From contig JASBSB010000007.1 in NCBI GenBank assembly GCA_030149205.1, positions 270,001 to 302,000 on the forward strand: 32,000 bases of DNA. Direction: 5' to 3'. A program made the position numbers and the translations under genes. The stretch is from Candidatus Heimdallarchaeota archaeon (lineage in GTDB: Archaea; Asgardarchaeota; Heimdallarchaeia; Heimdallarchaeales; Kariarchaeaceae). Numbering within the stretch: the first letter of the stretch is position 1; every line of letters starts with the position of its first letter. Below the pieces are notes generated by a model that saw only the letters and a program-made list of their open reading frames with translations, was not told where the DNA came from and made no database searches. This document shows positions 1-32,000 of the stretch, piece by piece.

Positions 1-1
1 T

Positions 2-700
2 CCTGGATATTCTAATGGTTTGATAACTATAAATCCTTATCACCCCCTCGTGCTTCAAATATTAAACGGAGTAATATCTTACGGTGTTTCAGCTCTAAAA
101 CAAGGTAATGGGAATACTGATGTGTACATTCAAAGCCCACTTGCACCTGTATCTCTTTATCTTTCCTTTGCAGTTTTTATAGCAGTTATTATTTCCCTTC
201 CTGTAACTGCCAAAGAGCTGTATTCTTATATCAGACCTGGATTAACTCAAAAGGAAGACCAAGTCATCAAAAAGGTCGGTTTGGTAGCTCTACTGTTGTT
301 TGTCACAGGTGTAGCTATCTCATTTTATAGCATTGTACCGATTACTATGAGAATACTTGCTGTATCAACAACATTTATTGTCGATGTAAGACCATGGTTT
401 AGTTTGGATTCACTTATCAATATACTTTTGTGGGGGACTTTAGGTGCAGGTTTACTCTATGCGTCTCCTATGATAGTGGTGGCATTGGTACAGCTCAACA
501 TTTTGACCGCAGAACAAGTAGCTGCTAGAAGACGAGAAATGATTTTCATTGTTTTTACTCTTGCAGCAATACTTACACCAGACCCAACACCCGTTAGCAC
601 ACTTATTCTCTCAATACCCATGTTACTGATAATTGAGGGTGTGATTCTTTGGTCTGTGAGTATAGAGCTCAATCGAAATTTGAATAATATTGCCACATAA
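2..700 (+). CDS. tatC: Twin-arginine translocase subunit TatC (5' end runs off the window)
   Basis: The frame is open from position 2, so the TTG at 20 is probably not the real start. Multi-TM protein with TatC motifs 'ELYSYIRPGL', 'RRREMIFIVFTLAAILTPDPT' and 'LSIPMLLIIE'. Confidence 0.92.
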   Translation, partial: PGYSNGLITINPYHPLVLQILNGVISYGVSALKQGNGNTDVYIQSPLAPVSLYLSFAVFIAVIISLPVTAKELYSYIRPGLTQKEDQVIKKVGLVALLLFVTGVAISFYSIVPITMRILAVSTTFIVDVRPWFSLDSLINILLWGTLGAGLLYASPMIVVALVQLNILTAEQVAARRREMIFIVFTLAAILTPDPTPVSTLILSIPMLLIIEGVILWSVSIELNRNLNNIAT

Positions 701-751
701 ATTGTCTGTTAAAATCACTACAGATTTAATCTGATAAATTCTTTAATATTT

Positions 752-2044
752 ATGGTTCAACTTGAATTAATATTTCAAATCTCTTGGAATATTGCGGGGA
801 TACTTTTCCTTCTGCTATACCCTATTGCTCATACCCTATTGGGAAGGGGAAAAATTAAGAGTGTGTTTTTTCACAGTCTATTTTTATTATTCTTAATATT
901 GGCATTGGATTCGGTAATTATTGGATTAAAATTGTACTCGAACACAGTGGTTCCTGGATTAAGTGATATTTTAATTATTATTGCAATCCTTTATATCTTG
1001 AGGTTATATCCTGTTTCAACTTTAATTACTTATTCTCCCAATTTACCAGTTGAGCAGGTTAACAATGAAGTGTTAGATGCAGTTATGAAGGGGGTCAGGG
1101 GTAAAAAATCTCAAGTACCAAACCTTTTTGATGAAGAAATAAATGGATCTTTTACCATAACTACACCCTATAGGCTTTCTTATGAAATTGAAGTTGGAGA
1201 GGGAGATAATGCTTTTTTTATTGTGAGCTCTTCAATTTCAATCGTGGTAAAACTTGTTAATTTACTAATTGTATATTTGGGAACGTATAGTTTAATAAAT
1301 TCAAAAACAATTTTTGTGGTTCCTGCTACTACAACAACCTTAGATATCCCAACAACTATTGTGTTTCTTATTTTTGGGAGTTTAGTTATCATGTATCTTG
1401 AATATACGAGTAGCTTAACCTTAGGGAAGGAACTAGTTCTTTTATATAGACGGTTGTTGCAAAAGCAGGTAAACAGAAAAATGAATTCCTTGGAATCTGA
1501 ATCTGTTGCTGGAGAACTTCCCGAAGAAGAAGATCCCTCAGAATTAGAAAAGGCAAGAGAAAGAGCAAGGAAGATTCTTGAGTCGAGAAAGTTCGATGTT
1601 TTAAGCAAAAAGAGACAACAGTTAAAAGATAAAGTTGACACAATTTTTGAGAAAGATATAGAAACTCAAAGTTTTGATCTTGAGACGATTGAAAGAATCC
1701 GCTTGGTAAATGCCGTAAAAAGAGCAACAACCTCCACCCCCCCTTGGACCAAGGTCTCACTATCTCAAATTGCTGAACTTGTAGATGGCGAAGAAGAAGA
1801 AGTTGAACTTATTATTACCAACCTAAGACAGCAAGGTGAGATTCCTGGAATTTATGATATTTGGAAGAAGATGTATTTCGGGGTGAAAGATGAACAATGG
1901 ATTATTCATCAAACCCTCAATAAGTCAGAAGAACACGGAATGAATGTAAATCATATCATGGTTCATCCCGATGGAAAGACCGAGGTATCATTCAACTCAA
2001 AAAATGATTTAAAAAAGGAAAATGAATTCGAAGAAGAAGGTTAA
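752..2044 (+). CDS. Multi-pass membrane protein with cytoplasmic coiled region and C-terminal PCI-like winged helix
   Basis: 430-aa ORF with about 5 hydrophobic segments in the N-terminal half and a charged helical middle. 'VSLSQIAELVDGEEEEVELIITNLRQQGEIPGIYD' fits the PCI/winged-helix pattern. Confidence 0.75.
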   Translation: MVQLELIFQISWNIAGILFLLLYPIAHTLLGRGKIKSVFFHSLFLLFLILALDSVIIGLKLYSNTVVPGLSDILIIIAILYILRLYPVSTLITYSPNLPVEQVNNEVLDAVMKGVRGKKSQVPNLFDEEINGSFTITTPYRLSYEIEVGEGDNAFFIVSSSISIVVKLVNLLIVYLGTYSLINSKTIFVVPATTTTLDIPTTIVFLIFGSLVIMYLEYTSSLTLGKELVLLYRRLLQKQVNRKMNSLESESVAGELPEEEDPSELEKARERARKILESRKFDVLSKKRQQLKDKVDTIFEKDIETQSFDLETIERIRLVNAVKRATTSTPPWTKVSLSQIAELVDGEEEEVELIITNLRQQGEIPGIYDIWKKMYFGVKDEQWIIHQTLNKSEEHGMNVNHIMVHPDGKTEVSFNSKNDLKKENEFEEEG

Positions 2045-2142
2045 AATAAACAAATAGACTTCAAAAATAATTTGTTCAACCGATGGAATTAAAAAATATG
2101 AAATTTAGTTCCGGTCAGAATCGCTATAAATTAGGTGTTAAA

Positions 2143-3333
2143 ATGCAAAAAAGAAAGTTTATTTACCTTACCTCCTTGTTAGCGTTTCTGATAGTTTCAG
2201 GTGCATATGGTGCAATTAACCACACCACACCCAATATGTCTACAAGTCAAACTGGGACACCAGTAAAACACTATTATGTTTACCAAAAAACCTTTGCAAA
2301 CAATACTTTGGATGGAAAAGTTACCCCTGGTGAATATCCTAATGTTTTCAATGTTTCTGCAGTTGGAGGCTATCAGTTCGCACAAGTCTATATGGTTCAT
2401 GATGCAACAAGATTGAAAGTCGCTGTAGTGGCCAAGCTTGCTGGTTGGGTGGGCTTCGGATTAAGCGAAAATGGAATGATAAATGCAACAATATTTGAAA
2501 CTGGGGTTGTTGGTTCTAATACTTCCAGCCCAGGACTCTTCAAAGGTCTCTTAACCGGAAATGTGTTTCCTGGATTTGTTAGGAGCCTTTCAAACGCAGA
2601 AATCAGAGGTGTTCAGGTGGGGAATAACACAACTATCGAACTTGTAATTCCTCTCAAGTCACCAGATGGTTTTTACAATATGAAGATCAATCAAACTTAT
2701 GGTTTTATTGTAGCTGGCCATAAAACGAGTGATGTGTTGGAATATCACTCCTATCATTCACAAAGGAATCTAAGATTTACTTTATTACCTGCATCACAAC
2801 CGGCTCCTGTTGACGTCAGTTTAACAGGTTTAACTGTAACAAAAGGGCTGAATGGTAGCTATGATTTTCAAGTTAGTATGAACACCCTTACCCAAAATGT
2901 TACAGTTTCATTTGTCGCAAAATCTTTTTATGGTGAATTTTTCATAGGGAGTATTGATTCAAGTGGGGGAACGATTAAATTTGCAGGTAGCATGAACTTT
3001 ACAACTTATAGTCAGGTTAAGGTATATGCAATGACTGACAATCTGGTAGGGTTCAACGCAGCTAAAAGTAACACAGTTGAGATTTCTGGATTGACTCCAC
3101 ACTTTTATGAGATTTATGTTCATCATATTGTGGAGGATCCAAATTGGAATAACACAAAAGAATTTGTCGTTAACCCTAATATGTTTCAAAATTCTGGGCA
3201 CCTCATTAGTGCAGCAATGCTTTGGACCTTTGTGTTAGTTGTTACATTAGTACTTTGGGAGTATGGTGCAGCAGTAATGAAACTAATTTATCTGCACATT
3301 TTAGGAAATGAAGAGGAGTTGAAGAAAGAATGA
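2143..3333 (+). CDS. Exported, C-terminally anchored DOMON-domain protein (predicted Met/His heme b binder)
   Basis: The ATG at 2143 follows an AGGTG SD-like element and opens a Sec-type signal peptide (MQKRKFIYLTSLLAFLIVSGAYGA). DOMON motif 'GWVGFGLSENGM' with a downstream 'YHSYH'. C-terminal TM helix. The stop overlaps the next start (ATGA, 3330-3333). Confidence 0.75.
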   Translation: MQKRKFIYLTSLLAFLIVSGAYGAINHTTPNMSTSQTGTPVKHYYVYQKTFANNTLDGKVTPGEYPNVFNVSAVGGYQFAQVYMVHDATRLKVAVVAKLAGWVGFGLSENGMINATIFETGVVGSNTSSPGLFKGLLTGNVFPGFVRSLSNAEIRGVQVGNNTTIELVIPLKSPDGFYNMKINQTYGFIVAGHKTSDVLEYHSYHSQRNLRFTLLPASQPAPVDVSLTGLTVTKGLNGSYDFQVSMNTLTQNVTVSFVAKSFYGEFFIGSIDSSGGTIKFAGSMNFTTYSQVKVYAMTDNLVGFNAAKSNTVEISGLTPHFYEIYVHHIVEDPNWNNTKEFVVNPNMFQNSGHLISAAMLWTFVLVVTLVLWEYGAAVMKLIYLHILGNEEELKKE

Positions 3334-4313
3334 GTAAGGCAAGTTCATTTGTAAAATGGTCTGAAAACCTGACTGTAAAACGAAGAACGTTTATTAAAGG
3401 TCTTGCGTTTGTGGGGGCATCTGCTTATGCAATTGCACCACTCCCAAGACGAGACGGGTTTATCTTTAAAAACAGATTACCTCAAGGAATTACGGTTGAT
3501 CACTCCCGAGATTATAGCAGACGTTATGATAAATGGAGAATACCAAACACAGTATGGGGAATGGTGATTGACCTGGCAAAATGTGATGGGTGTAATGATT
3601 TGACATCTAAGGGGAACCCTCCTAGATGTACTGCAGCCTGTCAAGAAGGGCATCACGCACCAAGTGATTACAAACAAAATAGTAAATCATACTTTGACAA
3701 TGAACATCAGACTCAAGTTCAATTAAATCAAAGAGTTCATGAATATATCAAGGTATTTAAGGTTCAAGACAATCCATGGTCAAACTCTTACTTCTTCCCA
3801 AGACCATGTCAACAGTGTATCGACCCACCTTGTGTTCATGTTTGTCCAGTTCAGGCAGCTTGGCAAAGAACTGGAGATAGGCTCACATTGGTTGATCAAG
3901 AACGATGTATTGGTTGTCGACTATGTATGGCTGGGTGTCCCTATGAGGTAAGATTTTTCCATTGGGAAGATAACTACAAATTTTATGATAGTAATGGGAA
4001 ACCTTTAGGTCCAGATTCACGAATAGTCAAAGACTTTGAGATGCAAATGCCCTTCGAGATTGTCAAACAAAAAGGAGTAATTGCAAAATGTGACTTCTGT
4101 GGAAACCAATTCTTAGGAAAATTACCACATTGTGTGGCTTCTTGTCACAAGGGTGCTCTATATTTTGGAAATCTCTTGGAGAACTCAGTCACAAACAATA
4201 TGGGTGAAACAATTCTAGTCGACAAAACCATTCAAGAAAGGAAAGGTTTTAGATGGAAAGAAGAAGAAGGAACAAGACCCAGGGTATTTTATCTCCCTGC
4301 AAATACTAAGTAG
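3330..4313 (+). CDS. Tat-exported multi-[4Fe-4S] ferredoxin subunit (NrfC/DsrO/ActB2 family)
   Basis: Twin-arginine motif 'KRRTFIKG'. Cys motifs CDGC-x11-CTAAC, CQQCIDPPCVHVCP, CIGCRLCMAGCPY and CDFC...CVASC. 'WGMVIDLAKC' is typical of this family. Confidence 0.92.
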   Translation: MSKASSFVKWSENLTVKRRTFIKGLAFVGASAYAIAPLPRRDGFIFKNRLPQGITVDHSRDYSRRYDKWRIPNTVWGMVIDLAKCDGCNDLTSKGNPPRCTAACQEGHHAPSDYKQNSKSYFDNEHQTQVQLNQRVHEYIKVFKVQDNPWSNSYFFPRPCQQCIDPPCVHVCPVQAAWQRTGDRLTLVDQERCIGCRLCMAGCPYEVRFFHWEDNYKFYDSNGKPLGPDSRIVKDFEMQMPFEIVKQKGVIAKCDFCGNQFLGKLPHCVASCHKGALYFGNLLENSVTNNMGETILVDKTIQERKGFRWKEEEGTRPRVFYLPANTK

Positions 4314-4321
4314 GTGAAATC

Positions 4322-5794
4322 ATGGCAACAGCAAACGAACATACAGATTTTAATCCAGTAAAAACCAACCTTGAACATCTTTATATCCCAAATGGCGAGG
4401 TAATGGATGAACAAGAGGTAATGAGAAGGAGAAAAATTGTTGAAAAGGCATTTTTAACCATTCGTCCAGCAGAAATACTAGCTATGCTTCCACTTATAGT
4501 CGTTATGTGGGTGGGCTTTGGACATTATGTGGCATTACAGGAGATAGTAGGTCTAAAAGTCACAGCTTTATCTCAAAAAGTATTTTGGGGTATGTATATC
4601 ACAAACTTTGTTTTTTGGATCGGTGTATCGCATGTGGGAATGCTTATATCTGCAGTAATGAGGATATTAAATGCTAAGTTCAGAACTCCAATCACAAGAC
4701 TTGCAGAAGAAGTCACCATTGTATCATTATTAATGGGTGCTGGTTCGGTTCTGATCGATATGGGAAGGTTAGACCGTGCATTACATATTGCGTGGTATGC
4801 AAACATGACTTCCCCCTTAGTTTGGGATGTCATATCAATCAGTTTCTATTTAACTGGTAGTTTAATATTTTTCTACACCCCAATAATTCCGGACTTTGCT
4901 TATTACAGAGATAACCTGAATCCAAAAGTTCATGGTATGAGAATAAAGATCTACAAGATTCTTGCTCTAAATTGGAGAGGAACCCAGGAACAATATGAAA
5001 TTATCGAAGACAAGATCATGTCTAGGTTAAAATGGTTTATTCTTCCAATAGCTGTTTCAGTTCACACAGTTGTTAGTTGGATTTTTGCAGTTATGTGGAG
5101 AGCAGGATGGAATTCCACTATTTTTGGACCATATTTTGTCTCAGGTGCAATCTATTCTGGAACTTCTGCTTTAGTAACCATACTTGCATTGGTAACTTGG
5201 TATTATGGATTTGAAGACTATATCTCCATGACTCATATTAAACTTGTAATTAAACTGTGGGTCACAGTTGATTTTGTTTATATGTACTTTACACTCAATG
5301 AAATCATAGTTCCTGCCTACAAAAGAGAAGGAAGAGAGTTTTCTGTTTTGTATCAAAAATTCTACGGGGATATGGCAACAGTTTACTGGTTTGTTATAAT
5401 TGTTGGTGCTGTCATTCCATTCTTTGTAGGAATTTGGTTATACAATATGAAAGAGAAAAACAAGAACTGGTTCTATCTCATTGCAATCATAACTAGTCTA
5501 TTAAGCAACATTGGTTCTTGGTTCGAAAGATACACAATTGTAGTACCAACACTAAGATCCTTTGTTGTATCTCCCATTGAACCATTGTATGTTTATTTAC
5601 CAATTGCAGGAGAAATCTGGATTACTCTAGCCCAAGTTGCTTTCTTTATCTTCTTCTACTGGTTCCTAAACAAGCTAATTCCTCACATACCCTTATGGGA
5701 GGTCGAACTTGAATGGGAAAAATATGGCTTAGTAAAGGGCGAAACACCAACAAGAAAGCACTTAAATTCAATGGGTTCTGATCTTAAAGAATAA
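4322..5794 (+). CDS. nrfD: NrfD/PsrC-family quinone-reactive membrane subunit, ActC/QrcD-like
   Basis: About 10 TM segments. Motifs 'WGMYITNFVFWIGVSHVG', 'RTPITRLAE', 'DMGR', 'HTVVSWIFA', 'WNSTIFGPYFVSGAIYSG' and 'WFERYTIVV'. GGTGA SD-like element just upstream of the ATG. Confidence 0.92.
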   Translation: MATANEHTDFNPVKTNLEHLYIPNGEVMDEQEVMRRRKIVEKAFLTIRPAEILAMLPLIVVMWVGFGHYVALQEIVGLKVTALSQKVFWGMYITNFVFWIGVSHVGMLISAVMRILNAKFRTPITRLAEEVTIVSLLMGAGSVLIDMGRLDRALHIAWYANMTSPLVWDVISISFYLTGSLIFFYTPIIPDFAYYRDNLNPKVHGMRIKIYKILALNWRGTQEQYEIIEDKIMSRLKWFILPIAVSVHTVVSWIFAVMWRAGWNSTIFGPYFVSGAIYSGTSALVTILALVTWYYGFEDYISMTHIKLVIKLWVTVDFVYMYFTLNEIIVPAYKREGREFSVLYQKFYGDMATVYWFVIIVGAVIPFFVGIWLYNMKEKNKNWFYLIAIITSLLSNIGSWFERYTIVVPTLRSFVVSPIEPLYVYLPIAGEIWITLAQVAFFIFFYWFLNKLIPHIPLWEVELEWEKYGLVKGETPTRKHLNSMGSDLKE

Positions 5795-5837
5795 TTTTAA
5801 CTTAAATTCACACAGTCTGATATTTTAATATATAACT

Positions 5838-6008
5838 TTATTCACATTGAGGATATTTAGGACCAAGCAAGCTTCCAACACATAGAACAAGCTTTCCTGA
5901 GGTTTGTGTGACTGTAACTAACCCTAGAGCAATCAATAAGGGGGTGAATCCGAGCATGATCCTTCCAAGGTTGAGTTTCAAAAATCGTGTGGTTATTTTG
6001 TTTACCAT
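5838..6008 (-). CDS. Possible 56-aa small membrane protein
   Basis: Fills the gap between nrfD and the next gene. Basic N-terminus followed by a hydrophobic stretch (RIMLGFTPLLIALGLVTV). No family recognised. Confidence 0.3.
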   Translation of the reverse strand: MVNKITTRFLKLNLGRIMLGFTPLLIALGLVTVTQTSGKLVLCVGSLLGPKYPQCE

Positions 6009-6061
6009 TTTTGTTTTACTCCTGCATCTTGAGATGCTGATGTACATGATAAGTGTCTTAT

Positions 6062-7237
6062 TTAAACATCTGAAGTAATCATTGAAACATTTAGATAGAG
6101 TAATGTGCTATTAAATGAGACATAATTATCATGTCTGAGTCTTTCAAGTGATAACCAAGCAACAAAAAGTGAACCCAAGGGGTATATTAATCTCACCTCC
6201 TTATCACATTGTACTCGTTTCTCCTCAAATGGAAACTGGGACGGTAAAACCTTAACAATCACTGAATTTCCGTCAAGTAATGAATGGCAAATCACTCCTT
6301 GATAGCTCTGTGGAGGTTTACAACGTTCAGAATAAGTTCCTCGCCTGATCTGAACAAATATTTTGCCTAGCTTTTGCCTCCTAAGCTCTGAAAGATTTGC
6401 AAATTTTGAGTCTAAAAAGTTTGAAACCTCTCTTTTGTATCTTTCTAGCTCAATAAAGTTTAGTTTCTGATCTCTTTTTTCTTGAGGTGAAGAAATATAA
6501 TCTTCAAGTTGTTGGATTTTAACCACTATCTTGTTTTGAACTTCCTTTGTTGTTACAGTATAACATAATTTTAATAATTTTGGTTCAGAGATGATATCCA
6601 CAAGCTTAGATTTTATGGGTGTAGATAGAAAATTTGACCCAAGCATTTTCATAAGAAACTCCTGAGTTGGTTGATGAGTATTGTGAACAGTGTCAGCATA
6701 AAGCGAAACAACAGATTCAAATTTTGCTTCCTTCTCTAACTCTTGTATTTCTTTTTCAATAAGTCTTAACCCTCTTCGTCTCTCACCTCTCATCTCTTGA
6801 AAAACCCCTGTGTTGCTGATTGATGTTGTTGATGTGAGAAAGCCTATAAAACCAGGCTTCTTGTAAAAATACCTAACTATTGGATCAACAGAAATAAAGT
6901 CTTCTGGAATTTCATACTCAATTAACATTACTTTCGATGAAAATTCCTCAACTTGAATCAGGTTCGCAGACTCATGTCCAAATACCCTAAATATAGATAA
7001 TTCCGAATTAGAAACAGAAACAGATCTATCTATAAATAATATTTCATCTTCTATAAAATAGTGTTGTATCCTTTTAGTATTTATATTATCCTTTGTCTTA
7101 AACATCTCTTTTATTCTCTTACCAATTATTAAACTTGAATCATTCAACTTAGCATGTTTTTTCCAATAACGAATTTTATTTAATTGTAATTTAAGAAATC
7201 GATCTTCCTTAAAAAATATGAAGGTTTGAACTTTCAT
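6062..7237 (-). CDS. Hypothetical soluble protein
   Basis: 391-codon ORF with no competing long ORF, co-oriented 40 bp downstream of the permease. No motif recognised; start codon uncertain. Confidence 0.65.
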   Translation of the reverse strand: MKVQTFIFFKEDRFLKLQLNKIRYWKKHAKLNDSSLIIGKRIKEMFKTKDNINTKRIQHYFIEDEILFIDRSVSVSNSELSIFRVFGHESANLIQVEEFSSKVMLIEYEIPEDFISVDPIVRYFYKKPGFIGFLTSTTSISNTGVFQEMRGERRRGLRLIEKEIQELEKEAKFESVVSLYADTVHNTHQPTQEFLMKMLGSNFLSTPIKSKLVDIISEPKLLKLCYTVTTKEVQNKIVVKIQQLEDYISSPQEKRDQKLNFIELERYKREVSNFLDSKFANLSELRRQKLGKIFVQIRRGTYSERCKPPQSYQGVICHSLLDGNSVIVKVLPSQFPFEEKRVQCDKEVRLIYPLGSLFVAWLSLERLRHDNYVSFNSTLLYLNVSMITSDV

Positions 7238-7277
7238 TCCTTATGAAATGAATGAAGAACACCATTTAATAACCTAT

Positions 7278-9617
7278 TCAATCATTTTTCATTTTTTTCA
7301 AGGGTTGGTGGTGGACAATTACCGCACTATCAATATTTTTCATTATTCTATAAGCTAAGTTAGTTCTGATTCTATTCCAAAGTCCTTTATCTTTTGTATG
7401 TCCAATCAACACAGCATCTGGTTCACGTGCCACAGTAGCCTGTTTCAGAGCCTTTACAAAATTATGTCCGTATAAAAGGACTGGAATGACATTCATTCCC
7501 AATCGGTTGAATATATCTCTAGAGTATTCCTCAAACCTTTCTTTACTTCTAATTAATTCATCAAAGTTTGCAGCATCTTCTAAAGAGATGGTTTGGGGAA
7601 TCTCGATTATATGATATGCAAAGATTTTACTCTCTTCACCAACCGAGGATATTAATTTTGCCCATCTTGCCAAATAAAAATCCCTCTCAGATCCATCTAA
7701 GAGAACAAATAGATCATTGATATCTTTCCTTTTCACACCATATTCGGGAGGATGAACCTGCAATATTGGTGTAGAGATTGTATCAACTATCTCTTTTGAA
7801 ACACTTCCAGCAGAAAGCCGATCAATAAGTGATTTTTTTCTTTTAGAGGCTAATGTAACAAGTTGATATTCTCCGTTGTTTATTGTTTGGATAATTGTTT
7901 CTGCAATATCACCGCTGTCAACTCGAATTAGATTATATTTAACACCATAATCTCTAAAGAATTTGAATGCGTCTTCTAGGTCTCTCTCTGGGCCAACGTG
8001 GATAATGTCAACTTCAACATTGTATTTCTTTGCAATTAAAGCACTTATCTCCCAATTTTTAGTCTCAAATTGGTCTCCAGAAATAGCCACAAGCATTCTG
8101 TTTAATTCAACAAAATATTCATCAACTGTGATGTCTGTTCCACTGAACTCTTGAATCAATTCCTTACCAAGTGGTTCTAAATCGTATTTCTTGAGATGAT
8201 CTTCATCTGTTTCCTTTGATTTTCGATTATAGTAATAATTCAATCCAAACGAAACTGTAAGAAATATGGTTAATGTTATCAAAGTAACCTGGGAATGAGC
8301 GATATTTGCTCCAATGAAAACGAATACCAAGATGAGATTAATTAAAATTAATATTGCACCTGCTTTTGCAAGATAATTTTTCTCTTTAGGGTAGAGTTTT
8401 ACAGCAGCAACATTTACAATAAAAAAGATCCCTAAAAATATAACTGATCCAACCTCAGCAATCTCTTCAGCATTCCCAAAAAAGGTGAATATCCAACTAA
8501 ATAGACTTGTAGCAATAATCGCTAAGTAGGGGACCTTACTCTTCTTACTTAGTTTTGCTAATGAGGTTGGAAATGACTTGTAGTCAGCAAGCACATATGC
8601 TAACCTTGAAGAACCTAAAAGTGTTGCATTAATGGCAGAAGTGGTACTTGCAGCAGCCCCCGCTGCAACCAAAATGACTGCCCAATACCCCAAAAATTCA
8701 ACGGCTTGAAGTAGAGCTGCCTCATTAATTTTAGTCTTATGTGGATCGAGTAAACTGAAGGTTGCAAGTGTAACCAGAACATAAGTTATAGTTACTAGAA
8801 TTACTGAAATAATCATACCAAGTTTTACATCACGAGTGGGATTTTTTAGTTCCTCAACAGTGTTAGCAATTACTTGAAACCCTTCATAACTCACAAATAT
8901 AATGGCTCCTCCCATGATCATACTCCCTATTCCGCCAAATAATCCAAAATTTTCACCACTAGTTGGATGTAATGGGTTCACATCCTTGAAAAAGGGTGTG
9001 TAAGCAGAAGGATTGAATACTGAGATACCTACAGCAGCTATAAAAAATAGGACAAATAATTTGAATAGGACTATAACGTTTTGGACGACCCCAGTCTCTT
9101 TAACTCCCCTTAAATTTATTAGCATAAATGTAAAAATAGAGATAAATGCAAACACCTTTCTGCCAGTTATATGTGTGTTAAATCCACCAATAATTAGACC
9201 AGAAAACCCGAGTTCAAAAAAATGTATGTTTGTAAGTTGAAATATCAACTCACTTGTATATAACCCAAAGGTGAAGGCATACAGGGCAATTGTAACAGAG
9301 TACCCTAACCAAAGCATAACTCCAACAACATTTCCTATTGATTTATTTTCAAACCCTTTCCTAAGAATAACAAATTCTCCACCAGCAGATGGGTATTTTG
9401 CCACTAACTTGTAATAGGAAATAGCGGTAAGAAACACAATTATACCACCCATCAAAAAACTGACCATAGCAGAAGGACCGGCAATATTTGCCAATTTTCC
9501 AAGAACTGTAAAAATTCCTCCACCAATCATTGCCCCCACTGCAATTGAAACCGCTTCAACAAGCCCTAGTTCCTTTGCAAACTCAGTTTCCCCCAAAATT
9601 GAACTTTCATGACTCAT
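7278..9617 (-). CDS. APC-family amino acid permease fused to two universal stress protein (USP)-like domains
   Basis: APC motifs 'GAMIGGGIF', 'AGP', 'AGGE', 'FVSYEGFQ' and 'SSRLAYVLA'. The C-terminal ~280 aa contain two USP-like modules ('RMLVAISG...LVTLAS' and 'LFVLLDGS...DAVLIGH...SAVIVH'). Confidence 0.9.
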   Translation of the reverse strand: MSHESSILGETEFAKELGLVEAVSIAVGAMIGGGIFTVLGKLANIAGPSAMVSFLMGGIIVFLTAISYYKLVAKYPSAGGEFVILRKGFENKSIGNVVGVMLWLGYSVTIALYAFTFGLYTSELIFQLTNIHFFELGFSGLIIGGFNTHITGRKVFAFISIFTFMLINLRGVKETGVVQNVIVLFKLFVLFFIAAVGISVFNPSAYTPFFKDVNPLHPTSGENFGLFGGIGSMIMGGAIIFVSYEGFQVIANTVEELKNPTRDVKLGMIISVILVTITYVLVTLATFSLLDPHKTKINEAALLQAVEFLGYWAVILVAAGAAASTTSAINATLLGSSRLAYVLADYKSFPTSLAKLSKKSKVPYLAIIATSLFSWIFTFFGNAEEIAEVGSVIFLGIFFIVNVAAVKLYPKEKNYLAKAGAILILINLILVFVFIGANIAHSQVTLITLTIFLTVSFGLNYYYNRKSKETDEDHLKKYDLEPLGKELIQEFSGTDITVDEYFVELNRMLVAISGDQFETKNWEISALIAKKYNVEVDIIHVGPERDLEDAFKFFRDYGVKYNLIRVDSGDIAETIIQTINNGEYQLVTLASKRKKSLIDRLSAGSVSKEIVDTISTPILQVHPPEYGVKRKDINDLFVLLDGSERDFYLARWAKLISSVGEESKIFAYHIIEIPQTISLEDAANFDELIRSKERFEEYSRDIFNRLGMNVIPVLLYGHNFVKALKQATVAREPDAVLIGHTKDKGLWNRIRTNLAYRIMKNIDSAVIVHHQPLKKMKND

Positions 9618-9706
9618 AGTATTAAATTCTCAATCTCTTTTTGAATTATTTGATTATTTACCACAATTATTCATTTGACTCTTCTCTCAATTTCGGTTCA
9701 ACTTTC

Positions 9707-10654
9707 CTAATTTCCACGTGAATATTTTTGTCTTAATTTTTCATCTAATTTATTGTATAACTCCTCAGCTCCATCTACATTATGATTTTTTGCCTTCTCT
9801 AACCAATCAAGAGCAGTAAAAGGTTGATTATCAGCCAACAACATACCTAATGTCAACTCAGCCTCATTGATTTCGCCCTCAGCAGCACGTTCTAGCAATT
9901 TTATACCCTGGTCTTCTTCTCCAGATTCAATTAACAGCATTCCTAAATTATAAAGAGAATTTTTTTCACCAAGTTCAATCGCACTTTGAAAGCTATCTTT
10001 AGCCATTGAAAGTTGATTATTTTCCCAATAAATCATACCAAGATTGCATAAAACTTCCGGACTGCTTTTCTTAATTTGCACATACAGTGGTTCTGCCAGC
10101 TCAAATAATCCCTCAACAAACAGTTTATCCGCAATTTCTCGGGTTAATACAGGATCCTCAAAATTTGTAAGCAATTTTAGTAATTCGTTTAATTGATTAA
10201 CCTCGGAGGTCTCGATATAAAGGTCAACAAGAGAGTAGAACGCAGAAAAACTCCCATTCTCAACAGCTAATTGCAACCAGTAGGCTCCCTTTTTAAATTG
10301 TTTCGTTTTCATGTACCATTTTCCAAGTTCAATCATTGCTTCAACATTCTCGTTTTTAATGAGGTTTTCAAGGATAGTTTTTCCTTGGTCTACCTTCCCC
10401 GAATCTAATAAAAGGCCACCGTATGCTATTGATCCAATTACATCCCCATTTTTAGCAGCAAATATTAAATATTTCTTTGCCTCTTTAACCTTCTTCAACT
10501 TATACAACAGCTCCCCTAACCGCCCATTTGCCTCAATATTTCCCCTTTCTGCAGCAGATTTATACCAAACTATCGCCTCATCAAAGAATCTTCTCTCCTG
10601 AAACTCCTTTGCTCTTGTTAATGCCTCATCGGGTGCAAATTGTGAAATATCCAC
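9707..10654 (-). CDS. Sel1-like/TPR repeat protein
   Basis: Repeated 'A..WY..AAE.G...A...LG.L' units throughout; GTG start. Confidence 0.85.
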   Translation of the reverse strand: MDISQFAPDEALTRAKEFQERRFFDEAIVWYKSAAERGNIEANGRLGELLYKLKKVKEAKKYLIFAAKNGDVIGSIAYGGLLLDSGKVDQGKTILENLIKNENVEAMIELGKWYMKTKQFKKGAYWLQLAVENGSFSAFYSLVDLYIETSEVNQLNELLKLLTNFEDPVLTREIADKLFVEGLFELAEPLYVQIKKSSPEVLCNLGMIYWENNQLSMAKDSFQSAIELGEKNSLYNLGMLLIESGEEDQGIKLLERAAEGEINEAELTLGMLLADNQPFTALDWLEKAKNHNVDGAEELYNKLDEKLRQKYSRGN

Positions 10655-10775
10655 AACAAATAATTAATTACCAAGATATGAAATTACTGATAATAACTTG
10701 AATCCTTTACAATAATTAAACCATTTATTCAGAAACCTTTTATCTAATTTTCTACAAATATATCATGGAATCGAA

Positions 10776-12749
10776 TTGCTTTTTGATACAGCATATAGAG
10801 AGTTAATAAATTACCTCTCGTTTGGAAATGTAGATTTGGCCCTATCTAAATTACCCTCTCTGAGAGCTAAAGACTTGGCTGAAAATGAAAAATTCTTGAT
10901 AAAACTCTTGGAGATAGAAATTGAACTTGAACTCGGGGAAACTGACATTGCATCTCAATTACTTAACCAGACTGGGGTAGTTTCATTGACAGCAACCCAA
11001 AAATCTCTCTTTAATATCATCACAATGCTTTATCTCATTCAGATTGGAGAGTTTAGTCAGGCAGAATCACTCCAGTCAGAGGTTAACACTTGGGTTGACT
11101 CACTAAAACAAAGAGAAAAACAAGAACATGATAGATATATCAATTTGTATTTTTACATCCGTGGTATCATCGAAACCCACAATCTAAATTATAACATAGC
11201 ATTACAAGAATTCGGGAAATGTCTTGTTGGGTTTGAAAGATCTAATGCAAAAAAAGAAATTGGGAGTGCTCAACTCCAGATGGGACGGATATATCAAAAA
11301 CTTGATAACAAAGAGTTAGCAGAGGAATTTCTTTCTCAGGCCCAACAAACCTTTAACTCTATAAATTATGTCGAAGGTTTAGATATTGTCTTTAACACTC
11401 TAATTGAACTATACCAAAATGATGAAACAAAATCATTTTTATATGAACAGAAAAAACGAGATCTTAAGGAGCAGATAGAGCTAAAGAGAAAGCTCAACGC
11501 CCAACTTAAGATAATTCAAAGCAAAGATAGAGAAATTAGTGAGTTGAACAATGAACGAATTAAACTAGAGGAAGAGGTCTGGAGTTTAAAGTTACTGGGA
11601 AACGCTAGTGAGGATAACTTAATACTTTCTGGAGAATCACTTAATATCACTTCAGATCAAGATGAACTTGAAGACCTTCGGAAAAAAGTAGTTCTGTTAG
11701 AATCAAATCTTCAGAAAATGGAAATAGATCTGATTCAGACCAAAAAGAACAATCAACAGTTAGAAGTAAAAAACAATGAACTGGTGAGTTCAAACCAGGT
11801 CATGCTTGAACAAGAAAAAGCAAATAAAACAACTTTTACAACATTAAACGAAGAAAAAAAAGAGCTTCAAACTTTACTTAACAAAGAACGTAATACCAAT
11901 CGGTCTCTTAACAAGAACTTGCAAAAATTGGAGAATGATCTGATGAATGAAAGAAATCAGACGCAAACACTGAAGCTAGAAGTAGAAAAATTACAAACAG
12001 AGATTCAGAATGCCAAAAAATTACATGATGAAATTATTAATGAGGTGCAGTTGGGTCATCAGGAGGAGATAAAGTATTTTGAGAAAAAGCTCGAAAAAGC
12101 TCAAAATCAACCTAATCAACAACAGTTTGCGATGGAGGATTTAAAGAGGTTAGAGGAGCTTGAATATACTCAAAAAACTCTTCAAGATCAGCTTTCCAAA
12201 GAAAAAACTCGCTCCTCTCATCTGGTAAAGGAAAAAGAAGCCCTGAACTTAAAGCTACAAAATCTTAACGACAGAGTTAACTTGTTATCACAGGTATTAT
12301 CTGAAAGAGAGGATATGATCAATAATCAAAATTTTGAACTGGCTCATGTCCAAGAGATTAGAAATGAACTAAGGAATAAAATTACATCCTTAGAAACCAA
12401 AAACCTTGATCTTTCTGAGCAGATTAATGTCTTTAAAGATCAGGATGTAAATACAATTCCTTCTCCCTCTCTCCCTCTTTCGAACCAAAATAATTTGCCC
12501 AAAGCCAAAGATCCTCCAAAACGACAATCACCTAAGGATTATCCCCCACCAGACAAACAGATTATTAAGGCAATAGAGGAGCTATTGAGAGAGAATCAAA
12601 CTATCACCCTGAGGCAGCTTTCCATGAGGGCTGGGAGAACTCCCTATTCATGTTTAGAAGCTTTAAAATCCTATGAGAATGACAACAAAATTGAAATCAA
12701 GTACAAGTATCATGATGATATGAATCCAGAAATTATTTCAAAACTTTAA
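10776..12749 (+). CDS. TPR + long coiled-coil + Pro-rich linker + C-terminal winged-helix-like protein
   Basis: TPR-like helices in aa ~1-230 and a heptad-rich E/K/Q/L/N region in aa ~225-555. 'PSPSLP...PPKRQSPKDYPPP' linker, then 'ITLRQLSMRAGRTPYSCLEALKSYENDNKI'. Confidence 0.8.
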   Translation: MLFDTAYRELINYLSFGNVDLALSKLPSLRAKDLAENEKFLIKLLEIEIELELGETDIASQLLNQTGVVSLTATQKSLFNIITMLYLIQIGEFSQAESLQSEVNTWVDSLKQREKQEHDRYINLYFYIRGIIETHNLNYNIALQEFGKCLVGFERSNAKKEIGSAQLQMGRIYQKLDNKELAEEFLSQAQQTFNSINYVEGLDIVFNTLIELYQNDETKSFLYEQKKRDLKEQIELKRKLNAQLKIIQSKDREISELNNERIKLEEEVWSLKLLGNASEDNLILSGESLNITSDQDELEDLRKKVVLLESNLQKMEIDLIQTKKNNQQLEVKNNELVSSNQVMLEQEKANKTTFTTLNEEKKELQTLLNKERNTNRSLNKNLQKLENDLMNERNQTQTLKLEVEKLQTEIQNAKKLHDEIINEVQLGHQEEIKYFEKKLEKAQNQPNQQQFAMEDLKRLEELEYTQKTLQDQLSKEKTRSSHLVKEKEALNLKLQNLNDRVNLLSQVLSEREDMINNQNFELAHVQEIRNELRNKITSLETKNLDLSEQINVFKDQDVNTIPSPSLPLSNQNNLPKAKDPPKRQSPKDYPPPDKQIIKAIEELLRENQTITLRQLSMRAGRTPYSCLEALKSYENDNKIEIKYKYHDDMNPEIISKL

Positions 12750-13403
12750 GGTTTTCTGATTGATAACCCTGTTGGTTAAAACCATTATAGGTTTTAAAAT
12801 TGCTTGAACTGATTGTAATTTCTTAAAATTCATTGATTTCTCAATTTTGACCATTTCAACCATATCGTCTTTCGCATCGATGCAAGAAATAGGGTACAAC
12901 GGTTCCAGATAGTTAATGTCAGAGTCTTGGAGTAGCTCGCTAAGCTCCTGCATCTCAACCTTCTGATTAAATTCTAAGTCTGTCTTGTTTAAAAGAACGA
13001 TAACTGGTACATATTCTTTTTCTTGAAACGACTTGATTTCATCTAAAATTGGGTTAATCAAATTTATGTTCTGTTTTTGAAAATCTAATACCAATATTAT
13101 ACCATCTGCCCCATTCAAAATAATACTTCTAATCTCTTTGTATCTTGGTTGTCCTGCCACGGCGAACATTCGGTAGTTTAACAGAGGTGCCTTTGTTGTA
13201 GTATCAATTGAAAAGACATTTTGATCAAACAATGCTGTTTCCTCTAATGGATTGTTGATAGAAATAATCTCTTCCTCATATCCATCTTTGTTATGATTTT
13301 GAATAAAAGAATATAATTTTAGAAGAGTTGTCTTCCCTGCTCCTGCAGGTCCAAAGATAACAAACTTAAGAGAACGAACCCCAGAATGGTCTTTTTTGAA
13401 CAT
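12738..13403 (-). CDS. Small Ras-superfamily GTPase, MglA-like
   Basis: G1 'GPAGAGKTT', G2 region 'EETALFD', atypical G3 'AVAGQ' (MglA has TVPGQ), 'IILNGADGIILVLD', G4 'NKTD'. Confidence 0.85.
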   Translation of the reverse strand: MFKKDHSGVRSLKFVIFGPAGAGKTTLLKLYSFIQNHNKDGYEEEIISINNPLEETALFDQNVFSIDTTTKAPLLNYRMFAVAGQPRYKEIRSIILNGADGIILVLDFQKQNINLINPILDEIKSFQEKEYVPVIVLLNKTDLEFNQKVEMQELSELLQDSDINYLEPLYPISCIDAKDDMVEMVKIEKSMNFKKLQSVQAILKPIMVLTNRVINQKTLKF

Positions 13404-13561
13404 TGTATTGTAGTAAGATTATGAAATTAAATATGTTGCTAAATTATTCATTAATCAACATCATTTTGTACATAAAAACTGTTCAGAAAGTAACTACAAT
13501 CTTTTTCTTATGAAGTCTTAATTAATATTTTTACTCAAAGTGTGAATTGTACCTTTAATTA

Positions 13562-13572
13562 ATTTATTATAA
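13562..13572 (+). promoter_or_regulatory. Candidate TATA box of rpoB
   Basis: ATTTATTATAA lies about 25 nt upstream of the ATG, the usual archaeal spacing for a short or absent leader. The AT-rich background weakens the call. Confidence 0.3.
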
Positions 13573-13593
13573 CTCGCTATTTATCATTGATTG

Positions 13594-16500
13594 ATGAGTG
13601 ACCGGTCTCCATATACTTATTTTGAAAAATTTAACTCATCAGATGAACAGACTCATTTAACAACTGACGAGAAATGGACAGTACTAAACGCTATGTTTGA
13701 GGAGCTGGGGTTGGTTAGACAACATCTTGACTCTTACAACTCGTTTATTGACAAAGGACTCGCACAGATTGTTGAAGAAGAGGCAGAGATTAAGCCTGAA
13801 GAGGCTTCTGGGATGTCTGTGATTCTTGATGAAATTCGTGTTGGTGAACCAGAGATAAAAGAAGCAACAGGGTCCAAATCTGAGATTTGGCCAATGGATG
13901 CCAGAATCCGAAATCTCACATATGCAGCACCATTGACTCTCACAATGATCGCAAGCTATCCAGATGAACAGCATGGTGAACCACGAAGTGTTAAAGAAGA
14001 GCAATTTATTGGCTATCTCCCAATTATGTTAAATTCAAAGAAATGTAGGTTGGCTACAGCAGACGTGAATACAAAGATAAAACATGGAGAAGACCCACTG
14101 GACGAAGGTGGATACTTTATAATCAATGGTTCTGAAAGGGTTCTGGTTACCCAAGAAGACCTTGCTCCGAACAGAATATTAGTCGAAAAATTAGAAAACA
14201 AACCAGCAACCTCCCTTGCAAAGGTATTTTCTGCCTTGAGAGGATTTAGAGCACCTGTATCGTTAGAGAGAAGCAAAGACGGAAATTTAAAGGTATCATT
14301 TCCAAGTGTAGCTCGTAAAATCTCATTAATTGTTTTGTTAAGAGCACTAGGGATGGAAAAAGAAGGTGAGATTGCAAGAAAAATTGCGACAACACCAAAA
14401 ATTGCCCAAAAATTATTACCAGTACTCCAGGCAGAGGATGTGAGGAAAAAGGATGAAGCATTAGATTTCATTGGGAAAAGAGTAGCTGTTGGTCAGACCA
14501 AGGAATATCGAATGAACCGTACTCAACAGGTATTAGATCGTTATCTTCTCCCCCACCTCGGAAACGATGAAAAAGATAGGATTAAAAAAGCGAATTTTCT
14601 CTGTCAAATGGCTCAAAAGGTGCTAGAACTAGAGACCGGTGAGAGGTTGGCAGATGATAAGGATCATTATGCTAACAAAAGATTAAATTTAGCTGGGGAT
14701 CTTCTTCTTCTCCTATTTAGATATGCATTTAGAAATCTCATAAGGGACGTAAAATATCAACTGGAAAGAAATGTTAATAGAACAAGAAGTTCAATTCTTA
14801 GAACTGCTGTAAGAGCAGATGTAATCTCTGAACGGTTGCGTCATGCACTTGCGACAGGTAACTGGGTTGGAGGGAAAGCTGGTGTCTCACAACTTCTCGA
14901 TAGAACCAACTACATGTCATCTCTAAGCCATTTAAGAAGGGTAGTGTCACCATTGGGGAGATCTCAACCTCACTTCGAAGCACGTGATCTTCACCCAACC
15001 CATTGGGGAAAAATCTGTCCTGCAGAAACACCAGAGGGGCCAAACTGTGGACTTGTGAAGAACCTTGCTCTACAGGCCTACATCTCAATTGACGTTGATG
15101 AAGACCATGTGAAAGAAGAAGTCCTAGAGTTAGGAGTCTCTGACGACCCAGAGATGGCTAGAAAGAGAGAAAATACACGTGTCTATCTAAATGGTGCTTT
15201 AATAGGGGTACATCCCAATGGAGAGCATTTGGCATATAAAATCAGACAAAACAGAAGGAATCGAATTATCGCTCCTGAAGTGAATGTTGCCTATTATTTA
15301 GAAACAAATGAGGTTCAGATCAATGCTGACCGTGGAAGAGTCAGAAGACCTCTAATAATTGTTAAAGATGCAAAACCTCTCTTAACGAAAGACCATGTTA
15401 GAAGAGTTGAGAACGGAGAACTTATGTGGGCTGACCTAACCAGACAAGGGCTTATTGAGTATCTTGATACAGAAGAAGAGGAAAACGCATACATCGCGAT
15501 GACTGCATCCGAGTTAAATGAGGATCATACACACCTAGAGATCTCTCCTGCATCAATATTAGGGATCTGTGCTTCACTTATACCATTCCCAGAACATAAC
15601 AGGTCTGATAGAAATGTGTATGAAGCCAGTATGGCAAAACAATCCTTAGGAATTTATGCAGCAAACTTTAGATTAAGAATGGATACAAGGGCACATCTTC
15701 TTCATTATCCACAGATACCAATAGTAAAAACACATGGGATAGATGCAATAAAATTCAACCTTAGGCCAGCAGGGCAAAACTTTGTAGTTGCACTCCTATC
15801 CTATGGTGGATATAACATGGAAGATAGTCTTATTATGAATAAATCCTCTGTTCAAAGGGGACTCGGGCGTTCTACGTTCTTTAGAGCTTATGTGAGTGAA
15901 GAAAGGAGGTATCCTGGTGGTCAACAAGACAAGTTTGTTATCCCTGGAAAAACAATCAGAGGGGCAAAAGAAACCACAATGTACAGACATCTTGCCGAGG
16001 ATGGTGTAGTTGAACCTGAGACCTTCGTAAATGGAAAAGCAGGGGATGTAATAGTTGGAAGAACAAGTCCCCCCAGATTCATGGAAGAACAACAAGATTT
16101 CGACCTAGAGGTAGAACAAAGAAGAGAAACCAGTCAATCAATGCGATTTGGAGAATCTGGAATAGTTGACTCAGTAGTTTTTACAGAAAACCAAGATGGA
16201 CATAAATTGGTCAAAGTCAGAATTCGTTCACTTAGGATACCTGAACTTGGTGATAAATTTGCAAGCCGACATGGTCAGAAAGGGATATTAGGGAATTTGG
16301 CTAATTCTGTAGACCTTCCTTTCACTGAGACAGGGCTTACTCCAGATTTAATTATAAACCCACATGCGATTCCTTCACGTATGACAATCGGTCAACTAAC
16401 AGAGTTGCTTTCTGGAAAGCTAGCAGCAGCATCTGGTAAGTTTGTCACAGCAACACCATTTGAAGGTGCAGAAATTGACGATATTGTTAGATCATTACAT

Positions 16501-16986
16501 CAACTGGGATATCAAAAATACGGTCGTGATATTATGTATGATGGAAGAACTGGGGAACGACTAGAATCTGATGTCTTTATTGGAATAGCCTACTATCAAA
16601 AGTTACATCACCTCGTTAATGATAAGATCCATGCCCGAGCAAGAGGACCCGTACAGATTCTCACGAGACAACCAACAGAAGGTAGATCCAGAGAAGGTGG
16701 GCTTAAGTTTGGTGAGATGGAACGTGACTGTTTGATAGGACATGGGACTTCTTTAATTCTTAAGGAGAGATTATTAGACGAGTCAGATAAATCAGAGGCT
16801 CTGTTCTGTGAACAATGTGGATTTTTGGCTCAATACAACCGAAAATTGGATAGATTTCAGTGCCCTATTTGTAGAGATGAGGTAAATGTCAGTAAAATCA
16901 TTGTGTCATATGCCTTTAAGCTATTATTGCAAGAATTAATGTCAATGGGAATTGCCCCAAGAGTTGAATTAAAAGAAAGAGCATAA
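13594..16986 (+). CDS. rpoB: DNA-directed RNA polymerase subunit B (Rpo2), unsplit
   Basis: Conserved motifs 'GLVRQHLDSYN', 'DEGGYFIINGSERVL', 'HPTHWGKICPAETPEG', 'GYNMEDS', 'GDKFASRHGQKG', 'NPHAIPSRMTIGQ' and 'GGLKFGEMERD'. C-terminal CxxC...CxxC zinc ribbon. ATG at 13594, with an alternative TTG at 13591. Confidence 0.99.
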   Translation: MSDRSPYTYFEKFNSSDEQTHLTTDEKWTVLNAMFEELGLVRQHLDSYNSFIDKGLAQIVEEEAEIKPEEASGMSVILDEIRVGEPEIKEATGSKSEIWPMDARIRNLTYAAPLTLTMIASYPDEQHGEPRSVKEEQFIGYLPIMLNSKKCRLATADVNTKIKHGEDPLDEGGYFIINGSERVLVTQEDLAPNRILVEKLENKPATSLAKVFSALRGFRAPVSLERSKDGNLKVSFPSVARKISLIVLLRALGMEKEGEIARKIATTPKIAQKLLPVLQAEDVRKKDEALDFIGKRVAVGQTKEYRMNRTQQVLDRYLLPHLGNDEKDRIKKANFLCQMAQKVLELETGERLADDKDHYANKRLNLAGDLLLLLFRYAFRNLIRDVKYQLERNVNRTRSSILRTAVRADVISERLRHALATGNWVGGKAGVSQLLDRTNYMSSLSHLRRVVSPLGRSQPHFEARDLHPTHWGKICPAETPEGPNCGLVKNLALQAYISIDVDEDHVKEEVLELGVSDDPEMARKRENTRVYLNGALIGVHPNGEHLAYKIRQNRRNRIIAPEVNVAYYLETNEVQINADRGRVRRPLIIVKDAKPLLTKDHVRRVENGELMWADLTRQGLIEYLDTEEEENAYIAMTASELNEDHTHLEISPASILGICASLIPFPEHNRSDRNVYEASMAKQSLGIYAANFRLRMDTRAHLLHYPQIPIVKTHGIDAIKFNLRPAGQNFVVALLSYGGYNMEDSLIMNKSSVQRGLGRSTFFRAYVSEERRYPGGQQDKFVIPGKTIRGAKETTMYRHLAEDGVVEPETFVNGKAGDVIVGRTSPPRFMEEQQDFDLEVEQRRETSQSMRFGESGIVDSVVFTENQDGHKLVKVRIRSLRIPELGDKFASRHGQKGILGNLANSVDLPFTETGLTPDLIINPHAIPSRMTIGQLTELLSGKLAAASGKFVTATPFEGAEIDDIVRSLHQLGYQKYGRDIMYDGRTGERLESDVFIGIAYYQKLHHLVNDKIHARARGPVQILTRQPTEGRSREGGLKFGEMERDCLIGHGTSLILKERLLDESDKSEALFCEQCGFLAQYNRKLDRFQCPICRDEVNVSKIIVSYAFKLLLQELMSMGIAPRVELKERA

Positions 16987-17090
16987 CTAAAAGTAAGAGC
17001 TTAATTAAACCTTAAAGTTTAAGCTATCCCCATTGAAGTTTAATGAATTTATTTAAACAGGGATTCTATATTCAATTATAAGGAATACAA

Positions 17091-18059
17091 ATGGAAGAAT
17101 CTAAAACCCTTGAACAACGTCTAAATGAAAAAGTCAAAACTGGTGAGATAAGTGAAGCTGAATTTCAGGAGCTTTTTTCCAAATTTCAGGAGCTTGGGTT
17201 GTTAGGTTCACCTGTTCAGGGGTCAATGAAGAGAAAATCATTACTTGTCACGGGTAAGGAAACCATAACTGGAGATCTGTTAATTGATGGTAACCTCTCA
17301 GTGTATGGTGGATTAATTGTAAATGGTAGCGTCGAATGCAAAAAAGCATCAGTGAATGGTAAAGCTGAGGTCAAAAGACACTTTTATTCAAAGAGTAAGG
17401 TTATTGTGACTGGCAAACTATCAAGCAACACTCTAAATTCAGGAGGAAAAATTTCAATCGCTGGAACTATGAAAATCAATCAGGACATTCAATCAGAAGA
17501 TGAAATTAAAGTGTCCGGAAAACTTGTTGCTGGAGGAACAGTTATGTCTACTCAAAAAATAGTTGTACTTGGATCTGTGACCTCTGACAGTATAAAAAGT
17601 CAATCCACAATAAAAGTTAACGGAAAGGTTTACACAAATGGAAATGTTGAGGCTAAGAAATTTGTGGCGTTAATCCCCACATCATCAGTAATTTCCGGAT
17701 CCTTACTAGCTGATGAGATAGAAATTGGGAATGAAAGCTCTGAAAATCCCATCTTTACGTTAGACCTAAATATATTGGATGATGAAGAAGAAATACCTGA
17801 TTTTGTAACCAATCTACTAAAAAACATCCTTCCGAAGTCAATTAATTTAAATTTCGAAAAATATTTTGGTGATCCTTTTACAATAAAAGGAGACCTAATT
17901 GGAGATAAAATCTACCTAACCAATGTTCACGTACATGGAGACGTTAGGGGGAGAAGTGTAAAACTTGGGAAAAACGTAGAAATTAACGGAAAGTTGTATT
18001 ACACTCAATCCCTTAATGCAGATACCGAACTTCAAGATATAGAAATAATCCAACAATAA
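17091..18059 (+). CDS. Polymer-forming cytoskeletal (bactofilin-like) beta-helix protein with N-terminal SHOCT-like segment
   Basis: Many short 'G.(I/L/V).V.G.(V/L)' repeats. The N-terminus 'EKVKTGEISEAEFQEL' resembles SHOCT. Confidence 0.75.
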   Translation: MEESKTLEQRLNEKVKTGEISEAEFQELFSKFQELGLLGSPVQGSMKRKSLLVTGKETITGDLLIDGNLSVYGGLIVNGSVECKKASVNGKAEVKRHFYSKSKVIVTGKLSSNTLNSGGKISIAGTMKINQDIQSEDEIKVSGKLVAGGTVMSTQKIVVLGSVTSDSIKSQSTIKVNGKVYTNGNVEAKKFVALIPTSSVISGSLLADEIEIGNESSENPIFTLDLNILDDEEEIPDFVTNLLKNILPKSINLNFEKYFGDPFTIKGDLIGDKIYLTNVHVHGDVRGRSVKLGKNVEINGKLYYTQSLNADTELQDIEIIQQ

Positions 18060-18105
18060 ATGCTGATTTCATAAAACATTAATAATAACCATCAATTTTC
18101 ATCAT

Positions 18106-19884
18106 GTGAAAACAAGCCATCCACTCAGGGTTTTGTTTGATTATTCTAATGAATATAAAAAAGACATCTATCTTGCAGTTTTATACTCTATTCTAAACAA
18201 GGTATTTGATATTGCCCCTCCCCTCTTAATCGGTGTGGCAGTGGATGTTGTTGTCAGACAGAATAATTCAATTGTGGCACAGTTTGGTGTAAAAGATTTA
18301 GGGATGCAACTGTTTATACTGGCAGTGTTAACTTTTTTTGTTTGGGTTTTTGAATCGGTTTTTGAATTTGCATTGAAAATTAAATGGAGAAATCTTGCTC
18401 AACAGATTCAAAATGACCTAAGAAACGAGACATATAGACATGTACAAGACCTTGACGTTCAATACTTTGAGAACCAACCAACAGGTGCTCTAATGGCTAT
18501 AATTAACAATGATGTTAATCAATTGGAAAGATTTTTGGATGTTGGGGCAAATGACCTGATTCAGGTATCAACCACTGCACTGGTAATTAGTATAATATTT
18601 TTCATCATTAATGTTCCACTCGCAATCATTGCTACCATTCCCATACCAATCATTCTCTTCTTTTCTATATATTATCAAAAGAAATTGGAAGAAAGGTACA
18701 GCGACGTCAGAGACAAAGTGGGAATTCTTAATTCTCGATTGGCTAATAATTTAAGTGGTATAAAAACCATCAAAAGCTTCACAACTGAGGACTATGAGGC
18801 AAAAAGAATTGAAGAGTCATCCATCGCTTATCAAGTGAGCAATTCCAGAGCAATCACGTTAAGCTCTATGTTCTCTCCCCTGATTCGAATTATTATTCTA
18901 ATTGGATTCTTAGGAATGTTGTTGGTTGGAGGACTTGAAACACTTAATGGTACTATTACTGTTGCAGCATACAGTATTGCGATATTCTTAATACAAAGGT
19001 TGCTTTGGCCTCTAACCAGGTTAGGTGAAACCTTTGATCTGTATCAGAGATCAATGGCATCTGTTAAGAGAATATTCTCTCTACTAAACACAGAGAAAAT
19101 CCTCAAGGATGGAGAAATTTCAATAGAAAAGCAAAAAGTTAGAGGAACTATAGCCTTTAATGATGTTTCCTTTAATTATCCAACTCGAGAAGGTATTTTG
19201 ACCCACCTAAACTTTATTATCAAAGAAGGGGAAACCATTGCATTTGTAGGAACCACTGGAGCTGGAAAATCAACAATCGTTAAATTATTGCTAAGGTTTT
19301 ATGACCCTTCAAGTGGTAATATAACACTAGATGATGTAGATATCAAAACATACAACCTCAAGTGTTTAAGAGAGACAGTGGGATTTGTAAGTCAGGATAC
19401 CTTTCTTGTTGATGGAACAGTAAAGGAAAATATTGCGTACGGAGACCTCAAAGCATCCATGGATGAAATAATAGAAGCAGCAAAAATTGCAGAAATACAT
19501 GAGTTCGTTTCCTCATTACCAGAAGGGTATGATACACTTGTTGGAGAAAGAGGACAGAAACTTTCTGGTGGTCAGAGGCAAAGAATCTCAATTGCAAGGG
19601 CTATCCTTAAGAATCCCCCGATTTTAATTCTAGATGAGGCAACTTCAAGCGTAGACAATGAAACAGAAGCAGCTATTCAGAAGTCTTTAGAGAAAATAAT
19701 CGTGGGAAGAACCACAATTATCATTGCTCACAGATTATCTACAATAAGAAAAGCTGATAGAATATTTGTTCTTGAACGGGGTCATATCATTGAATCAGGG
19801 ACACATGATGACCTGTTAAATCTGAGAAACTTATATTTTGCCCTTTGGAATGTACAAACAGGAGAGGGTATATCTGCAGATTAA
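18106..19884 (+). CDS. ABC exporter, fused permease + ATPase (MsbA/ABCB half-transporter)
   Basis: 6-TM domain. Walker A 'GTTGAGKST', Q-loop 'VSQD', signature 'LSGGQ', Walker B 'ILILDEATS', H-loop 'IAHRLST'. Confidence 0.97.
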   Translation: MKTSHPLRVLFDYSNEYKKDIYLAVLYSILNKVFDIAPPLLIGVAVDVVVRQNNSIVAQFGVKDLGMQLFILAVLTFFVWVFESVFEFALKIKWRNLAQQIQNDLRNETYRHVQDLDVQYFENQPTGALMAIINNDVNQLERFLDVGANDLIQVSTTALVISIIFFIINVPLAIIATIPIPIILFFSIYYQKKLEERYSDVRDKVGILNSRLANNLSGIKTIKSFTTEDYEAKRIEESSIAYQVSNSRAITLSSMFSPLIRIIILIGFLGMLLVGGLETLNGTITVAAYSIAIFLIQRLLWPLTRLGETFDLYQRSMASVKRIFSLLNTEKILKDGEISIEKQKVRGTIAFNDVSFNYPTREGILTHLNFIIKEGETIAFVGTTGAGKSTIVKLLLRFYDPSSGNITLDDVDIKTYNLKCLRETVGFVSQDTFLVDGTVKENIAYGDLKASMDEIIEAAKIAEIHEFVSSLPEGYDTLVGERGQKLSGGQRQRISIARAILKNPPILILDEATSSVDNETEAAIQKSLEKIIVGRTTIIIAHRLSTIRKADRIFVLERGHIIESGTHDDLLNLRNLYFALWNVQTGEGISAD

Positions 19885-20453
19885 GAACGTCTCCTAATTT
19901 CCGTTCGAACAGCTTCCTGAATATCTATAGATCCTAATAATCTTAGTTCTAACAGCTTCTCATTGGTCAATCTGTGTAAGACTGAGTTTATTAACATACA
20001 ATTAGGTCTAGCCAATATGAAGCTCATAAGGGTGTCTTGCTCGAGAGGTTTTTTAAGAGCCTCTTTCAGTACATATTTATTATTTTCATAAAGCAACACC
20101 TGCTCCAAAGATCTCATATCTGATAATTTATCAACTATCAACAACCTCAACCACCATTCATCCTGAATTGTATAAATTTTTAATAGACTTTCTGAGCTGG
20201 AAAGTTTCGAAATACACAGTTTGATCATATCTGTGTTTTTAGTATGTTCGTATATTTGGTAAATTTGCTTTTCATTTGTTAATCGTTCAAGTGCTCTATA
20301 TCTTACTGAAAGCTGAGGATCTGAAATAGCAAATTTAAATAATATCTCTTCGTCATATACCTGTTCAACTACCAGCATCCTTCTTCTCCAATCTGGATGA
20401 TGTAAATACCGAAGTAATAACTCAGAATCTCCTGAATTGGATTGTGAATTCAA
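19881..20453 (-). CDS. Short helical-repeat (HEAT-like) hypothetical protein
   Basis: Repeating ~24-aa units such as 'DPQLSVRYRALERLTNEKQIYQI' and 'DEWWLRLLIVDKLSDMRSLEQV'. Starts 3 bp after the HAD stop. Confidence 0.6.
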   Translation of the reverse strand: MNSQSNSGDSELLLRYLHHPDWRRRMLVVEQVYDEEILFKFAISDPQLSVRYRALERLTNEKQIYQIYEHTKNTDMIKLCISKLSSSESLLKIYTIQDEWWLRLLIVDKLSDMRSLEQVLLYENNKYVLKEALKKPLEQDTLMSFILARPNCMLINSVLHRLTNEKLLELRLLGSIDIQEAVRTEIRRRS

Positions 20454-20456
20454 ATG

Positions 20457-21089
20457 CTAATCACCTGACAAGCGAAGATAGCAGTCATTAAGAGATATTG
20501 AATCTTCAAATTCATTGTTCACCATAGTAAATTGTATCCCTGCGTTTTTTGCTGCCTCTTGATCTGTTGGGCTGTCTCCAATGAATAGGACCCTGTGATT
20601 TTCATATTTTACTGCTAATAGAGATAAAGCCTTAATAATCGGTTCAGGAGACGGTTTAACCTTTTTCACATCTGAGGAACCAACAACACAATAAAAAAAA
20701 TCAAGTATCTCTGCCTTTTTTAACATGTTTTTGGCACTTTGTGTGTCATTGTTTGTTACAACTGCCAGAGGAATCCCCCTTGACCTTCCCCATTCCAAAA
20801 ACTTATCCACCCCTTTAAACAAAATAGGTTGAAACTTTGGATCAGAGCTGTAGCTCCTAAAATATGAAATGAAATGTTCCACCATTTGATTGATTTTTTC
20901 ATCTGGTACAGAGAGGTGTTCTGCTGTTTTTTCTGTGGATAAGCCTTTTAAGGACAAAATTTGTTCTGAGGATTTTTGTTCTAACCCTAGCTTTTCTAAT
21001 CCAGTTTTATAAGCAGAAACTACTACATGAGTGTTATCTAGTAATGTTCCATCTAAGTCAAATAAAATGATATCTGGTTTGGTGTTCAA
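20457..21089 (-). CDS. HAD-superfamily hydrolase (phosphoglycolate phosphatase-like, subfamily IA)
   Basis: Motif I 'FDLDGTL', II 'VVTN', III 'KPSP', IV 'IGDSPTDQEAAKNAG'. Confidence 0.93.
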   Translation of the reverse strand: MNTKPDIILFDLDGTLLDNTHVVVSAYKTGLEKLGLEQKSSEQILSLKGLSTEKTAEHLSVPDEKINQMVEHFISYFRSYSSDPKFQPILFKGVDKFLEWGRSRGIPLAVVTNNDTQSAKNMLKKAEILDFFYCVVGSSDVKKVKPSPEPIIKALSLLAVKYENHRVLFIGDSPTDQEAAKNAGIQFTMVNNEFEDSISLNDCYLRLSGD

Positions 21090-21568
21090 TGATTAACGAT
21101 AGCTTGTGACACTTTATTAAGTAATTTATTGTGCAAAGATAATTGTAAAGCGTGTCAAGAAAAGGTGGTTTGTTAGGTTCGAACGGATCCTGACAACGCT
21201 CATTGATACTTTAAGCAAAACTACTTAAAGCTCCGTTACTCTGTATAGTTTATATATTTATAAACCCTACCTTTATTTAAATAGAAGAACCTCACTATTG
21301 AGATTAATTTTGAATCTACAGATATTTTTTTACCCTCTCGCGATAATAGCTCATACTATAATCTAAAAGGTAATTCTAACAAATTTTTAGTCAGTCTTTG
21401 ATACTCAATTATGTTGTCGAATTGAATAAAACATTCTATTAACAGAAGATAAACTATCTAAAATCTAATACAATTGCTAAGTTCATTTGATACTTTTGTT
21501 CAAACCCTTTCTAGGTTATGTACAATATTTAAATAAAGATGGTATATACAAGAAGCAGTTGATTGATC

Positions 21569-23080
21569 ATGGACAAAAAATATGTTTTAGCTATTGACCA
21601 AGGCACAACAAGCACAAGGAGTATCATTTTTGATCATGGAGGCAAAATTATCGCTTCTTATCAAAAAGAACATGAACAGATCTACCCTAAACCCGGATGG
21701 GTTGAACATGACCCTATGGAAATATGGGATAGAGCAAAAGAGGTTGTTCAGGAAACTCTCAGACATGTAAGTGTAGATGAAATAGCTGCGGTTGGAATAA
21801 CAAACCAAAGAGAAACTACTGTGGTGTGGAACAAAAAAACTGGAAAACCAGTCTATAACGCAATTGTTTGGCAGGACACAAGAACTGATAAAATATGTAA
21901 TACATTGGCTGCAGATGGTGGACAAGATAGATTCAGAGAGAAAGTTGGATTACCACTCGCAACATATTTCTCTGGACCAAAGGTTAAATGGGTCCTAGAG
22001 AACGTAGATGGCGCAAAAGAGCTTGCTGATAAAAACGAACTTCTCTTTGGAAACATTGACTCTTGGTTAATCTGGAACCTAACTGGCGGAGTAAATGGAG
22101 GATCACATGTAACTGATGTCACCAATGCCAGTAGAACAATGTTAATGAATCTAAAAACCCTTCAATGGGATGATGAAATTCTAAAGATTATGGGTGTTCC
22201 TAAATCGATGTTGCCAGAGATTAGACCATCAAGTGATCCAAAGGTGTATGGACACACAACTGAAAATGGACCATTTAAAGCAAGATTACCAGTAAGTGGT
22301 GATCTAGGTGATCAACAGGCAGCCACAGTGGGTCAGGCATGTTTGAAACCTGGTGAAGTGAAGAACACCTATGGAACTGGTTGTTTTATGATCCTTAATA
22401 CAGGTCATGAGCTTGTTCATTCAAAGAATGGCCTACTCACAACCCTTTGTTACAAGTTTGGAGATGAAAAACCAGTATATGCCTTAGAAGGTTCGATCGC
22501 AATAACTGGTGCCCTTGTCCAATGGTTAAGAGATAACATTGGATTAATTAAGAGCTCAGATGAGGTTGAGGGTCTGGCCAGAACTGTTGAAGACAACGGT
22601 GGTGTTTACTTTGTACCTGCTTTCTCAGGATTGTTTGCACCTTACTGGAGGTCTGATGCAAGAGGAGCAATTGTTGGTATGACAAGATATGTAAACAAAG
22701 GACACCTTGCAAGAGCCACATTGGAAGCCTCTGCCTTTCAGACTAAAGAGGTGTTGGATGCAATGAATGCTGATTCAGGAGTGCCAATTACAACATTAAA
22801 GGTTGATGGTGGTATGGTAAAGAATGAGCTGTTGATGCAATTCCAAAGTGATATTCTGGGAATACCTGTTGTTAGACCAGTTGTCGCAGAGACAACTTCC
22901 CTTGGTGCTGCTTATGCCGCAGGATTGGCTGTTGGATTCTGGAAAGACACAAATGATATCATTAACAACTGGCAAAAAGATAAAGACTGGTCAGCTAAAA
23001 TGAGTTCTGATGACAGGGCTAAACAATACAAATTGTGGAAGAAAGCAGTAACAAAAACCTTTGATTGGGTAGACGAATAG
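21569..23080 (+). CDS. glpK: Glycerol kinase
   Basis: '[10 protein letters not shown]', 'GITNQRET', 'VWQDTRT', 'TDVTNASRT', 'GDQQAA', 'KNTYGTGCF', 'YALEGS', '[11 protein letters not shown]', 'LKVDGG', 'MQFQSD'. Confidence 0.98.
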
Positions 23081-23081
23081 A

Positions 23082-24203
23082 TCATAAGTAACTTATTAAG
23101 ATCTCACCAGCATTAAAATTTAAACGATATTTACTCTTAAAATAATTAACAATTTCTGAAAATATGTTTTTAAGTAACTCCGACCTGTATTCACCAGAAA
23201 CTGTACTCATGTTAGTTGCCAAAGTAAAATCAATAACCTTCACCCCATCATCTGTAAGGAGTAAATTGTCCACAGAAAAATCCCTGTGGAAAATATGACA
23301 CCTTTTGAATAAATCAAAAAATACATTCAGGCTTCGGTAAAGGTAGTCCATTGGGTTTCCCAGTAGTCGTAAATCGGTCTCTCTAATCGTAGGTGCAAGT
23401 CTCCCTCTATAAAAAAGTGGCTCAAGCCATAGCACAGGTCCATTTCGTTGATAAACCTGAGGAGCTGGAATATTCTCACTATTAACAAATTTTAGCAATT
23501 TTTCCTCATGCCTTGCCAACTTTTCCGGGATATCCCATCTTGTTCTTTTTTTCTTTGTTTTGGAATATTTTTTTACTCCATTTGAATATGGGTAATAGAT
23601 CTTCAAAATTCTATTTTGATGATTGTGGGTTTCAGTTATAAAAATCTCTGCCTCCTTCCCTTTGGCGATAATCTGTGACTTGGTGATAAAACGATCTGAT
23701 TTCAACTGACTAAGAATCTGATTTGTTGTTTTCAAAGATTTGAATTCAAGCTTATTTACATTGATATTCGAGGTCTCTAGGATCTTCCACTCACCCGTAA
23801 GCCCATCTAACTTATATTTTGCACCATAGCCCCGCATGGCAAAGCGTACAAACAAGGACGCACTTTCTGTTGAGTTTGGCTTAGCATTCTTTTTCATCCC
23901 CTCAAGTTGTAACAGGTGTTGCAACGACAAAAATCTATTCTTACCACCTCGAGTAATAAGAATAAACTTCTGATTTTGTAACCCTGTCCAATGAACCTCC
24001 CCCAGGTCATCTATTACTATGTAGTCTGGCTTGAGATGTCGTATCAAATAAAAAAGCCTCTGCTTTGATATCCTTGAAAAACTAACCTCTGAATCGTAAC
24101 TACAGTTCCATAGATAAATAGAATAATATGCTCTTTTTTGGCTGGATCGTAGATTACCTGAGTAAATGTCAACCCCCATAAGCTTCTGGTCGTACATCAT
24201 CAC
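23082..24203 (-). CDS. Fusion of a COG2433 (DUF460-protein) N-terminal-like domain and a RIO-family atypical kinase
   Basis: The C-terminal half has RIO motifs 'IAKGKEAEIF', 'LKIY', 'GRLAP', 'HRDFSVDNLL' and 'VIDF'. The N-terminal half ('LMGVDI', 'RLFYLIRHLKPDYIVID', 'RGYG') resembles the N-terminus of archaeal COG2433 proteins. Confidence 0.8.
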   Translation of the reverse strand: MMMYDQKLMGVDIYSGNLRSSQKRAYYSIYLWNCSYDSEVSFSRISKQRLFYLIRHLKPDYIVIDDLGEVHWTGLQNQKFILITRGGKNRFLSLQHLLQLEGMKKNAKPNSTESASLFVRFAMRGYGAKYKLDGLTGEWKILETSNINVNKLEFKSLKTTNQILSQLKSDRFITKSQIIAKGKEAEIFITETHNHQNRILKIYYPYSNGVKKYSKTKKKRTRWDIPEKLARHEEKLLKFVNSENIPAPQVYQRNGPVLWLEPLFYRGRLAPTIRETDLRLLGNPMDYLYRSLNVFFDLFKRCHIFHRDFSVDNLLLTDDGVKVIDFTLATNMSTVSGEYRSELLKNIFSEIVNYFKSKYRLNFNAGEILISYL

Positions 24204-24353
24204 AATAACAAAATCAGTAATAATCCTTGGTTACTCTCTATTTATAGGTTATGTTTTCAGAATTGAAACTATATGAAACTCAAATTATTTTATCAAAAGT
24301 TCCTCAGAATTAAAAATGGGAATTTTTTCTAACATCATCAAATAGTGATTCTT

Positions 24354-24375
24354 TGGTAGATACTTATATCTACCA
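24354..24375. promoter_or_regulatory. Perfect 9-bp inverted repeat in a divergent promoter region
   Basis: TGGTAGATA-ctta-TATCTACCA, with a TTATAT element at its centre, 18 nt upstream of the GTPase start. Confidence 0.5.
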
Positions 24376-24393
24376 TGCGAGGAACAATTATCT

Positions 24394-26004
24394 GTGACGG
24401 GGTTCCAATTTCCTCTTGTGGGGATTCCAGAACAAGATCGGGGAAATATAGAATACAAGCTACTGCTTAGAGATACAAACCCAGAAAGATTAGATGAATT
24501 GGCAACCCAAATGAAATTTAGACTCTTTGAAGGAGGAGGAGAAGCAATTTATATCATCGGAATACGAGATGATGGCTATCCTGAGGGGATCAGCGAAGAG
24601 GAAATGACAATATCATTGGAAACCCTACAATCAATAGCAAGAAAAATTAATGCATACACTGAGATATTACGTTCCCACGAAGATTCCGAAACTAAATTAA
24701 AAATTACCGAATTATTGGTCAGGAAGCATAAGGATCCAGAAAAGCTTCCAATGGATATTCCTGTTGTAACACTTGGAAATGTGGATAGTGGAAAATCCAC
24801 CCTGTTGGGAGTTCTACAGACTGGAAATTTAGATGATGGCAGGGGAAGTGCAAGAATCAGCATATTTAGATACAAACATGAGCTTGAATCAGGACGGACA
24901 TCCTCCATAAGTCAGGTGACAATAGGATTTAAAGTCGACGGTAAAATTGTCTCTCAGGATAAGATACATGTTCCAACAGATATGGAGATTCTCGAGGAAT
25001 CAATTAAAACTATTTCATTCTATGACCTTGCTGGCCATGAAAAATACCTTAAGACCACAATCTATGGATTGTCAACGATTAACCCAAAATTTGCATTGTT
25101 AATTGTTGCTGCGAACCAAGGGGTGTTACCCATGACTAAAGAGCATCTGGGACTCGCAGTATCCCTTAGGATACCATTAATAATAGTCATAACAAAAGAG
25201 GATATGACACCACCCCAAAAATATGAAGAGACTCTCAATTCCGTCAAAAAGATACTTCGAATACCAGGTGTCTCAAGAATCCCACTTCTAATTTACAACG
25301 AGAATGATCTCTATCTTGGAATTAATCACCTTCCAAAAGGTGACATTGTCCCCATCATCTCAGTATCTTCTGTTAAGGGAACAAACATAAATCTCTTAAC
25401 TAAATTTCTAAACTTATTACCAATAACCAAAACTCAAAAGGATAAACAAGCACTTGAGTTTGGAGCTTACATAACTGAAATTTTCTTCGTCACTGGTGTG
25501 GGGACTGTTGTATCAGTCCAGATCTACTCCGGTAGTCTTAGGGTTCAAGATTTTGTTCATCTAGGGCCATTTGAGGGTGGTATCTTCAAAAAAGTACGGG
25601 TCAAATCAATCCACTACAAAAGGGTTCCAACCAAGGAGGTGTTCAGTGGACAAACTGCCACATTTGCATTACATCAGGTAAAGAGAGAAGAAGTGCGAAA
25701 AGGAATGGTTCTACTTGGGATGAATATGAATCTAGGTGCGAGTAATGGATTTGTTGGAGAAATTTATATTCTATACCATTCAACAACAATAAAGCAGGGG
25801 TATGCTCCTGTGGTTCACACCCAATCAATACAACAATCTGCAAAGATTGTAAAGATGAACAAAAGTGTTCTAAGGACTGGAGATCGCGCAAAGGTAACCT
25901 TTGAGTTTATGTACAGACCCGAATTCATTTCTATTGGACAAAAGTTTTTGATTAGAGAGGGTAAAACAAAGGGGATAGGTCAAATAATCAAACTTATTCC
26001 ATAA
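24394..26004 (+). CDS. GTPBP1/GTPBP2-family translational GTPase
   Basis: N-domain 'GNIEYKL...ATQMKFRLFEGGGEAIYIIG'. G1 'GNVDSGKST', family motif 'DDGRGSAR...HELESGRTSS', G3 'DLAGHEKY', G4 'TKED'. EF-Tu-like beta-barrels with 'FLIREGKTKGIG'. GTG start with GAGGA 9 nt upstream. Confidence 0.95.
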   Translation: MTGFQFPLVGIPEQDRGNIEYKLLLRDTNPERLDELATQMKFRLFEGGGEAIYIIGIRDDGYPEGISEEEMTISLETLQSIARKINAYTEILRSHEDSETKLKITELLVRKHKDPEKLPMDIPVVTLGNVDSGKSTLLGVLQTGNLDDGRGSARISIFRYKHELESGRTSSISQVTIGFKVDGKIVSQDKIHVPTDMEILEESIKTISFYDLAGHEKYLKTTIYGLSTINPKFALLIVAANQGVLPMTKEHLGLAVSLRIPLIIVITKEDMTPPQKYEETLNSVKKILRIPGVSRIPLLIYNENDLYLGINHLPKGDIVPIISVSSVKGTNINLLTKFLNLLPITKTQKDKQALEFGAYITEIFFVTGVGTVVSVQIYSGSLRVQDFVHLGPFEGGIFKKVRVKSIHYKRVPTKEVFSGQTATFALHQVKREEVRKGMVLLGMNMNLGASNGFVGEIYILYHSTTIKQGYAPVVHTQSIQQSAKIVKMNKSVLRTGDRAKVTFEFMYRPEFISIGQKFLIREGKTKGIGQIIKLIP

Positions 26005-26075
26005 ACCTCTTCAGTTAAGGGATAGGTCATCGTCGGAATCTGAACCTTTTTTTAGAGCTTTTATAATCAGAAGTT

Positions 26076-26471
26076 ATGTCTGAATATATCCAAAAAAATG
26101 CAAAGAACATTATCTTTGATATTAACGAAAGCAAAGAAAACAGGATACAAGCAAGTTTTGCTTTGATGAACGATGGGAGTGAAGAAGCTGTCCACCTCTT
26201 GGTAAATGCACTGTTTACAGAACCCAGTCCTATTGTAAGACATGAAATTGCATTCTCATTGGGTGAAACAGCCTCACCACAGGCTGTCCCCAATCTGATA
26301 AAGGCAATGGAGGAAGACGAAAATATTTTTGTTATCCATGAAGCAGCGTTAGCCCTTGCCACGCTAGGCGATAAACGTGCTGAAGAACCAATTAGAAAAC
26401 TCCTAACACACCCAAACCCTGATGTGGCTGAAAGTGCAGAGATTGCATTGCAACGCTTATTATCCTCATAA
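26076..26471 (+). CDS. HEAT-repeat protein with two His-Glu motifs; half-length deoxyhypusine hydroxylase-like
   Basis: 131 aa. 'VRHEIAFSLG' (H56-E57), 'VIHEAALAL' (H88-E89) and terminal 'VAESAEIALQRL' are collinear with one half of eukaryotic DOHH as I recall it. Confidence 0.8.
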   Translation: MSEYIQKNAKNIIFDINESKENRIQASFALMNDGSEEAVHLLVNALFTEPSPIVRHEIAFSLGETASPQAVPNLIKAMEEDENIFVIHEAALALATLGDKRAEEPIRKLLTHPNPDVAESAEIALQRLLSS

Positions 26472-26593
26472 TATTATGGAATACATTGCTTGAAATTATT
26501 AACGGATTAGCTCTTAAACAAGAGTGAGTTTCACAATTTGATCTAATTTAAACTTCCTACAGCAGTATTTTCTTAAAAACTATCGTCTGCTCT

Positions 26594-27259
26594 TCATAAC
26601 TGTAGAATATGTCCCATCCCATTCTTTTTTACCTCTAAATAATCCTTGTTGAATCTGTTGATCCCAACCTCAAGTGGGATTCGATCCACGACTTCAATAT
26701 TATTTTTCTTCATTGCCTCAATCTTTTTGGGGTTGTTGGTCAACAGTTTTATCTTTCTAATGTTGAACAGTTTTAACATCTCTGCGGCGATTGTGTAGTC
26801 CCGCTGATCAACTCCATAACCCAGTTTCAAATTAGCTGAGATTGTGTCTTCCCCCAAATCTTGAAGCTGATATGCCTTAATTTTCTCTCTTAACCCAATT
26901 CCTCTCCCCTCCTGCCTAAGATATAAGACCATCCCACCATGAATTGAAATGTACTCTAAAGAAGATTCCAACTGGGCTCTACAATCACACCGAAAGCTCC
27001 CCAACACGTCACCAGTTAAACACTCTGAGTGAATTCTAACAGTCACAGGCTCTTTTAACTCGCCAGCTGTTATGGCAACATGGTCTTTCCCATCAAAAGT
27101 CTCCTCAAAACTGTAGATGGTAAAGTCTCCAAACCTCGATGGTAAATGTGCACTGGCATATGTGCTGATGTGTGGGTTCACTTTAACCCCTGTATCTTTG
27201 GTCTGATTTTTGGTCTCTGAGGTGTCCTTGGGTGTGTCCATCAATATAATTTGTCTCAT
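26594..27259 (-). CDS. ribA: GTP cyclohydrolase II
   Basis: 'RIHSECLTGDVLGSFRCDCRAQL' (Zn Cys), 'YLRQEGRGIGL', 'KIKAYQLQD', 'DQRDY', 'LLTNNPKK', 'YLEVKKNGMGH'. Confidence 0.97.
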   Translation of the reverse strand: MRQIILMDTPKDTSETKNQTKDTGVKVNPHISTYASAHLPSRFGDFTIYSFEETFDGKDHVAITAGELKEPVTVRIHSECLTGDVLGSFRCDCRAQLESSLEYISIHGGMVLYLRQEGRGIGLREKIKAYQLQDLGEDTISANLKLGYGVDQRDYTIAAEMLKLFNIRKIKLLTNNPKKIEAMKKNNIEVVDRIPLEVGINRFNKDYLEVKKNGMGHILQL

Positions 27260-27342
27260 TCAGTTTTAATAACTTGCTTTTAATACAATTATCAAAATGA
27301 CACACAAATAAAGAATTAAATTTTCACAATTATTATTAAATT

Positions 27343-28071
27343 ATGGTTCAACAATCCGTCTATACTGAGGATGAAATCATCGACCTGATTAATAGCGATG
27401 ATATGGAAGACAACACCATAGGAGCGAGAAATCTATGGACTTTCTGGGAACAGTGGGAGAACAAAGAAAAACTGATATCTACTGGTGACAGGTTATTCAA
27501 GCTACTTGATGAGCTAAAAGATGAAACCAAAACAACAGCAAACATCAACATGAGACCAATATGGCATTACCTTCTTGCATTGGGATCTATTCAGTATATG
27601 CCTGCTATCCCACTCATTAAATCATTGCTTCTAAATAATGAGGTCGTCGAGAATGTGCGCGGGTTTGCAGCTGAGACACTCACCAGGTATCCTCCTGGGG
27701 TGGTAGATGATGAACTAGAAGAGTCCCTTTGGACACTCGCTCAAAAAGACCCCTCGCTTCCAGTACGTGTTAACTCGTTCAGAGCATTAGGTCATAGATA
27801 TGCAGAAACAAAAGACGCTGAGGTGGCAAAAAAACTCTGGAAAGCCATGAAAAAACAACAAAATTCAGCAATTAAATCCACAATTATTGCAATGATTGGT
27901 CAGGTAGGAAGTAAGGTCGTAGTACCAGATCTCATTCATATGCTCATAACAAGAAGAACAGGTGCGATGAAAAATGATGCTGGGCTTGCACTTGATATGA
28001 TTGCAAAGATCAATGGAATGGACAATAGAGATGATCTTATTAAATCAATGGCAGATATAGAGATGGAGTAA
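27343..28071 (+). CDS. HEAT (PBS-lyase-like) repeat protein
   Basis: Repeats such as 'ENVRGFAAETL', 'LPVRVNSFRALG', 'AIKSTIIAMIGQVG' and 'AMKNDAGLAL'. No His-Glu motifs. Confidence 0.8.
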   Translation: MVQQSVYTEDEIIDLINSDDMEDNTIGARNLWTFWEQWENKEKLISTGDRLFKLLDELKDETKTTANINMRPIWHYLLALGSIQYMPAIPLIKSLLLNNEVVENVRGFAAETLTRYPPGVVDDELEESLWTLAQKDPSLPVRVNSFRALGHRYAETKDAEVAKKLWKAMKKQQNSAIKSTIIAMIGQVGSKVVVPDLIHMLITRRTGAMKNDAGLALDMIAKINGMDNRDDLIKSMADIEME

Positions 28072-28133
28072 TCTCTGTAAGTAGACTAGCTAAAAGAAAA
28101 TATAATGAAAACTGGAACAAAATCGAGGAAATA

Positions 28134-28451
28134 CTAATAGGTGTTTTCTTTGTGGTTTTTGTAGCCGTTTATCATAACGACTCCAACAAATGCAAATACA
28201 AGCATCAGGAGCAAGTTTATATATACTCCCATTGACTCCTGTGTTGAATTATCCAATAAAAAGGTTCTCCAAAAGATAAATGGGCTGTATCCCATGAAAA
28301 AGGTCTCATAAAAGGTTACACCTAAACTATCACTTGTGATCATTGTAACAAGAAAGGGAATGGCACCAAATAAAATACCAAAAATATACCATTTCGTCCA
28401 CTTGTTGTCCAATGGAAGTCCAATTTTACTCATGAATGACATTGTAATCAA
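28134..28451 (-). CDS. Small hypothetical membrane protein (2-3 TM)
   Basis: 105-aa ORF with hydrophobic segments flanking a short loop. Confidence 0.65.
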   Translation of the reverse strand: MITMSFMSKIGLPLDNKWTKWYIFGILFGAIPFLVTMITSDSLGVTFYETFFMGYSPFIFWRTFLLDNSTQESMGVYINLLLMLVFAFVGVVMINGYKNHKENTY

Positions 28452-28508
28452 CCATACAACATTTTTGGTATTTATTACTTCATCGGTTGAACAATGGAAA
28501 TAAATTTA

Positions 28509-28682
28509 CTATTGTCCTGGTCTGTTCAATAACATCAAAAGCCCTATACTGGCAATAAGAAGTCCAATTGGTGTGCTGTTACGGATCAACCATGCCATTA
28601 ACCCCTTCTGCTTCTTTATCTCCTCTTTATCTGGCTTTGGTGTTTTCTTCTTGGCACCAGCACCGACACTCTCAATCTCCAT
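28509..28682 (-). CDS. 57-aa single-pass small protein, not in the supplied ORF track
   Basis: Translated by hand: MEIESVGAGAKKKTPKPDKEEIKKQKGLMAWLIRNSTPIGLLIASIGLLMLLNRPGQ*. Co-oriented with both neighbours. Lys-rich N-terminus plus a C-terminal TM helix. Confidence 0.65.
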   Translation of the reverse strand: MEIESVGAGAKKKTPKPDKEEIKKQKGLMAWLIRNSTPIGLLIASIGLLMLLNRPGQ

Positions 28683-28787
28683 GGATACACAAGCTATTAA
28701 ACAACTTAAAACATTTAGATATTGTTACATCATATTCATATTTTCTCAAAGATATTCTTCAATGAATTTACATTCACATCAGAGCGT

Positions 28788-29477
28788 TTAATTGTTTAAA
28801 TCTAATGCCTTTTGCTTTGGAATGGGTTTAGCTGGTTTTTCAACCCCCCTTGTGATTAAATATACCTTGCCTCTCTTACCAACTATGTAACCCTCCTCAT
28901 CCTTCTCAAATGTGTCGTGTTGAAACTTTCCCACTGCCATGATGTTAGTCTCCCGACCATCTCTCTTGATGACCTTAACCAATCCTGCCTTCTCTGGGGT
29001 GACTTTAAACATGACAATCCCTGTATCACCATCCTCAATCATCTTAACTGGAGTGTAACTCTCCTTTGCTAAGAATCCGATAATTCTGTCATAAAGAGCT
29101 GCCACAAAAAATCCAAAAACCACTGCAATTATAATGATACTATCATCTAATGCATTCATGAAAAGCATTCCAAACTGTCCGAACACAAAGAGAAATGCGG
29201 CAATACTACCCATCTTAAACCTGGGTTCATAATCACTCTGAGGAAGGTCAGTGGTCGTGCTGTGGGAAGTTATATTCTCAAGATTGTGTGAGAGACCCTC
29301 AATCAACCCATGATCCAAATGCCCACCAACATTTAAGTGATGCATGCCTCCAAACCCAAAGTCTTTCATCCCAAAAACTATCACAAGCGCTAGATATAGT
29401 AACCCCAAGAAAAAACTGGTCAAAAAGAGAATCGCCCAGACTTGGGAAGTAAACAGACTAACAATGTATTGACTCAA
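28788..29477 (-). CDS. NfeD-like (YqiJ/YuaF-type) membrane protein with C-terminal OB-fold
   Basis: N-terminal TM, His/Gly-rich loop, two more TMs, then 'GDTGIVMFKVTPEKAGLVKV...FEKDEEGYIVGKRGKVYLI'. Lies next to an SPFH gene. Confidence 0.8.
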   Translation of the reverse strand: MSQYIVSLFTSQVWAILFLTSFFLGLLYLALVIVFGMKDFGFGGMHHLNVGGHLDHGLIEGLSHNLENITSHSTTTDLPQSDYEPRFKMGSIAAFLFVFGQFGMLFMNALDDSIIIIAVVFGFFVAALYDRIIGFLAKESYTPVKMIEDGDTGIVMFKVTPEKAGLVKVIKRDGRETNIMAVGKFQHDTFEKDEEGYIVGKRGKVYLITRGVEKPAKPIPKQKALDLNN

Positions 29478-29829
29478 GAAGAACCACCGTATTAATCCAT
29501 AATTTGTAGTATGTGATTAATATCTCTTCGTATCTTACGAAGGAAAAAAGTTGAATTTTTTACTCTCGCTACTTATTAATCCAATTTGTCTCAATAAATT
29601 TTTATCGCTTCAATTTTGATGCAAATCCACAGGCCATGGCAGACATGGCTTGAAAGTGATCTTAAATGCGTTTTAACAATCAACAGCCAATAACTATAAA
29701 CAAGGATTTATATATATCAAACCACCGTTGTGGGAAAATACGAAAATTAGAAGCTCAAAAGTCTGTATGGTGATGCATATATTTAAATTTGTGATGCTTC
29801 CTATTTAACCTACGTAGAGTTGAAATACT

Positions 29830-31518
29830 ATGGTCGATGTAGTTACTATTAGTCTATCAATCGCGGGAACCATCTTGTTGCTCCTAATGTCAATCGTGGC
29901 AATATTTAAACTGAGATACAAGATCTATACAAACCGTGATTTCGTGCTCTTCTTCAGAAGAGGAAAACTGCTAAGACAAGGTTATGGTGGAGCATACTTT
30001 GTCTGGCCAATACTTGATGAGATAATCGTCCTGAGCACAACCATTCAAACACTTGAGATACAGGCTGAACAGGTCATCACCAGTGAAAATCAGGATGTGA
30101 GAATAACCGGATTTGTCGTCTGGAGAATTGAAGATCCAGTAAAGGCTTATCAGTCAATTAAGAGCTCCCAGAATCTGGAGGTAATGACAGAGATAAATGT
30201 CACCCTCTCAAAACTAGTAGAGGCAATAATAAGAACAACTGTTGCACGCCTCTCCCTGGACCAGATACTCAGAGAAAGAACCCTCATTCTTGAAGCAATC
30301 ATGGGTGAGCTACTCCCCGTCGTAGAACCACTTGGGCTTGTGATTAACACCTCAGAAATACGACACGTTGATGTTGTTGATAACAAGCTGTTCTTTGACC
30401 TGCAAGAGACCTACAGGCAAGAAGCAAGGCTTGTCGCAGAAAAAGTAAAAATTGATACTGAAAGGGAAATTGAGAAAAGTCAAGCAAAGTCAACCCAAGA
30501 CGTCAGAATTTTTACTGCTGAACAAGTTGAAGCCGCAAGCCTCAGGGAAATTGCCAGAGATAAGGCAATCGTTGAAGGTGAACAGCAAAAAGAGGTCAGT
30601 CAGAAGAAAAAAGAAGGTGCTGTCCTGATCCAAGACCTGGAAAACAAAGTCCTTGGATCCAAGAAGGATAAGGAAAAGCTCCAAGTTGAGGCCGAAACTA
30701 ACCTTATGCAAATTGAGATTCAAGCAGAGGCAAAGAAAAAGAGGCTCATCCTTGAAGAAATACAAGTCGAGGCTGAAAAGAGAAAGCTATTGGCTGAAGC
30801 AGAGGCTGAAGCAATAAAGATGAAAGCAGAGGCAGACAAAGAGTCAAAGGAACTTGCTGCTGAGGCAGAAGCAATGCGTATCACAAAAATTGCAGAAGCG
30901 ACCAAGAAATCATTGCTGGCTGAAGCAGAAGGTAAAAAGGCTGTTCTGCTGGCAGAGGCAGAGGGTCTCAGGGAAAAAGTCAAAGCCCAAGGATATGTCA
31001 ACGAGGCAATGATAATGCAAGAACTCATTCAACAATTGCCAAGCATAGCCTCATCTATCAAAGTTGGTGAAGTCAACTGGCTAAACATGGGTGGAAAAGG
31101 TAACAACGGTGAAAGCCCACTGGGGATAATCCCCAAGAATATGTTAGAGATCATGGCACTCTCAAAAACCTTCGGACTTGATATCGAGAACCTCCTTTCA
31201 AAGATCCGAGGTAAACCTATTCAGGGAACAAATGACTCCCAACAAGTACTTGTTCAACAAGTCCCTGAAGGAGAAAGTCCTGCACCATTGACCAACACCC
31301 TAAAACCAGTCTTTGATGATGATGGAAAGGTTGTGGCTGTGACACTGGGTGATGATGACCACCGATTCGATGTTCCTGAGGGCATAAATGTCCTGGTAAA
31401 TGACCAAGGTGAGATCAAGGGAGTTGACATCAATGATGACGGTATCCCTGAGATTGAGGATTTATCTCAGATCGTCGCTATGCTTCAACAACCTGCTGCT
31501 CAAACTACTGTACTTTAA
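29830..31518 (+). CDS. SPFH/flotillin-family protein
   Basis: N-terminal TM and SPFH domain ('VITSENQDV', 'LSLDQILRER', 'GLVINTSEIRHV'). Ala/Glu 'AEAEA' flotillin coiled coil and an acidic C-terminal tail. Confidence 0.93.
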   Translation: MVDVVTISLSIAGTILLLLMSIVAIFKLRYKIYTNRDFVLFFRRGKLLRQGYGGAYFVWPILDEIIVLSTTIQTLEIQAEQVITSENQDVRITGFVVWRIEDPVKAYQSIKSSQNLEVMTEINVTLSKLVEAIIRTTVARLSLDQILRERTLILEAIMGELLPVVEPLGLVINTSEIRHVDVVDNKLFFDLQETYRQEARLVAEKVKIDTEREIEKSQAKSTQDVRIFTAEQVEAASLREIARDKAIVEGEQQKEVSQKKKEGAVLIQDLENKVLGSKKDKEKLQVEAETNLMQIEIQAEAKKKRLILEEIQVEAEKRKLLAEAEAEAIKMKAEADKESKELAAEAEAMRITKIAEATKKSLLAEAEGKKAVLLAEAEGLREKVKAQGYVNEAMIMQELIQQLPSIASSIKVGEVNWLNMGGKGNNGESPLGIIPKNMLEIMALSKTFGLDIENLLSKIRGKPIQGTNDSQQVLVQQVPEGESPAPLTNTLKPVFDDDGKVVAVTLGDDDHRFDVPEGINVLVNDQGEIKGVDINDDGIPEIEDLSQIVAMLQQPAAQTTVL

Positions 31519-31563
31519 GGTTAACAACCCTCCATATTAATCCCCAATTAAATGAAAGTTAAA

Positions 31564-31638
31564 TGTAAAATCAGTTACACAATTAAATAAAAATTACTTG
31601 TAAAATCAGTTGAAAAACCGAAGGTAAAGTCAGCTACA
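31564..31638. repeat. Three copies of a GTAAARTCAGYT motif
   Basis: TGTAAAATCAGTTACA (31564), TGTAAAATCAGTTGAA (31599) and GGTAAAGTCAGCTACA (31623). The first copy is the palindrome TGTAA-N6-TTACA. Confidence 0.55.
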
Positions 31639-32000
31639 ACAAAATCAAGATTAACTTAACAAATTGATATGAGTAAGAGTATTCTAAATTAAATATGGAT
31701 GGGTCTGAAAAATAATCATTTTGCTAATGTTGTATGTTCATAATCTATTGAAAAGGTGATTAATGTTTTACCTTGGTTATAATTAAGCTTTCAGTTTTTG
31801 AAGAATGGAAGCAAACTTGGATAATTACCTCATAATTCCTCTACAGGGCAACAGCACCCTTATCAATAAATTGAATTTGGAATACTAAAAAACTATTCAA
31901 ACATATCTATCCATCTAGATCTGAGGGAATCAACTTGTACAACTTCTCAAGCATCCAAATCCTTATATGAAATTCACACTTCTCAAATCTTATGGCACTT

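Follow-up and report, generated by a model that had tools for sequence, protein, structure and literature searches.

A candidate quinol:haem-b-DOMON oxidoreductase encoded beside tatC in a Candidatus Heimdallarchaeota genome

Described complexes and the Heimdallarchaeota locus

Among the described membrane complexes, alternative complex III (ActABCDEF; 6f0k, 6btm, 6lod and 8k9e) bears a close resemblance to the gene cluster considered here. Both carry an ActC-type NrfD, in which the half-channel residues are largely kept, and a Tat-exported ferredoxin, which in our case resembles the B2 domain of ActB, and for both quinol oxidation with delivery of electrons to oxidases on the outer face can be proposed. 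However, the 327-residue ferredoxin lacks the ActB1 pseudo-molybdopterin domain and aligns only with residues 659–943 of ActB (6btm). Moreover, there is neither a pentahaem ActA nor a monohaem ActE, and an earlier sequence-only reading of the locus was correct in finding no CxxCH motif, the count being zero in each of the five genes. A second NrfD (ActF) is also absent, with a single PF03916 match in the whole genome, the putative haem-b subunit, carrying DOMON, Ig-like and anchor segments, stands in for the c-type cytochromes, and His139 and Asp253 of the quinol site are replaced.

The Qrc (QrcABCD) and DsrMKJOP complexes, the latter with DsrO and DsrP, provide a precedent, since their NrfCD pairs work with electron carriers instead of a molybdoenzyme as catalyst. 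They differ from the present cluster in that it encodes no multihaem QrcA or DsrJ, no QrcB and no DsrMK, the operon being devoid of multihaem or HdrD-like genes, while its NrfD lies closer to ActC. Unlike the Psr, Phs, Ttr, Arr and Dms-type molybdoenzymes, no Mo-bisPGD subunit is encoded in the genome, nor does one occur beside NrfCD in its relatives.

The beta-sandwich of the DOMON/EB_dh type is shared with EbdC of ethylbenzene dehydrogenase and with NxrC, which are b-haem gamma subunits that dock on a four-cluster ferredoxin homologous to the one encoded here. Those enzymes combine a NarH-type beta subunit with a molybdenum-containing alpha subunit, and the gamma subunit lies at the end of the wire, whereas the present cluster has no alpha subunit, an NrfC-type ferredoxin predicted to sit on NrfD, and a conserved Met/His pair as proposed ligands where EbdC has Met/Lys. 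The cytochrome domains of cellobiose dehydrogenase (CDH) and pyranose dehydrogenase also combine the DOMON fold with an exposed b haem, putative in our case, acting as a mobile or outward electron-transfer head, but they belong to fungal secreted flavo- or quinoproteins without a membrane complex. Sulfolobus carries a cytochrome-c-free, quinol-oxidising complex, CbsAB-SoxLN, built on a Rieske/cytochrome b core, in which CbsA (cytochrome b558/566), a heavily glycosylated, exported and anchored monohaem b protein, is thought to replace cytochrome c1. The DOMON-containing trio is alike in concept although its core differs, being NrfCD and not Rieske/cytochrome b, and a PF03351 search of the Sulfolobus acidocaldarius control genome gave no match.

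Organisation and products of the gene cluster

The window analysed, a stretch of 32,000 nucleotides, begins within tatC (positions 2–700), of which the 3′ 232 codons fall inside it; TatC matches PF00902 with 121–125 bits. The full-length gene, encoding 339 amino acids, starts 319 bases before the window edge and is preceded immediately by tatA (PF02416); it yields the only TatC match in the whole genome. Next come open reading frames for a 430-residue membrane protein (752–2044), a DOMON-Ig protein (2083–3333), an NrfC/ActB2/DsrO-type ferredoxin (3330–4313) and an NrfD (4322–5794), all on the + strand, as had been described from the sequence. Direct reading also confirmed an ATGA overlap between the DOMON and ferredoxin genes at 3330–3333 and an 8-bp gap between the ferredoxin and NrfD genes at 4314–4321; the three genes are translationally coupled. 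No catalytic partner is encoded upstream of tatC, where the genes preceding tatA are divergent HSP20 and CDC48 genes.

The complete order, from TatC through the membrane protein and DOMON to NrfC and NrfD, recurs in four further genomes belonging to two genera, and the order DOMON-NrfC-NrfD in three more loci, which extend to another family of the phylum. This recurrence in related loci indicates that the cluster is more than a chance arrangement. The linkage of DOMON to the NrfCD pair, for which a neighbourhood check had been suggested, proved to be kept among Heimdall-group genomes and also on two contigs, one from Thermofilaceae and one from a metagenome. Across seven syntenic related loci, NrfC and NrfD show 39–72% identity and DOMON 24–36%, a lower value that is expected for a surface protein.

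The DOMON-Ig protein, of 416 residues, is exported and membrane-anchored and is the putative haem-b subunit. Judging by the starts of its orthologues, translation probably begins at M21 (position 2143). Twelve N-x-S/T sequons are present, against zero to two in the products of adjoining genes. It scores 19.3 bits with Pfam DOMON (PF03351), under the cut-off of 32.7, and other members of the family lie above that cut-off, namely a paralogue in the same genome (40.1 bits) and the Thermofilaceae homologue (59.4 bits). An AF2 model (pLDDT 75) was compared with known folds using VIA-align. For the domain at residues 62–236 (2266–2790) the top match was EbdC (2ivf_C; Z 14.3, rmsd 3.0, 165 aligned), with further matches to NxrC (7b04_C, Z 12.8), the DOMON domain of dopamine beta-hydroxylase (Z 11.8) and the cytochrome domains of CDH and pyranose dehydrogenase (1d7c, 4qi3 and 6jt6; Z 10.5–11.1, with CDH 1d7c at 11.1). 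As modelled, the protein contains the DOMON beta-sandwich.

Two residues of this domain, Met132 (2476–2478) and His222 (2746–2748), are invariant in 15 members of this protein's family and are kept in the Thermofilaceae homologue and in seven of nine distant representatives. We propose that they are the axial ligands of a bound haem b. The family profile aligns Met132 with Met65 of CDH, an axial haem ligand, in a weak and non-significant match (E 0.3).

The DOMON domain is followed by an Ig/FN3-like domain (residues 243–338; 2809–3096), identified by fold matches to Ig/FN3 domains with Z 9–10, and by a C-terminal transmembrane anchor (approximately residues 371–395; 3193–3267), where a hydrophobic segment at 371–389 falls within a model helix at 367–415. 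The anchor helix carries Glu393 (LWEYG), and it is a matter of speculation that it corresponds to the small two-helix subunit ActD with its conserved membrane Glu.

The ferredoxin matches Fer4_11 with 82.5 bits and carries a twin-arginine motif, KRRTFIK, at 3378–3398. Its 16 cysteines form four Cys4 motifs, CxxCx11CxxxC, CxxCx4CxxxCP, CxxCxxCxxxCP and CxxCx10CxxxC, extending from C85 to C272 (3582–4145), and all 16, together with R19, are invariant in seven orthologues. The best NCBIfam names for the protein are DsrO, QrcC and NrfC, and its scores fall far under the family cut-offs (131 against 200 bits for DsrO and 97 against 400 for QrcC). The same holds for NrfD, whose best NCBIfam name is DsrP (73 bits against 350).

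NrfD, of 490 residues, passes PF03916 (84.5 bits; cut-off 25.8), has no cysteine and shows at least eight hydrophobic segments in a crude scan. Residues 74–463 can be aligned over their whole length with the ActC subunits in all four alternative complex III structures, with E values of 1e-44 to 7e-48, and by alignment it is an ActC-type NrfD with two extra helices, giving ten predicted transmembrane helices. Of the named proton half-channel residues of R. marinus ActC, 13 of 14 on the cytoplasmic side and four of five on the periplasmic side are kept (17/19 in all), and its quinol-pocket residues W82, I86, F89, L166 and D169 are also retained. The quinol site of ActC has three charged residues, of which Asp169 alone is kept, the other two being changed (H139 to D146 and D253 to I254). 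NrfD would thus carry a putative quinol site and putative proton half-channels.

The 430-residue membrane protein matches no family in Pfam or NCBIfam, and its orthologues lie between tatC and DOMON in four related loci. Its AF2 model (pLDDT 70) has about five hydrophobic helices, a small beta insert and long coiled helices, the last of which are predicted to be cytoplasmic. A fold search with the model gave no convincing match; residues 310–392 weakly resemble winged-helix proteins (Z about 7), and the C-terminal domain is winged-helix-like in the model.

A molybdenum-free NrfCD clade and the genomic setting

A tree of NrfD proteins splits, with 99% support, into a Mo-free clade, which includes the window NrfD and is almost without molybdoenzyme or multihaem neighbours, and a sister clade found next to genes for true Mo-bisPGD enzymes and for multihaem cytochromes. 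Among the Mo-free loci from outside the Heimdall group, an HMM of the Ig-like domain matched 15 of 25, and there the Ig and anchor module either follows NrfD as a separate gene or is fused to the C-terminus of a long NrfD. No locus of the Mo/multihaem clade was matched at E<1e-3, and 21 matches were obtained in metagenome loci. On these sequence comparisons the Ig-like domain is a signature module of the wider Mo-free clade in archaea and bacteria.

The heads carried by the Ig and anchor subunit vary. A DOMON head occurs in the Heimdall group and in loci L046 and L139, a cupredoxin-like head with the motif H...C-x3-6-C-x2-H in L034, L035 and L040, and a cytochrome c head in L040 and L071, while L083 has no head. 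Carriers of these types supply electrons to oxidases and copper reductases, and the comparison points to a molybdenum-free branch of NrfCD/ACIII modules that has a conserved Ig-anchor subunit with interchangeable redox heads. In Bacteroidota relatives an EB_dh haem protein is also present, together with a DUF5777 beta-barrel, apparently an outward conduit. Automatic annotation labels members of the branch 'polysulfide reductase' or 'molybdoenzyme anchor', names that mislead metabolic reconstructions. The branch is absent from a 2021 catalogue of NrfD-containing complexes (PMC8076601), and our literature search found no description of a haem-b DOMON NrfCD complex of this kind.

Oxygen respiration by the closest archaeal relatives of eukaryotes is actively debated. 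According to a preprint, neither complex III nor cytochrome c is present in Heimdallarchaeia that carry Cox, so that no route to Cox is known (10.1101/2025.02.26.640444). The present genome, which is 93.5% complete, encodes three haem-copper oxidases, with the full CuA motif kept in every subunit II, a NirK-like nitrite reductase (284 bits), small cupredoxins and a short DOMON paralogue. Whole-genome searches yielded no PF00384 match for a molybdopterin enzyme, no true NiFe hydrogenase, no cytochrome c maturation genes CcmF/ResC and no open reading frame with two or more CxxCH motifs. The lack of a molybdoenzyme or multihaem partner, first noted for the cluster itself, extends to the genome. 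There is a single cytochrome b, with no adjoining Rieske gene. The need for a complex of the proposed type follows from this combination of three CuA oxidases and NirK, no cytochrome c machinery and a cytochrome b without an adjoining Rieske protein.

In a sample of 301 genomes of the phylum, COX1 was detected in 10 of the 11 genomes with this NrfD and in 14 of the 290 without it, although the co-occurrence lies mostly within one family and the genomes are not independent. One genome (G025, 91% complete) carries two DOMON-NrfCD loci and no COX1. Within 7–10 kb of 160 fetched NrfCD loci no cox genes were found, save for one partial match in the Mo/multihaem clade.

Proposed electron route and its alternatives

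We consider it rather probable that NrfC, NrfD and the DOMON protein form a quinol:haem-b-DOMON oxidoreductase that substitutes for complex III. Gene content, conservation, folds, motifs and the genome inventory are observed, whereas the binding of haem, the contacts between subunits, the direction in which electrons flow and their acceptor are deduced. The earlier proposal of a minimal ACIII-like complex with a b-haem DOMON protein as the outside terminal gains support from the ActC-like NrfD, the DOMON fold, the Met/His pair, the conserved linkage and the lack of a catalytic partner. The three-subunit membrane complex would connect the quinone pool, by electron transfer, with a haem b outside the cell membrane. 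The cofactor-free NrfD would bind and oxidise quinol at the outer face and may also conduct protons. NrfC would be folded in the cytoplasm with four iron-sulfur clusters, exported by TatAC, whose genes lie just upstream, and placed on NrfD, carrying electrons outward. The DOMON protein, exported by Sec, N-glycosylated and held by its C-terminal helix, would dock via the Ig-like domain, such that electrons reach the Met/His-ligated haem b. From there they would pass most likely to the CuA sites of the three oxidases and to NirK, which are most plausibly the outside acceptors, either directly or with the small cupredoxins or the short DOMON paralogue as intermediates. In an archaeon without cytochrome c, the trio would thereby take over the task that complex III or alternative complex III has elsewhere. 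Of the candidates for a connection, so far missing, from the quinone pool to the copper oxidases of this organism, the trio is the best, and it is concrete and testable. More tentatively, the trio may be the functional, proton-motive 'complex III' of aerobic Heimdall-group archaea, closing a chain to CuA oxidases and NirK that needs no cytochrome c, and may also belong to a widespread and so far undescribed family of three-subunit complexes, composed of NrfC, ActC-type NrfD and an Ig-anchor subunit, in which haem-b DOMON, Cys/His copper and cytochrome c heads have been swapped across Archaea and Bacteria.

The same complex could instead bypass the respiratory oxidases and deliver electrons to acceptors outside the cell or on its surface, of which Fe(III), humic quinones and secreted copper enzymes are examples. 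The outward transfer by the cytochrome domain of cellobiose dehydrogenase is a parallel, reinforced by the fold matches to CDH and pyranose dehydrogenase, and the long, tethered protein with its many sequons, the G025 loci in a genome lacking a haem-copper oxidase, the absence of adjoining cox genes at the fetched loci and the apparent conduit of the Bacteroidota relatives all agree with it. We nevertheless judge it unlikely, given that the obvious unmet need here is a donor for the CuA oxidases and NirK, that the swapped heads are typical donors to periplasmic respiratory enzymes, and that no outer conduit or known metal-reduction genes were seen in the operon. A reversed flow, with an outside donor reducing quinone in NrfD through the DOMON haem and NrfC as in Qrc, seems more doubtful still. 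The sequence is compatible with either direction, the best names for the ferredoxin include QrcC and DsrO, and known NrfCD modules run both ways, Qrc reducing menaquinone (review PMC8076601). Against this, no periplasmic dehydrogenase, hydrogenase or formate dehydrogenase is encoded in the operon or was found in the genome, and the nearest NrfD structures are those of quinol-oxidising ACIII. In DOMON/EB_dh proteins the midpoint potentials of the b haems are positive and exceed those of menaquinone-type pools, which makes transfer from quinol to haem downhill.

It is highly improbable that NrfCD only anchors and wires a catalytic subunit, for example a molybdoenzyme, whose gene lies at another site or in the 6.5% of the genome that is not assembled, the DOMON protein then being accessory and of the gamma type known from ethylbenzene dehydrogenase and Nxr. 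The top fold matches do come from type II Mo enzymes, namely from their gamma subunits, Mo-bisPGD genes occur in relatives of the same genus and family, and in two genomes (G015 and G232) a narGHJI-narK operon has short DOMON paralogues at its flanks. However, the PF00384 search was empty, no Mo gene adjoins NrfCD in any Heimdall locus, and Mo neighbours are almost confined to the sister NrfD clade. Moreover, NarGHI of the relatives has its own NarI anchor and no Tat signal on NarG, and their other Mo genes appear cytoplasmic, that of G178 adjoining a NuoF-like gene as read from its sequence. Least probable of all is that the genes adjoin but form no single complex, DOMON being an unrelated surface protein and NrfCD a remnant. 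The rapid divergence of DOMON and the membrane protein, with 24–36% identity within the family, would fit, but the 4-bp overlap and 8-bp spacing, the order conserved across genera and in Thermoproteota, the invariant cofactor ligands in all three proteins and the genetic fusion of the Ig module to NrfD in some lineages argue otherwise.

An A-type oxidase of Hodarchaeales is reported to oxidise ubiquinol directly in E. coli membranes (preprint 10.1101/2025.11.07.685452), and for that enzyme a complex III substitute would be unnecessary. In the present genome the cytochrome b gene has an uncharacterised exported neighbour, and the two could provide an alternative electron route.

The tatA-tatC and DOMON-NrfCD operon

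ORF analysis placed five genes on one strand across the first 5.8 kb of the window. The last three encode an exported DOMON-Ig protein, an NrfC-type ferredoxin and an ActC-type NrfD, a trio that is best read as a quinol:haem-b-DOMON oxidoreductase related to, but distinct from, alternative complex III (ACIII). The leading gene, tatC (2-700, + strand), is truncated by the window edge; upstream DNA yields a full gene of 339 aa and, directly before it and outside the window, tatA, which is itself preceded by divergent HSP20 and CDC48 genes. There follow, also on the + strand, genes for a 430-aa membrane protein (752-2044), a 416-aa DOMON protein (2083-3333) with a weak Pfam DOMON match, a 327-aa ferredoxin (3330-4313) matching Fer4_11 and best named DsrO/QrcC/NrfC, and a 490-aa NrfD (4322-5794) recognised by Pfam/NCBIfam. 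The DOMON and ferredoxin genes overlap by ATGA, an 8-bp gap separates ferredoxin from NrfD, with GGTGA directly 5' of the NrfD ATG, and a motif count found CxxCH in none of the five genes. Every detail of the same-strand cluster described in the sequence-only reading, including overlap, gap and lack of CxxCH, was confirmed. The operon ends at 5794, with convergent genes downstream. Elsewhere the window encodes a Ras-family GTPase, a bactofilin and an unsplit RpoB, and the complementary strand (7278-9617) carries a 779-aa amino-acid permease of the APC family with a universal stress protein domain fused at its C-terminus.

This tatC is the sole copy in the source genome (L213, G000:C8:269921-270619) and forms, with tatA, the first gene pair of the operon, so this archaeon may use its Tat system chiefly to export the NrfC-type ferredoxin. 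A crude regex scan for further twin-arginine substrates picked up mainly transporters and failed to recover NrfC.

The DOMON protein carries a signal/anchor sequence, two beta domains, a C-terminal membrane helix and 12 N-glycosylation sequons, and its orthologues suggest that M21 is the real start. When the model was compared by VIA-align, residues 62-236 matched the haem-b subunits of ethylbenzene dehydrogenase (EbdC, Z 14.3) and Nxr (NxrC, Z 12.8). Lower scores went to the DOMON domain of dopamine beta-hydroxylase (Z 11.8) and, at Z ~11, to haem-b cytochrome domains from cellobiose and pyranose dehydrogenases. Residues 243-338 are Ig/FN3-like by fold. The DOMON fold match surfaced only with the wide VIA-align search; Foldseek with the whole two-domain model gave only Ig-type two-domain matches with poor TM-scores. 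Met132 and His222 show no variation across 15 family members, and the pair is also present in nar-linked paralogues, a Thermofilaceae homologue and seven of nine distant representatives. The family profile matched only cytochrome domains of the cellobiose dehydrogenase (CDH) type among PDB sequences, and this weak alignment (E 0.3) puts Met132 on CDH Met65, the axial ligand there. The Pfam DOMON cut-off is passed by family members and missed by the window protein. From this evidence we infer that the DOMON protein binds haem b.

The ferredoxin has a twin-arginine motif (KRRTFIK) and four cluster motifs, each complete; their 16 cysteines are all invariant in seven orthologues, and the protein's longest structural-sequence match is to the B2 part of ActB, the ferredoxin-bearing subunit of ACIII. 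Residues 74-463 of NrfD align with ActC, the NrfD-type membrane subunit, of all four solved ACIII structures (E 7e-48 to 1e-44), and its nearest named homologues occur in Heimdall-group MAGs (Kariarchaeaceae, Heimdallarchaeota LC_2/LC_3 and Hodarchaeales). Mapping NrfD to the residues named for Rhodothermus ActC (PMC5928083) showed conservation of 13 of the 14 listed for the cytoplasmic half-channel, four of the five for the periplasmic half-channel and, in the pocket, W82, I86, F89, L166 and D169. However, ActC His139 is replaced by Asp146, which is invariant in 16 relatives, and ActC Asp253 by Ile254. The proposal of a minimal ACIII-like complex is supported by the ActC-type NrfD and the ActB2-like ferredoxin; a weak point is that two quinol-site residues differ from those of ActC.

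The 430-aa protein, which lacks a match in Pfam, NCBIfam or Atlas, combines about five membrane helices with a long coiled region on the cytoplasmic side, and its C-terminal domain is winged-helix-like. Its STPPW...GIYDIW motif is invariant in five orthologues, its gene always lies between those for TatC and DOMON in genera g1 and g2, and fold comparison yielded generic helical-bundle matches only (Z <=8.8). A role in assembly or in regulation is possible.

Conservation and the wider Mo-free clade

The trio cluster is real and conserved. The order TatC-membrane protein-DOMON-NrfC-NrfD recurs in three related loci (L023, L024 and L026) and, from TatC to DOMON, in L030, where the contig then ends; DOMON-NrfC-NrfD is also found in L025, L031 and, in another family of the phylum, L027. 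Across these loci identities are 39-72% for NrfC/NrfD and 24-36% for DOMON. A Thermofilaceae contig carries the order NrfC-NrfD-DOMON and a metagenome contig DOMON-Ig/NrfC/NrfD; a metagenome scan with the NrfC alignment found only relatives of 31-42% identity, one with a DOMON neighbour. The linkage of DOMON to NrfC and NrfD recurs in Heimdall-group, Thermofilaceae and metagenome contigs.

Relatives of the source genome do possess Mo enzymes. A narGHJI-narK operon with its own NarI (PF02665) occurs in G015, of the same genus (L210:4676-14240), and in G232 (L211:4272-11620); its NarG has no Tat signal, and on both sides of the operon lie short DOMON+anchor paralogues that are exported and share the Met/His pair. 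These paralogues, beside a cytoplasm-facing nitrate reductase, may be carriers for nitrite reduction. The relatives' other Mo genes look cytoplasmic, and no Mo enzyme of the relatives is a partner of the trio.

In a tree, 82 NrfDs taken from 80 genome loci plus the Heimdall copies fall into two clades, with 99% local support for the split. Neighbours of the 50 members of one clade include true Mo-bisPGD enzymes of ~800 aa and c7-type and tetrahaem cytochromes, four of these neighbours having been checked by Pfam. The other 32 comprise archaeal members (the Heimdall copies, Nitrososphaerota, Thermoplasmata, Thermofilaceae and Bathyarchaeia) and bacterial ones (Chloroflexota, Bacteroidota, Verrucomicrobiota and Planctomycetota); their NrfCs are longer and Mo or multihaem neighbours are almost absent. 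An HMM built solely on the Ig domain of Heimdall DOMON proteins had a match in 15 of this clade's 25 non-Heimdall loci, either in the gene directly after NrfD or in the C-terminal extension that long NrfDs carry; at E<1e-3 it matched nothing in the clade of 50. It gave 21 matches in metagenome loci, and the protein database also shows NrfD-Big_1 fusions.

The N-terminal head preceding the Ig+anchor module varies, being a DOMON domain in some clusters. Third subunits in thaumarchaeal, bathyarchaeal and Chloroflexota clusters (L034:11252-12398, L035:11227-12252, L088:3301-4302 and L040:7487-8815) have a cupredoxin-like head whose Cys/His pattern, H...C-x3-6-C-x2-H in L034, L035 and L040 and with Gly-Met for the last His in L088, recalls a CuA-type site; their Pfam Cupredoxin_1 matches are marginal (E ~0.02). 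A monohaem cytochrome c head occurs in L040 and L071, and L083 has no head, with cytochrome c genes downstream. In Bacteroidota locus L058 (4482-11683), genes that by their sequences encode a histidine kinase-like protein and a response regulator precede a cluster for NrfC, NrfD and an anchor protein with two Ig domains. After these the cluster encodes an EB_dh haem protein of 450 aa, a membrane beta-barrel of the DUF5777 family and a pair of monohaem cytochromes c, a set that resembles a conduit leading to the outer membrane. These varying heads on a common Ig+anchor module make the trio one version of a modular three-subunit complex.

A W-x-T-Y motif in the anchor helix of the third subunit is carried by many bacterial and thaumarchaeal members but is not found in that register in the Heimdall proteins, which have W-E-Y. 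NosGH, being NapGH-like, was dropped as an NrfCD precedent.

Candidate redox partners and proposed role

The source assembly (3.3 Mb, 12 contigs, 93.5% complete) yielded no PF00384 candidate, no true NiFe hydrogenase, no CcmF/ResC and no ORF with >=2 CxxCH, and it encodes a single NrfD. The earlier claim that the cluster encodes no catalytic molybdoenzyme or multihaem partner held, and none was found upstream of tatA-tatC or elsewhere in the assembly.

There are three haem-copper oxidases, all three subunit II proteins having a complete CuA motif (CxExCxxxHxxM) and none a cytochrome c fusion; CuA is a mark of oxidases fed by a protein donor at the outer face. The main operon (L120:4683-9512, G000:C2) encodes a membrane protein (314 aa, 6 helices) that by its appearance is presumably haem O synthase, CoxII with CuA, CoxI and two more membrane proteins; the next gene encodes a protein of 580 aa with 12 helices and zinc ribbons. 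The remaining two oxidases are bare CoxII-CoxI pairs. A NirK-like copper nitrite reductase (L214:919-2292, G000:C2:43222-44595) scores 284 bits against TIGR02376, just below the cut-off of 296, with near-full profile coverage and an N-terminal extension of ~160 residues; nar genes and cytochrome c were not found in this genome. Three small exported cupredoxins are encoded.

The locus of the sole cytochrome b (L119:4230-6126, G000:C8:304230-306126) lies 2.2 kb past the window end; in it the cytochrome b gene (358 aa, 7 helices) is preceded by a gene for a 283-aa exported protein without a family match and has no Rieske gene beside it. Reports on Heimdallarchaeia describe this type as a 'partial complex III of unknown function'. 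One Rieske match is a 102-aa protein whose context resembles, by appearance, the Suf type, and the other falls within a long ORF elsewhere in the genome. Given the CuA oxidases, the NirK-like protein and a cytochrome b without an adjacent Rieske gene, the genome needs a quinol:periplasmic-carrier oxidoreductase, and the operon is its only candidate of known type. For the trio as such an enzyme, we infer both the subunit contacts and the direction of electron flow.

In a 301-genome sample of the phylum, NrfD of this type occurs in 11 genomes, 10 of which carry COX1, as do 14 of the 290 without it; this co-occurrence lends weak support because the genomes are close kin. G025 has the module and no oxidase, and cox genes were absent beside the NrfCD-Ig clusters of the Mo-free clade (160 NrfCD loci fetched).

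A 2021 catalogue of NrfD-containing complexes (PMC8076601) includes none with a DOMON or Ig subunit, and targeted full-text literature searching found no description of a DOMON-NrfCD system. According to one preprint (10.1101/2025.02.26.640444), Cox-bearing Heimdallarchaeia have neither complex III nor cytochrome c nor blue copper carriers; the source genome does have cupredoxins. A Hodarchaeales oxidase with conserved CuA ligands is reported to oxidise ubiquinol directly when expressed in E. coli (preprint 10.1101/2025.11.07.685452). With the DOMON-NrfCD operon, the question of a 'missing complex III' in Heimdall-group archaea becomes open to direct testing.

Further DOMON proteins are encoded in the source genome. 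A short paralogue of 248 aa (L029:6079-8699, G000:C4, ~306-309 kb; PF03351, 40 bits) divergently adjoins ETF:quinone oxidoreductase genes, which encode a FixX-like ferredoxin and a FixC-like protein containing the ETFQO_UQ-bd domain. DOMON is also matched strongly, at 70 and 68 bits, within two open frames 6 kb apart that span 954 and 920 aa (L126 and L127, G000:C9:46126-52427), and giant multi-DOMON proteins of the wider family reach 12 repeats and 2,531 aa.

Follow-up and report, generated by a model that had tools for sequence, protein, structure and literature searches.

A COG2433-type RNase H-fold domain fused to a RIO kinase of a third clade in Kariarchaeaceae (Heimdallarchaeia)

Asgard archaea are close relatives of eukaryotes, and COG2433 is a widespread archaeal protein that is uncharacterised. 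Among the RIO proteins, Rio2 has a winged helix, which is thought to help target it. In archaea Rio1 and Rio2 act as ATPases; neither is essential, and maturation of the 16S 3'-end is affected when they are lost. The P-loop lysine of Rio2 couples rRNA contact to ATP hydrolysis, and the metal-binding aspartate is the putative phosphorylated intermediate of Rio ATPases (PMC5815136). Protein-kinase roles have also been reported for archaeal Rio1, involving proteasome alpha1 (PMC5007285). Reviews list four RIO subfamilies, and the winged helix of Rio2 is the sole N-terminal accessory domain among them (PMC5007285). A full nuclease active site has been predicted for the DUF460 domain of COG2433 (PMC3985635), and RIO and DUF460 genes cluster across archaea according to PMC5007285, which cites Esser and Siebers (2013). 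A tested function for COG2433 was not found in the searchable papers.

Here, we analysed a 32,000-nucleotide stretch (the window) of a Kariarchaeaceae genome (Candidatus Heimdallarchaeota archaeon, contig JASBSB010000007.1). The original prediction, made from the letters of the DNA, had proposed a single uninterrupted reading frame joining a COG2433-like N-half to a RIO kinase. The frame is open over 373 residues with zero stops and contains all motifs quoted at the time. Its features are as follows:

23082..24203, minus strand: fusion gene, 373 aa from a GTG start; the database version has 371 aa and starts two codons later
24239..24246, minus strand: TATA-box-like TATAAATA, 36 nt 5' of the fusion start, a candidate spotted by eye
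23808..24182, minus strand: RNase H-fold domain spanning aa 8-132; its homologue is the N-terminal domain of COG2433/DUF460-containing proteins
23727..23807, minus strand: linker, aa 133-159, a short beta-hairpin and then a less ordered segment; its length differs between homologues
23085..23726, minus strand: RIO kinase/ATPase domain, aa 160-373, of the third Heimdallarchaeia RIO clade
23652..23660, minus strand: P-loop G182-K183-E184, holding the RIO P-loop lysine and invariant in 82/82 RIO rows
23505..23603, minus strand: beta3 Lys201, flexible loop and alphaC Glu233, placed by the RIO alignment
23265..23288, minus strand: catalytic loop H306-D308-N313, placed by the RIO alignment
23229..23231, minus strand: metal-binding Asp325, at the position of the RIO phospho-aspartate

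The fusion gene is convergent with a glycerol kinase gene, the two stop codons lying 1 nt apart, and divergent from a gene for a GTPase of the GTPBP/EF-Tu family. Its GC content (0.364) is close to that of the genome (0.355). An identical protein with the same flanking genes is encoded on a 321-kb Logan contig from a separate assembly, so the fusion is not an assembly join; together with homologues in other genomes this rules out the chimera that had been considered a danger to the original prediction. The AF2 model of the entire protein has a pLDDT of 90.4 and a pTM of 0.71.

That the C-terminal half is a RIO kinase was borne out by Pfam RIO1 (PF01163), which matches residues 202-361 (E 1.7e-12; 47.7 bits, cut-off 22), and by Foldseek, whose best matches are RIOK1, A. 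fulgidus Rio2 and Rio1, and RIOK3 (E 1.7e-12 and up). In an alignment of 82 RIO sequences (the window's copy, six other fusions and 75 other RIO proteins), G182-K183-E184, K201, E233, H306, D308, N313 and D325 are invariant throughout. The window's copy is peculiar at three positions. R307 is found in this protein only, the other 81 rows having G, A or S, and L328 and I347 replace a Gln three residues past Asp325 and an Asp of the following helix, both of which are kept in 81/81 others. The flexible loop between K201 and E233 comprises 31 residues, compared with 39 in Rio1 and 37 in Rio2, and is modelled with lower confidence. According to the model the C-lobe is trimmed, with three helices after D325 and without the substrate-binding subdomains of ePKs. 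The window's genome holds four PF01163 matches: rio1, which adjoins NMD3, rio2, which encodes a winged helix, Bud32 on contig C7, and the fusion gene. As canonical rio1 and rio2 are thus both present elsewhere, the fusion is an extra RIO protein.

The closest solved relatives of the fused kinase are Rio1/RIOK1 proteins, several of them solved on pre-40S particles. With archaeal Rio1 and RIOK1 (A. fulgidus 1ZP9/1ZTH; human 4OTP, 6ZXG), which gave the best PDB sequence and structure matches, it shares the RIO fold, the leading helix, the GKE P-loop, the beta3 Lys, the alphaC Glu, the H-x-D...N loop and the metal-binding Asp. Unlike Rio1, it stands outside the Rio1 clade, has the shorter flexible loop (31 vs 39 residues), is extended by an insert behind the metal-binding Asp, lacks an S/T-G-K-E-A P-loop and carries the RNase H-fold N-domain. 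Archaeal Rio2 (A. fulgidus 1TQI/1ZAR) resembles the fusion in having a putative nucleic-acid-binding domain ahead of the RIO domain. However, the domain in the fusion is of RNase H fold and not a winged helix (no match to Rio2_N, PF09202, which the genome's own Rio2 does have), and the fused kinase stands outside the Rio2 clade and is devoid of the G-x-G-K-E-S P-loop of Rio2. Bacterial RioB (PA4780-type, NF041645) is likewise an additional RIO type and has an x-G-K-E-A P-loop, but the six RioB sequences, all bacterial, form their own clade (99/98) apart from that of the fusion, and the NF041645 score on the fusion is far under the cut-off. A precedent for the arrangement is the Kae1-Bud32 fusion (PRK09605), in which a RIO-like ATPase follows a partner domain whose topology is RNase H-like (ASKHA). 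The NCBIfam match of PRK09605 on our protein is weak and confined to the kinase region; in contrast to Kae1-Bud32, the kinase is RIO and not Bud32, and the N-domain consists of one small COG2433-type RNase H fold.

Two maximum-likelihood trees, rooted on Rio2 and leaving out partial rows (G004, G013b), Bud32 and some near-duplicates, placed the seven fused kinases in one clade (100/97 and 100/98). This clade is nested among stand-alone kinases of 260-370 aa and lies apart from Rio1, Rio2 and the six bacterial RioB. In the second tree, support for the branch that connects the f7 lineage with the others reached only 86/85, and the deep branching order is weakly supported. The larger group, to which we refer as the third RIO clade, is marked by a gap of 31 residues between beta3 Lys and alphaC Glu (in most rows) and by an insert of 10-13 residues after the metal-binding Asp. 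At E 1e-40, a profile of it finds members in 62 of 351 Asgard genomes, and 57 of these belong to the window's class. Its genes are solitary, with neighbours that are not common across families. Two Kariarchaeaceae genomes (G005, G009) each carry a fused and a stand-alone member. The original prediction had seen in the fusion a third RIO architecture; this stands insofar as a COG2433-type N-domain precedes a RIO domain, but the protein is not a Rio2 with its winged helix-turn-helix swapped, since its kinase belongs to a separate, mostly stand-alone clade. A description of this third clade was not found in the searchable literature. We also noted that the clade is widespread in Heimdallarchaeia, mostly in stand-alone form, with a few members in other Asgard genomes and up to three copies in the f7 lineage.

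The relationship of the N-terminal half to COG2433 became visible with profiles and structures. The N-half has zero Pfam family matches, BLASTP against the genome's own COG2433 was not significant, a PDB sequence search with the N-domain gave nothing significant, a search of 1.84 billion proteins with the single N-domain as query returned itself and a repeat artefact only, and an Atlas feature search with the N-domain gave zero usable matches. A profile built from the N-domains of five fusions, however, matched in 77 of 83 Heimdallarchaeia genomes, with a best non-fusion E of 6.6e-17. These non-fusion matches are confined almost entirely to the opening ~130 residues of a COG2433-type frame of ~700 aa, in nearly all Heimdallarchaeia genomes. 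Alignment of the fusion N-domain with residues 2-136 of the genome's own COG2433 by hhalign gave a probability of 91.5% (E 8.7e-7), and the best ESM Atlas match to the AF2 model of the N-domain was a DUF460-containing protein of 664 aa (TM 0.77 across residues 5-140). The proposed likeness to COG2433 therefore holds, and it is limited to the beginning of that protein: fold and Asp/Asp/Glu set are the same, but the GGWSQ domain, the DUF460 RNase H domain, the coiled coil and the C-terminal domain of full-length COG2433 are all absent from the fusion. The idea that the N-domain and DUF460 proper arose by tandem duplication found no support (hhalign probability 12%). The Atlas matches also included stand-alone proteins of 168-177 aa from Methanobacteriota that have the same fold (TM about 0.7); judged by these models, they suggest that the N-domain is an autonomous module.

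The N-domain is modelled with a pLDDT of 89 as a five-stranded mixed sheet with flanking helices, an RNase H-like arrangement. RNase H-fold domains made up almost all of the best 50 rows of a VIA-align search (Z up to 9.3), among them an exonuclease domain from a family B polymerase (Z 9.2, rmsd 3.1, 117 aligned residues), an IS110 recombinase (Z 8.5) and RuvC (Z 8.0). Three residues of the domain, and no others, are invariant, being kept in 60/60 aligned domains: D12, where strand 1 of the AF2 model ends, D65, at the close of strand 4, and E69, four residues further on. The C-terminal helix has no fixed acid; position 113 is Glu in just 19 of the 60. Hence, of the RuvC/YqgF-type acid set, the acids of strands 1 and 4 are invariant, whereas the C-terminal-helix position is variable. 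The additional invariant Glu69 could stand in for the missing acid. Because D12, D65 and E69 are invariant while a fixed C-terminal-helix acid is lacking, the borrowed domain is probably a metal-binding RNase H-fold domain with a non-standard site, and nuclease activity is possible. The net charge of the N-domain ranges from +9 to -6 among the fusions, so a basic RNA-binding face is not conserved.

In the window's genome, the full-length COG2433 gene (L028:7874-9925 on contig C2; 684 aa) lies directly behind rio2. Its product consists of the N-terminal RNase H-fold domain, a GGWSQ-x-R domain, Pfam DUF460, a coiled coil and a C-terminal domain. DUF460 (PF04312) is a second RNase H domain and occupies residues 249-358; it has no match at the fusion gene. 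The original prediction had referred to an annotation of COG2433 as a possible nuclease. The published nuclease prediction concerns DUF460, which the fusion does not have, and not the first domain that was borrowed. As a separate observation, the second domain of COG2433 holds an invariant GGWSQ-x-R motif at residues 147-179. Of five COG2433 proteins compared with the Pfam model of acVLRF1, a release-factor family, four exceeded the cut-off with this motif; the match spans just ~33 residues, but it gives a hint that COG2433 may act on peptidyl-tRNA or tRNA. The COG2433 N-domain profile had zero matches in 68, 3 and 7 genomes of the Asgard families f14, f18 and f27, many of them near complete, and, judged by this profile, lineage-wide loss of COG2433 in these families is possible.

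Gene order points in the same direction as the fusion. In 58 of the 74 Heimdallarchaeia genomes listing both genes, rio2 has the same orientation as full-length COG2433 and sits upstream of it at a distance of at most 1.2 kb, and a RIO gene precedes COG2433 at 11 of 16 loci of other Asgard groups (kin are counted in this figure and are not independent). Gene order and fusion both therefore tie the RIO and COG2433 families together. The link to this neighbourhood is an indirect one, because the fused kinase is not Rio2 and the domains of the fusion come in the reverse order to the rio2-COG2433 gene pair. In addition, the fused N-domains fall outside the COG2433 clade of the Kariarchaeaceae (100/99; long branches) and are equally distant from the COG2433 of their own genome and from others. 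A recent read-through of the rio2-COG2433 operon was rejected on account of the reversed order, the kinase type and the position of the N-domains.

The fusion occurs in six of 12 Kariarchaeaceae genomes (63-94% complete), in one of them with a stop between the domains. Thus, it is not a one-off. Intact copies of 373-421 aa are present in five genomes from three genera (the window's genome G000, G001, G002, G005 and G007), and one more fusion, truncated at its 5' end, was found on a metagenome contig. The copy of G009 (L030:2-949) is cut by the contig edge and has an in-frame TAG in the linker between N-domain and kinase; it may represent a split gene, a pseudogene or a sequencing error. The second gene downstream of it encodes an APC-type permease resembling that at 7278-9617 of the window. 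By profile search, the fusion was not found in the six remaining family members (G003, G004, G006, G008, G010, G011; 68-94% complete). A second N-domain match in G008 was discarded as a chance match in an AAA/TPR protein. In a set of 301 Asgard genomes, wherever a second N-domain copy turned up outside Kariarchaeaceae, it was due to a split contig or to extra full-length genes. A pattern scan of all GTDB genomes, which uses one P-loop pattern, found zero fusions outside Kariarchaeaceae, and word-index searches returned the window's protein and one homologue only. The neighbours of the fusion differ in every genome, without conserved neighbours, ribosomal or other. A three-gene ribosome locus made up of the fusion, the GTPBP-type GTPase and a HEAT protein was considered and dropped, as it is absent at the other fusion loci examined.

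The fusions have diverged widely. Identity to the window's copy is 22-26%. Compared across one set of four genomes, the fused kinases are on average 31% identical, against 65% for Rio1 and 59% for Rio2; the fused N-domains average 26%, against 46% for COG2433's own first domain. The fusion diverges about twice as fast as rio1 and rio2. The gene tree disagrees with kinship, the same-genus pair G001-G002 sharing 33% identity and the cross-genus pair G001-G007 42%. The catalytic residues of both domains are invariant although identity is only 22-26%, a sign that both are under selection. The window's copy has diverged furthest (branch 1.68, median 0.26), with its insert and C-terminus shortened; by sequence it is the most eroded fusion, and it may be weakened. 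Taken as a whole, the fusion looks like the result of an old, single event in which a copy of the COG2433 domain was joined to a third-clade kinase.

Tentatively, and with somewhat less than even confidence, we favour the reading that the fusion is an accessory, lineage-restricted RIO ATPase whose borrowed domain targets it to RNA or pre-ribosomes. The RNase H-fold domain would bind RNA or a small-subunit particle via a metal held by D12, D65 and E69, standing in for the winged helix of Rio2, and would park the RIO domain on the bound particle; ATP hydrolysis at D325 would then drive release or a checkpoint. Most likely, the protein would act under particular conditions such as ribosome stress, repair or recycling and not in routine assembly. 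That the N-domain also cuts RNA seems doubtful. Fast divergence, patchy presence, an N-domain charge that is not conserved and the 6-8 residues by which the flexible loop, the rRNA-contacting element of Rio2, is shortened relative to Rio1 and Rio2 argue against a tight, conserved rRNA contact, and for this reason other explanations have to be weighed. The fast divergence and patchy presence, together with solitary genes, changing neighbourhoods and the conflict between gene tree and kinship, would suit a signalling or conflict kinase unrelated to ribosome assembly, for instance in stress or defence. Aberrant nucleic acid would be sensed or cut by the RNase H-fold domain, which would then turn on a protein-phosphorylating RIO domain. 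The third-clade insert of 10-13 residues sits where canonical kinases have their activation segment, and the protein-kinase roles reported for archaeal Rio1 (PMC5007285) are in line with this. We nevertheless regard it as unlikely, since PADLOC returned weak generic kinase-loop matches only (best E 2e-4), no defence genes were seen beside the fusion copies, a viral copy of the fusion was searched for and none found, and GC content equals that of the genome (0.364 vs 0.355).

The N-domain might instead be a protein surface that docks on COG2433 or its partner, the fusion delivering a RIO kinase there or competing, with no nucleic-acid binding involved. RNase H folds often serve as scaffolds, full-length COG2433 is present in every genome with an intact fusion, and neither a conserved charge nor an invariant acid in the C-terminal helix is seen in the N-domain. 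We consider docking similarly unlikely, because the sole invariant residues are three acids at active-site-like positions, suggesting metal binding rather than an interface, and because the fused N-domains are as far from their own genome's COG2433 as from others. The same three acids, invariant in 60/60 domains, and top structural neighbours that are all nucleases or recombinases would fit the strong form of the original prediction, a coupled enzyme whose active, metal-dependent nuclease trims or cuts rRNA at times set by the RIO cycle. This appears very unlikely given that the C-terminal-helix acid of RuvC/YqgF and of DUF460 proper (H-x-x-D; PMC3985635) is not fixed (E in 19/60) and that fold scores of Z about 9 single out no nuclease family. 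Least probable is a relic in decay: two spare gene copies would have fused by chance long ago, the product would now be disappearing, and the window's copy would have little or no function. Failure to find the gene in half of the Kariarchaeaceae genomes and the in-frame stop in G009 agree with decay, as do the longest branch of the window's copy, its shortened insert and C-terminus and its lack of the Gln and Asp of the 81 other rows; against it stand the frames of five genomes from three genera, which are open over 373-421 aa, a model that folds (pLDDT 90) and the retention of every catalytic residue at about 25% identity.

The fusion represents a further RIO architecture in a further RIO clade of Heimdallarchaeia, and as a fusion it speaks for RIO ATPases and COG2433 being functionally linked, two families for which the earlier tie was gene clustering only. 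The original prediction had called the fusion undescribed, and no description was found in the searchable literature on COG2433, DUF460, RIO and Asgard archaea, subscription papers being outside this scope; databases label the sole named homologue just as a RIO1-family protein. What is new is the fusion itself. Both parts and their genomic association are already known, the clustering of RIO and DUF460 genes being reported in PMC5007285. Its range is narrow, one family of uncultured archaea, but it singles out a small, well-folded domain of 130 residues and three residues as testable, and rio2 and DUF460 are also present in culturable archaea. A new RIO class with its own nuclease, that is, an ATP-gated RNA cutter on small subunits, is a quite unlikely outcome. 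If true, COG2433, conserved beside rio2 across archaea, would be assigned to rRNA maturation or ribosome quality control.

Some other genes of the window deserve mention. The neighbour at 24394-26004 (plus strand) encodes a GTPBP1/EF-Tu-family GTPase with an N-terminal extension, which lies next to the fusion here and at no other fusion locus, and 26076-26471 (plus strand) encodes a HEAT-PBS protein of 131 aa. A bactofilin-like repeat protein with an N-terminal SHOCT-like helix is encoded at 17091-18059 (plus strand), directly 3' of the gene for a single-chain RNA polymerase subunit B (13591-16986).

Follow-up and report, generated by a model that had tools for sequence, protein, structure and literature searches.

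A half-size member of the deoxyhypusine hydroxylase lineage in a Heimdall-group archaeon and its possible action as a homodimer

The occurrence of hypusine in some archaea has been known since the early 1990s. In papers published from 2012 to 2021, however, it is stated that no archaeal orthologue of deoxyhypusine hydroxylase (DOHH) is known, though several archaea contain hypusine (PMC3306375, PMC5178350, PMC6105217, PMC7773846, PMC8153317). A small gene in the window analysed here, i.e. a stretch of 32,000 nucleotides from the genome of a Candidatus Heimdallarchaeota archaeon (contig JASBSB010000007.1), raises the question whether a protein of only 131 amino acids (aa), which resembles one half of the eukaryotic enzyme, could take over this function. 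Our full-text literature search yielded no account of a DOHH that is half-size or archaeal, and the 131-aa protein represents a testable candidate for the enzyme that reviews call missing in archaea.

The gene is located on the plus strand of the window at positions 26076 to 26471 (stop codon included), where an open reading frame with an ATG start translates into a protein of four HEAT-like helical hairpins that ends with ...DVAESAEIALQRLLSS. Its first His-Glu motif, H56-E57, is encoded at 26241 to 26246 (CAT at 26241-26243, GAA at 26244-26246) and corresponds to H56-E57 and H207-E208 of human DOHH; the second motif, H88-E89, is found at 26337 to 26342 (CAT at 26337-26339, GAA at 26340-26342) and corresponds to human H89-E90 and H240-E241. 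The codon of G63, a glycine six residues past the first His-Glu motif that is invariant across the family, occupies 26262 to 26264, and codons 119-127 (ESAEIALQR) at 26430 to 26456 encode the conserved last helix, which makes up much of the predicted dimer interface discussed below. All these features lie on the plus strand, as does an EF1A-like GTPase reading frame at 24394 to 26004 with EF-Tu GTPase domains 1-3 according to Pfam, which ends 71 bp before the ATG of the half-size gene. The original prediction had described the reading frame, both His-Glu pairs, the C-terminal end and the GTPase 71 bp upstream, all of which were confirmed in the sequence. A functional link to the GTPase was rejected, since the GTPase was never adjacent when the window neighbours were searched by tblastn in same-genus and related loci, i.e. 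the adjacency that had been pointed out is not kept even among members of one genus. The same-genus neighbours identified with Pfam comprise a 4Fe-4S/NrfD pair, an aldo-keto reductase and an unassigned protein of 208 aa. Within the genus, the 131-aa gene is under purifying selection (pN 0.12-0.15 and pS 0.77-0.88, with synonymous sites being saturated). The source genome comprises 3.3 Mb in 12 contigs, in which a second copy of the half-size gene is absent, and its closest relatives carry the names Candidatus Heimdallarchaeota, Kariarchaeaceae and Kariarchaeota.

Which family does this protein belong to? Searches against Pfam assigned it to HEAT_2 (PF13646; 1.4e-26, 93 bits with a cut-off of 27.7) and HEAT_PBS (PF03130; 2.9e-14, 52.4 bits with a cut-off of 20.9), a membership that is at the superfamily level and silent on function. 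A DOHH-specific family model exists in neither Pfam nor NCBIfam, where only general HEAT models match the 131-aa protein. More specific was the comparison with solved structures by phmmer, in which human DOHH (4d4z) was found with an E value of 1.4e-22, residues 14-128 of the query being aligned to 20-134 of the chain, i.e. to the whole first lobe. This represents the best single-stretch match among natural solved proteins, and designed alphaRep proteins outscore it only through bits that are summed over many repeats. Likewise, BLASTP against a named insect DOHH (P0347) aligned the protein over its length to both lobes at 36% identity each (E values of 1e-19 and 1e-18), and in both alignments the His-Glu motifs are in register. 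These matches bear out the earlier proposal that the protein corresponds to a half-module of DOHH. The AF2 monomer model (pLDDT 97.8) contains 8 helices forming the four hairpins, whereas eukaryotic DOHH combines eight HEAT repeats and four His-Glu motifs in one polypeptide. When the model was used for a fold search, DOHH was found with TM scores of 0.86-0.87, from which alphaRep designs and ordinary HEAT proteins were not separated. Hence, since the fold alone fails to separate DOHH from alphaRep, the case rests on the sequence signature and the context.

The signature was counted in 131 half-size proteins and in 180 lobes of two-lobed proteins, which were cut with the family profile. Among the half-size proteins, H56 is present in 130 of 131, and E57, G63, H88 and E89 each in all 131; in the lobes of two-lobed proteins each residue of the two His-Glu pairs is found in 179 or 180 of 180 and G63 in 180 of 180. 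The pairs, on whose conservation in homologues the original prediction depended, are thus kept in 130-131 of the 131 half-size relatives. The last helix is similarly well conserved in the half-size proteins (E119 in 130/131, E122 in 126/131 and R127 in 131/131). As control we used 774 four-repeat windows from ordinary long HEAT arrays (141 proteins) that are also matched by this profile. Here, 5 windows have a His-Glu at the first site and 6 have one at the second, and only 1 of the 774 has it at both. The glycine of human DOHH that corresponds to G63 reportedly bears this same number, G63, in the original paper. The conserved glycine after the first His-Glu has been linked to substrate binding by mutagenesis, and in a review it is numbered G65/G214 (PMC9117371). 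The two irons of the human enzyme are anchored by H56, H89, E90, H207, H240 and E241, and the deoxyhypusine side chain is bound by E57, E90, E208, E241 and two glycines (PMC9117371). Judged from these alignments, the 131-aa protein is a true homologue of one DOHH lobe, in which the iron ligands and the substrate-contact glycine are present. On sequence grounds, this gene of a Heimdall-group archaeon is real and conserved, and it belongs to the DOHH lineage as a single-lobe member.

With one lobe and two His-Glu pairs per chain, a di-iron site would need two chains. The original prediction had suggested to model the protein as homodimer, and with two iron ions a symmetric pair was indeed predicted with an ipSAE of 0.92 compared to 0.01 for the best of 3 controls, a result that may lean on the solved DOHH structures. 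The mark applied to ipSAE is reached by 20 of 30 solved pairs of identical chains and, among proteins solved as single chains, by 1 of 23. At least 95% of the contacts agree between the runs, and the partners have a pLDDT of at least 96. A symmetric interface is built by the last helix together with the turns of the hairpins (residues 19-24, 51-54, 83, 85, 88, 116, 119-120, 122-123, 126-127 and 130); H88 sits inside it. According to the model, two copies probably pair up, but passing the mark may reflect the resemblance to the solved two-lobed DOHH and would then indicate likeness rather than binding.

Based on these observations, we propose that the chain packs face to face with a second copy of itself and that both contribute two His-Glu pairs, so that the dimer would rebuild the di-iron centre that is formed between the N and C lobes of the eukaryotic enzyme. 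Deoxyhypusine synthase would place deoxyhypusine on a lysine of aIF5A, which the dimer would subsequently hydroxylate with O2 to hypusine. A four-hairpin DOHH-type lobe acting as a homodimeric, di-iron, O2-dependent hydroxylase of deoxyhypusine-aIF5A is the function that we consider rather likely, with the binding of iron, the dimer in solution and the substrate being inferred.

The pathway around the proposed enzyme is encoded in the source genome. It harbours one deoxyhypusine synthase gene (dhs; 8.5e-87) and one aIF5A of 143 residues, the loop of which, SKAGKHGHAK, is very near the eukaryotic hypusine loop; alignment to the human loop predicts K39 as the modified residue. Moreover, three matches to COX1, subunit I of haem-copper oxidases, score over the cut-off. 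To describe the wider distribution, the family of the window (Kariarchaeaceae) and its genus are labelled f1 and g1, respectively, and f2-f7 are other families of the same class. Strong matches were obtained in 12 of 400 Asgard genomes, all of which belong to f1, f4 and f6. A survey of the class (83 genomes) confined strong matches to the same three families, each of which carries COX1: it is found in 10 of 11 genomes of f1, in 2 of 3 genomes of f4, namely those that also hold the gene, and in both genomes of f6. Families f2, f3 (31 genomes) and f7 have neither COX1 nor a DOHH-like gene, and in f5 COX1 occurs in about 9 of 22 genomes and the DOHH-like gene in none. This distribution fits an O2-dependent enzyme, the co-occurrence with oxidases amounting to few independent lineages. 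The co-occurrence with dhs and aerobic metabolism, which had been suggested as a check, is thus found in the source genome (dhs, aIF5A and three COX1) and, with the same restriction to few independent lineages, beyond it. Outside the Asgard archaea, the relatives that bear a name come from Pacearchaeota, Woesearchaeota and Nanoarchaeia and, as weaker matches, from Bathyarchaeia and Marsarchaeota. Regarding gene context, the dhs, aIF5A and COX1 genes of the source genome are all distant from the half-size gene, dhs and aIF5A being located on other contigs, and across related loci a linkage to aIF5A within 4 kb was found in only 1 of 57. The rarity and patchiness of the gene in Asgard archaea (12/400), its absence from f5 despite COX1 there, and its position unlinked to dhs or aIF5A speak against the proposed role as hydroxylase of aIF5A. 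Furthermore, Pyrodictium occultum and Thermoproteus tenax are strict anaerobes. Hypusine has been reported from both (PMC5178350), and hence an O2-dependent enzyme cannot account for all archaeal hypusine.

A second, independent argument for a two-chain working unit comes from the evolution of fused forms. The search for longer relatives revealed archaeal proteins of 244-265 aa with four His-Glu pairs, some of them named Candidatus Kariarchaeaceae or Heimdallarchaeota (for example P0126, P0173, P0308 and P0310; loci L007-L012), and a second two-lobed group of 270-301 aa with names from Nanoarchaeota. The 131-aa protein matches the C lobe of the fused Kariarchaeaceae proteins, the identity over lobe columns reaching 61%; its mean identity is 52% to the C lobes of the family compared to 44% to the N lobes. 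The model of P0126 (pLDDT 96) could be superposed on 4d4z over its full length (282 columns, TM scores of 0.83/0.77); in the same comparison, the scores of continuous HEAT solenoids did not exceed 0.45. P0126 is therefore predicted to have the DOHH-specific arrangement of two facing lobes and not a continuous solenoid.

How these fusions are related was analysed with a lobe tree (IQ-TREE; 105 lobes, 125 columns). Three clades were obtained, of which the first unites the N and C lobes of eukaryotes (100/99), the second the N and C lobes of Nanoarchaeota (90/69) and the third the Heimdall group (98/89). This is also reflected in the identities, which are 37-40% between the lobes within one protein compared to 26-33% between the groups, whichever lobes are paired. 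A single ancient duplication common to all two-lobed forms was rejected, since holding the N lobes together costs 98.6 log-likelihood units (AU p 4.6e-7). Because N and C lobes group by lineage and the grouping of all N lobes is rejected, the tree indicates that eukaryotes and the Heimdall group acquired their duplicated and fused lobes independently of each other; a third independent duplication and fusion probably occurred in Nanoarchaeota, for which the support is weaker. Such repeated fusions are expected if the working unit is two-lobed and the single lobe acts as a dimer. Moreover, the eukaryotic N and C lobes are nearest relatives of each other, and therefore the eukaryotic enzyme must have arisen from a half-size form. 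In the free tree, eukaryotes group with the two-lobed proteins of Nanoarchaeota, but holding them with the Heimdall clade is not rejected either (p 0.22); a specific descent of DOHH from the Heimdall group to eukaryotes is thus neither shown nor excluded by these trees.

It is more complicated to decide what the half-size gene of this particular genus represents, an ancestral single lobe that was retained or a C lobe that secondarily lost its N lobe. Among the 12 genomes of the Kariarchaeaceae, the half-size gene is restricted to g1, where 3 of 4 genomes including the source genome have it, and the fused gene is found in the genera g2, g3, g4 and g6. Matches in g5 were rejected as DOHH-like, because they lack His-Glu and represent ordinary HEAT proteins. 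The lobe tree makes g1 the sister of the family C lobes as a whole (97/93), with f4 and f6 placed outside of them and the N lobes outside everything. One can assume the same function with a different history, in which the ancestor of the family already had the fused protein, g1 lost the N lobe and the homodimer was regained, so that the gene would be no relic from before the duplication. Several observations favour such an un-fused C lobe. The RpoB tree (1109 columns) resolves f1 as ((g6, g1) 100/99, (g2, g4, (g3, g5)) 98/98) and hence pairs g1 with g6, which carries the fused gene, although it represents a species tree from one gene in which the g6 sequence is partial (681 aa). The family N lobes form one clade (100/99), which suggests a single fusion and, combined with the position of g1 beside g6, points to N-lobe loss in g1. 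Also the closer identity of the 131-aa protein to C than to N lobes, together with their joint clade, agrees with this history, and constraining g1 with the g6 C lobes is not rejected (AU p 0.116). On the other hand, the C lobes of all fused family genes form a clade excluding g1 (97/91), and nothing but the half-size form is found in f4 and f6, the outgroup families. Furthermore, a search upstream of the gene in three g1 genomes did not find an N-lobe remnant (the best match had an E value of 0.039 in a tiny search space). The sorting of two ancestral paralogues or an intergenus transfer of the fused gene would fit the data too, and a single clade that unites the Heimdall N lobes with the C lobes is not rejected (p 0.33). 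We therefore regard the un-fused history as a serious contender that comes close to an even call without quite reaching it, and from the trees at hand retention of the ancestral single lobe and loss of the N lobe in g1 seem about equally likely.

These trees also affect the idea that the gene represents a pre-duplication DOHH, one part of which stands: the eukaryotic enzyme arose from a half-size form (100/99). The ancestor status of the 131-aa gene itself is insecure, because sister genera carry the fused gene and the RpoB tree pairs g1 with g6. The term pre-duplication ancestor would thus fit the half-size grade as a whole, but it is not applicable to the 131-aa gene with any confidence.

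With regard to function, the main competitor of the proposed hydroxylase is that this DOHH-like di-iron protein has another job, either as an O2-dependent oxygenase with some other amine or protein as substrate, or in the binding of oxygen or iron. The missing linkage to dhs or aIF5A would be consistent with such a role, as would the patchy occurrence of a gene whose supposed partners, dhs and aIF5A, occur in every archaeon (PMC5178350), and the same-genus neighbourhood of a 4Fe-4S/NrfD pair and an aldo-keto reductase. However, the Glu of each His-Glu pair and the glycine after the first motif, i.e. residues with a role in substrate binding in DOHH, are conserved (PMC9117371), and a further substrate of any DOHH is not known (PMC9117371). 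Moreover, the gene is retained in DPANN genomes of 0.5-1 Mb that encode little metabolism but do have dhs, which was present in 5 of 5 such genomes with the half-size gene that were tested. Hence, we regard another job as unlikely. An ordinary, non-enzymatic scaffold of the HEAT or PBS-lyase type, in which the His-Glu pairs would have no catalytic meaning, is highly improbable: Pfam and NCBIfam return general HEAT families only, and designed alphaRep proteins equal DOHH by summed bits and fold, but the family keeps the His-Glu pairs almost without exception while both occur in only 1 of 774 ordinary HEAT windows, DOHH is the top single-stretch match among natural solved proteins, and the fused relatives are predicted with the lobe arrangement of DOHH and not as a continuous solenoid.

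Returning to the homodimeric hydroxylase, a wider reading can be formulated. Half-size HEAT proteins with His-Glu pairs may be the long-sought DOHH of aerobic or oxygen-exposed archaea, a modular homodimeric lobe that was fused at least twice and probably three times (in eukaryotes, Kariarchaeaceae and probably Nanoarchaeota) and was maybe un-fused again in g1, whereas the eukaryotic DOHH would have arisen from a half-size archaeal gene, possibly of the Heimdall group. Taken as a whole, we hold this scenario tentatively, being slightly more inclined to doubt it than to accept it. The host is a member of the archaeal group that is closest to eukaryotes, and its aIF5A has a hypusine loop of eukaryotic type, which links the gene to the question of eukaryote origins. 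The existence of fused and unfused forms within one family, together with an independent duplication in eukaryotes, would provide a clean case of the transition from a homodimer to a pseudo-symmetric enzyme. Furthermore, the protein bears on the onset of oxygen-dependent maturation of a core translation factor.

Among the known systems, the designed alphaRep proteins and the PBS-lyase-type HEAT proteins (for example 3LTJ, CpcE/CpcF 5N3U and MTH187 1TE4) share the repeat type and the fold with the 131-aa protein, with monomer TM scores of about 0.8, but have Arg/Ala-type residues at the His-Glu sites, no metal site and a continuous solenoid. The half-size proteins from DPANN archaea (Pacearchaeota, Woesearchaeota and Nanoarchaeia; 125-135 aa) have the length and the motifs in common with the 131-aa protein and show 50-60% identity to it, but belong to another phylum and form a separate clade of the lobe tree. 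To our knowledge, the DPANN genomes with the half-size gene are tiny and lack a respiratory chain. Some of these proteins bear the automated JGI name 'deoxyhypusine monooxygenase'.

The two-lobed proteins of the Kariarchaeaceae, which as called proteins measure 247-265 aa, come from the same organism family, their C lobes form a clade with the 131-aa protein (97/93), and all four His-Glu pairs are kept. The difference is that their C lobe is fused by a short linker to a faster-evolving N lobe, whereas g1 has the single lobe only. Finally, the eukaryotic DOHH (Lia1/nero; EC 1.14.99.29; 4D4Z/4D50) shares with the 131-aa protein the four-hairpin HEAT lobe, the glycine after the first motif, the conserved last helix and the His-Glu pairs, which are found at positions 56-57 and 89-90 in the human enzyme and at 56-57 and 88-89 in the archaeal protein. 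At position 64, the 131-aa protein has Glu where the sampled eukaryotic lobes have Gln. The archaeal protein is half as long as the eukaryotic enzyme and consists of one lobe, with two His-Glu pairs in each chain.

In the sister genera of the same family, Kariarchaeaceae, a fused two-lobed DOHH-like gene is present (loci L007-L012 in genomes G001-G005 and G008), and the fused proteins of this family comprise P0121-P0146 and P0158-P0192. In the sister genera they have a length of 244-265 aa as called proteins and of 256-300 aa as open frames in the genome search, and their four His-Glu pairs are invariant. The predicted model of one fused Kariarchaeaceae protein, P0126, matched human DOHH over its full length (TM 0.83/0.77). 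A second two-lobed DOHH-like group of 270-301 aa was found in DPANN archaea (P0288 and P0317-P0343, with the names Nanoarchaeota and Nanoarchaeia). Because the N and C lobes of this DPANN group fall into one grouping in the lobe tree (support 90/69), the sequences suggest a separate duplication. The eukaryotic enzymes were placed nearest to the DPANN two-lobed group in the free tree.

The surroundings of the half-size gene (window 26076-26471, plus strand) have been rearranged within the genus. An NrfD gene directly adjoins it in the same-genus genomes (L030 1199-3700; L029 5109-6170), at L030 in the order 4Fe-4S gene, then NrfD gene. The NrfD gene of the window (4322-5794, plus strand), with the ORF at 3330-4313 as its upstream neighbour, is located approximately 20 kb upstream of the half-size gene. 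Furthermore, each of the three genomes from this genus encodes, within 1-3 kb of the half-size gene, a HEAT protein of 242 aa that lacks His-Glu pairs (window 27343-28071, plus strand; L029 1049-1774; L030 7029-7751; 56% identity). Its side and strand relative to the half-size gene differ from genome to genome.

The 536-aa EF1A-like GTPase (window 24394-26004, plus strand) bears an N-terminal extension of approximately 120 residues. Its score of 108 bits is far under the cut-offs of 242-540 for EF-1alpha, SelB and aIF2-gamma, hence it is none of these named factors. At 23082-24203 on the minus strand, a 373-aa protein is encoded, in which a RIO-type kinase domain is confined to the C-terminal half (residues 202-361); its N-terminal 200 residues matched no Pfam family at E < 0.001. 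In f4, another family of the same class with a half-size form, the RpoB gene is a single open frame of approximately 1625 aa (L102-L105; G044:C165 and G045:C216). It contains approximately 1.5 kb of extra sequence between the parts matching residues 22-481 and 475-1128 of the RpoB from the window's genome, which looks like an intein-type insertion.

The aIF5A of the window's genome is encoded on another contig (L002 1456-1887, G000:C2, minus strand). Its loop reads TSSKAGKHGHAKV, nearly identical to the eukaryotic hypusine loop.
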